Shown in pieces: positions 1-44,451 of a stretch of 44,451 bases of DNA. The position numbers and the translations under genes were made by a program. The stretch's first letter is position 1. Each line of letters begins with the position of its first letter. The DNA lies in sequence record SRR2962707_642; one strand, 5' to 3'. The notes beneath the pieces are model-generated. The model made no database searches, was not told where the DNA came from, and was given only the letters and a program-made list of their open reading frames with translations.

Positions 1-564
1 CCAATAGAGCAAATCGATGAAGTGGCTGAATTGGGTAAACAAGGTGCCTCCATCAAGTTTCTTCGATCCCTTCCAATCAGATTTTTGATAATAATCAAAA
101 TTTCTGTTCCAAAAACAATTCAACTGAACAGAGTAGATCGTGCCCAATGCTCCCTGGTCGATCTTTTCCTTAACGGCTTCTATGGCAGGATTGAAGCGAT
201 TCTGCTTGACAATAAATAAACGTTTGTTGCATCGCTCTGCCGTTTTGATCATCTCCTCACAGTCTGCAGATTTGATGCCCATAGGCTTCTCACAAAGCAC
301 ATGATATCCTGCCTTTAATGAGGCAATGGTATGCTCCGCATGAAGTCCGTTGGGTGAACAAACAGCCACAACATCCATATCGTTGTGCTTCAGAAATTCA
401 CCCACTTGGGTATACGTCTCAACACCATATTCCGTGCCCAGAGCATTGGCTTTCTCAGCATTGACATCACAAACTGCCGCCAATTTTGCCAACCGGTTGA
501 TATGCCCGGCATGTCGCTGTGCAATCCGACCACATCCAATCAATCCAACCCTAATGTTGCTCAT
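1..564 (-). CDS. Gfo/Idh/MocA family oxidoreductase (WlbA/WbpB-like nucleotide-sugar dehydrogenase), N-terminal part; runs off the window edge
   Basis: Not in the ORF track. Manual translation from ATG 564 gives MSNIRVGLIGCGRIAQRHAGHI...VAVCSPNGLHAEH...HVLCEKPM...VKQNRFNP...DGGTLFTQFSHFIDLLYW, with a GxGxxA Rossmann motif and the CEKP motif. It overlaps the upstream glycosyltransferase stop. Confidence 0.9.
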   Translation of the reverse strand, partial: MSNIRVGLIGCGRIAQRHAGHINRLAKLAAVCDVNAEKANALGTEYGVETYTQVGEFLKHNDMDVVAVCSPNGLHAEHTIASLKAGYHVLCEKPMGIKSADCEEMIKTAERCNKRLFIVKQNRFNPAIEAVKEKIDQGALGTIYSVQLNCFWNRNFDYYQKSDWKGSKKLDGGTLFTQFSHFIDLLYW

Positions 565-1843
565 TCAATTTTGTTAATATGTTCTCCAATTTCCCAACAA
601 GTGACTCATGTGAAAATTGGTTCATTAATTCGCTAATGTCAGACTCAGCAGGTACCTGATAACTTTCAAAAACCTCTAATATGAAGGCGCGAATCTCATC
701 AATGTCTCCATAAGAAAGAATTTCACCAATGTCTTTTCCATTCATCAAATCCCCCAAGTCACTTGCCCGCTCACCCAAACATAGAATCATGCGATGAGCC
801 GACAGGTACTCAAAGAATTTAACCGGTAGAATCCATTCCGAATTATCTGATTTATTCTGTAAAAGTAAAAGGAGATTGCATTTCTTATATTCTTCCTGCA
901 CCTGCTCATGAGGCAAATACCCGAGGTATTCAATCTTTCCATCCAATTGATGCAATCGGGATAATTCACCGCGAATAGATTCAGCAACGATCCCTCCAAT
1001 CTTAATCTTCAATTTGGCAGAAAACGATGGATTCTCCCGACAAAGTTGATCAAGCAACATCCAAAGTTGAGATGGATTTCGGAGTTCATTTAGCATGCCG
1101 AAATAACCAATCGTAAAATGATCCTTATCCGGTTCGATGACTTGAGGATTTTGAGCTGTTATTCCATTATGGATCACTTCAATGCCACCGAAAGCCTTTG
1201 CCAATCTGCCGCTCACCGTAGTGGCTACATCTGCTTCTTTCAACACTGAGGCTTCCATCTTCTTATGAAAATACATCGCCAAAGCAGAAGTCTTGAGCTT
1301 ACCCAACACATCCCACTTGCTCCATGGATCCCTGAAATCAGCCATCCATTTCACGCCTGTTTTTCTTTTCACACGCCTACCGATCAGATGCATACTATGA
1401 GGCGGACCAGTGGTTATAATCGTTCCAATACCTTCTCTCTTGATCAATTCAATAGCATAATCAGAAGCTTTTCTTACCCAAAAGACCCTTGGGTCGGGGA
1501 TAAGCAGATTACCTCTAACCCAAACCGCAAGATTATCCGTAAAACTCTTTTCAGATTTCTCCAATACCAACCCCTGCTGGATGTTTTTGCGCTCTTTGTT
1601 TCCGGTAAGTCTATGAAAGAAGTCGAAGGGCTCCCAAATGGGGATTTTGTGTGTAGGTATTTCCTGAACCCTTTCTACCAACTTCTCATCCTTGATCTCA
1701 AACTGTGGATTTGAAGGAGTCAGTACAACAGGCTCCCAACCCCTTGATTTCAATTGCAAAGAAAAATTCATCCATCGCTGAACACCCACCCCTCCACTAG
1801 GGGGCCAATAGTAAGATATGATGAGTACTTTCTTGGATGACAT
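551..1843 (-). CDS. Glycosyltransferase family 4 (GT-B fold)
   Basis: N-terminal ISYYWPPSGGVGVQRW, TTGPPHS and ADFRDPW; C-terminal LPVKFFEYL. Confidence 0.88.
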   Translation of the reverse strand: MSSKKVLIISYYWPPSGGVGVQRWMNFSLQLKSRGWEPVVLTPSNPQFEIKDEKLVERVQEIPTHKIPIWEPFDFFHRLTGNKERKNIQQGLVLEKSEKSFTDNLAVWVRGNLLIPDPRVFWVRKASDYAIELIKREGIGTIITTGPPHSMHLIGRRVKRKTGVKWMADFRDPWSKWDVLGKLKTSALAMYFHKKMEASVLKEADVATTVSGRLAKAFGGIEVIHNGITAQNPQVIEPDKDHFTIGYFGMLNELRNPSQLWMLLDQLCRENPSFSAKLKIKIGGIVAESIRGELSRLHQLDGKIEYLGYLPHEQVQEEYKKCNLLLLLQNKSDNSEWILPVKFFEYLSAHRMILCLGERASDLGDLMNGKDIGEILSYGDIDEIRAFILEVFESYQVPAESDISELMNQFSHESLVGKLENILTKLNEQH

Positions 1844-1877
1844 TTTAATGAAGGCAAATCAAACGAAAACTGAGCTT

Positions 1878-2795
1878 TCAGGGAAGACGGGAATCTATCA
1901 AATCAAAAATTTCTTTCTGCTGTCCAGGTTCAAACCAAAGAATATCATCATATTTCCTAAACCAGGTCATCTGTCGTTTAGCATATCTGCGACTGTTTCT
2001 TTTAAGCAATCGAATCGCCTCCTCTCTATCACAATCCCCATCCATGTAACCAAATATCTCAGAGTACCCTACCGTTTGCAAGGCATTGTGTTCACGGTAC
2101 TTTATCAGTGATTCAGCCTCTTCAAACAACCCAGCCTTTATCATTTCATCCATCCTCCTGTTTATGCGGTCAAAAAGATGCTCACGCTCCATAGTTAATC
2201 CAATCTTCAGGTTTTCGTAGGGTAAATCCTTTGCTTCAGACTTTCGAAATGAACTAAAAGGTTTGCCAGAACTTCGGATAACTTCCAGTGCGCGAATCAC
2301 ACGTTGACCATTGTTTCGATCCACCTGATTGTAGTATTCAAGATCCTTCTGCTTCAATTCTTCCAGCAACTTGGAAAGGCCTTCCTGCTGAAAAATTTCA
2401 TTCAGTTGATCACGAATTGAGAGGTCTATTTCTGGCATATCATCAAATCCCTCCCACAGGGCCTTCAAATAGAGCGTGGAACCACCTACAGCTACTACCA
2501 TTCGATACTTCTGATGTAGGTTATCAATCAAATCATCAGCCTCTCTCCCATACTCACCCGCATTGTACAACACCTCTATGGAGTGAGAATCAATAAAATG
2601 ATGTCTGACTAGAGACAGCTCTTCAGTTGAAGGTTTGGCCGTTCCTATGTTAAGTTCTTTGTAAAACTGACGTGAATCCGCTGAGATGATCTCTGTTTCA
2701 TACTTTTTAGCAATTTGAATGGCTAATGTAGTTTTACCTACGGCTGTAGGGCCCACAACGGAGATTAATAGCGGCTTGATCGAATTATTACTCAT
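1878..2795 (-). CDS. miaA: tRNA dimethylallyltransferase
   Basis: GPTAVGKT P-loop, ISADSRQFY, IGTAKP, VGGSTLY and SRRYAKRQMTWF. Confidence 0.97.
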   Translation of the reverse strand: MSNNSIKPLLISVVGPTAVGKTTLAIQIAKKYETEIISADSRQFYKELNIGTAKPSTEELSLVRHHFIDSHSIEVLYNAGEYGREADDLIDNLHQKYRMVVAVGGSTLYLKALWEGFDDMPEIDLSIRDQLNEIFQQEGLSKLLEELKQKDLEYYNQVDRNNGQRVIRALEVIRSSGKPFSSFRKSEAKDLPYENLKIGLTMEREHLFDRINRRMDEMIKAGLFEEAESLIKYREHNALQTVGYSEIFGYMDGDCDREEAIRLLKRNSRRYAKRQMTWFRKYDDILWFEPGQQKEIFDLIDSRLP

Positions 2796-2828
2796 TTTCT
2801 ATGGCTAAAATGCCTAATTTTATTCGAT

Positions 2829-5800
2829 ATGGCAGAGGTGATAAACGATATTGATGAGCTGAAGAAGAAAATATCGAATCTCCAGGCTCAGTTGGAGAAT
2901 TCACAGCGGGATTATTACTCGTTGGTAGAAAAAACCAACCAGAACCTCAAAGACCTCTTCGACAACTCCAACGACCTGATCACAATTTTCAAGGTGACAG
3001 GTGAAATTCGTTTTGCCAACGAAGCGGTCAAGAAAAAATTAAGCTATACCGAAGAAGAGATTACTGATCTTAAATTCCTTGAGGTGGTGCATGAAGACTA
3101 CCGTAGAGGGGCCCTTCAAAACATTCTTAAAATCACTGCCGGAAGTCGATTTGAGAAATTTGATACCGTCCTTATTTCAAAGACAGGTAAAAACATCTAT
3201 GTGACCGGTAAGCTGACATCAGTTTTTGAGAATGGTGAACCAGTAGAATATCGGTGTGTATTTTATGACATTACTGAACGTATCAGGGCAGAGAGTGCTC
3301 AAAGTTTGTACTACCAGATTGCCAACATCACCATCACAGAAAATGATCTGGAGCAGCTTTACAGCAATATTTACTTTCAGCTGAACCAGATGCTACGGGT
3401 GAGGAATTTTCAAATCCGACTTAAGGATGGTGCCAGTTACAGGCAGATATTTTGTATCAATGAACTATCGGAAGAGCATGACTTCACTTTTGATGTAGAC
3501 CATACACTCATGGATTACACCTTTGAACGTGACAGATCGCTGATTGTGTATGAAGAAGGAATTGAAAAAATCGCTCAGCAAAAAGGAATCAAATTCAAGG
3601 ATCCGATTCCGAAAATCTGGCTTGGTGTGACCATAAGCACCTCTACTGAGAAGGGCGTCATGTCCATATGTAGTTATCGGGATCAAAGCGCCTTCAACAA
3701 TAAAGACCTTGAGCTTTTAGACTACATCGCCGGTCAGATTAGTCTTGCGATGGAACGTCAGCACAAAGAAGAGAAAATCGTTAACCAGGCTGCTACCTTA
3801 GGTGCCATCTTCGACAGTAGTACACATGAAATATGGTCAGTAGATAAGGATTTCAAGTTTACCTCTTTCAATCAAAACTATGAGGTAGCATTTAAGCGCT
3901 ACTACGGTTTTGCACCCAAAATAGGTGAAAGCATCCGTGAAATACCTGAAGATAATCTTCCCAAAGAATCCAGTAATTTCTGGGTAGAGAAATATGATGA
4001 AGCTTTTAAAGGCAAGTTCGTCAACTTTCAAACCAATAACCTGGATAAAAAGGGGAAAATGGTATGGCGAGAAGTGTTCGTTAACCCCATTTTCCTTCCC
4101 AATGGAAGAATAGAAGAGCTTTCCGTCATCGCCAACGACATTACTGAGAAGAAGGAATCAGAAAGTGCGATCATTGCCAGTGAGGAGAAATTTAGGACCA
4201 TTTTCGAATCCTTCCAGGACATCTACTTCCGTTGCGATATGGATGGCATCATCACCATGATCAGTCCGTCTGTGCAGGAAGTCATGGGCTATAAATCTGA
4301 CAATGTCATCGGAACGAGCATACTGCAATATGCAGATAAGCGTCGGCAGATTTATGAGATCTCTAGTAAGATCAATGAACAGGATAGAATCCGAAACATT
4401 GAAGGTGCAGTTCTGGCAGCTGACGGCAAGCGGTTACAATTCTTATTCAACATTCGCTTGATCCACAAAGATGATGGCTCATATGAGGTGGAAGGTGTAG
4501 CAAGGGATATCTCCAGACTAAAGGAAACAAATGAGGAGCTGAAACGTGCCAAGGACATGGCTGAGCGCTCGCTGAAAATTAAGGAACGTTTCCTTGCCAA
4601 CATGAGCCATGAGATCAGAACACCAATGAACGGCATCATTGGTATGATCGATCTGCTTGCCAGTACCCATCTTGATGGCGAGCAATCAGAATATGTGAAG
4701 ACCATCAATAAGTCTTCACAGACGTTACTAAATATTCTTAATGATATTCTCGATCTCTCCAAGATCGAAGCAGGCAAAATGGATCTTAGACTTGGACCTG
4801 TCAACCTCGTGAAGACCATCGAAAAAGTGTACGATCTCTTTTCTCAGCAGGCCTCTTCTAAAGACAACAACCTTTATTATCACATAGACAGCAATACACC
4901 TGAATGGGTACTTGCTGATGAAACCCGATTGATTCAGGTCTTATCCAATCTCACTTCGAATGCGATCAAATTCAGTGAGAACAAAGGCAATATCAATATG
5001 AGTTTGAGGGTGCAGAAGAAAAAGAACAAAGACTATTTCTTCAAGGTAGCCATCAAAGATTCTGGCATTGGCATATCCGAAGATGATCAGAAAAGTCTAT
5101 TTCAAAGTTTCCACCAGCTCGACAACAGTAGCACTAAAAACTTTGGTGGAACGGGTCTAGGTCTCGCCATCTCCAAAGAGCTGGTGAAATCAATGAATGG
5201 CGACATTGGAGTCGTTTCAACACCGGGACTAGGTAGTACCTTCTGGTTCACCTTTACTGCTTCTGAAATTGAAGCTGGAGAGGTAGAGCAGATTCAGGTA
5301 GATCAGCCATTTACAAAGCAATTTGCCGAGAAAGAGCCTAGAATTCTGTTAGTAGATGATAACGATGTAAACCGAAAAGTAGCGAGCAACATCCTAATTA
5401 AATCAGGATGTATCGTGGTGGAAGCACGAGATGGATTCGAAGCAATCGAAATAGCTGGAAAGGAGACTTTTGATCTTATTTTTATGGACATTCAGATGCC
5501 GAAGATGGATGGAACCAAAGCAGCTGAAAAAATCCGTGAGTTAAAATTGGATCCTCCCCCCCCAATTGTAGCGATGACTGCTTATTCAATGGAAGAAGAT
5601 CGTCAACGATTTCTGGATGCCGGTCTTGACGATTACCTTGCCAAGCCTATCAAGGCGGATGTGCTCATTCGCAAAGTGAAATCCTGGGTAGAATTTGAAC
5701 CGAAGAAGGTTACTTCTGAGGTAATTGTTGAGCAAACAGAAGATCTGGCGATCAATCAAAACACGTTGAATCAGCTTGCGAAGTATGGTGGACAGGAGCT

Positions 5801-6089
5801 TATTGAGTCTACCTTGCTGGAGTTTGAAGAAGAGGCCGAAGAACTTGTAAATAACACCGAAACGTTCTTTAAGAAAAAGAAATATGAAGAAATGCGCGGC
5901 GAATTACATACGCTTAAAGGCAATGCGGGCACTTTAGGGGTTGAAAAATTATCAAAACAAGCTGCGCACATTGAAAAACAACTAAAAGAAAATAAATTTG
6001 AAGGACTGGAAAGCGAAATTCACGAGCTGAAAAAGCTATTCAAGGAATTCAAAGAGAGCAGCCAAAATTTATTAGTGACTAATGAGTAA
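2829..6089 (+). CDS. Cytoplasmic hybrid sensor histidine kinase (PAS-GAF-PAS-PAS-HisKA-HATPase-REC-Hpt)
   Basis: PAS ends (DITERIRAE, DITEKKE, DISRLKE); H-box FLANMSHEIRTPMNG; NLTSNAIKF; DSGIG; GGTGLGL; receiver DLIFMDIQMP; Hpt LHTLKGNAG; no transmembrane segment. Confidence 0.93.
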   Translation: MAEVINDIDELKKKISNLQAQLENSQRDYYSLVEKTNQNLKDLFDNSNDLITIFKVTGEIRFANEAVKKKLSYTEEEITDLKFLEVVHEDYRRGALQNILKITAGSRFEKFDTVLISKTGKNIYVTGKLTSVFENGEPVEYRCVFYDITERIRAESAQSLYYQIANITITENDLEQLYSNIYFQLNQMLRVRNFQIRLKDGASYRQIFCINELSEEHDFTFDVDHTLMDYTFERDRSLIVYEEGIEKIAQQKGIKFKDPIPKIWLGVTISTSTEKGVMSICSYRDQSAFNNKDLELLDYIAGQISLAMERQHKEEKIVNQAATLGAIFDSSTHEIWSVDKDFKFTSFNQNYEVAFKRYYGFAPKIGESIREIPEDNLPKESSNFWVEKYDEAFKGKFVNFQTNNLDKKGKMVWREVFVNPIFLPNGRIEELSVIANDITEKKESESAIIASEEKFRTIFESFQDIYFRCDMDGIITMISPSVQEVMGYKSDNVIGTSILQYADKRRQIYEISSKINEQDRIRNIEGAVLAADGKRLQFLFNIRLIHKDDGSYEVEGVARDISRLKETNEELKRAKDMAERSLKIKERFLANMSHEIRTPMNGIIGMIDLLASTHLDGEQSEYVKTINKSSQTLLNILNDILDLSKIEAGKMDLRLGPVNLVKTIEKVYDLFSQQASSKDNNLYYHIDSNTPEWVLADETRLIQVLSNLTSNAIKFSENKGNINMSLRVQKKKNKDYFFKVAIKDSGIGISEDDQKSLFQSFHQLDNSSTKNFGGTGLGLAISKELVKSMNGDIGVVSTPGLGSTFWFTFTASEIEAGEVEQIQVDQPFTKQFAEKEPRILLVDDNDVNRKVASNILIKSGCIVVEARDGFEAIEIAGKETFDLIFMDIQMPKMDGTKAAEKIRELKLDPPPPIVAMTAYSMEEDRQRFLDAGLDDYLAKPIKADVLIRKVKSWVEFEPKKVTSEVIVEQTEDLAINQNTLNQLAKYGGQELIESTLLEFEEEAEELVNNTETFFKKKKYEEMRGELHTLKGNAGTLGVEKLSKQAAHIEKQLKENKFEGLESEIHELKKLFKEFKESSQNLLVTNE

Positions 6090-6456
6090 AAAAATCATTG
6101 TAGCGGAAGATAGTAGTGTGATCCAAAACCTAACCAAGAAGATCCTCTCACAACTTAACTATGAGATCACATCTGTTAAAAATGGTCAGCAAGTACTGGA
6201 CTTGATGTCTAAAGATGTGTATGATCTCGTCCTTTTGGACATTCACATGCCCATTATGGATGGAATGGAATGTGCCAGAAGTATCCGGGCATTGGATAAC
6301 CAACAAAGCGAGATACCTATCATTGCTATCACCGGAAACGCAAATAATTATTCAGAACAGGATTTCGTTGATGCCGGAATCAATGCTTACATCCCAAAAC
6401 CTTTGAACTATGATTCATTGGTAGAAAAGGTGAAAGAGTATACGAATGACAATTAA
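6082..6456 (+). CDS. Single-domain (CheY-like) response regulator
   Basis: IVAEDS, LVLLDIHMPIMDG, IIAITG and YIPKP; overlaps the kinase stop. Confidence 0.92.
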   Translation: MSKKIIVAEDSSVIQNLTKKILSQLNYEITSVKNGQQVLDLMSKDVYDLVLLDIHMPIMDGMECARSIRALDNQQSEIPIIAITGNANNYSEQDFVDAGINAYIPKPLNYDSLVEKVKEYTNDN

Positions 6457-6721
6457 GTACACCAATCATTTTCTAAACAAACTCGAGGATATTATGTCAG
6501 AAACGGACTACATCCTCCGGTATGAAAAAGGAAATTTTCAGTCCGGCTATTGCATTCTTAACGACAGCAAAGTAGCTGTGGTAAACAAATTTTTCGCTTT
6601 AGAGGGCAAAATCAATAGTCTTATTGAGATCATCAGGTCAATCAAAGTTGACCCGGGCAAGTTGAGCGAAAACAACAAAAAACTTTATTCAGAAATCACT
6701 CACAATCAACTTCAGTTGTGA
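6446..6721 (+). CDS. Small hypothetical protein (YxxRYEKGNFQSGYC motif)
   Basis: 91-aa ORF overlapping both neighbours in the operon; function not recognisable. Confidence 0.75.
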   Translation: MTIKYTNHFLNKLEDIMSETDYILRYEKGNFQSGYCILNDSKVAVVNKFFALEGKINSLIEIIRSIKVDPGKLSENNKKLYSEITHNQLQL

Positions 6722-7485
6722 AAGTCATCTTCCTTGGAACAGGAACATCTCAGGGCATTCCGGTTATTGGCTGCACATGTCCGGTATGCTCCTCTGTAGA
6801 TTATCATGATAAACGCCTCAGGTCTTCTATTTATGTAGAATTCAATGGCCTACATCTGGTGGTAGACACAGGGCCGGACTTTCGACAACAGATGCTTCGG
6901 GAACGCATCGACAAGTTGGATGCCGTGCTTTTCACACACTCTCATAAAGATCATACCGCCGGGATGGATGACATAAGGAGCTACAATTTTCTACAAAAGA
7001 AAGACATTCCAATCTACGGCACAGACTTCACACTTTCCAGGTTAAAGGAAGAATTCTCTTACATATTTGCCAAGGATAAATACCCGGGAATACCTCAAGT
7101 TGTACTACATCCAATTACTAACAACCCGTTTGACATAGATGGACAAACCATCATTCCCGTAGAAGTTATGCACTACAAGATGCCGGTACTGGGTTTTAGA
7201 TTTGGCGACTTTACCTACATCACAGATGCCAACAAGATTGCTGATGAAGAGAAGGAAAAGATCAAAGGCTCCAAAGTGCTCGTGTTGAATGCCCTCCAAC
7301 GGGAAGAACACATCAGTCACTTTAACCTCGATGAAGCTGTCAAAATGATGGAAGAGCTCCAACCTGAGAAAGGGTACTTCACCCATCTTGGTCATTACAT
7401 GGGTCTGCACGCAGAGGTCAATAAAGAACTCCCTGACAATATCAAGATAGCGTGGGATGGACTGCAGTTAGAAATTGACAATTAA
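6718..7485 (+). CDS. MBL-fold metallo-hydrolase (PhnP-like)
   Basis: FLGTGTSQG, CxCxxC, VDTGPDFR, THSHKDH and YITD; GTG start overlaps the upstream stop. Confidence 0.9.
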   Translation: MKVIFLGTGTSQGIPVIGCTCPVCSSVDYHDKRLRSSIYVEFNGLHLVVDTGPDFRQQMLRERIDKLDAVLFTHSHKDHTAGMDDIRSYNFLQKKDIPIYGTDFTLSRLKEEFSYIFAKDKYPGIPQVVLHPITNNPFDIDGQTIIPVEVMHYKMPVLGFRFGDFTYITDANKIADEEKEKIKGSKVLVLNALQREEHISHFNLDEAVKMMEELQPEKGYFTHLGHYMGLHAEVNKELPDNIKIAWDGLQLEIDN

Positions 7486-7507
7486 TAATTAGTAATTATC
7501 AATTGGG
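7473..7507. repeat. Five tandem heptamers AATTnnn
   Basis: AATTGAC AATTAAT AATTAGT AATTATC AATTGGG, immediately before ATG 7511. Confidence 0.6.
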
Positions 7508-7510
7508 GGA

Positions 7511-9061
7511 ATGTTCCACAACTACTTTTTTCTATCACGACTTGCCTCTGCCTTAGATGAAAAACTGAAGGGTTTGTCGCTAGTCGAATGCTTCTCACAG
7601 AATAAAGATGAGCTTATTCTCGGCTTTGCCAATCCTAACAAAGAGTTTTTTATTCGAGCGAATCTTGATGCCACCATCTCGCTTCTTCAATTTCCTGAAT
7701 CATTTGCTCGCGCTGGGAAAAATAGTGTAGATCTATTTTCAGAGTTGCTGGACCAACAAGTAAAACAAGTCAGGGTCTTCCAATACGAACGGTCATTCCA
7801 GATCACCTTCGAAAACAATGATGCCTTGATTTTCAAAATGCACGCAAGAAGAGCCAACATCTTGCTAGCCAGAAATAATGAAGTTGTGAAGGTTTTCAGA
7901 AAGAGCTTAGGACAGGATTTTGAAATAGTCCCCAGCAAGCTTGATAAGGACATTGACATTTCCAGGCAAGCATTTGCAGATCTTCATTTTGAACCCACTG
8001 AGTTGATTCCTGCCTTGGGAAAGGAAGTGAAGATTCACTTGGAAAGATCCGGCTTCACTCAGCTCGATGATCAGGAGAAGTGGGATGAACTGCAAAAGCT
8101 ATTGTCGCAATTGGATTCCAATCCTATTTTTCTGCATGAGGGGCCAAGTCCACGGATTTCACTTTTAGATGAAGATTTGGAGCAAACCAAGGACCCGATT
8201 GTAGCTACCAATTGGCTGTACGAGAAGACTTCCAGGGTTGTGTTTTTTGACAAGGAAAAGCAGCAAGTCATCAATCAACTCAAGCAAAAGATTAAAAAAA
8301 GTGAGAGCTACATCGAGAAAACAAAGGAGAAATTATTTGATGTAGAGGGGTCACGAAACCCTGAAGAAATTGCAAACATCCTGATGGCCAATTTGCATCA
8401 GTTACAAACCGGCCTTAGTAAGGCTGTCCTAACTGACATTTACACCAATGAACCTATAACCATCAAACTGAACACTGCATTATCGCCTCAAAAAAATGCA
8501 GAGAATTTCTATCGAAAAGCGAAAAATCGTCACCAGGAGATCGATGCACTAAAAGAAAATATCAAAGCAAAGGAGAAGCTAATCGATGAGGTCAGCAAGC
8601 AGGTACTGGAGTTAGAAGAAGTGGATTCCCACAAGGAACTACGCAAATACAAAAAAGAGCAAGGATTGGAAAAAGGGAAGAAAGTAAAAGAAGAACATCT
8701 CCCCTATCATGAATTTGAAGAAGATGGCTGGATCATCATGGTGGGTAAGAACAGCAAAGCCAATGACGAGCTCACCTTGAAAGTGGCTAACAAAAACGAC
8801 CTCTGGCTGCATGCGAAAGATGTGGCCGGCTCCCATGTAGTAGTAAGGCAAAAGCCAGGTCAAAATTTCCCCAATCACATCATCGAAAAAGCTGCCAGCC
8901 TGGCGGCTGCAAATTCCAAGCGTAAAACGGATACCTTATGTCCGGTCATTTACACACAAAAGAAGTTTGTTCGTAAGATAAAGGGAGCACCAGCCGGCCA
9001 GGTCATCGTCGAAAAAGAAGAGGTGGTCATGGTAGAGCCTGCTTCAATTGACGCGCGCTAG
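7511..9061 (+). CDS. rqcH: NFACT family protein (RqcH/FbpA-like ribosome quality-control factor)
   Basis: NFACT-N, coiled coils with PQKNAENFYRKAK, and C-terminal NFACT-R (VGKNSKAND, WLHAKDVAGSHVVV). Confidence 0.8.
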   Translation: MFHNYFFLSRLASALDEKLKGLSLVECFSQNKDELILGFANPNKEFFIRANLDATISLLQFPESFARAGKNSVDLFSELLDQQVKQVRVFQYERSFQITFENNDALIFKMHARRANILLARNNEVVKVFRKSLGQDFEIVPSKLDKDIDISRQAFADLHFEPTELIPALGKEVKIHLERSGFTQLDDQEKWDELQKLLSQLDSNPIFLHEGPSPRISLLDEDLEQTKDPIVATNWLYEKTSRVVFFDKEKQQVINQLKQKIKKSESYIEKTKEKLFDVEGSRNPEEIANILMANLHQLQTGLSKAVLTDIYTNEPITIKLNTALSPQKNAENFYRKAKNRHQEIDALKENIKAKEKLIDEVSKQVLELEEVDSHKELRKYKKEQGLEKGKKVKEEHLPYHEFEEDGWIIMVGKNSKANDELTLKVANKNDLWLHAKDVAGSHVVVRQKPGQNFPNHIIEKAASLAAANSKRKTDTLCPVIYTQKKFVRKIKGAPAGQVIVEKEEVVMVEPASIDAR

Positions 9062-9114
9062 ACAGATCCATTCATTCCAGCCAGCTGCAACTCAACTTCC
9101 ACATTTAAGATCGC

Positions 9115-9122
9115 TAGGTTTG
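9115..9122 (+). promoter_or_regulatory. Bacteroidetes -7 promoter element
   Basis: TAGGTTTG matches TAnnTTTG, 10 nt before ATG 9133. Confidence 0.55.
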
Positions 9123-9132
9123 AATCTAATTA

Positions 9133-10083
9133 ATGGAAAAAACTAAGGCCCCATTGGTAGCATTCCTTTCTGGAGGCGAGACTTTCGAACTCAACTTCAA
9201 AGCATACTCCTTTGAAAAGGATACCGCAGTTTTTATTCCCAAGGGCCATTATTTTCAACAATCTGATAGACCGAAAATCATGTCTGTTGTCAATCATGAT
9301 ATTCGTGATTACAGGTATTTGTTCTCAAAAGTTATCAGCATAGGGCATATTGGTTCAGAGGATCGAATGAAACAGCAAGATGAGATGTTCCTTGACCAGG
9401 CGAAGAGTACGTGGCTGAAGATGAACCCATTCAATGCCAGCCTTGAAGAGCTAGAGGTATTATTTGACCTCAATGATTGGCTGGAAACCAATATCCAGGC
9501 CGACCTGCCACTTGAAAGTAGTTTCTTGAGTTATAAGGAACTACAACGTGTGGTAAAGCAAAAGCTACATCTGACCTTCTTTCAATGGAAAAATCACAAA
9601 CTGGTTGAACATGCCCATCAAAAATTATGGGAGACCGGAGGATACATTAAGGAAACAGCTCATGAATTGGGGTTTAAGGATCCCTCCTATTTCACTCGTT
9701 TCTTTAAATCCAAAACCCATCGAACACCTGCAGAGTTTCTTCAATCGCTTGATGAAAATCCACAAAGAGATAAGCTCGTACAAGAATTCAAAGCCCTGGT
9801 CAATCGGGAATTCACCAAACATCACCACTTAAGTTTCTATGCTGAAACGCTTAACCTTACCCCAAAAACACTAAGCAGAAACATTAAAGAGAAGACGGGA
9901 TCCACTGCTAAGCAACTCATCATAAATAGAATTTTGAAAGAAGTCAGGTTGAGAATAAATGATCAATCAGTGACATCATTGGCATTCGAATTGGGATTTC
10001 AGGAAGTGAGTCATTTCACTGCATTCATCAAAACACATACCTTCTCTACGCCAACACAACTCATGACCAAAAGTACCGGTTAA
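9133..10083 (+). CDS. AraC family regulator with two AraC DNA-binding domains
   Basis: Two AraC signatures: ETAHELGFKDPSYFTRFFKSKTHRTPAEF and SLAFELGFQEVSHFTAFIKTHTFSTPTQL. Confidence 0.85.
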   Translation: MEKTKAPLVAFLSGGETFELNFKAYSFEKDTAVFIPKGHYFQQSDRPKIMSVVNHDIRDYRYLFSKVISIGHIGSEDRMKQQDEMFLDQAKSTWLKMNPFNASLEELEVLFDLNDWLETNIQADLPLESSFLSYKELQRVVKQKLHLTFFQWKNHKLVEHAHQKLWETGGYIKETAHELGFKDPSYFTRFFKSKTHRTPAEFLQSLDENPQRDKLVQEFKALVNREFTKHHHLSFYAETLNLTPKTLSRNIKEKTGSTAKQLIINRILKEVRLRINDQSVTSLAFELGFQEVSHFTAFIKTHTFSTPTQLMTKSTG

Positions 10084-10121
10084 TGGCCCTTTTTTGTAAA
10101 CAACCCACCTAATCGCCAATG

Positions 10122-10129
10122 TAGGTTTG
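10122..10129 (+). promoter_or_regulatory. Bacteroidetes -7 promoter element for the SnoaL/YHS pair
   Basis: TAGGTTTG followed by an A-rich leader up to ATG 10152. Confidence 0.55.
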
Positions 10130-10151
10130 CATCATTAAAACTTAAAAAAAG

Positions 10152-10493
10152 ATGCAACACTTAGTAACAGAAATGGACAACATGGTGCTGAAGGGTGAGA
10201 TCCCTCAGGCCGTAGAACGATTTTTCAATGACACTGCCACCACTACTGATGTGGATGGATCGACAACCAATACTCGTGAAGAGGCTCTAAACAAGCTTAC
10301 AGGATTTGTATCTAGCATAGCCAAGGTGAATGAAATCTCTTTGCTCAATAGCTCCTATGGAGATAATGTGAGTATGTCAGAATTCAGGTTTCATTTCGAC
10401 ATGAAAGACGGAAGCGAAATCAAATGGCATGAAGTGATACGACGTATCTGGGACAATGGTCAGGTGATCAATGAAGTCTACTTCCAGAATTAA
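10152..10493 (+). CDS. SnoaL/NTF2-like protein
   Basis: 113 aa with GEIPQAVERFF, HEVIRRIWDNGQVINEVYF, typical of the SnoaL-like C-terminus. Confidence 0.7.
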   Translation: MQHLVTEMDNMVLKGEIPQAVERFFNDTATTTDVDGSTTNTREEALNKLTGFVSSIAKVNEISLLNSSYGDNVSMSEFRFHFDMKDGSEIKWHEVIRRIWDNGQVINEVYFQN

Positions 10494-10518
10494 TCTTCTT
10501 AACTAAAACAAATAGATA

Positions 10519-10965
10519 ATGACTAAGTCAATTTTATCAGCCATCCTGCTGATGATCGTAATTGCTGTCCAGGCACAGGAATTCAATACAGACGACAGCA
10601 AAATAGCACTCAATGGGTATAGTGCCGTTTCGTATGTTGATTTGAACCTCGCTCAAAGAGGTTTGAAAGAACACATGACTGAACACAAAGGAGTAAAATA
10701 CTTCTTCACCAGTGCAGAGCAGCAGAAAAAGTTCGAGGCTAATCCCAACAAGTACCTTCCTCAATACGGAGGATGGTGCGCTACCGGAGTTGCCATCGGA
10801 GCAAAGTTCAGAACAGATCCGAATAAATTCCTGGTGAAAGATGGGAAACTATTCGTCTTCCTTAACAGTGTCGAAGTAGACGCACTTCAGGTCTGGAACG
10901 AAAAAGGTCACGATGGAATGGTCAAAGCAGCGAACGAAAACTGGAAAAAGCTGAAAACGAAATAG
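10519..10965 (+). CDS. Secreted YHS domain-containing (seleno)protein family member, Cys form
   Basis: Signal peptide; ALNGYSAVSY, KYFFTSAEQQKKFEANPNKYLPQYGGWCA, DGKLFVF. Confidence 0.85.
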   Translation: MTKSILSAILLMIVIAVQAQEFNTDDSKIALNGYSAVSYVDLNLAQRGLKEHMTEHKGVKYFFTSAEQQKKFEANPNKYLPQYGGWCATGVAIGAKFRTDPNKFLVKDGKLFVFLNSVEVDALQVWNEKGHDGMVKAANENWKKLKTK

Positions 10966-10986
10966 TGCTTTAATTGATTGTTTTAT

Positions 10987-11015
10987 AAGGGGCAGAAGTA
11001 ATTCTGCCCTTTTTT
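10987..11015 (+). terminator. Intrinsic terminator
   Basis: GGGCAGAA-GTAA-TTCTGCCC followed by a T tract. Confidence 0.85.
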
Positions 11016-11077
11016 ATTTATTTCTTAAACAATTATTAATCATATTCGTATTCATAACTTAAACAAATATTAATCTA

Positions 11078-11407
11078 ATGGAAGCAATCGGATCATTAGA
11101 GGAGATCGTGTTGATGATCTTACTCCAACAGGAGAAGATCAACAGCGTGGATATCGCCAAAGAATACGAAGATGCTATGCAAAAGAATATTTCTATCCCG
11201 GCCATACATGTGGTATTGAAGCGAATGGAAAAGAAAGGGTGGGTGAAATCTGAATTCGGTGCGCCTACTGCCGAACGTGGAGGCAGAAGAAAACGAATAT
11301 ACTGGGCTACTCCTACAGCGTACAAGCTTGTGAGTGATCTCAACGAGGTGAAAACGAAACTATGGAACGGTGTGACCAAACCATCCTTACAATATGTCCA
11401 CCTATAA
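11078..11407 (+). CDS. PadR family transcriptional regulator
   Basis: IGSLEEIVL, PAIHVVLKRMEKKG and PTAERGGRRKRIY. Confidence 0.9.
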   Translation: MEAIGSLEEIVLMILLQQEKINSVDIAKEYEDAMQKNISIPAIHVVLKRMEKKGWVKSEFGAPTAERGGRRKRIYWATPTAYKLVSDLNEVKTKLWNGVTKPSLQYVHL

Positions 11408-13976
11408 CCCACCACGATGGGCCGACTGGCTGATTGAAAAGCTATGTGCTGATCACCTGAAGGAAGAAATCCAAGGTGACTTGCACGAGGCATTTTATTG
11501 GCGGGTAGAAAAGCACAATCCGAGACGAGCACGCTTGTACTTCGTTTTCGAAGTGTTCCGCTCCATCCGGTTATCCAATCTCAAACCAACTTCTTCAATA
11601 ACTCAAAGACTAATGCTATACAATAATTACATCAAAACAGGCTGGCGCTTCCTGAAGAAGCACAAGCTATATTCCGGTCTAAATATTCTAGGACTTGCAT
11701 TGGGCATTTCTTTTTGCTGGCTGGCCTATTTACATGCCAATGATGAAACCAATTTTGATCAGCATCTGACGGATCATGACCGATTGTATCGAATCGTATG
11801 CGACTTCAAACGAGGTGACGATATGCATTACATAGGTGGTAGTTCCAATGCTATGTCAGTTCAATTTGCAGAGAAAATACCAGAGGTTGAAGGCATAGCC
11901 AGAATCAAATCTGATTATGGACTCATCCGAAAAGGAGAAGAAACCATTGGCCAATCATTCATGATGGCTGATCGTACTTTGATCGATTACCTGGAGTTGG
12001 ACTTCCTTGAAGGCAGTGCCACCACTTTTGATAAGCCCAACGACGTGATCATCTCAGCTACACTAGCTGGGAAATTGAATATCAGAGGAAAGGCGGTTGG
12101 TGAAATTATTTCACTTACTCAAGGCGAAGACTTTATTGATTTCATCATTCGTGGCGTCTATAAGGATATCCCTGAAAATACGTCTGTGCGGCGAGACATG
12201 ATCATTTCATACGAATACTATGTGGCTAACGCTCCTGAGAGAAGGCTTACCACCTGGTTCGACATCAATATGAATACCCTGATCAAGCTTCAGGATCCAG
12301 CATCAAAAGCTGCAGCAGAAGTTAAAATGAATGAGCTGCACCAGGAAAATGAACCCGACCATGAGGAAGATGGGCATTCAGTGGTGTTGCGTCTTCAGCC
12401 TATGTCACAAATTCACCTGAACGAAGACTATGGCCATTACAATGGCATTTCAAGAGGTGGCAACCTTGAAATGATTCGCCTATTCATTGGGATCGGTGTG
12501 TTCTGTCTTCTCATTTCCATGATCAACTATTCCAATTTCAACATCTCGTTGTACATCAACAGGGCAAGAGAAGTTGCACTTAGAAAAGTAATCGGAGCAG
12601 AAAAGAAAGGCATTTTCGGACAGCTCATTACCGAATCGTTCATGTCCGCTTTGATGGCTGGCGCACTCGCATTCATCCTGATGCTTTTGATACTTCCCAT
12701 GTTCGCCGAATTCGTACATAAGAATTACACCATCGCATACCTGGCAAATACACAGTTCATTGTGGGGGCTATCCTCATCCTGATGAGTGTAGCCTTCCTA
12801 AGTGGAGTTTATCCTGCATTTGTACTTTCCAGATTTTCCATCATCAAATCCTTAAAAGGTGAGCAAAAGATCAAATCCGGAAAATGGATCACACAATCGC
12901 TGCTTGGGCTCCAGTTCGTGATTGCCACCGTACTGGTTGCCGGAATGATCACCATGCAAAATCAGATTAGCTACCTGAGTGCTTTTGATACAAAGATCGA
13001 TTACAACAATGTGGTCTACATCGACTACATTCAAACGGAAGAGAGCAACATCCCACCTTTCATCAATGACTTGGCTCAGATGCCAGAAGTAGCAGAAGTT
13101 GCTGCCATTTCAAGCTACAATGGTACGCGTATCATGACCGAAGAGCTACAATTTGATGTACGGCATCTGAGGATAGAGCGCGACCTGATGAAACTTTTGG
13201 ATGTTGACATCCTTCAGGGAAGGAACTTTGATCCAGCCATTGCTACCGACAAAACATCCGCCATTCTGGTTAATGAAGCTTTCGTTGCTAAAATGGGTCT
13301 TGAAGACCCGGTAGGGAAAACTGTACCTTTTAGCTATGGTGATCTTGAAAATCCGCAAATCATTGGTGTAGTTGAAGACTATTTATTTGAATCAGCCAAG
13401 AGTACCGTGGATCCTCTGGTCATCTATCAGGCTCCCGCTTATAGATTGCAATCTGTCTATTTCAAACTCAGTAGTGATGAATTCAACACCGACAAATTTG
13501 CTGCAGTCTGGGCCAAGCATTTCGATCCGTTCCCGTTTACCTATACTTTTCTGGAAGAAGTGTATCTGCAGGCTTATCAAAACGAACAGCGGATGATGCA
13601 GCTACTTGCAATCGGATGTTTTGTCTCTATCTTCCTGGCGGCCATGGGATTGCTGGGTATCGTCGGACTTCAATTGAACCAACGACTCAAAGAAATCAGC
13701 ATTCGGAAAGTGCTGGGAGCTTCCTCAGGAAGCCTTTACCAGGTATTCACCAAAAAATTTATCCTGATCATCATAGCAGGAATGACCGGTGGTTTACTCG
13801 TCGGATACCAGTTCATCAGCGGGTGGCTGGAGGACTATCCCAATCACATCGAATTTGGAGCCGGTATCATCAGCCTAACAGTGGTAATCACCCTATCCAT
13901 CGCATTGGTGACCATTGTTTCACAGATCTTCAAAGTTGTGCGTACCAATCCGGTGCAATACCTCAAAGATGAGTAG
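11394..13976 (+). CDS. MacB/FtsX-type ABC transporter permease with N-terminal permease-prefix domain
   Basis: PPRWADWL...EEIQGDLHE prefix; two FtsX domains (RAREVALRKVIGA, RLKEISIRKVLGA); ends NPVQYLKDE. Confidence 0.9.
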   Translation: MSTYNPPRWADWLIEKLCADHLKEEIQGDLHEAFYWRVEKHNPRRARLYFVFEVFRSIRLSNLKPTSSITQRLMLYNNYIKTGWRFLKKHKLYSGLNILGLALGISFCWLAYLHANDETNFDQHLTDHDRLYRIVCDFKRGDDMHYIGGSSNAMSVQFAEKIPEVEGIARIKSDYGLIRKGEETIGQSFMMADRTLIDYLELDFLEGSATTFDKPNDVIISATLAGKLNIRGKAVGEIISLTQGEDFIDFIIRGVYKDIPENTSVRRDMIISYEYYVANAPERRLTTWFDINMNTLIKLQDPASKAAAEVKMNELHQENEPDHEEDGHSVVLRLQPMSQIHLNEDYGHYNGISRGGNLEMIRLFIGIGVFCLLISMINYSNFNISLYINRAREVALRKVIGAEKKGIFGQLITESFMSALMAGALAFILMLLILPMFAEFVHKNYTIAYLANTQFIVGAILILMSVAFLSGVYPAFVLSRFSIIKSLKGEQKIKSGKWITQSLLGLQFVIATVLVAGMITMQNQISYLSAFDTKIDYNNVVYIDYIQTEESNIPPFINDLAQMPEVAEVAAISSYNGTRIMTEELQFDVRHLRIERDLMKLLDVDILQGRNFDPAIATDKTSAILVNEAFVAKMGLEDPVGKTVPFSYGDLENPQIIGVVEDYLFESAKSTVDPLVIYQAPAYRLQSVYFKLSSDEFNTDKFAAVWAKHFDPFPFTYTFLEEVYLQAYQNEQRMMQLLAIGCFVSIFLAAMGLLGIVGLQLNQRLKEISIRKVLGASSGSLYQVFTKKFILIIIAGMTGGLLVGYQFISGWLEDYPNHIEFGAGIISLTVVITLSIALVTIVSQIFKVVRTNPVQYLKDE

Positions 13977-14052
13977 GGAACTTTTGTATAAGCTCCCTAC
14001 ATTCGCAGTACAATTGGTTTTAAGTGAGGGTTTATGAAAAATTCCATGCCCC

Positions 14053-14083
14053 AACACCTAAAACCCAATACCTAGTACCTAAT
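14053..14083. repeat. Four tandem heptamers (AAyACCT-like)
   Basis: AACACCT AAAACCC AATACCT AGTACCT AAT, directly before ATG 14084. Confidence 0.55.
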
Positions 14084-14326
14084 ATGTCCCTACTTGAACT
14101 CATTGGCTGGCTTGGAGCTGGCTCACTATTGGTTGGATTCGCATTGAACCTGTTTCAGAAAATCCATGCCGACTCGATGGTCTATCTTCTGTTGAACCTG
14201 ATTGGAAGTATCCTTTTGCTGTACAATGCCTATATGAATGGCGCCTTTCCTTTCGTGGCGGTGAACTTTGTGTGGGTGGTATTCTCAGCATTTAAACTGG
14301 CCCAAATGGCCACAGCAAAGAAGTAA
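14084..14326 (+). CDS. Small membrane protein (CBU_0592-like)
   Basis: ELIGWLGAGSLL...YLLLNLIGS...VNFVWVV with three hydrophobic helices; start moved to ATG 14084. Confidence 0.7.
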   Translation: MSLLELIGWLGAGSLLVGFALNLFQKIHADSMVYLLLNLIGSILLLYNAYMNGAFPFVAVNFVWVVFSAFKLAQMATAKK

Positions 14327-14526
14327 TGGACGGCACAAAAAGAAGCGATATCCAAGTTGGATCTGAGGTAGCTGTTGTACAGAAGCATCATCAACGTACT
14401 GGCGAACTAACCGAAGGGGTGGTAAAACGCATCCTGACCAAATCTCCTACTCACCCGCATGGCATCAAAGTAATGCTGGAAGATGGAATTGTGGGAAGGG
14501 TGAAGGAGATTATTAATGAGGATTAA
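14326..14526 (+). CDS. YwbE family protein
   Basis: MDGTKRSDI...GELTEGVVKRILTKSPTHPHGIKVMLEDGIVGRV. Confidence 0.88.
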   Translation: MDGTKRSDIQVGSEVAVVQKHHQRTGELTEGVVKRILTKSPTHPHGIKVMLEDGIVGRVKEIINED

Positions 14527-14677
14527 ACTTGCGGTGACGATAAATTAGACTCATCAAAGTAGACACGGTGTAAACTCAGATAATTGATAGCCACATCAAT
14601 TACGATATAGATTTAGACTCAAAGTTGAGTCAGATTAGAAACTAAAATCAGAACATTTCTAAATCGCTTGTCTTAGA

Positions 14678-14693
14678 GTAACTTATAAGTTAC
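14678..14693. promoter_or_regulatory. Perfect 16-bp palindrome, likely toxin-antitoxin autorepression operator
   Basis: GTAACTTATAAGTTAC is its own reverse complement; it overlaps the TACCTTTA -7-like element and ends 7 nt before the toxin ATG. Confidence 0.7.
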
Positions 14694-14700
14694 CTTTAAC

Positions 14701-15054
14701 ATGAAGATACGTAAAGTAATTGCCTATGGGCACTATTTTGAGGATTTCTTAGCTAACCAACCACATAAGGTTCAGAATAAGATTTTCAAAATAATTGATG
14801 CAATTGAAACACTGGAAAGAGTTCCAGGTAATTACTTAAAACATATAGTTGGATCGAATGGATTGTACGAAGCTCGAATTGGACTTGGATCAAACATATG
14901 GAGAGTATTCTGTTTTTTTGATGGGAATCAACTTGTAATTCTCTTGAACGGATTTCAAAAAAAGTCACAAAAAACACCGAAAAAGGAAATTGATAAGGCG
15001 AAGCAACTGATGAATAGTTATTACCTCGATAAAAAGAAAGAACATGGAAACTAA
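14701..15054 (+). CDS. Type II toxin, RelE/ParE superfamily (HigB/Gp49-like)
   Basis: GLYEARI, NIWRVFCFF and LLNGFQKKSQKTPKKEI. Confidence 0.9.
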   Translation: MKIRKVIAYGHYFEDFLANQPHKVQNKIFKIIDAIETLERVPGNYLKHIVGSNGLYEARIGLGSNIWRVFCFFDGNQLVILLNGFQKKSQKTPKKEIDKAKQLMNSYYLDKKKEHGN

Positions 15055-15334
15055 ATCCTGGAAAAGTATCAAAGATGATGTCTTTGGCGAAAAGGGTTCT
15101 CCCAGAAGGGATGAGCTTGAACGAGAGGCCGAAAGCTTTAAAATTGGGCTGCTTCTTCGTCAAGCTAGAGAACAAAAACATTTGACACAACAGCAGCTTG
15201 GTGAACTAGTAAATAAGAAACGAACCTTTATTTCAAGAGTAGAGAATGATGGAAGTAATCTAACGCTAAAAACGTTATTTGATATAGTTGAAAAAGGACT
15301 GGGTGGTAAAGTGAATATTAGTATAGACTTATAA
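15044..15334 (+). CDS. XRE-family HTH antitoxin (HigA-like)
   Basis: LRQAREQKHLTQQQLGELV...ISRVEN; overlaps and follows the toxin. Confidence 0.88.
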   Translation: METKSWKSIKDDVFGEKGSPRRDELEREAESFKIGLLLRQAREQKHLTQQQLGELVNKKRTFISRVENDGSNLTLKTLFDIVEKGLGGKVNISIDL

Positions 15335-15401
15335 TTGAGTCCTTCCCAATACCCACACTTCCAATTATCTTGCAATTCAACTTGGATCCCTTCAATCACC
15401 A

Positions 15402-16430
15402 ATGAAAAAAATAACCATCATCCGTATCCTTCTGTTCGGTGGAACCATTATCTCCTTGTTTTTCGTCCCTTGGTTGCTAGTCAAAGCATGGGTACTACCA
15501 CTCCCGGATTCCGTTCAGGAACAAATGGATGAAGCCATTGGCCATGGATTTGAGGGAATGATTGTGTATGTGGATCAAAGCGGTAAACCGCCACAATACC
15601 TGGCTTCCGGCTGGCACAATAGAGATGCTAAAATTCCAGCTAACCCACATGCATTATTCAAAATCGCAAGTATCAGTAAGTTGTATGATGCTGTGGCTGT
15701 GACCAAATTGGTTAGTGCCGGACGCTTGTCTCTGAATAAAACTATTGCTGACTATCTGCCAGAACTTGTAGGAAGAATCGAGAATGCAGATAAGATTACG
15801 TTGCGGTTAATGATCCAACACCGAAGTGGGATACCTAATTTCACAGATGCACCCAACTTCTGGGCGACTCCTCCTGGTTCATATGAAGGAAGTCTTGCCC
15901 TGATCCTGGATAAACCTGCCAATTTCAAACCCGGTGCAGACTATGAATACTGTAACACCAACTACCTCCTCCTGAATAAGATCATGGATGATGAATTGGG
16001 CTACAACAACTTTGAGTTCATTCAGGAAGAAATCCTAACCCCATTGAAACTCACCCATACATACGGATCACTTGCAGAGGTGCAGATAGATGACGTAATG
16101 AGTGGCTATCATGTAGGACACCCGCATGACTTAAAAACGGATGAAAATGGTATGTTGGCAACAGCCGAGGACGTTGGCATTTTCCTGAGGGCGCTGAACG
16201 ATGGATCGTTGTTCGAAGATGGAGAACAGGAGATCTACGAATCCGTCTATGAATATGAGCATGCAGGTTGGGTGCCTGGGTATCAAAGTTTTGCGAAGTA
16301 TTATCCTGACCTTGATGCAGTTGTAATTCAGTTCTATAGTACCACAGACCCTAAGCTGTACTTATGGAACTTGTCAGAAATCATCAATAGTCGGATTGCT
16401 AAAATCCTCGAAAGAGATTCAAAGAGGTAA
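15402..16430 (+). CDS. Serine hydrolase, beta-lactamase-related family
   Basis: SxxK (ASISK), HRSG, YxN (YCN) and HAG; N-terminal membrane anchor. Confidence 0.87.
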   Translation: MKKITIIRILLFGGTIISLFFVPWLLVKAWVLPLPDSVQEQMDEAIGHGFEGMIVYVDQSGKPPQYLASGWHNRDAKIPANPHALFKIASISKLYDAVAVTKLVSAGRLSLNKTIADYLPELVGRIENADKITLRLMIQHRSGIPNFTDAPNFWATPPGSYEGSLALILDKPANFKPGADYEYCNTNYLLLNKIMDDELGYNNFEFIQEEILTPLKLTHTYGSLAEVQIDDVMSGYHVGHPHDLKTDENGMLATAEDVGIFLRALNDGSLFEDGEQEIYESVYEYEHAGWVPGYQSFAKYYPDLDAVVIQFYSTTDPKLYLWNLSEIINSRIAKILERDSKR

Positions 16431-16500
16431 TCCGTTCTCAACCTGATCCAATCATCTATGGGTATCTTATCTTTATTGGCTGAATGACAATAGTTGAATC

Positions 16501-16872
16501 ATGGATCAAAAAATCAAATCAGTAGACGTATACATCAAGCAGTTTCCGGATGATACTCAGAAAATACTTTCAAAAATTCGATCCGTCATTTTAGAAAATG
16601 CAAAGGGTGCCGAGGAAAATATTTCCTACGGGATGCCAGCATACAAAACCAACAAGAAGCCTCTGGTCTACTTCGCTGGATATCCCAAACATATAGGCCT
16701 TTATGCTACTCCTTCCGGTCATCAACAGTTTGCCGAGCAGTTAGCTTCTTACAAGCAAGGCAAAGGATCTGTTCAATTTCCGCTTTCAGATACAATTCCC
16801 TATGAATTGATTGCCGAGATAGTCCGATTTAGGGTGGAAGAGAATGAAAAAAATAATAGTCGCAATGACTGA
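16501..16872 (+). CDS. DUF1801/YdhG-like protein
   Basis: VDVYI, ISYGMPAY, HIGLY, KGSVQFP and PYELIAEIV. Confidence 0.85.
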   Translation: MDQKIKSVDVYIKQFPDDTQKILSKIRSVILENAKGAEENISYGMPAYKTNKKPLVYFAGYPKHIGLYATPSGHQQFAEQLASYKQGKGSVQFPLSDTIPYELIAEIVRFRVEENEKNNSRND

Positions 16873-17419
16873 TCATTTCATTCAATCTGTCCGAACATTC
16901 GCCTCCTTTTCCGATGAGGAAATCACTGAATTATCAAGACGAGCAGAGAAAATTCATTTAAAGAAGGGAGACGAGCTGTTAGAAATTGGTCAGGTATGCC
17001 AATCACTTTGTTTCCTAGAATCCGGAAGCCTTCGTCAGTACTATTCCGACAAAAATCTGGAGGAAGTCACTACCAATTTATTTATTCCTGGAAATTGGGT
17101 ATTTGATAACGCCAGCTTTACCGGTCAAAAGCCAGCCACTTCGAAAATTGAAGCCTTCGAAGATTGCTTGCTGCTCAGTATTCCAATCCAACAATTGCAT
17201 CACCTTATCGAGCTTTCCCCTCGCTATTTTGCTTTGGGAAAAATCTTGGAGAAAGGAATCGCTCCTACCTGGAACGGAAAAGAAAGTCCCGAGCAGAAGT
17301 ACACCGACCTCTTGACCAAACGCCCTGAAATCGTACAAACTTTTCCACTGAAGTACATTGCTTCTTATCTGGGAATGACCCCTGAAACATTGAGCAGGGT
17401 CAGGAAAAAGATCAGCTAA
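16865..17419 (+). CDS. Crp/Fnr family transcriptional regulator
   Basis: cNMP-type domain plus YIASYLGMTPETLSRVR HTH; start is 16865 or 16844. Confidence 0.88.
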   Translation: MTDHFIQSVRTFASFSDEEITELSRRAEKIHLKKGDELLEIGQVCQSLCFLESGSLRQYYSDKNLEEVTTNLFIPGNWVFDNASFTGQKPATSKIEAFEDCLLLSIPIQQLHHLIELSPRYFALGKILEKGIAPTWNGKESPEQKYTDLLTKRPEIVQTFPLKYIASYLGMTPETLSRVRKKIS

Positions 17420-17425
17420 TCATTT

Positions 17426-17441
17426 CTTGATTTCGATCAAG
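17426..17441. promoter_or_regulatory. FNR-type box CTTGAT-N4-ATCAAG
   Basis: Exact TTGAT-TTCG-ATCAA just after the Crp/Fnr stop; TAGGTTTG -7 element at 17464-17471. Confidence 0.8.
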
Positions 17442-17489
17442 TGCTGTTTCGAATAAAGCCTCCTAGGTTTGTCAAAAACTATTTCAAAC

Positions 17490-18122
17490 ATGCATTCAAC
17501 TAAAGGCTCAGGACTCTCTTTGATCATCGGTTCGTTTCTCATGATCGTTACCATGGTACTTCATCCCGTAGGTGGTGACTTCCATCATTTGATACAGATT
17601 ATTTCAATTGGCATCATTTCACATTCCATTGCCATACTCTCCATCCCATTTAGTGCTTATGGCTTTTATGGCCTAACTAAAAGGCTACAGGATGCCCCCT
17701 TCTTCTCAAATGTTGCCCTTTTCATCATGGCATTTGGGTTGATTGCCGCCATGATCGCCGCTTCAATCAACGGTCTCATCCTGATGGATTTCGTTGGTAT
17801 TTACGAAGATGCTAATGAGGCTACCATTAGAGAGATCAAACCTTTCTTGCTTCTCCTTAGATCCTTCAATCATGCCTTCGATTTCATCATGATTGGAGCA
17901 GTGTTACTTTCCACCCTATTTTGGTCTATTGCCGTCTTAAAAACCAAACATTTATCCATTTGGTTGGGCTACTTTGGATTGATCCTGGTTGGTACTGCGC
18001 TCGCACTGGTACTCCTTGATTTTGTATTCGTTGATCTCTTAGGTTTTCGTGTCTTCATCTTCGGATGGGTGGCTTGGGTCATTTACGCAGGCATGCTAAT
18101 CCAAAAGTCTTCGGTTAAGTAA
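17490..18122 (+). CDS. Multi-pass membrane protein of unknown function
   Basis: About six hydrophobic helices; start placed at ATG 17490 because TTG 17469 lies inside the -7 element. Confidence 0.75.
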   Translation: MHSTKGSGLSLIIGSFLMIVTMVLHPVGGDFHHLIQIISIGIISHSIAILSIPFSAYGFYGLTKRLQDAPFFSNVALFIMAFGLIAAMIAASINGLILMDFVGIYEDANEATIREIKPFLLLLRSFNHAFDFIMIGAVLLSTLFWSIAVLKTKHLSIWLGYFGLILVGTALALVLLDFVFVDLLGFRVFIFGWVAWVIYAGMLIQKSSVK

Positions 18123-18206
18123 TTGTAAAGTTTTAGGCACAACAGCATTCTTATATTCGTTAGTTGACTTGGTTGATTAACTTGAGTATTGAAAATACTA
18201 CGAACG

Positions 18207-19163
18207 ATGAATCAATCAACTACACTAGGACACAGCAACCTCTCTATCAATCGAATAGGTCTTGGCTGCATGGGTATGTCAGAATTTTATGGTTCCTTCA
18301 ATGAAGAAGAATCTATCAAAACCCTCCACAAGGCCATTGATCTGGGTGTCAATTTCTTCGATACCGCAGATATGTATGGAAGCGGAGCGAATGAACAGTT
18401 GCTGGGTAAAGCGTTCAAAGGGAGATGGAATGAGTTAACTCTCGCTACAAAATTTGCCGTCATGCGTGGACCCAATGGAGAATTTCTTGGGCTAAATGGC
18501 AAACCGGAGTATATCCGAAATGCCTGTGAGCAAAGTCTTAAAAATTTAGGTGTAGACAAGATTGACCTTTATTATATGCATCGTCAGGATCCCGAGGTAG
18601 AAATCGAGGAAATCGTTGGAACGATGGCAGAATTAGTTCAACAAGGAAAGGTTAAGCATTTGGGTCTCTCCGAGGTGAATGCTGAAACACTTCTTCGTGC
18701 ACATGCCGTTCATCCAATTTCGGCACTTCAAACGGAGTATTCATTGTGGAGTCGTGATCCTGAAGGTGAACTATTCGAAACCTGCAAAGAACTTGGCATC
18801 ACTTTCGTAGCATACAGTCCTCTGGGCCGGGGATTCCTCACAGGTGCCATTAAGAGCCGTGCAGATTTGGAAGAAGGAGATTTTCGCCTTGGTAATCCAC
18901 GATTCACCGATGAAGCCATTCAGGAAAATTTGAAATTCGTGGAGGTGGTAGAGCAAATCGCACAACGAAAAGGGGTGACAAAAGCGCAAATTGCTTTGGC
19001 GTGGATTTTATCTCAAAACAAAGAAATCACTACCATTCCCGGAACCAGAAAAGTGGAACGTCTTCAAGAAAATTTAGGAGCTTACCAAATCAATCTTGAT
19101 CAGGCGGATCTAGAGGAAATTGAAGCTAATTCACCTTCTGAGACGTTTGGAGCTAGGTATTGA
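18207..19163 (+). CDS. Aldo/keto reductase
   Basis: [37 protein letters not shown] and IPGT. Confidence 0.93.
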
Positions 19164-19172
19164 TCTCTATTG

Positions 19173-22100
19173 CTAGTTCTGAATAACCAGCTCACCCTGG
19201 AACATCCTTCCATCCAATAGCTCGACTCGCATAATGTACTGACCTGCATTGAGACCAGTTACATCCATTAATAAGTTGCTATTGAAAGTTGTGATGCGCT
19301 TTCTGATTTTGCCATTTAGATCATAGAACACTACTTGACGAAGATGTGTCGGAATCAATCCGTTGATCTTGATGGATTCAGAAGCCGGATTAGGATAAAC
19401 GACCATGTTTACGTTGATAGCATCAGGTAGCAAAACAATTGTGGGTGAATATTCAAAACTGCCATCCACATCCACCATTTTCAAGCGGTAATAGTGAGGA
19501 TTCGAATTCAATATCGCATCACTGAATTGGTAATCTATTCTACTATGGCTGTTACCAGCTGCAGTAACACTTCCCAGTGCTATGAAATCCACTTCATCCA
19601 AACTTCTTTCTACCTGAAAATAGTCTGAATTCTGCTCGGACACGGTCGACCATTTCAGTTTGATTCGATCGTCAACCAATTGCCCGGTAAAATCCAATAA
19701 CTCTACAGGTAGTGGATTAGCCACTGCGTTGGTAGAATAGATGGAAAAGTCACTGAAAGCCGATGTAGTTGCTGTAATCGTGTACGGATCAGATCCTCCA
19801 CCCACTGGTGAAGAGACTTCCGACCAGGTAGATCCGTCAAACCTGGCCATTCCTAATGTTGCAGGTTCCGATGCATTGTCACTTCCATTTATTTGAATAG
19901 TTACATCGGTATTTCCTGGTGTACCCGAAACCACATCAATCTCCCAGTACATGCCACTCAAAACACTCTGAATTGGATCTCCTCCAAATTCAGTGCTTAG
20001 GTCGGTAATCAAATCCGCCATACTTCCATTGGCACCTCCGCCTGTTGGTGATTCCCTCCAGACATGTGCCACTGAAAAAGTGGTCGCATTGGTAGGGTCC
20101 AAAACAACTGGTCGATGGGTTCCAAAATCTCCCATAGGAAAAGTATACGTGCCAGCTGCTCCAATAGCTACTTCCAACTTACCTTCAATGTGGTTGGTAT
20201 TACTACCCGTCCCGGAAACAGCACTCGAAAGCGTAAGAACAGGATCATCCGAACGGTCTCCATCGTCCAAATCCAAATCCAGAATACCGTCTGTTAGAGT
20301 AAGCGTATTATTAATCGTCAGGCTGGCCAATAAATCTAACCGACCACCATTCAAGGTGACATCATCAATGGTGGTTCCTGTTTCCGGATCCAAAGACATA
20401 TCCTTGGTGACCGTCAATGTTTCTGCGTAATTATCATTGGCTATTGAGACTGTACCATCAGTGTCAACCAAGTCATGCCCTTCTTGAATAATGCCGGTGC
20501 TTTGTGAACCTCCGGAACCAACAAATAGTCCTGAAAGATCCGGCTGAAAACCGACATTACCATCGGTATCAGTCCCATCTGCCAGCCATGGAGTGAAATC
20601 AATGTCTGAGCCTGTTACCTGACTTACGATGGTAGCCTGAGTGGTGGTTCCTAGCCAGTTTCGAGACATATCGATTGTACCTGTAGTTTGTGTCTCCGCT
20701 AAGTTCCCATTGGAATTCTGATCTATGCTATTATCCTGTGCAGTAATCGCACCCGCTTGTTGTGCAAAAAGCGCCGAGACTGTTCCTGCAGCCGGATTGG
20801 TAAACGTGCTATTGGACACGTCAATGGTACCGGATGCAAAAACTGAAACACTAGAACCTGTGGTTGCAGGATTAAAGCCATTCCCTGTAAATGTGGTTGT
20901 TGTAATGGTAGTCACAGCATCAGCCCCTCGAGTGTAGACACCCCTGTTCAGGTTATCATGAATATTGGAATTGGTAATACTTGCTGTAATGGCAATGGCA
21001 TCACTTGTTCCGGTTGAAGGCTCTCCCGAATTAAAATCTGCTATATAAATGGCCGAATAATCATTGGCTGTGTTGCTCACATCAGAGATATCTACGTTAT
21101 CAATGGTTACATTCATATCGTCCGGATCCGTTGCACTTCCACTAACCAATGCAGAAAACGCACCAATGTAGATACCGGCTTGGGCATCCGGTGCTGCAAG
21201 TCCAGCACCTGGTCCTGCGAAACCCGACATGGTTACATTCTGAATGGTCAGTGTACTGGGACTATAATTCCCTGTGCCATCTGCATTATCAGCTTCAATT
21301 CCTTTGGTACATCCGGTGATGTTCCCACCATCAATTACAAGACTGGGTGTTGAGGTAAGGGCAAACCCAAGAAAACCATAGGAAGCTGTGGCAATGTCAT
21401 TGTTGTTAATGTTTGTTGTAGTGGTCCCCGAAATACTATTCGCATAAATACCAATGCTTGGATTTAAGGCGACCAAGGGATCTTCCAGGTTGAGCATCTC
21501 AATGGAATTGTCGGAAACTGTGGTCGTCCCTGATGATATGCCGATTAAAGCTATTCCGGCGCTATTGGCAAAGATGACATTGTTAGCAGCCGTTAATCCG
21601 GTGAATGCGGTATTGGATATAGCGGTACTATTATTTGAGGTAGTATTGTCTGTTCCAAACTGAAATCCATCAATCGTAACATCATTTGCACCTATCGTAA
21701 AGCCCGCATTGGCACTTGAGGGCTCGATTATGGACTCAGCAACCCGAGATCCATTACCTGCAGTTCCCTGGTTGGCTCCATTCAAGGTTACTGACTTTCC
21801 AATGGTTAAGTTTTCAGCATATGTCCCGGCATTTACGGTGATCGTTCCTCCTGCATCTACCAGACTGATTCCTTCTTCTATTCTTCCGGAAGAAGTCTGT
21901 GATCCGGATACACCCACAATCAGATCACTGAAATCCCCCTGGAATCCGGGAGTTCCGCCATCAGTATCCGTACTAGATGAAAGCCATGGCGTGAAGTCAT
22001 TACCACTTCCAGCGAGTGACAAAATGGTTGGCTCATCTGTGGTTCCAAAATAATTCCCGGACAAATCGATTCCTGATGTTTCCGCTATGAAACCATTACC

Positions 22101-24518
22101 ATTCTGGCTAATGCTACAGTCACTTACCACAAGCGTTCCACCTGTTGAATTATGTAATCCTGATGTGTAATAATTATTACCAATATCTTCCGCTCCACTT
22201 AAAGCCGCCGGATTTGTAATAACAGAATTCGTCACTGTAGTTGTTGACCCATCTCGTGCAATAACACTAAAGCCGGGATTGCCACCCGTAGCAATAGGAT
22301 CGAATCCATTTCCTGTGATGGAAGATTGGGTGATGACGGTGACAGCATCCCCTCCTCTGGTATAAATTCCTCGATTGGAATTATCATGAATGTTACAATT
22401 GGTGATATTCGCATCTATGCCTGCCCCATCGGATGCAGTTGGAAAATCCCCAATTATTAACCCTGCGTAGTTGGAAGCACCATTCCCAACGCCAGATATA
22501 TCAAGGTTATTCATCACAATAGTTAGGTCGTCTGCTGCAGTTCCTCCAGCAGCCACAACATAAATACCAGTCTCAGTATCTGGTGTAAGAACACTAGGGT
22601 CAGTTACAAATCCTGACATAGTTAGATTTTGGATAGTCAGAGTAGAGGGGCTAAATCCCCCACCTCCGTCTGTATTTATAGGAAGCACACCAATCGTACA
22701 GCCAGTATAGATGCCTCCATCAATAACCGCCTCTGTACTGGAGGTTAGAGCATAGGTGGTAATACCTGTCCCTGCATTGGAGATATCATTATCTGTAATA
22801 TCAGCATCGGCATCACCGGAAATAGATGCAAGATAAATCCCTGAACTCCCGGCTGTTGCGTTGAGGGCATCCTCTACTGCTAGCATACTTATCAAGTTAT
22901 CGGAAATAAGAACAGTCCCTGTCGATGCTCCACTTGCAGAAATCCCGAGCGTGTTTGCATAAACGATATTGTTGCTGACTGTTAACCCTGTTCCAGTTGC
23001 CACAATGGCGTTGGTGATATTGGACGTTGAAGCGTTGGTTCCAAACTGGAATCCATCAATGGTCACATCATCAGAGGTGATTACAAGTGCATTGGTGTTG
23101 CTGGAAGGATCAATAATGGATTCTGTTGCTCTAGCGCCATTCCCTGCAGTGCCTTGGTTAGCACCATTTAATGTTAATGATTTACCAATAGAAAGACTTT
23201 CGGAATAGGTACCATTTACCACTGTAACGGTACTACCGGAAAGGGCCAGGTCTATTCCTGATTGGATGAGCTGCTTTGGATCTCCTACAGTACCTAATCC
23301 ATCATCATCTGGAGCTGATGCGTCAACAAAGACCGCTGTTCTGCCATTTTCAGTTCCAAGAGTTGAAACAACACGCCTGAAATCATCGGCATCTACATCG
23401 GTATCCACGGCATTTGAAAGCCTGGCAATAGATTCGTCATCCACAGTTGCTCCTGTGCTTGTTACCGATCCATCACTTGGATCATCACCTTCAAAATTGT
23501 CTCCTATTTCTACATCATCTACTTGTGTACCATTGGGATGCGATAATTCAATATATACATCTGTATTTAGGTCGTTACTTCCATCAGGATCACCAAGTAT
23601 CAAATAATCCCCTACCTGTGTACTTGTAAAACTTCCCGAACCAACATAATTGACCACATCAAATGCCCCTGTTGATGTGAGATCTCCGAAAAAGTTACCA
23701 TCACTATCCGTGATGCTTAATTCCCACTTGGTGAGATTAAGACCTGCAGTTCCTATGTATAACTCAATCCATTCGTCAACCTCCGAAATAGTACCTCCAC
23801 CATCAGAACCATCAAAACCGTTTGTGCTCCAATCAGTTCTTGGGGTTGTAACAACCTCGTTTATTAAGACGATTCCGGAAGGAGAATTGTTAGTTCCCAG
23901 TGTTGCTCTTGACAACACAAAATCATCTGCGTCAACGTCAGTATCACCCCCGTTAGGAATGCGGCAGACAGATTCATCGGTAATATCATTCGAGTTGCCA
24001 GTAAACATCGTTCCACTCGAACCATCTATGACGACCTGATCTACTATAACATTCAAATTATCTCGAAGGGTGATAGTAATTGTATTACTCATTTGCGAAC
24101 TACCGTCAACGTCTCCAAGAATCAGGTAATCGCCAGCCATGGTATTGGAGAAACTGCCTGTTCCAATATAATTGGATACATCAAAGGCACCAGAATTGGT
24201 TAAATCTCCAGAAGTTGGTGAAGCGTCTGTGAGTTCAATCGTCCAACCAGTCAAATCTACAGTACCTGTAATGTAAAGTTCAATCCATTCGTCTGTTCCA
24301 TCATTAACAGAACCAGCTCCAATGGTACCGTCAAAACCATTGGTACTCCAATCCTGCTGAGCTTCGGTAATGACTTCATTGATGACCACCTGACCAAAAG
24401 TTGGATGGATACATCCAATCAATAGGATCATCAGGAATGCTTTGAAGAAAAAGTGATTGTAAATAAAATGACATACAGCGGTTGCTGTACATGAATTGCT
24501 GGGTGAGTTTGAGTTCAT
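19173..24518 (-). CDS. Large T9SS-secreted protein: 2x lamin-tail-like domains, 2x parallel beta-helix modules, type A CTD
   Basis: Signal peptide ending TFG|QVVINEV; repeated INEV...DEWIELY; repeated GTYxExLxIGKSxTLNGANQG; NPLPVELLDFTG and VYPNP near the C-terminus. The true start may be downstream of 24518. Confidence 0.85.
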   Translation of the reverse strand: MNSNSPSNSCTATAVCHFIYNHFFFKAFLMILLIGCIHPTFGQVVINEVITEAQQDWSTNGFDGTIGAGSVNDGTDEWIELYITGTVDLTGWTIELTDASPTSGDLTNSGAFDVSNYIGTGSFSNTMAGDYLILGDVDGSSQMSNTITITLRDNLNVIVDQVVIDGSSGTMFTGNSNDITDESVCRIPNGGDTDVDADDFVLSRATLGTNNSPSGIVLINEVVTTPRTDWSTNGFDGSDGGGTISEVDEWIELYIGTAGLNLTKWELSITDSDGNFFGDLTSTGAFDVVNYVGSGSFTSTQVGDYLILGDPDGSNDLNTDVYIELSHPNGTQVDDVEIGDNFEGDDPSDGSVTSTGATVDDESIARLSNAVDTDVDADDFRRVVSTLGTENGRTAVFVDASAPDDDGLGTVGDPKQLIQSGIDLALSGSTVTVVNGTYSESLSIGKSLTLNGANQGTAGNGARATESIIDPSSNTNALVITSDDVTIDGFQFGTNASTSNITNAIVATGTGLTVSNNIVYANTLGISASGASTGTVLISDNLISMLAVEDALNATAGSSGIYLASISGDADADITDNDISNAGTGITTYALTSSTEAVIDGGIYTGCTIGVLPINTDGGGGFSPSTLTIQNLTMSGFVTDPSVLTPDTETGIYVVAAGGTAADDLTIVMNNLDISGVGNGASNYAGLIIGDFPTASDGAGIDANITNCNIHDNSNRGIYTRGGDAVTVITQSSITGNGFDPIATGGNPGFSVIARDGSTTTVTNSVITNPAALSGAEDIGNNYYTSGLHNSTGGTLVVSDCSISQNGNGFIAETSGIDLSGNYFGTTDEPTILSLAGSGNDFTPWLSSSTDTDGGTPGFQGDFSDLIVGVSGSQTSSGRIEEGISLVDAGGTITVNAGTYAENLTIGKSVTLNGANQGTAGNGSRVAESIIEPSSANAGFTIGANDVTIDGFQFGTDNTTSNNSTAISNTAFTGLTAANNVIFANSAGIALIGISSGTTTVSDNSIEMLNLEDPLVALNPSIGIYANSISGTTTTNINNNDIATASYGFLGFALTSTPSLVIDGGNITGCTKGIEADNADGTGNYSPSTLTIQNVTMSGFAGPGAGLAAPDAQAGIYIGAFSALVSGSATDPDDMNVTIDNVDISDVSNTANDYSAIYIADFNSGEPSTGTSDAIAITASITNSNIHDNLNRGVYTRGADAVTTITTTTFTGNGFNPATTGSSVSVFASGTIDVSNSTFTNPAAGTVSALFAQQAGAITAQDNSIDQNSNGNLAETQTTGTIDMSRNWLGTTTQATIVSQVTGSDIDFTPWLADGTDTDGNVGFQPDLSGLFVGSGGSQSTGIIQEGHDLVDTDGTVSIANDNYAETLTVTKDMSLDPETGTTIDDVTLNGGRLDLLASLTINNTLTLTDGILDLDLDDGDRSDDPVLTLSSAVSGTGSNTNHIEGKLEVAIGAAGTYTFPMGDFGTHRPVVLDPTNATTFSVAHVWRESPTGGGANGSMADLITDLSTEFGGDPIQSVLSGMYWEIDVVSGTPGNTDVTIQINGSDNASEPATLGMARFDGSTWSEVSSPVGGGSDPYTITATTSAFSDFSIYSTNAVANPLPVELLDFTGQLVDDRIKLKWSTVSEQNSDYFQVERSLDEVDFIALGSVTAAGNSHSRIDYQFSDAILNSNPHYYRLKMVDVDGSFEYSPTIVLLPDAINVNMVVYPNPASESIKINGLIPTHLRQVVFYDLNGKIRKRITTFNSNLLMDVTGLNAGQYIMRVELLDGRMFQGELVIQN

Positions 24519-24648
24519 GATAGCTGAGGTGATTTATACTCTTGTAAAATACGAATAATTCAAGAGAAATTTGAACAATTCATATTACGAAATCAAGAAG
24601 ATCACCTCGCCTGTTGACCTATTGTATACCGAAATGGGATAAAAATAC

Positions 24649-26130
24649 CTACTTAATCATGTCTTTGTAGGTTCCGCTTGACCAGACCTGGCACTTTATT
24701 TCGTTTCTCAACACCCGTGGTTTGAGCAACGATTTACCCATTAACACGCGCCCACATTCCTGAATTCCTTCAATGATGGAAGGATGTGGATGAATGAGTT
24801 CTGCAAGCTCTTTGATGCTTTTGTCCTGAGATATTAGCAAGGCCACAGCTTGTATGGCACTGGAAGCGTGCTCACCTACTACACGCATGCCAAGAATGTT
24901 CATATCCTCATCGTTAGTAACCAGAACCTTGATGAAGCCCTGGGTATTTCTCATTGCTGTTGCCCGTGGTATGGTTTCATAACTCAATGACACCACCTTA
25001 TAATCTAGCTCCGCTGCTTTGGCTTGAATTTCGTTCATTCCTACACCAGCCACTTCCGGATCAAGGAACATGATGGTAGAAATATTTTTATAAATCAATG
25101 GCTGCTCAGGTTTACCGAAAATACGCTCCATGGCATATCTTCCTTCCAACTCGCCCACATTTACCAGCGAAATATCAGCCGTTATATCACCAACAGCGTA
25201 AATAGTAGGCACACTTGTGAGGGTCATGTCATCTTTAATGCCTCTCGCATCCACTTCAACTCCAAGGCTATCATCAAATAAGTTGTCGTATTGTGGTACC
25301 CGTCCTACCGAGACCAACCCTTTCTCTACACGGAAGCTCTCTTTCGCGCCATCGTTAAACTCCAACTCATACACTACTTCATTATCTTCAATCTTCATGC
25401 TTTTGAGCTGTGAATTTCGGTGGATCAGTACCCCTTTGGCTTCAAGGTTTTTTTCAATGACTGCAACCACATCTTCATCTTCGAATGGCAAGATCCGATC
25501 TCCCTTGTCAATCAAATGCACTTTGGTTTGACCAAAATTGGAAAAGATGGTTGCAAACTCGCACCCAATGACCCCAGCCCCTACTATTACAATAGACTTG
25601 GGAAATTTGGTAAGATTGCTAAGCCCATCACTGGTAAATACTATTTCTTCATCGATTGGTAAGTGATCCAGTTTCCTGGGAACACTTCCTGTAGCAAGGA
25701 CAATGTAATCAGCGCTGATGTTTTGAGAAGATCCATTATTGGTAATCTGTACCTCATTTGGACTGACCACCTTGGCTGTTCCTTTGATGTATTGGAAAAG
25801 ATCTTCTCCGTGACCAAGGTTTATATTGTCCATGTGGTGAGACAGCAAGCCAACACGTTGCTCCACCGCTTTGGCCACTTCGTGTTTTACTTTCTCAAAA
25901 CTGAAATTGGTCGCATCAAGGTTCAACGTCTTACCGTGTACATTGATCATTCTGGCTTCCCTGGAAATTTCCCACCAGGTTTTACTCCAAAGTGCTCCCT
26001 GATGAATTCCTGCTCCACCAAGAAGGTTTTTTTCAATGAGTGCAACACGTTTTCCGAAATCTATTGCGCGCATGGCGGCTGCATAGCCCGCAGGCCCTGC
26101 ACCGATCACGCAAACGTCAAATTTGTCCAT
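24649..26130 (-). CDS. Pyridine nucleotide-disulfide oxidoreductase class I fold (LpdA/SthA-like) lacking the redox cysteines
   Basis: GAGPAG, ATGS, GAGVIGCE, YAVGD and HPHPSIIE; the usual CxxxxC segment reads GGAGIHQGALWSK. Confidence 0.85.
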   Translation of the reverse strand: MDKFDVCVIGAGPAGYAAAMRAIDFGKRVALIEKNLLGGAGIHQGALWSKTWWEISREARMINVHGKTLNLDATNFSFEKVKHEVAKAVEQRVGLLSHHMDNINLGHGEDLFQYIKGTAKVVSPNEVQITNNGSSQNISADYIVLATGSVPRKLDHLPIDEEIVFTSDGLSNLTKFPKSIVIVGAGVIGCEFATIFSNFGQTKVHLIDKGDRILPFEDEDVVAVIEKNLEAKGVLIHRNSQLKSMKIEDNEVVYELEFNDGAKESFRVEKGLVSVGRVPQYDNLFDDSLGVEVDARGIKDDMTLTSVPTIYAVGDITADISLVNVGELEGRYAMERIFGKPEQPLIYKNISTIMFLDPEVAGVGMNEIQAKAAELDYKVVSLSYETIPRATAMRNTQGFIKVLVTNDEDMNILGMRVVGEHASSAIQAVALLISQDKSIKELAELIHPHPSIIEGIQECGRVLMGKSLLKPRVLRNEIKCQVWSSGTYKDMIK

Positions 26131-26204
26131 GTGACTAGGCGATTGATTGCTATAAAGATAAGAGATTGTCCTATATATGCCCTACCGGTGATGTAAGTTT
26201 CGGG

Positions 26205-26246
26205 GCAAAACAAAAAGGGCCGAAATTCATAAATGAATCTCAGCCC
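26205..26246 (-). terminator. Intrinsic terminator ending the candidate ncRNA
   Basis: GGGCUGAGAUUCA-UUUA-UGAAUUUCGGCCC followed by UUUUUGUUUU. Confidence 0.85.
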
Positions 26247-26445
26247 TCTTTAGTACTGCAACTGCCGTAGCAACTGCAACACTCCAAATTATCGTTCGGT
26301 TACCTAGCGATGCCTCTTGAGGTTGCCCTCCGAGCCTCATCTCATCAAACTTTCAAACTTCGTCGGCCTAAGCCAAACTAAATACCGACTTCCCTTTTCA
26401 AGCTTGGAGATCTTGCGATCTCGGCTTCCTATCTTTCGTTTGGTT
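26205..26445 (-). ncRNA. Candidate structured non-coding RNA (~240 nt), family not recognised
   Basis: Hairpins GAGAUC-GCAA-GAUCUC, GUCGGU...GCCGAC, GAGG-GCAA-CCUC and a 14-bp stem capped by cUACGg; own promoter and terminator; G-U pairs work only on the minus strand. Confidence 0.75.
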
Positions 26446-26448
26446 CAA

Positions 26449-26479
26449 CTAAAGTAGACTATAATTTTACAACTCCAAA
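26449..26479 (-). promoter_or_regulatory. Bacteroidetes primary-sigma promoter for the candidate ncRNA
   Basis: -33 TTTG (26476-26479), 19-nt spacer, -7 TACTTTAG (26449-26456; one mismatch to TAnnTTTG). Confidence 0.65.
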
Positions 26480-26495
26480 TTTTCTAACCATCTAG

Positions 26496-26562
26496 TTTTC
26501 AACAAGTTATACACCCAATAATACCCTGGTTATCCACAGGGTTATGCACATGTTTATCCACA
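26496..26562 (+). promoter_or_regulatory. Cluster of co-oriented DnaA boxes
   Basis: TTTTCAACA 26496, TTATACACC 26507, TTATCCACA 26530, TTATGCACA 26542, TTATCCACA 26554 (consensus TTWTNCACA). Confidence 0.8.
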
Positions 26563-26564
26563 TT

Positions 26565-27293
26565 CTAGGCTGTTGCTGCCTTAAGCTTCAATTTGAGTAG
26601 TGTTTTAATCTCAGGAATGGACTTGTAAAGCTGCTCATAGCTCTCCGTGATGAAATATTGCGTCTGGAATTGATCCTTTCTGTAAGGAGTTTCAAGCATA
26701 TGTGCTACACTAAATTCGTGCTTAGGAGGTTCTTCGCTTAAAGAAAACGCCGTTTCACCTGCACTGGAAAGAATTCCCGCCCCGTAGATCCTTAATCCTT
26801 CCGCTTCTTGAATCAACCCAAATTCGATGGTAAACCAGTATACTCTTGATAATAGCTCGATGGCGTATGGATTATCTACGTACTCCAAACCAATTTTACT
26901 TAATGCCTCAAGGAAGTCCACAAAATTCTGATTGGTCAAAAGAGGTACGTGAGCGAATACATCGTGAAACATGTCCGGCTCTTCCAGGTAGTCGAGCTCC
27001 TTCATCTTTCTGAGCCAGGTCGTCGCAGGAAACCGTTTGTTGGCCATTAGCTCGAAAAAGGTATAATCCGGAACAATCCCCGGTACAACTGCCAGCTGCC
27101 AACCTGTGGTTTCTTTTAGAATCTGATTCGTCTCTTTGAAATCCGGAATAATGCCAGTTTCAAAATTGGCGATCTTCAATCCCTCCATATAGGTTTTGGA
27201 AGCATGTGTTGGAAACTGCTTGATCTGACGGTCAAAAAGAATCTTCCAAACCTTAAAGTCTTCTTCCGTGTAATTATCGTAAATCTGCTTCAT
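26565..27293 (-). CDS. phhA: Phenylalanine 4-monooxygenase (pterin-dependent aromatic amino acid hydroxylase)
   Basis: DYLEEPDMFHDVFAHVPLL, YWFTIEFGL, IYGAGILSS and QTQYF. Confidence 0.93.
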   Translation of the reverse strand: MKQIYDNYTEEDFKVWKILFDRQIKQFPTHASKTYMEGLKIANFETGIIPDFKETNQILKETTGWQLAVVPGIVPDYTFFELMANKRFPATTWLRKMKELDYLEEPDMFHDVFAHVPLLTNQNFVDFLEALSKIGLEYVDNPYAIELLSRVYWFTIEFGLIQEAEGLRIYGAGILSSAGETAFSLSEEPPKHEFSVAHMLETPYRKDQFQTQYFITESYEQLYKSIPEIKTLLKLKLKAATA

Positions 27294-27296
27294 TTC

Positions 27297-28304
27297 TTAG
27301 TCCTCAGTTACAGCTCTTAGCTGTCTTAGTTTCTCAATTAATTTTTTACTGTCGGGAAAGTCCAATGTTTGCTGACCGTCCGAAAAGGCTTCTTCCGGTC
27401 GGCAATGTGTTTCGAAGATGACCCCATCAGCACCAGCTACTGTTGAAGCCATAGCCACTGCACTTACATGATCCCTGATCCCGATTCCATGCGAAGGATC
27501 AGCAATGACAGGGAGGTGTGTTTTTTCTTTCAAAATGGGAATAGCGTTAATATCAAATGTATTCCTGGAAGCCTTTTCATAGGTTCGGATGCCTCGCTCG
27601 CATAAGAGCAATCGTTCGTTTCCACCTGCAAAAACATATTCTGCACTGTATAGCAATTCATCAATGGTGCCTGAGATACCTCGTTTGATCATAACCGGCT
27701 TATCCACCTTGCCTAGCTCATCCAGTAGATTGAAGTTTTGCGTATTCCTTGCTCCCACCTGGTAGATATCTACATAATCGTACATCTCCTCAATCTGAGA
27801 AACCTGCATGACTTCCGTAACGATCTTGATCCCGTTTTCTCTTGCCAGCTTATACCACAGCTTTAATCCGTCAATACCAAGTCCCCTAAACGAATATGGC
27901 GAACTCCTGGGCTTGTAGACACCACCACGCATGATCTTTATATCATTGGCTTTAAGGAAATCAATGGTTTCGATGATGTTTTCCTCTCCTTCTATGCTGC
28001 ATGGTCCCGCCATCAACGCGAAATGCCCTCCACCGATTCTTACTTCATCTCCTAGATCGATTACGGTTTGGTTTACTTTCCATTTGGATGAGACCAATTT
28101 GTAATCATCGGATACCAGATGTATATCCTTGATGCCCTCCAGATGTCCGATTTTTCTGATATCGAATTGCTTCTTGCCAGTTCCAATCAGGTAATTACCG
28201 TATTGGGTTTTTACCCTTGTCGTCTTGTACTTGAGTGATTTGAGTTCGTCCTCTACCTTTTCAAGCAGAGCACCATTTACTCCATTTTCTAATTGAATAA
28301 TCAT
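27297..28304 (-). CDS. aroF: DAHP synthase type I-beta with N-terminal regulatory domain
   Basis: MAGPCSIE, GGVYKPRSSPYSFRGLG, QVGARN, CERGIRTYE, DPSHG and SDGQQ. Confidence 0.9.
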   Translation of the reverse strand: MIIQLENGVNGALLEKVEDELKSLKYKTTRVKTQYGNYLIGTGKKQFDIRKIGHLEGIKDIHLVSDDYKLVSSKWKVNQTVIDLGDEVRIGGGHFALMAGPCSIEGEENIIETIDFLKANDIKIMRGGVYKPRSSPYSFRGLGIDGLKLWYKLARENGIKIVTEVMQVSQIEEMYDYVDIYQVGARNTQNFNLLDELGKVDKPVMIKRGISGTIDELLYSAEYVFAGGNERLLLCERGIRTYEKASRNTFDINAIPILKEKTHLPVIADPSHGIGIRDHVSAVAMASTVAGADGVIFETHCRPEEAFSDGQQTLDFPDSKKLIEKLRQLRAVTED

Positions 28305-28305
28305 G

Positions 28306-29073
28306 CTATCCTTTTATGCTTTTGACAAATTCATGGATGGCTTCTCCCGAAGCATCCTTTTTCAACTGATTGATGAAGGCACTGCCGATAATTGCTCCAT
28401 TGGAATAATTACAAGCGGTTTCGAAACTTTTGCGATCTGAGATCCCAAACCCTATCAGCCTGGAATTATTCAAGTTCATCTCATTGATTCTATCGAAATA
28501 GACCACCTGATCACCTGCCAAACCAGACTTTGCCCCGGTAATACTCGATGAAGAAACCATGTATATAAAACCTTCTGACCCTTCATCTATTTCTCTAATT
28601 CTTTCCTCTGACGTATTGGGACTAATAAGAAAGATGTTGTGAATACCATGAGTGCTAAATAGCTCTTTGTAAGATTCTTTGAACACCTGCATCGGTAAAT
28701 CAGGAATTATTACCCCATCAATCCCTACCTCCTGGCATTTCGAACAAAATGCTTCTATCCCAAATTGAATGATCGGATTGACATAACCCATCAACAGCAC
28801 AGGTACCTTCACCTCTTTCCTCAGCTCTTTTAGCTCTTCAAATAAGAATTTCAAGTTCATCCCATTATCCAGTGCAATCGTTGAGCTCTCCTGGATGGTA
28901 GGGCCGTCAGCTACCGGATCAGAAAACGGAATGCCAATTTCAATCATATCTACTCCCGCCTGATCCAATTCCCTGGCAATCCGCAGGGTATCATTCAGTT
29001 TAGGATATCCAGCAGTGAAATAGACGTTCAGAACATCTGTCTTTTCACTAAAACATTGATCAATACGATTCAT
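28306..29073 (-). CDS. trpA: Tryptophan synthase alpha chain
   Basis: YFTAGYP, IEIGIPFSDPVADGPTIQ, GFGI and GAIIGSA. Confidence 0.97.
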   Translation of the reverse strand: MNRIDQCFSEKTDVLNVYFTAGYPKLNDTLRIARELDQAGVDMIEIGIPFSDPVADGPTIQESSTIALDNGMNLKFLFEELKELRKEVKVPVLLMGYVNPIIQFGIEAFCSKCQEVGIDGVIIPDLPMQVFKESYKELFSTHGIHNIFLISPNTSEERIREIDEGSEGFIYMVSSSSITGAKSGLAGDQVVYFDRINEMNLNNSRLIGFGISDRKSFETACNYSNGAIIGSAFINQLKKDASGEAIHEFVKSIKG

Positions 29074-29624
29074 ATATTTCGGTATTTAGAAGCCAACTTG
29101 TTATCGTCTTCGATGCAATCCAGTAATGAATTCACGACTTTATCTATTTTGTCTTGCATGTCTGCATCCATTTCCCCATTCTTCCCAATTTTCCCTTTGA
29201 CTCCTTTGATCAAGAGTTTGCTGTTTTCATAGACCCGGCTTTCAATGGTCTTCATAATCAGCTCAAGTGATTCAAAAGCTTTTTCACCAGAAGCCGCAGC
29301 AACGATAATAGCTACTGGTTTTTCAGAAAACACGGTAGTTGACACGCACCACTCAATGGCATTCTTCAAACTACCAGGTAAACTAAATACATACTCAGGT
29401 GTGCAGATGAGTATGCCATCCGCCGCATCCACCTGATTACGAAAAGCTATTACCTGTGCTGGTGGATTGTTCGTCTGATCCGGGTTGAAGTGAGGTAGTT
29501 GATCAATCTTATTGAATAGATCAACCTGATGCGCATCCCCATGACGCTTTGCGATACTCCTCAGTATTTGCTCGCTTGAAGAATACTGTTTGGTACTTCC
29601 TGAAATCGCTAAAATCTTCCTCAT
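29070..29624 (-). CDS. NAD(P)H-dependent FMN reductase (flavodoxin-like, SsuE/ChrR family)
   Basis: ILAISGS, LPHFNPD, ADGILICTPEYVFSLPGSLKNAIEW and KPVA; start placed at ATG 29624. Confidence 0.88.
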   Translation of the reverse strand: MRKILAISGSTKQYSSSEQILRSIAKRHGDAHQVDLFNKIDQLPHFNPDQTNNPPAQVIAFRNQVDAADGILICTPEYVFSLPGSLKNAIEWCVSTTVFSEKPVAIIVAAASGEKAFESLELIMKTIESRVYENSKLLIKGVKGKIGKNGEMDADMQDKIDKVVNSLLDCIEDDNKLASKYRNI

Positions 29625-29625
29625 C

Positions 29626-30807
29626 TCAATATTTCCCCCACTTGATATAGGTTTCCAAATCTTTGTCCCCACGCCCGGAAAGGTTAATCACAACGATCTC
29701 ATTCTCACTGAATGACTGCTTCTCAAGCACTGCCAGCGCATGAGCACTTTCAATGGCCGGGATAATTCCCTCCAGCTTACTTAGCTGAACACCAGCCTGC
29801 ATAGCTTCTTCATCTGTTACATTATAAAATGTGGCCCGACCGGTTTCATACAAATGCGCATGAAGCGGTCCAATACCCGGGTAATCCAGTCCGGCTGAAA
29901 TACTATGAGGTTCCACAACTTGTCCATCCTCGGATTGCATCAACAACGTTTTGCTGCCATGCAGAACGCCAGATTTACCTAGTTGAGTGGTCGCGGCTGA
30001 TTTACCGGAATCAATCCCCAGTCCTGCTGCCTCAGCAGCAATCAGACCTACAGATTCATTATCAAGAAAATGGTAGAAAGCTCCGGCTGCATTGCTACCT
30101 CCACCTACGCAGGCGACAACATGATCCGGTGCAATTTTACCTTCCTGTTCTAATAGCTGTTGCTTGATTTCCTCGCTAATCACCGACTGAAATCTGGCAA
30201 CCATATCCGGATACGGATGAGGCCCCACCACTGAACCAATGATATAGTGTGTATCGATTGGGTTATTGATCCAGTGACGCATGGCCTCATTGGTGGCATC
30301 CTTCAGGGTTTTACTTCCTGAAGTCGCCGGCCGAACTTCAGCGCCAAGAATCTTCATGCGCTCAACATTTGGCTTTTGCCTATTCATGTCAACTTCCCCC
30401 ATGTACACTATACATTCCATGCCCGCAAGCGCGCAAACTGTCGCGGTTGCAACACCATGTTGACCAGCACCTGTTTCGGCTATGATCTTCTGCTTACCCA
30501 AGTGTTGAGCAAGTAGAATCTGACCAATAGTATTGTTCACCTTATGCGCACCAGTATGGCAGAGGTCCTCCCTTTTCAGGTAAATTTTGGATCCGTATTT
30601 TTCAGACAATCGTTTTGCCAGGTATAAGGGCGTTGGTCGACCCACATACGTTCGCAGCAAATGATCAAATTGACTCTTGAATTCGTCTGATTCGATTATT
30701 GACAGGTAATTTGTTCGCAACTCCTCCACGTTCGGGAAGAGCATCTCAGGTATAAAAGCGCCACCAAAATCACCATAATATCCTTTGTCATTTACCTGAA
30801 ACTTCAT
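29626..30807 (-). CDS. trpB: Tryptophan synthase beta chain
   Basis: [38 protein letters not shown] and NLSGRGDKD. Confidence 0.98.
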
Positions 30808-31424
30808 AGCTCGTCTTTTAACACTTTAACCATTTCTAAATCCTTCATTCCGGGTTCAATCTCAAACCGGCTATTCACATCAATCCCAACCATTTTTCCG
30901 ATGTTCAGGGATTTAATTCTTTCGATATCAGAGAGTTGCAATCCGCCACTAAGAAAGAAGGGCGTCTCGAGGTTGTAATTTCTTAGAATGTGCCAATCGA
31001 AATGTCTGCCTGAACCACCATAAGCTGCCGTCGCGGTATCGAATAGGAAATAGTCTGCAACACCCTGAAATTTTTTAGCCGAGACAGGGATACTTTCCAT
31101 CACCCTGAATACTTTGATAATCTTTAATCCTTTTGCTTTTAATTGCCTGGCATCATCCAGGGTCTCATCTCCATGTAATTGAATGTAGTGCAGCCCATAT
31201 TTTTTAGCCTTAGTCAAAATGGTGCCAATCGATTCGTTCACAAATACACCAACTTTTTTAATGCTTAATGGAATTCGTAATAAGACATCCTCATCTGTCT
31301 CTCCTATGTATCGAGGAGATTTAGGATAAAATATAAAACCCATAAAATCCGGATGCACTTGCACCAATCCACTGATGTTGATTGGATCTCTCATCCCGCA
31401 AACTTTTAATTTCAGCTTACTCAT
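30804..31424 (-). CDS. trpF: Phosphoribosylanthranilate isomerase
   Basis: [25 protein letters not shown]...FDW and LSGGL. Confidence 0.96.
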
Positions 31425-32209
31425 TTTAGTTGCCTTATGAATTCTTTAGCTGCACGTTCAGGCCTGCTGTTCTTCATGAATGTCTCTCCGATCAAAAACC
31501 CTTCAAAACCATAATCTTTTAGATCATTGACGATTTCCGGTGTAGCTAATCCGCTTTCGGTGACTTTCACAAAGTCATCCGGGATTTTCTTGGCTAGTTG
31601 TTTTGAGACTTCCACACTTGTGTTAAAAGTTTTGAGGTCTCTGTTATTTACCCCAATCAAATTGACTTTGTCTGTAATGGATTCCTGTAGTTCATCCAGG
31701 CTATGAACTTCCAGAAGCACTTCCATACCCAGGCTTTGTGCCAGCCCTCCCAAACTGTCTATTTCTTCTTTATTCAAGACCGCCGCAATCAAGAGAATCA
31801 CATCAGCGCCAATTGATTTTGCTTCCATCACCTGGTATTCGTCGATGATAAAATCCTTACGAAGAATAGGACAAAAATTGAAGGATCTGGCCACTTTCAG
31901 ATCTTCTGACGTCCCTCCGAAATATTCCTTATCAGTCAAAATGGAAAGACCCGATGCTCCTGCCTGCATGTATCCTATGGATGTCCGCTCTACTGAAACA
32001 TGTGCATTAATCACTCCTTTTGAAGGTGATTGCCTCTTGATCTCTGCAATTACTCCTGACTTGTCCTCCCGCTTCAGGTACTTTACAAGCGAAACTGGTT
32101 TTCCATCGAAGTAGGTGCTTTGCTCTAGCAGCTTGACCGGATAAAGTTCCTTCTGACGAGAAACTTCCTTCTTTTTGCTTTCTACGATTTTCGCTAAGAT
32201 GTCCATCAA
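31421..32209 (-). CDS. trpC: Indole-3-glycerol phosphate synthase
   Basis: IAEIKRQSPSKG, LRKDFI, LLEVH, GVNNRDL and ESG. Confidence 0.96.
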   Translation of the reverse strand: MMDILAKIVESKKKEVSRQKELYPVKLLEQSTYFDGKPVSLVKYLKREDKSGVIAEIKRQSPSKGVINAHVSVERTSIGYMQAGASGLSILTDKEYFGGTSEDLKVARSFNFCPILRKDFIIDEYQVMEAKSIGADVILLIAAVLNKEEIDSLGGLAQSLGMEVLLEVHSLDELQESITDKVNLIGVNNRDLKTFNTSVEVSKQLAKKIPDDFVKVTESGLATPEIVNDLKDYGFEGFLIGETFMKNSRPERAAKEFIRQLK

Positions 32210-33198
32210 CTATTTACAGTTAAAAATTTCTTAAATGATTCCATGGCCATTCCACTTTTCAATGATTCTCTTGCCAATTCAACTCCTTCGGTAACCGGGA
32301 TTTGCTTAACTGTAGCAATGGCAAGACCAGCATTAGCAAAGACAGCTGACTCCTTTTCTTCCGTTCCTTTATTAGCTAGCAGGTTTTGAAAAATCATCGC
32401 TGACTCCTCAATGGATTCACCTCCATGCAATTTTTGCTGGTCCAATTTGGGTAAGTGTAAATCTGAAGGGGTAACAATCCGCTCTTCTGAGTTGGTAATT
32501 AATTTAAAGTCCCCGGTTAGAGAAATCTCGTCATACCCATCCAGTGAATGAACTATTCCAAACTGCTTAGTAGTATTCTGATACAAGTATCCGTACAACC
32601 TGGCCAACTCTAAACTAAAGACCCCTACTAGTTGATTAGGTGGAAATGCGGGGTTTACCATTGGGCCTAACATGTTAAAGAAGGTTTTAACCCCTAACTC
32701 CTTACGTACGGGAGCAACATTTTTCATAGCTGGATGGAATAAAGGTGCATGCATGAAACAAATGCCCGCTGCATCAACTGACTTTTTCATCTGCTCAGGA
32801 TCACCTGAGAATTTGCATCCCAGGAATTCAAGAACATTTGAAGAACCACTTACCGAAGAAACACCATAGTTGCCATGCTTTGCTACATGCACACCCGCTC
32901 CTGCCGTCACAAATGACGAGATGGTGGAGATGTTGAAAGTGTTTTTGCCATCTCCTCCAGTTCCGCATAAGTCAATGGTTTCATAACCCTTAAGGTCAAC
33001 CGGATTGCATAATTCAAGCATGGCGTCTCTGAATCCTTCCAGCTCTTCGACCCGAATGGCCCTCATCAGATAAACGGTAAGGAAAGCAGCAATCTGGCTG
33101 TTGTTGTACTGACCAGTTGCCAATCCTGTCAAAACCTCCTTGGCTTCCGCCCTGTCTAAAACCTGGTTGTTTATTAACCTATCTAAAATCTCCTTCAT
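32206..33198 (-). CDS. trpD: Anthranilate phosphoribosyltransferase
   Basis: DLCGTGGDG, FNIST, AKHGNY and GYDE. Confidence 0.97.
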   Translation of the reverse strand: MKEILDRLINNQVLDRAEAKEVLTGLATGQYNNSQIAAFLTVYLMRAIRVEELEGFRDAMLELCNPVDLKGYETIDLCGTGGDGKNTFNISTISSFVTAGAGVHVAKHGNYGVSSVSGSSNVLEFLGCKFSGDPEQMKKSVDAAGICFMHAPLFHPAMKNVAPVRKELGVKTFFNMLGPMVNPAFPPNQLVGVFSLELARLYGYLYQNTTKQFGIVHSLDGYDEISLTGDFKLITNSEERIVTPSDLHLPKLDQQKLHGGESIEESAMIFQNLLANKGTEEKESAVFANAGLAIATVKQIPVTEGVELARESLKSGMAMESFKKFLTVNS

Positions 33199-33767
33199 AA
33201 TTTCAACCAGTTTTCAAGTAGTCTGGCCCCATGTTCTGTCATGATTGACTCAGGATGAAATTGCACACCCCGCACCTTGTGTTCTTTGTGCTTCACTGAC
33301 ATGATATTTCCGTTTTCAGCAACGCTGGTGACGATAAGATCCTGTGGCAAGGTCTCTCCTTCTATGACCCAGCTATGATAGCGGCACACATTAAAATGGG
33401 ATGGCAAACCCTGAAATAATGAATCTTCCTCAATGATATTTACCGGAGTGACCATCCCGTGATACACTTGTGGAAGATTGAATAGTGCAGCTCCATACGC
33501 CTCTCCTATTCCCTGATGCCCAAGACAGACTCCTAATATGTTTTTCGTAGGTCCAAACCTAGATATCACTTGAGGCATCAGGCCAGCATCCTTAGGCAAA
33601 CCGGGACCCGGAGAAAGTAGAATGTGATCGAAGTTTTCAACTTCCTCTAGCTCAAATGCATCATTCCTCACCACGCGCATACTTTCTTCATGGCCCAGTT
33701 CACGAAGAATGTGCACCAGGTTATAAGTAAAGGAGTCGTAATTATCGATGATTAATATTTTGCTCAT
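33195..33767 (-). CDS. trpG: Anthranilate synthase component II
   Basis: IDNYDSFTYNL, SPGPG, GVCLGHQ, RYHS and QFHPES. Confidence 0.96.
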   Translation of the reverse strand: MSKILIIDNYDSFTYNLVHILRELGHEESMRVVRNDAFELEEVENFDHILLSPGPGLPKDAGLMPQVISRFGPTKNILGVCLGHQGIGEAYGAALFNLPQVYHGMVTPVNIIEEDSLFQGLPSHFNVCRYHSWVIEGETLPQDLIVTSVAENGNIMSVKHKEHKVRGVQFHPESIMTEHGARLLENWLKL

Positions 33768-35158
33768 AGTTTTTGCGCCTCCTCGATCGCATGCTCTAAA
33801 GCTCCTGTTTTGTTAAACACTTCCTGTAATTCACTTTGAGGGTTTGATTGGGCTACTACTCCTGCGCCAGCACGATAGTACAGCACATTGTTTTGACTTT
33901 TAAAACTTCGAATCATAATGGCATGATTGAAATTCCCTTCAAAATCCATGAAACCAACCGCCCCTCCATAGAACCCACGTGGAGATTGCTCGGTCTCTTC
34001 AATTATTTGCATGGCCCTGATTTTTGGTGCCCCAGATAGTGTGCCTGCCGGAAAGGTCTCTGCAACGATATCCATAAATGAATTCCCTTGTTTTAGCTCA
34101 CCAGTTACCCTGGAGACTAAATGGATTACATGAGAATAATATTGGACTTCCTTGTAGGTTTCAACCTTCACATTATCACAGCTTCTGCTCAGGTCATTTC
34201 TAGCTAAATCTACGAGCATGACATGTTCAGAATCTTCTTTCGGATCTTCTAGTAGTTTTTCAGCCAGGGCTCTATCGGCTTGGTCATCTCCGGTTCGCCT
34301 GAAAGTTCCTGCGATCGGATGGATCTCCGCTTTGTTATTATTCAAGACAATTTGGGCTTCCGGAGAAGAGCCGAAAATTCTGAAACTTCCGTAATCAAAG
34401 TAAAAAAGGTATGGAGATGGATTTACTGATCTCAAGGTTCGATACACTTGAAAATCATCTCCGTGAAACGGCACACTAAATCCCCTTGACATCACTACCT
34501 GAAACACATCACCAACGTGACAATGGTGGATGCCTTTTTTCACCATATCCAGGTATTCATCATCGGTCTTATTAGACTGTTTATCCCCTGTCGTTTTGAA
34601 GGGATATCCGGGAATATTTCGTTGCTGAACAAGTGACATCACTTCGTTCATCAGTTTTTCATCAGGTGCATCAATGTAGGATTCAATGACATGGCATTGA
34701 TTCTTGAAGTGATCCAATGCGATCACAAATTTGAAAAGATGGTACTGAGCAAGTGGTGTGGCAGCATCTGACGTTGTTAATTGAACATCTCCAAATTTTC
34801 CAATTAGGTCGTAATTCAAATAGCCAAATAGGCCTGATCGTATGAAACGATCATTTTCCCCCTCGCCAAGTGCAAATGAGCCAGCAAAATTCCGAATCTC
34901 TGATTTTGCATCCACGTAAGATTTGGTCTCTATTGTGTCATCAGGTAATTTGATTTCTACCGATCCCCCGTAAAGCTTAATGTGTGCTATCGGGCAGCAG
35001 CAGATATAGGAGAAACTGTTTTCCATGCCATGATAGTCGGAACTTTCGAGGAGGAAGGAATTGGCAAACCGATCTCTGAGTTTCAGAAACATGCTGACCG
35101 GAGTAATGGTATCGGCCAATAACCTTTTTTCTCTAGTATGTATTTGTATTTTATTCAT
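33764..35158 (-). CDS. trpE: Anthranilate synthase component I
   Basis: LLES, NPSPY, GSSPE, PIAGT, EHVMLVDLARND and FPAGTLSGAPK; ATG 35158 lies just after the attenuator. Confidence 0.96.
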   Translation of the reverse strand: MNKIQIHTREKRLLADTITPVSMFLKLRDRFANSFLLESSDYHGMENSFSYICCCPIAHIKLYGGSVEIKLPDDTIETKSYVDAKSEIRNFAGSFALGEGENDRFIRSGLFGYLNYDLIGKFGDVQLTTSDAATPLAQYHLFKFVIALDHFKNQCHVIESYIDAPDEKLMNEVMSLVQQRNIPGYPFKTTGDKQSNKTDDEYLDMVKKGIHHCHVGDVFQVVMSRGFSVPFHGDDFQVYRTLRSVNPSPYLFYFDYGSFRIFGSSPEAQIVLNNNKAEIHPIAGTFRRTGDDQADRALAEKLLEDPKEDSEHVMLVDLARNDLSRSCDNVKVETYKEVQYYSHVIHLVSRVTGELKQGNSFMDIVAETFPAGTLSGAPKIRAMQIIEETEQSPRGFYGGAVGFMDFEGNFNHAIMIRSFKSQNNVLYYRAGAGVVAQSNPQSELQEVFNKTGALEHAIEEAQKL

Positions 35159-35164
35159 TGGTAT

Positions 35165-35198
35165 AAACAAAAAAACCCTGACGATTCTGTCAGGGTTT
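35165..35198 (-). terminator. trp attenuator terminator
   Basis: AAACCCUGAC-AGAAUC-GUCAGGGUUU followed by a U tract, between the leader peptide and trpE. Confidence 0.9.
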
Positions 35199-35226
35199 CT
35201 ATATTATTAAACACAGCAGTGACTCG

Positions 35227-35277
35227 TCAACAACGTTTATTGCGACTCCACCACCAATATGTTTTAACTGTCATCAT
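35227..35277 (-). CDS. trpL: trp operon leader peptide MMTVKTYWWWSRNKRC
   Basis: 16-codon ORF with three tandem TGG codons upstream of the terminator and trpE. Confidence 0.9.
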   Translation of the reverse strand: MMTVKTYWWWSRNKRC

Positions 35278-35285
35278 TATAGCCG

Positions 35286-35318
35286 CTAAGCTAAATCCAT
35301 TTTTTTCTAAAAAACAAG
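35286..35318 (-). promoter_or_regulatory. Probable trp operon promoter
   Basis: CTTG (35315-35318), 21-nt spacer, TAGCTTAG (35286-35293) resembling -33/-7. Confidence 0.45.
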
Positions 35319-35399
35319 TAGTACCCGATTTTTTAAAAATTTCTTAACCGTTTGTCAAACACCAATGTCAGATTTCGGTTTTTAAACTAAATTTCCGCT

Positions 35400-35819
35400 A
35401 TGTTATCACCAGAAGAACAAATAAGTATACTCGCCCATTTATCAAAAGCTGACAATGTAGTTGCAGAGGAAGAGTTAAGATTGATACTTTTCGTGGCAGA
35501 TGGACTAGGTGTTAGTAAGGAAACCACTTCTGAAATCCTAAACAACCCACGCCCAATCCCCAAGCTTAAGAATTTACCTCCGGATGAAAAATTCAACTAT
35601 TTGTTTAACATCATTCGCATGATGAAAGCAGATGGTAAAGTGCATTCAAATGAGATTAAATTTTGCGAAAAGATTGCTTTAAACCTGGGATATAAGCCAG
35701 GAGTAATAGCTGATTTATCAGCATATATTTATAAAGATCCAACTATCAATTCCAACAAGGATTTCTTAAGATCAATTGCTGATCAACATCTAATCCCAAT
35801 GAATGAAGCAGGCGAGTAG
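35400..35819 (+). CDS. TerB family protein
   Basis: Two ADxxVxxxE motifs (KADNVVAEEE, KADGKVHSNE). Confidence 0.8.
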   Translation: MLSPEEQISILAHLSKADNVVAEEELRLILFVADGLGVSKETTSEILNNPRPIPKLKNLPPDEKFNYLFNIIRMMKADGKVHSNEIKFCEKIALNLGYKPGVIADLSAYIYKDPTINSNKDFLRSIADQHLIPMNEAGE

Positions 35820-38055
35820 CATTTGCTTTCTCCTTATTTTCCTTCAGTTCTCATTTTCCCAAAACAGACCCGGAGAAGTTGGAATAAATATCAGTAGATC
35901 TCAAGTTCCAATCTCCATTGATGGTAGACTGGACGAGGAAAGCTGGTTGGTTGCGGAGAAGGGAAGAGGGTTTTTTCAGAACTTTCCAACCGATACAGAA
36001 CCAGCAAAAGACTCAACTGTCTTCAGTCTTACATATGATGATAAATTCATTTATGTAGGAGTCGTCTGCTACGATAATCTTGAAGGTGATCCCATTACCA
36101 CCACGCTAAGAAGAGATTTCAATTGGATCCGAAACGATAATGTTTCAGTCTATATCGATCCGTTTAATGATAAGTCCAATGCGTTTGCATTTCAGGTTAC
36201 ACCTGACAATGTACAGAGAGAGGGTTTGGTATTGTTAAGTGGAAGGGTTCAGGATGATTGGGACAATAAGTGGTTTAGCCAGGTCCACAAGGGAAATGGG
36301 TTCTGGTCAGTTGAAATGGCTATCCCATTCAAGTCGATTCGATATAATAATGTTTCCCAATGGAACATTCAGGTGCTCCGCAACAATCAGAAACGAAATG
36401 AGCAATCAGGCTGGATAAGTGTTCCTCAAAGTTTCAGCGCCAGCAATATGACATTCAGTGGTGCACTTACATGGGACGTTCCTCCCACTCCAGCAGGACC
36501 CAACATTGCACTTATTCCCTATTTATCTAGTAGTGCTGGCAAAGACCATGAAGAAGGAACCTCCACAGAGACAAAGTTTGATGCAGGGTTTGATGCCAAA
36601 GTAGGACTTTCAAGCTCGTTGAATCTGGATCTTACATTCAATCCTGATTTTTCACAAGTTGAGGTAGACCGGCAGGTGACTAACCTTCAACGCTTCGAAA
36701 TATTCTTTCCTGAAAGGAGGCAATTTTTTCTTGAACATCAGGATTTATTCGCTGAAGGCGGCTTTGGACGTTCGCGTCCTTTCTTTTCTCGCCGAATCGG
36801 AATCCAGGGGTCAGGTGAGTCCAGAAGAAATGTCCCGATCATTGCTGGTGCCCGGGTGAGTGGGAAAATGGGTAGCAAGTGGCGAATTGGGCTTTTGGAT
36901 ATGGTGACTAATGAAGATGAAACTTCAACGGACATCTCGCCTGCTCAAAATTATTCTGTGGCTGTGGTAGAAAAACAAATTTTCCAACGATCAAGGATTT
37001 CTGCGATTTTGGTTGGTAGAAATAATCTTGGTCAAGCAGCTCTCGATTCCTTCAGGGTGGAAAACAACAGGGTATTGAATCAATTTGGTGAGGAAGTGGA
37101 AGCAACAGACACTCTCTATTCCCTTTCGGAGTACAATTACGTTTATGGATTGGACTTCAATCTTGCCACTGTTGATAATCGATGGGAAGGAGATTTCTTC
37201 TACCATCGTTCAGTTGATCCCACCAAAGAAGATGGCAAATATGCCGGAGGTGCCTTCCTAAGGTATCGAACGCCAGAATTTGGATGGCGAACCAATTTTC
37301 AGATTGTTGGGGAGAATCACAATGCAGAAGTCGGCTTCATACCTCGTAAGGGCATTGCAAACTTTGGAGCTGGAGTCGAATGGAACTTCTTCACTGAAGG
37401 AAAGATTCAGCGACATGGACCGAATATAGATTTTGGAGGAGTTGTGGATAATGAATGGAAGAAACTGGACAATGATGCGTCTTTTGAATACCAGGTTTCA
37501 TTCCTGAATTCAGCCTATATGGAAGTCGGGTTTGACTGGAATTCTGTGAAGCTTACCGATTCTTTTGATCCATCAGGTTCAGATGGTGCTTCACTAGAGG
37601 AAGGTACCGAATGGAACTGGATCCGGTATTCCATATTTTACCGGTCTGATCAACGGAAGAATTTCGTATATTCAATTTATTCTAACAATGGTGGCTTCTA
37701 CAATGGTAACCGATTTTCAACCGGCTCTGGAATCACATATCGGCTCCCACCTATCCTCCAGGTCCAGATGAATGTTGAGTACAATCAAATCACACTGCCT
37801 GCTCCATACAATGATTCTGAACTTTTTCTGATGGGTCCACGGATAGATTTAACTTTGTCGAATAAAGTCTTCTTCACATCATTCATTCAATACAACACTC
37901 AAGCTGATAACCTTGGTCACAATTCCAGATTCCAATGGCGATTTAAACCTGTATCAGATTTGTTCATTGTCTATACTGACAATTACCTGACACCTGATTT
38001 CATTACAAGAAATCGTGCTGTAGTCATCAAATTGAATTACTGGCTGAATCTCTAA
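35803..38055 (+). CDS. CBM9-like domain plus DUF5916 outer-membrane protein
   Basis: Signal peptide; IDGRLDEESW, WSVEMAIPF, NPDFSQVEVD and FFPERRQFF; ends KLNYWLNL. Confidence 0.82.
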   Translation: MKQASSICFLLIFLQFSFSQNRPGEVGINISRSQVPISIDGRLDEESWLVAEKGRGFFQNFPTDTEPAKDSTVFSLTYDDKFIYVGVVCYDNLEGDPITTTLRRDFNWIRNDNVSVYIDPFNDKSNAFAFQVTPDNVQREGLVLLSGRVQDDWDNKWFSQVHKGNGFWSVEMAIPFKSIRYNNVSQWNIQVLRNNQKRNEQSGWISVPQSFSASNMTFSGALTWDVPPTPAGPNIALIPYLSSSAGKDHEEGTSTETKFDAGFDAKVGLSSSLNLDLTFNPDFSQVEVDRQVTNLQRFEIFFPERRQFFLEHQDLFAEGGFGRSRPFFSRRIGIQGSGESRRNVPIIAGARVSGKMGSKWRIGLLDMVTNEDETSTDISPAQNYSVAVVEKQIFQRSRISAILVGRNNLGQAALDSFRVENNRVLNQFGEEVEATDTLYSLSEYNYVYGLDFNLATVDNRWEGDFFYHRSVDPTKEDGKYAGGAFLRYRTPEFGWRTNFQIVGENHNAEVGFIPRKGIANFGAGVEWNFFTEGKIQRHGPNIDFGGVVDNEWKKLDNDASFEYQVSFLNSAYMEVGFDWNSVKLTDSFDPSGSDGASLEEGTEWNWIRYSIFYRSDQRKNFVYSIYSNNGGFYNGNRFSTGSGITYRLPPILQVQMNVEYNQITLPAPYNDSELFLMGPRIDLTLSNKVFFTSFIQYNTQADNLGHNSRFQWRFKPVSDLFIVYTDNYLTPDFITRNRAVVIKLNYWLNL

Positions 38056-39116
38056 GCAGCTTCTGGTAAACCTTGCTCTTTAAGTTTCTTAATACGAGGA
38101 TTCATGATACTGAACCAAACAGGTGGAATCGTGGCTAGAATCATCATGCCCGGGTAGCCTGTGGGCATTTGAGGGCTCTCATCGATGTGACGTAGAATTT
38201 GATATTTGCGACTGGCGATATAATGATGATCCGAATGCCTTGATAATTCGAATAGAATAATTCTACCTAAAATGTGATCAGAATTCCACGAATGATGTGG
38301 CATAACTCGCTCATAGGCATTGCCTTTTTTATCCCTTTCAAGTCCGTAATGTTCGATGTAATTGACTGTTTCTAGCAATAAGAAGCCCATCACAGCTGCT
38401 AATATGAAGTAACCCATCACAGTCCAACCATAATAAAGCCCGATTCCAAGGACTAATGATACTTGAATAAGCTGAAACATCAGCATCTCATTGCTGAGAG
38501 AAAGAAATGGTTTCTTTTGCTTCTTGAGTTTTTCCATTTCAATATGCCATGCCGAGAGGTAGGAGAAAACTACCGATCTCATCCAGAAAGCGTACAACAC
38601 CTCGCCATATCGAGCTGATGAAGGATCTTCTTTCGTGCTTACATTCTTGTGGTGTCCCTTGTTATGCTCAATAAAGAAATGCATGTAGAGTGAAGTCAAA
38701 AGAAGCAATTTGGCCATCAATTGTTCATGCCATGTATTTCGGTGACCTAACTCATGCGCGACATTAATACCTATTACCCCACACATTAAACCCATACCTG
38801 TGATTCGGCCAATCTTATCCGTCAATGTCAAACCCTGATCTCCCATTGACTGAAGAAAAATGAACAATAGCATAAATTGAATAGGGACCATGATATAAAG
38901 CTGCCAGTCATAGATTGGATCCTCCTTTCTTAGCTTCTCTTTTTCTTCAGATAGATTGCCAGGATTAGGCTTGTAAGCCAATTCCAAAAGGGGAATTACC
39001 ATAAAAGATTCAATGAGTGGCAAATAAGTCAGCCACCCGGTTGTATTGAAGCTGACGAATGCCAAAATTGGCAATACCAGCACATTCATGTATTTAAGAG
39101 AATTAAGTCGCTTCAT
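38052..39116 (-). CDS. alkB: Alkane 1-monooxygenase (membrane di-iron)
   Basis: All AlkB histidine boxes: HELGH, EHNKGHH, NYIEHYG and LSRHSDHH; also PQMPTGYP. Confidence 0.92.
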   Translation of the reverse strand: MKRLNSLKYMNVLVLPILAFVSFNTTGWLTYLPLIESFMVIPLLELAYKPNPGNLSEEKEKLRKEDPIYDWQLYIMVPIQFMLLFIFLQSMGDQGLTLTDKIGRITGMGLMCGVIGINVAHELGHRNTWHEQLMAKLLLLTSLYMHFFIEHNKGHHKNVSTKEDPSSARYGEVLYAFWMRSVVFSYLSAWHIEMEKLKKQKKPFLSLSNEMLMFQLIQVSLVLGIGLYYGWTVMGYFILAAVMGFLLLETVNYIEHYGLERDKKGNAYERVMPHHSWNSDHILGRIILFELSRHSDHHYIASRKYQILRHIDESPQMPTGYPGMMILATIPPVWFSIMNPRIKKLKEQGLPEAA

Positions 39117-39790
39117 TCTTTCTTTCCCAGGCGTATTAAATAGCCTAGAGAAACACCTACAGTATAGATATTACTAATATCAGGTGTTCTGTCAGTAAGG
39201 TCGCCCGGGTCAATAAAGTTACTAAAACTATAGGTGAAAAATCCTTCCAGGTGCAGCATTCCAAATGAGAATTCCCTGAATATTCCTGCGCTGGTACGAG
39301 CCCCGTATCCCACATCATTATCACGATCCGGTTCGTAGGTGTAGAAGTCTTGTCCTCCAAGGTTGGCCATGTCCGGATCTGGATCCTTTTCGTAGCTAAG
39401 AAGCTTTTCGAAATAGAATCCTGCAGTGATGAAGTATTTATTCTTATTGCCAAAATATCCAATAGCCTCAATGGGTATTTCCAGGTAATTCATTTTGACA
39501 GAATAGCTTGGCTCATCTGTTAAAAAGGCCTGCTTCCATCCTTTCTGAACATAATTCACAGAAGCTTGAAGGCCAGATTTGAAGAAAATGTCCCTGGATT
39601 TTGGAAAATGCTTCAGGATCAATCCGCCATGTACACCAGGCTCAAATGCGGCATTGATATTAAGATTGAAAATGGTATGCTCGATAAATGCCGATCCCGC
39701 ATGGCCTCCTGCCTTTACCCCAATGTATGTTTCTTGTGCCAATCCGATTCTGATCATCAGAACCGAAATGATCAGCATGATCATCCTCAT
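39113..39790 (-). CDS. Outer-membrane beta-barrel protein (PorT/porin family)
   Basis: Signal peptide from ATG 39790; YIGVKAG, NYVQKG, NYLEIPI and C-terminal VSLGY. Confidence 0.78.
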   Translation of the reverse strand: MRMIMLIISVLMIRIGLAQETYIGVKAGGHAGSAFIEHTIFNLNINAAFEPGVHGGLILKHFPKSRDIFFKSGLQASVNYVQKGWKQAFLTDEPSYSVKMNYLEIPIEAIGYFGNKNKYFITAGFYFEKLLSYEKDPDPDMANLGGQDFYTYEPDRDNDVGYGARTSAGIFREFSFGMLHLEGFFTYSFSNFIDPGDLTDRTPDISNIYTVGVSLGYLIRLGKKE

Positions 39791-39794
39791 TTTC

Positions 39795-39923
39795 TTACTT
39801 CTTCTTTTTTTTAGTCTCAGCTTTCTGATCTGCAGATTTCCTATTTGCACGTCTGGGTCTGGTTACGCCATAAGTACCTTTGGATATCTTGCCTCGTTTA
39901 CTTTTTTTATCTCCTTTTCCCAT
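39795..39923 (-). CDS. thx: 30S ribosomal protein bTHX (Thx/PSRP4 family), 42 aa
   Basis: Not in the ORF track. MGKGDKKSKRGKISKGTYGVTRPRRANRKSADQKAETKKKKK matches the MGKGDxxxxRGKIxxGTYGxxRPR signature. Confidence 0.92.
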   Translation of the reverse strand: MGKGDKKSKRGKISKGTYGVTRPRRANRKSADQKAETKKKKK

Positions 39924-40003
39924 AATTGAAATTTTCTCAAAAATAAATGAATCGTGGATATGCTCATAGAATTGATTATTCTTGAGGCTTTATACAAACA
40001 ACT

Positions 40004-41242
40004 ATGGATCAACCCCTCATCACAAATGATGCCGTAATTTTCGGTATCCTAATGCTCATGCTTGGGCTCGTTTTCTACACCTCTGCACTCGATCACCCTT
40101 TCTGGAAAAAATTCTACACCTATGTTCCCGCGTTGTTAGTATGTTATTTTCTTCCATCAACCCTTAAGGCACTAGGACTCATTGACCCCAGTCAATCCAG
40201 ACTCTATTTTATTGCCTCCAGGTATCTGTTGCCTGCTAGTTTGGTATTACTGACCATCAGTGTTGATCTAAGGGAAGTGCTTAAGCTTGGGTCCAAGGCA
40301 GTGATTATGTTTTTGACCGGAACTGTCGGGATCATGATTGGCGGACCTTTGACTATCATCATTTTTTCCTATGTGGCTCCAGATCTGGTTGGAGGTGCTC
40401 CTCCTGATGAAGTATGGCGGGGAATGACCACCATTGCAGGATCATGGATCGGCGGTGGGGCCAATCAGGCAACCATGAAAGAAGTGTTTGAAGTTGGTGA
40501 TGAACTTTTCTCAAAAATGGTCACAGTCGATATCATCGTAGGCAATACATGGCTTGGCGTGCTGATTGCAGGTGTCGCGGCTACAAAGCTCATCGATCGG
40601 AAATTAAAAGCTGATGCTTCTGCCATTGAGCATTTGAAAAAGAAAATGGAGGACTATCAAGCCAGTGTTTCAAAAATCCCAAACCTGACTGACCTCATGA
40701 AAGTTTTGATGGTAGGCTTTGCTTGTACTGGATTTGCACATCTGTGCAGTGATTCATTGGTTCCTTACCTGAAACAATTCCCAACGCTTGAGCAATACAG
40801 TCTAACTTCAGGATTTTTCTGGCTTGTTGTTATCGCCACTACACTTGGGGTAGTTCTATCTTTCACCAAACTCAGGGATCTTGAGGGTGTTGGTGCTTCG
40901 AGAATAGGAAGGGCTTTCGTCTATATCCTTGTGGCCACTATTGGAATGAATATGGACATCCTGGCCATTATTTCAAATCCAGGATATTTCTTTCTGGGAA
41001 TTACCTGGATATTGTTCCATGTGGCACTTTTGGCAATTGTGGCCAAGCTCATCAAGGCCCCTTACTTCTTCATTGCTGTAGGAAGTACAGCCAATGTGGG
41101 TGGTGCCGCGTCTGCACCTGTGATAGCAACTGAATTTCATCCATCTCTTGCACCAGTTGGTGTCCTTATGGCAGTATTAGGATATGTATTGGGTACCTAT
41201 GGAGCCTATTTGTGCGGATTGATGATGCAAGCAGTGGCGTAA
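40004..41242 (+). CDS. DUF819 family membrane protein
   Basis: GSWIGGGANQ and GSTANVGGAASAP; about 12 hydrophobic segments. Confidence 0.87.
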   Translation: MDQPLITNDAVIFGILMLMLGLVFYTSALDHPFWKKFYTYVPALLVCYFLPSTLKALGLIDPSQSRLYFIASRYLLPASLVLLTISVDLREVLKLGSKAVIMFLTGTVGIMIGGPLTIIIFSYVAPDLVGGAPPDEVWRGMTTIAGSWIGGGANQATMKEVFEVGDELFSKMVTVDIIVGNTWLGVLIAGVAATKLIDRKLKADASAIEHLKKKMEDYQASVSKIPNLTDLMKVLMVGFACTGFAHLCSDSLVPYLKQFPTLEQYSLTSGFFWLVVIATTLGVVLSFTKLRDLEGVGASRIGRAFVYILVATIGMNMDILAIISNPGYFFLGITWILFHVALLAIVAKLIKAPYFFIAVGSTANVGGAASAPVIATEFHPSLAPVGVLMAVLGYVLGTYGAYLCGLMMQAVA

Positions 41243-41246
41243 ATAA

Positions 41247-41819
41247 TTAGTTGAAAGGAACTCCCAGATAGATTTGTATCGCACTCAACTTAATGCTTCC
41301 TTCATCACTTGTAGCATCAAGGTCCGTTAATCCAAGTACATACCTGATACCGAGATTGGCAGCTCCTAAATCCATCTCAGCCCCCAGATCAAAGCTGACA
41401 CTCAATCTGTTTACATCATCAGTAAAATCAAATGATTCACCATCAGATTCTGCAGTAGCTTTTAGTATTACTCCCATCTGAAGTCCAGTGTGGAGATTGA
41501 ATTTTTCAGAAGGATAATACTTAAGAAGCAATGGAAGGGATATGACACTGTACTTATCAATGCCGGTGGTCCCTAAAAGATTGTATTTACCACCTTCCTG
41601 ACTGTAAATTAATTCTGGAGCAAAAAATAATCCATCAGTAGCTGTCGGAACTTCTCCGTATAGACCAGCAACAACGGATAAGTACGTATCACTGGTAATA
41701 CTAATACCTCCGGCTGATGCTTTTTCCTTACCCAGATTTACACCCCCCTTTACTCCTATGGTTTGTGAGAATGATTGAAAAGCAAAAAGTATTAGGGTGA
41801 TAGTTAGTAATTTCTTCAT
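41247..41819 (-). CDS. Outer-membrane beta-barrel protein (porin family)
   Basis: Signal peptide; IGVKGGVN, APELIYSQEG, ISLPLLLKY and RYVLGL. Confidence 0.82.
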   Translation of the reverse strand: MKKLLTITLILFAFQSFSQTIGVKGGVNLGKEKASAGGISITSDTYLSVVAGLYGEVPTATDGLFFAPELIYSQEGGKYNLLGTTGIDKYSVISLPLLLKYYPSEKFNLHTGLQMGVILKATAESDGESFDFTDDVNRLSVSFDLGAEMDLGAANLGIRYVLGLTDLDATSDEGSIKLSAIQIYLGVPFN

Positions 41820-41861
41820 GGTTGGTTAATTTGGAATCACAAGTATATTCCAATTTCAGTT

Positions 41862-42491
41862 ATGCAGAAGCATCTTCAAATAAAGATCAATACATCGTAT
41901 TATACACTCAATGAATTAACGGATCATACAGAGCATGTCTGGCTTGTGTTCCATGGATATGGACAGTTGGCTGAATTTTTCCTTAAGAAATTTGAAGGTC
42001 TGGATCCCGAGAAAAACTTCATCATCGCACCTCAGGGGCTTTCCAAATATTACCTCGAAGGAGTGTATGGGCGGGTGGGTGCCAGTTGGATGACCAAGGA
42101 GGACAGGCTCACTGAAATCGAAAATCAATACGCTTACATTGATGCAGTGCTTCGCGAAGTTGGAGACATCTCAACAAAGAAGCTGATCTATTTTGGCTTC
42201 TCTCAAGGGACAGCTACCATGGGGCGTTACGCTGCCCATGCCAAGATTCCATTCCATAAAATGATTATCTGGGCCGGTACCTTCCCTCCCGATACTAATC
42301 ACGAAGATTGGAACTTCCTGACCGGAAACGAAGGTATTCATTACTATACGAGTCGGGAAGACATCTATTTCAAAGAAGAAATGATAGAAAACCAAAATCA
42401 GGTGGTGGAAAGTGCTCTTGGATGCAAGCCAGAATTGCACTGGTATGAAGGCGGTCATCGGGTGATGCCAGAGCTACTTCATGAGATTTAG
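41862..42491 (+). CDS. Alpha/beta hydrolase (phospholipase/carboxylesterase-like)
   Basis: FHGYG, GFSQG nucleophile elbow and C-terminal GGH. Confidence 0.88.
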   Translation: MQKHLQIKINTSYYTLNELTDHTEHVWLVFHGYGQLAEFFLKKFEGLDPEKNFIIAPQGLSKYYLEGVYGRVGASWMTKEDRLTEIENQYAYIDAVLREVGDISTKKLIYFGFSQGTATMGRYAAHAKIPFHKMIIWAGTFPPDTNHEDWNFLTGNEGIHYYTSREDIYFKEEMIENQNQVVESALGCKPELHWYEGGHRVMPELLHEI

Positions 42492-42545
42492 CCATTCATC
42501 AACTTGCATTTTGCACAATCGAAGAGCTATGCTAATTTTCAACCC

Positions 42546-43904
42546 ATGAAGAAACTACTCCTAATTCTAATCGCGCTTCCATTCCTATCATTTGCTCAGC
42601 ACGAAGAAACCATCAAGAAAATCTATGATGAAACGCTTACCAATGGGCATGTCTATCAAAACCTGAGGTACCTATGTAAAGAAATTGGCAATCGACTTTC
42701 TGGCTCTCCTGAAGCAGCAGCTGCCGTTGAATATACACGGCATCTAATGGAATCATATGGTTTTGATACGGTCTATCTTCAGCCGGTTATGGTGCCACAT
42801 TGGGTGCGTGGTAAGAAAGAGATCGTACGAGCCATCAACACCGATAAACATGGTACGTTTGAAATGAATGCCCTTGCTCTTGGTAATTCTGTGGGTACAG
42901 GATCGAATGGTGTGTTGGCTGAAGTAGTTGAAGTAAGTAGCATTGAAGAGGTGAATGAGTTGGGCAAGAAGGTAGAGGGAAAAATTGTCTTCTATAATGG
43001 CAGAATGGATCCAACTCTAATGAATACTTTCAGCGCATACGGAGGTGCCGTAGTGCAGCGTTCTTCCGGGGCATCCGAAGCAGCAAAATTTGGCGCTAAA
43101 GCCATTATCATTCGATCTGTGACCAATAGGCAGGATGATATTCCACACACTGGATCACTTCGATACAAAGCGCTTATTAATCAAATTCCTGCAGTTGCCA
43201 TTAGTACAAATGATGCAGACAAGCTGAGCCAGATTCTCAATGAACAAAAACTGAAAGTGTACATCGAAACGTATTGCGAAATGCTTCCTGATGTATTGTC
43301 TTACAATGTCATCGGCGAACTGAAAGGATCAGAGTTTCCTGAAGAAATTATTGCCGTTGGAGGCCACCTCGATTCATGGGATGTGGGAGAAGGTGCTCAT
43401 GACGATGGCAGTGGCTGCATGCAGGCAGTTGAGGCAGTAAGATTGTTCAAAGCGCTCAATATTACCCCTAAGCGAACATTACGAGCAGTCATGTTTATGA
43501 ATGAAGAAAATGGATTGCGCGGAGGAACAGAGTATGCCAGGGTAGCCAAAGAGAAGGGCGAAAAACATATTGCTGCACTGGAATCAGATTCCGGTGGATT
43601 CTTGCCATTGGGTTTTAGCATGTCCGGATCAGATGAGCAGAAAGACCAAATCAAAGCATGGAGGGACCTCTTCTTACCATACGGATTGTATGATTTTGAC
43701 CAAAATGGCGGAGGTGCAGACATTGGCCCACTAAGACCTCAGGATGTATTGTTGATTGGACTGGAGCCTAGCAGTCAACGCTACTTTATCTATCATCACA
43801 CACCTGCAGATGTTTTTGAGGCTGTAGATCAACGTGAATTGGAACTAGGAGCCGCTAGCATGAGTGCGATGATGTATTTAATAGATCAGGAAGGGGTAAA
43901 ATAA
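42546..43904 (+). CDS. Secreted M28 peptidase (carboxypeptidase Q-like)
   Basis: Signal peptide from ATG 42546; GGHLDSWD, GAHDDG, NEENGL, ESDSG and YHHT. Confidence 0.9.
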   Translation: MKKLLLILIALPFLSFAQHEETIKKIYDETLTNGHVYQNLRYLCKEIGNRLSGSPEAAAAVEYTRHLMESYGFDTVYLQPVMVPHWVRGKKEIVRAINTDKHGTFEMNALALGNSVGTGSNGVLAEVVEVSSIEEVNELGKKVEGKIVFYNGRMDPTLMNTFSAYGGAVVQRSSGASEAAKFGAKAIIIRSVTNRQDDIPHTGSLRYKALINQIPAVAISTNDADKLSQILNEQKLKVYIETYCEMLPDVLSYNVIGELKGSEFPEEIIAVGGHLDSWDVGEGAHDDGSGCMQAVEAVRLFKALNITPKRTLRAVMFMNEENGLRGGTEYARVAKEKGEKHIAALESDSGGFLPLGFSMSGSDEQKDQIKAWRDLFLPYGLYDFDQNGGGADIGPLRPQDVLLIGLEPSSQRYFIYHHTPADVFEAVDQRELELGAASMSAMMYLIDQEGVK

Positions 43905-43932
43905 AAGCCCCTGGATACAGAGGCTTTCTTTT
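43904..43932. terminator. Probable bidirectional terminator between convergent genes
   Basis: AAAGCC-c-CTG-GATA-CAG-a-GGCTTT flanked by A and T tracts. Confidence 0.65.
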
Positions 43933-43936
43933 AAGA

Positions 43937-44377
43937 TCACTTATCAATCTTCTTTAAAGTCTTGTCGACTGCTTTTCTGATATGCTCATTTAGTTCTTCC
44001 ATATCTATAGCTTCCACATGTCTTACATGATCAATGGCATCAATGGAGATATCGAGACTCATATTGGTAAGTTCTTCAACCATATTTTGTAGCTCAACAT
44101 CCATTTCTGTCGGAACGACTGAATTGATGTCCAAAGACAATTCAGACAAAACAGATAACTCTGATAAGCTGGAAAGTTCTGAGAGCTCAGAAAGTTCGGA
44201 TAATTCGGATAATTCAGACAGGCCTGCCAATGAAACCAGCTCACTTAATTCACCAAGTTTAGCTAGTTCTGATAAATCGGAATTTCCCCCAATTTTCTTC
44301 AGTCCTTCTTTCTTGTCCTGTGCGTAAGTCAATTGAGCAAGTCCGAGTATTAGAGCAAGTGTTAGTAGTCTTTTCAT
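43937..44377 (-). CDS. Secreted hypothetical protein with (LSE)n tripeptide repeats
   Basis: Signal peptide MKRLLTLALILGLAQLTYA; LSELSELSELSELSELSSLSELSVLSEL. Confidence 0.75.
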   Translation of the reverse strand: MKRLLTLALILGLAQLTYAQDKKEGLKKIGGNSDLSELAKLGELSELVSLAGLSELSELSELSELSELSSLSELSVLSELSLDINSVVPTEMDVELQNMVEELTNMSLDISIDAIDHVRHVEAIDMEELNEHIRKAVDKTLKKIDK

Positions 44378-44392
44378 AATTAAGTTTTTAGT

Positions 44393-44421
44393 AGATACTC
44401 CACTCTCTCCTAAAGGTTACA
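44393..44421 (-). promoter_or_regulatory. Possible ECF-sigma promoter
   Basis: TGTAACC, 16-nt spacer, GTATCT upstream of ATG 44377; AAC-containing -35 typical of ECF promoters. Confidence 0.3.
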
Positions 44422-44451
44422 AGGTGACCCGTCCTGAAAAAGGTTGACTGG

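Follow-up and report, generated by a model that had tools for sequence, protein, structure and literature searches.

A putative family of stand-alone structured RNAs in Cytophagales and some other Bacteroidia, with a phased array of DnaA-box-like sites upstream of its promoter

Promoters regulated by DnaA are known for protein genes, among them dnaA, nrdAB and mioC in E. coli and dnaA and sda in B. subtilis, and in the case of B. subtilis sda a replication signal is relayed to another process. A second group of well-described systems comprises orphan structured bacterial noncoding RNAs (ncRNAs) that possess their own promoter and terminator, including the raiA motif RNA, OLE, ROOL and GOLLD. 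To our knowledge, bacterial RNAs with a complex fold that lack an assigned function are rare, and past cases have led to new biochemistry.

In this work we describe a locus that bears a resemblance to both groups, identified in a stretch of DNA of 44,451 nucleotides from sequence record SRR2962707_642 (hereafter the window). As in the DnaA-regulated promoters of protein genes, DnaA boxes, as judged by sequence, lie beside a core promoter; the locus differs from these in its product, which is a structured RNA, and in the length of the array, which consists of three to six phased and co-oriented boxes at positions that are fixed across an order. With raiA, OLE, ROOL and GOLLD it shares a separate gene, a multi-helix fold, conserved GNRA loops and junctions, and the absence of a constant neighbour. 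Unlike them it occurs in another phylum, has a DnaA-box promoter and gives no Rfam match to their models, and the RNA is smaller than OLE, ROOL or GOLLD. A further comparison is offered by 6S RNA and its relative 6S-Flavo (RF00013 and RF01685), which are likewise medium-sized, separately transcribed and paired at their ends; in contrast, the RNA described here has a branched core, and neither covariance model matches at the locus.

Our best reading of the comparative sequence data is that the locus belongs to an undescribed family of stand-alone structured ncRNAs of 230-310 nt, distributed in Cytophagales and some other Bacteroidia. On the same data we regard it as reasonably likely that this is a new RNA family which not only carries its own promoter and terminator, but whose transcription is also set by the DnaA array.

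An RNA gene with its own promoter and terminator

The RNA gene and the elements that delimit it are as follows.

26207-26447, minus strand: RNA gene of about 235-240 nt, with its predicted start at about 26444-26441 and its end where the U tract stops
26449-26479, minus strand: Bacteroidetes-type promoter, read directly off the sequence
26207-26251, minus strand: intrinsic terminator hairpin and U tract, corresponding to helices 10-12 of the model-fitted alignment

The Bacteroidetes promoter consensus is TTTG / TAnnTTTG. A promoter of this kind had been proposed in the first-pass annotation of the window, and direct inspection of the minus strand bears it out, with a -33 TTTG at 26479-26476 and a -7 element, TACTTTAG, at 26456-26449, separated by a spacer of 19 nt. 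All 33 Ekhidna-type copies in the MAFFT alignment preserve the two elements and the distance between them, and an alignment of upstream regions shows that both are still recognisable in divergent family members. At the other end of the gene, the U tract of the terminator is conserved in every aligned copy; a generic sigma-70/terminator scanner did not call this terminator, the loop and stem of which fall outside the scanner's rules. No conserved open reading frame was found within the RNA gene; in 37 members the longest sense ORF measures between 10 and 58 aa.

In the window, the genes upstream of the RNA encode tryptophan synthase alpha, DAHP synthase and phenylalanine 4-monooxygenase, while the downstream gene (24649-26130) encodes a dihydrolipoyl-dehydrogenase-like flavoprotein. 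The three upstream genes (26565-29073, minus strand) form a tight co-oriented block that stops 2 nt ahead of the first DnaA box. No terminator is evident between this trpA-containing block and the RNA promoter, so transcripts of the block may continue into the RNA gene. The flavoprotein gene had been credited with a -7-like element of its own, and such an element is indeed present (TATCTTTA, 26154-26161, minus strand), but it is not accompanied by a TTTG at the expected upstream distance. The TTTG nearest to it sits inside the U tract of the RNA's terminator.

A weak hint that the RNA gene is expressed comes from one metatranscriptome (X1), which contained 5% of the sampled words and in which short contigs cover 26262-26397 (one with a single difference in 136) and 26368-26483, as well as the flanking genes. 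Such contigs cannot show strand, start, end or level. Furthermore, one of them reaches 39 nt beyond the predicted start on its upstream side, and the promoter region is crossed by a 6-kb contig that belongs to a relative, so that DNA carry-over or read-through is a possible source.

A search with the flavoprotein recovered 80 related loci, the closest of which is from Ekhidna (Cytophagales) at about 83% identity. In many of these 80 loci BLASTN and nhmmer, the tools that the first-pass annotation had suggested, found the RNA upstream of the flavoprotein gene, sometimes in two copies. A covariance model (R1), which scores 199.5 bits at the window RNA, yielded 34 strong matches that represent the window and 25 of the 80 related loci, with two tandem copies in eight loci. 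A family-level sample of 151 genomes yielded 25 in which R1 identified the RNA, among them some with diverged forms of 230-300 nt. A second model (R2), built from 26 diverse sequences, matched 32 of 151 genomes in an order-level sample at E<=1e-3; just 15 of these are near full length, at 38.9 bits or more, and the remaining matches are short, terminator-like and often present on both strands. Matches were obtained in 14 of 151 genomes at the level of the class and in three of 151 at the level of the phylum, these three being the centre genome and two near relatives. The family is therefore patchy, in that most of the sampled family and order genomes returned no match, and model sensitivity may explain part of this pattern. 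Comparative support for the family is strong, and it is present even in genomes of 1.5-1.7 Mb, which are among the credible order-level matches and carry at least two copies.

Paired copies, which lie 0.45-5 kb apart in many genomes, bracket a single unrelated gene, and each has its own box array. In one lineage (L098, L101 and L111) the bracketed ORF has an N-terminus that appears peroxiredoxin-like by eye, and in the 1.6-Mb genomes (L115-L119) it was read by eye as sialidase/BNR-like.

The relationship of the RNA to its downstream gene bears directly on whether it acts in cis. The RNA precedes the flavoprotein gene by about 80 nt, in the same orientation, in the window and in 25 of the 80 related loci, an arrangement that favours a cis-acting leader or riboswitch of that gene. 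This linkage is not constant, however. In one Ekhidna genome (G002) the RNA lies about 190 kb from the flavoprotein gene; there it still follows the monooxygenase gene, and it faces convergent genes for an ECF sigma factor and its anti-sigma factor. In general, among the 38 of 40 examined family members for which simple ORF calling returned a downstream ORF of at least 90 aa, this ORF is convergent in 24 and co-oriented in 14. In addition, the terminator is a constitutive one, for which the alignments reveal no conserved alternative pairing. Outside Ekhidna, all-against-all clustering of flanking genes found neither of the window neighbours kept beside the RNA, and Pfam scans (20 of 52 flanking ORFs) returned unrelated functions with no common theme. 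The variable neighbours and the mostly convergent downstream ORFs thus support the earlier suggestion of a stand-alone ncRNA, and we find a leader of the flavoprotein gene scarcely credible.

At the gathering score, Rfam 15 gave no match in the whole 44-kb window and none among 15 homologous loci. When the threshold was relaxed to E<=10 for positions 26100-26600, six chance-level matches of 12-22 bits were obtained against cut-offs of 50-84, of which five are miRNA/ctRNA-like and fall at the terminator and one, SCARNA7, falls upstream. The novelty put forward in the first-pass annotation thus stands, and its view that the RNA is not recognisable as a tRNA, tmRNA, SRP RNA, RNase P RNA, 6S RNA or common riboswitch agrees with the absence of any Rfam match at the locus.

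Several of these RNAs were also sought elsewhere in five carrier genomes. RNase P RNA (RF00010) and tmRNA (RF00023) score over their cut-offs at other positions in all five. SRP RNA, which has no match at the locus, was detected elsewhere (RF00169) in two of the five, over the cut-off only in G139, and went undetected in three Ekhidna genomes in which 150 of the candidates were scored. For 6S and 6S-Flavo there is again no model match at the locus, where the fold is a closed multi-branch junction and not a rod with a central bubble. Canonical 6S RNA (RF00013) was found in none of the five carriers, and 6S-Flavo (RF01685) was found in two of them, elsewhere and only below threshold (G002:C1:2167669-2167779, L113, 49 bits; G001:C11:394959-395070, L114, 34 bits; cut-off 85). 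These two sub-threshold matches may represent the diverged 6S-type RNA of Ekhidna.

Full-text literature searches found no description of a Cytophagales structured RNA, and a term search of a 50-genome ncRNA survey (PMC11109978) gave no occurrence of DnaA, Bacteroidetes or Cytophaga. Overall, we are highly confident that the family is real, that its members are stand-alone structured ncRNAs and that Rfam 15 does not contain it.

A branched fold maintained by compensatory changes

The minus strand of the RNA gene has a minimum free energy of -89.6 kcal/mol, compared with -64.4 +/- 4.4 for 200 dinucleotide shuffles, none of which is as good (z -5.73); the plus strand gives a z of -2.97. The elements of the fold are the following.

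26284-26443, minus strand: closed multi-helix core, in which P1 encloses P2, P3, P4/P4a, P5 and P6
26443-26439 with 26288-26284, minus strand: P1, the closing helix CCAAA/UUUGG
26407-26422, minus strand: P3, hairpin GAGAUC[GCAA]GAUCUC (helix 4), with both-side changes in five of five pairs and 97.9% of cells paired
26362-26389, minus strand: P5, hairpin GUCGGU...GCCGAC (helix 7), with both-side changes in seven of seven pairs
26309-26343, minus strand: P6, long irregular hairpin with a GAGG[GCAA]CCUC cap, the GCAA loop at 26326-26323
26252-26283, minus strand: P7, 14-bp hairpin with a UACG loop (helix 9), with both-side changes in 12 of 13 pairs
26433-26430 (GAUA), 26393-26390 (GGAA), 26361-26359 (GAA) and 26296-26290 (AAC..UA), minus strand: unpaired junction bases conserved at 90% or more in 26 diverse sequences

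The helices listed in the first-pass annotation are present, and each of them shows compensatory changes in homologues. RNAalifold, applied to the MAFFT alignment of 33 copies, predicted 60 pairs, 26 of which carry such changes. In the model-fitted alignment of 30 diverse sequences, both-side changes were observed in 53 of 60 pairs and 93.2% of cells are paired; fitting an alignment to a model biases these pair counts towards that structure, although the margin over a control, in which the 3' partners were slid by one to three columns and paired cells fell to 34-54%, is large.

A multibranch domain closed by pairing of CCAAA with UUUGG had been proposed, and this helix (P1) covaries in homologues. 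Of the 30 sequences of the model-fitted alignment, 15 have A-U and 14 have G-C at its fifth pair, and in other members the helix takes the form CCAAG/CUUGG or GCGGAU/AUUCGC. Other details of the original fold required revision. In the first hairpin, the GAGAUC[GCAA]GAUCUC portion holds, but the outer AAGC/GCUU extension is not conserved, its bases joining other helices in homologues. Similarly, the recurring GUUUG words, which had been placed in part in an unpaired linker, are instead the 3' strands of the conserved helices P4a, P4 and P1.

Among the terminal loops, the GGCAAC of the P6 cap is invariant in the 33 Ekhidna-type copies, and the stem that closes this loop covaries (helix 8); the lower stem segments of P6 derive from single-sequence folds only. 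The loop bases ACG of P7 are conserved at 90% or more in the 26 diverse sequences.

DnaA-box-like sites and the role they suggest

The most informative feature of the locus is one that the first-pass annotation lacked: an array of DnaA-box-like 9-mers situated just upstream of the interval that it had flagged. The array was seen on aligning the 90 nt upstream of each copy, where repeats resembling TGTGGATAA, the complement of the DnaA box TTATCCACA, became apparent; the consensus TTATCCACA is quoted in PMC3531139. Its components in the window are as follows.

26496-26562, minus strand: five co-oriented DnaA-box-like 9-mers, three exact and two matching at 7/9
26562-26554, minus strand: box TGTGGATAA
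26550-26542, minus strand: box TGTGCATAA
26538-26530, minus strand: box TGTGGATAA
26515-26507, minus strand: box GGTGTATAA
26504-26496, minus strand: box TGTTGAAAA

The boxes of the window follow one another at 11-12 bp, apart from a gap that contains a degenerate site, and their centres lie at about -57, -68, -91, -103 and -115 relative to the predicted start, the proximal box ending 16 bp upstream of the -33 element. Three of the four exact TGTGNATAA matches in the entire 44-kb window fall within 33 bp (26530-26562) at a 12-bp period, and the array is the largest same-orientation cluster of boxes in the window; five boxes were reached in one of 200 block shuffles.

This arrangement extends to the family, each promoter of which has such a phased, co-oriented array ahead of it. 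In the 170 nt upstream of 38 members, 9-mers that match TGTGGATAA at 7/9 or better number 124 in the forward orientation versus nine in the reverse. Among 37 members, box starts fall into sharp bins about 12 nt apart, with 32 at -60 to -55, 17 at -72 to -67, 12 at -84 to -79, 20 at -96 to -91 and 10 at -108 to -103, where the background rate of 0.00215 per position predicts 0.48 in each; no enrichment is seen for the reverse orientation. Many homologues have boxes that match at only 7/9, and because the boxes are degenerate there, the strict pattern TGTGNATAA-N2-5-TGTGNATAA was found at none of the RNA loci of five other genomes.

At the level of sequence, the locus has the appearance of a DnaA-regulated promoter, with TTATCCACA matches beside the core promoter at a conserved position, and the RNA promoter is probably controlled by DnaA through the phased array. 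Activation appears somewhat more likely than repression, since a gap of 16 bp is left between the boxes and the -33 element. That the function of the RNA is itself tied to replication or the cell cycle is plausible, and we propose it tentatively, as an idea that we hold somewhat short of belief.

A possible mechanism can be outlined from these features. The RNA would be made from its own -33/-7 promoter and ended by its own intrinsic terminator. It would fold into a multi-helix domain closed by 5 bp, with two GNRA-capped hairpins and purine-rich junction strands, followed by the UNCG hairpin and the terminator. With three to six co-oriented boxes presented on one helical face, a DnaA oligomer could form on the array and set the rate of RNA synthesis, in which case the level of the RNA would report the replication-initiation state of the cell. 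As to what the RNA does once made, the modelled structure inclines us towards a compactly folded RNA that would bind a protein and act in trans, and away from antisense pairing. Separately, a crude whole-molecule test of pairing with the 5' regions of dnaA gave duplex energies that were average or worse than those for neighbouring genes.

Should DnaA control this RNA, it would be the first ncRNA in a DnaA regulon as far as literature searches show, full-text searches having found no DnaA-controlled ncRNA. It would also offer a tractable entry to replication control in Bacteroidota, which is almost unexplored, and DnaA control can be tested directly in cultured carriers, among them Ekhidna lutea DSM 19307, in which the RNA is present in two copies. 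A broader proposition is a class of structured RNAs that spans phyla, is wired to DnaA via promoter-proximal box arrays and is represented in Bacteroidia by this RNA. We consider this doubtful, but if it were true, such RNAs would either feed back on initiation, for example by way of DnaA or origin opening, or broadcast replication status, and would amount to an undescribed RNA arm of bacterial cell-cycle control.

Competing readings and the replication origin

Three other readings of the array have to be weighed against DnaA control of an RNA promoter. The 9-mers might bind another regulator or act as an upstream promoter element, with the RNA performing a housekeeping or regulatory task, for example as a stand-in for 6S or Ms1 that binds RNA polymerase. 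In this RNA the 5' and 3' segments do pair and the promoter is strong and conserved, and with RF00013 not found in the five carriers and 6S-Flavo present below threshold in two of them, a 6S-like role may be vacant in some of these genomes. Against this, the fold is a branched junction in place of a rod with a central bubble, the 6S-Flavo-like matches sit elsewhere in the Ekhidna genomes, and the repeats match the universal DnaA box (exactly so in the window) in a co-oriented arrangement with the 11-12 bp period expected of cooperative DnaA arrays, all of which leads us to judge this reading unlikely. We think it less probable still, and indeed quite improbable, that the locus serves mainly to titrate or modulate DnaA in the manner of datA, DARS or the DnaA-box clusters of Bacillus, with transcription loading or clearing DnaA and the RNA being secondary. 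As a box cluster that is not an origin and lies far from the candidate origin described below, and one that outdoes any cluster within 9 kb of dnaA in five genomes, the array would suit such a role. However, the many compensatory changes that maintain the helices over a wide range of sequences indicate that the RNA product itself is under selection, and the fixed distance from boxes to promoter is that of promoter geometry.

The third reading is that the module forms part of the chromosomal replication origin and that the transcript helps to open or prime it. Tandem DnaA boxes followed by an AT-rich stretch resemble the layout of an origin, and no cluster of boxes lies beside dnaA in five genomes. 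Yet in many genomes the module occurs twice, at a separation of 0.45-5 kb and with a separate array for each copy, the flanking genes of the RNA differ between genera, and in the complete genome G446 no switch is seen over 200 kb on either side of the RNA, whereas a separate two-box locus does show a switch in gene orientation. We therefore hold an origin at the RNA to be very improbable. Our preference for promoter control over an oriC as the explanation of the array rests on this lack of an origin signature, on the tandem duplicates and on the fixed box-to-promoter geometry.

Details of the origin analysis are as follows. The RNA locus was rejected as oriC on the basis of 400 kb centred on the RNA (at 3,589,270) in G446, the one genome tested, where comparison of the 200 kb on each side gave plus-strand coding of 44% vs 50% and GC skew of 0.023 vs 0.038. 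Two perfect DnaA boxes 11 nt apart occur at exactly one site per genome in all five Ekhidna genomes (G446, G002, G450, G447 and G001). In G446 this two-box site (G446:C1:2514409-2514437, at about 9410-9520 of L198) lies 1.07 Mb from the RNA, and here plus-strand coding rises from 45% in the 200 kb to the left to 70% in those to the right, with GC skew going from 0.011 to 0.052. The site falls in an AT-rich intergenic region of about 400 nt that is conserved in G446, G002 (L199) and G450 (L200), has an inverted 8/9 box alongside and is flanked by ORFs of 156 aa and 597 aa. Samples of third-position GC skew in G446 suggested a turn from negative to positive near 2.2-2.7 Mb, but over the contiguous 400 kb tested it flips neither at the RNA nor at the two-box site. 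The sequence features point to the two-box site as the candidate oriC of Ekhidna, with a confidence that is moderate because third-position skew does not flip and the call draws only on gene orientation and, weakly, on total GC skew. In G002, GC skew from twenty 20-kb samples was too noisy for placing an origin.

The usual linkage of dnaA and oriC does not hold in these Cytophagales, where dnaA is distant from the candidate origin. In ten genomes that are complete or nearly so, 56 kb to 3.1 Mb separate the dnaA gene from the RNA, and in five genomes (L171-L174 and L176) the 9 kb on either side of dnaA contain no cluster of at least four boxes per 200 nt. The oriC of Cytophaga hutchinsonii has reportedly been confirmed experimentally, by Xu et al. 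in 2012. A literature search combining the DnaA-trio with Bacteroidetes found nothing relevant.

In three Ekhidna genomes the candidate origin has dnaA on one side and the RNA on the other, at distances of 1.06 and 1.07 Mb in G446, 1.12 and 1.10 Mb in G447, and 1.06 and 1.28 Mb in G450, respectively, while in G002 both lie on the same side, at 0.50 and 1.33 Mb; the near-equal distances may reflect shared synteny or chance. Finally, in a relative with a 7.1-Mb genome (G126), a 500-nt intergenic region (G126:C1:1677980-1678370, 8970-9370 of L175) contains at least six DnaA boxes in both orientations, and this box-rich region, remote from dnaA as well as from the RNA gene, may be the origin of that genome.
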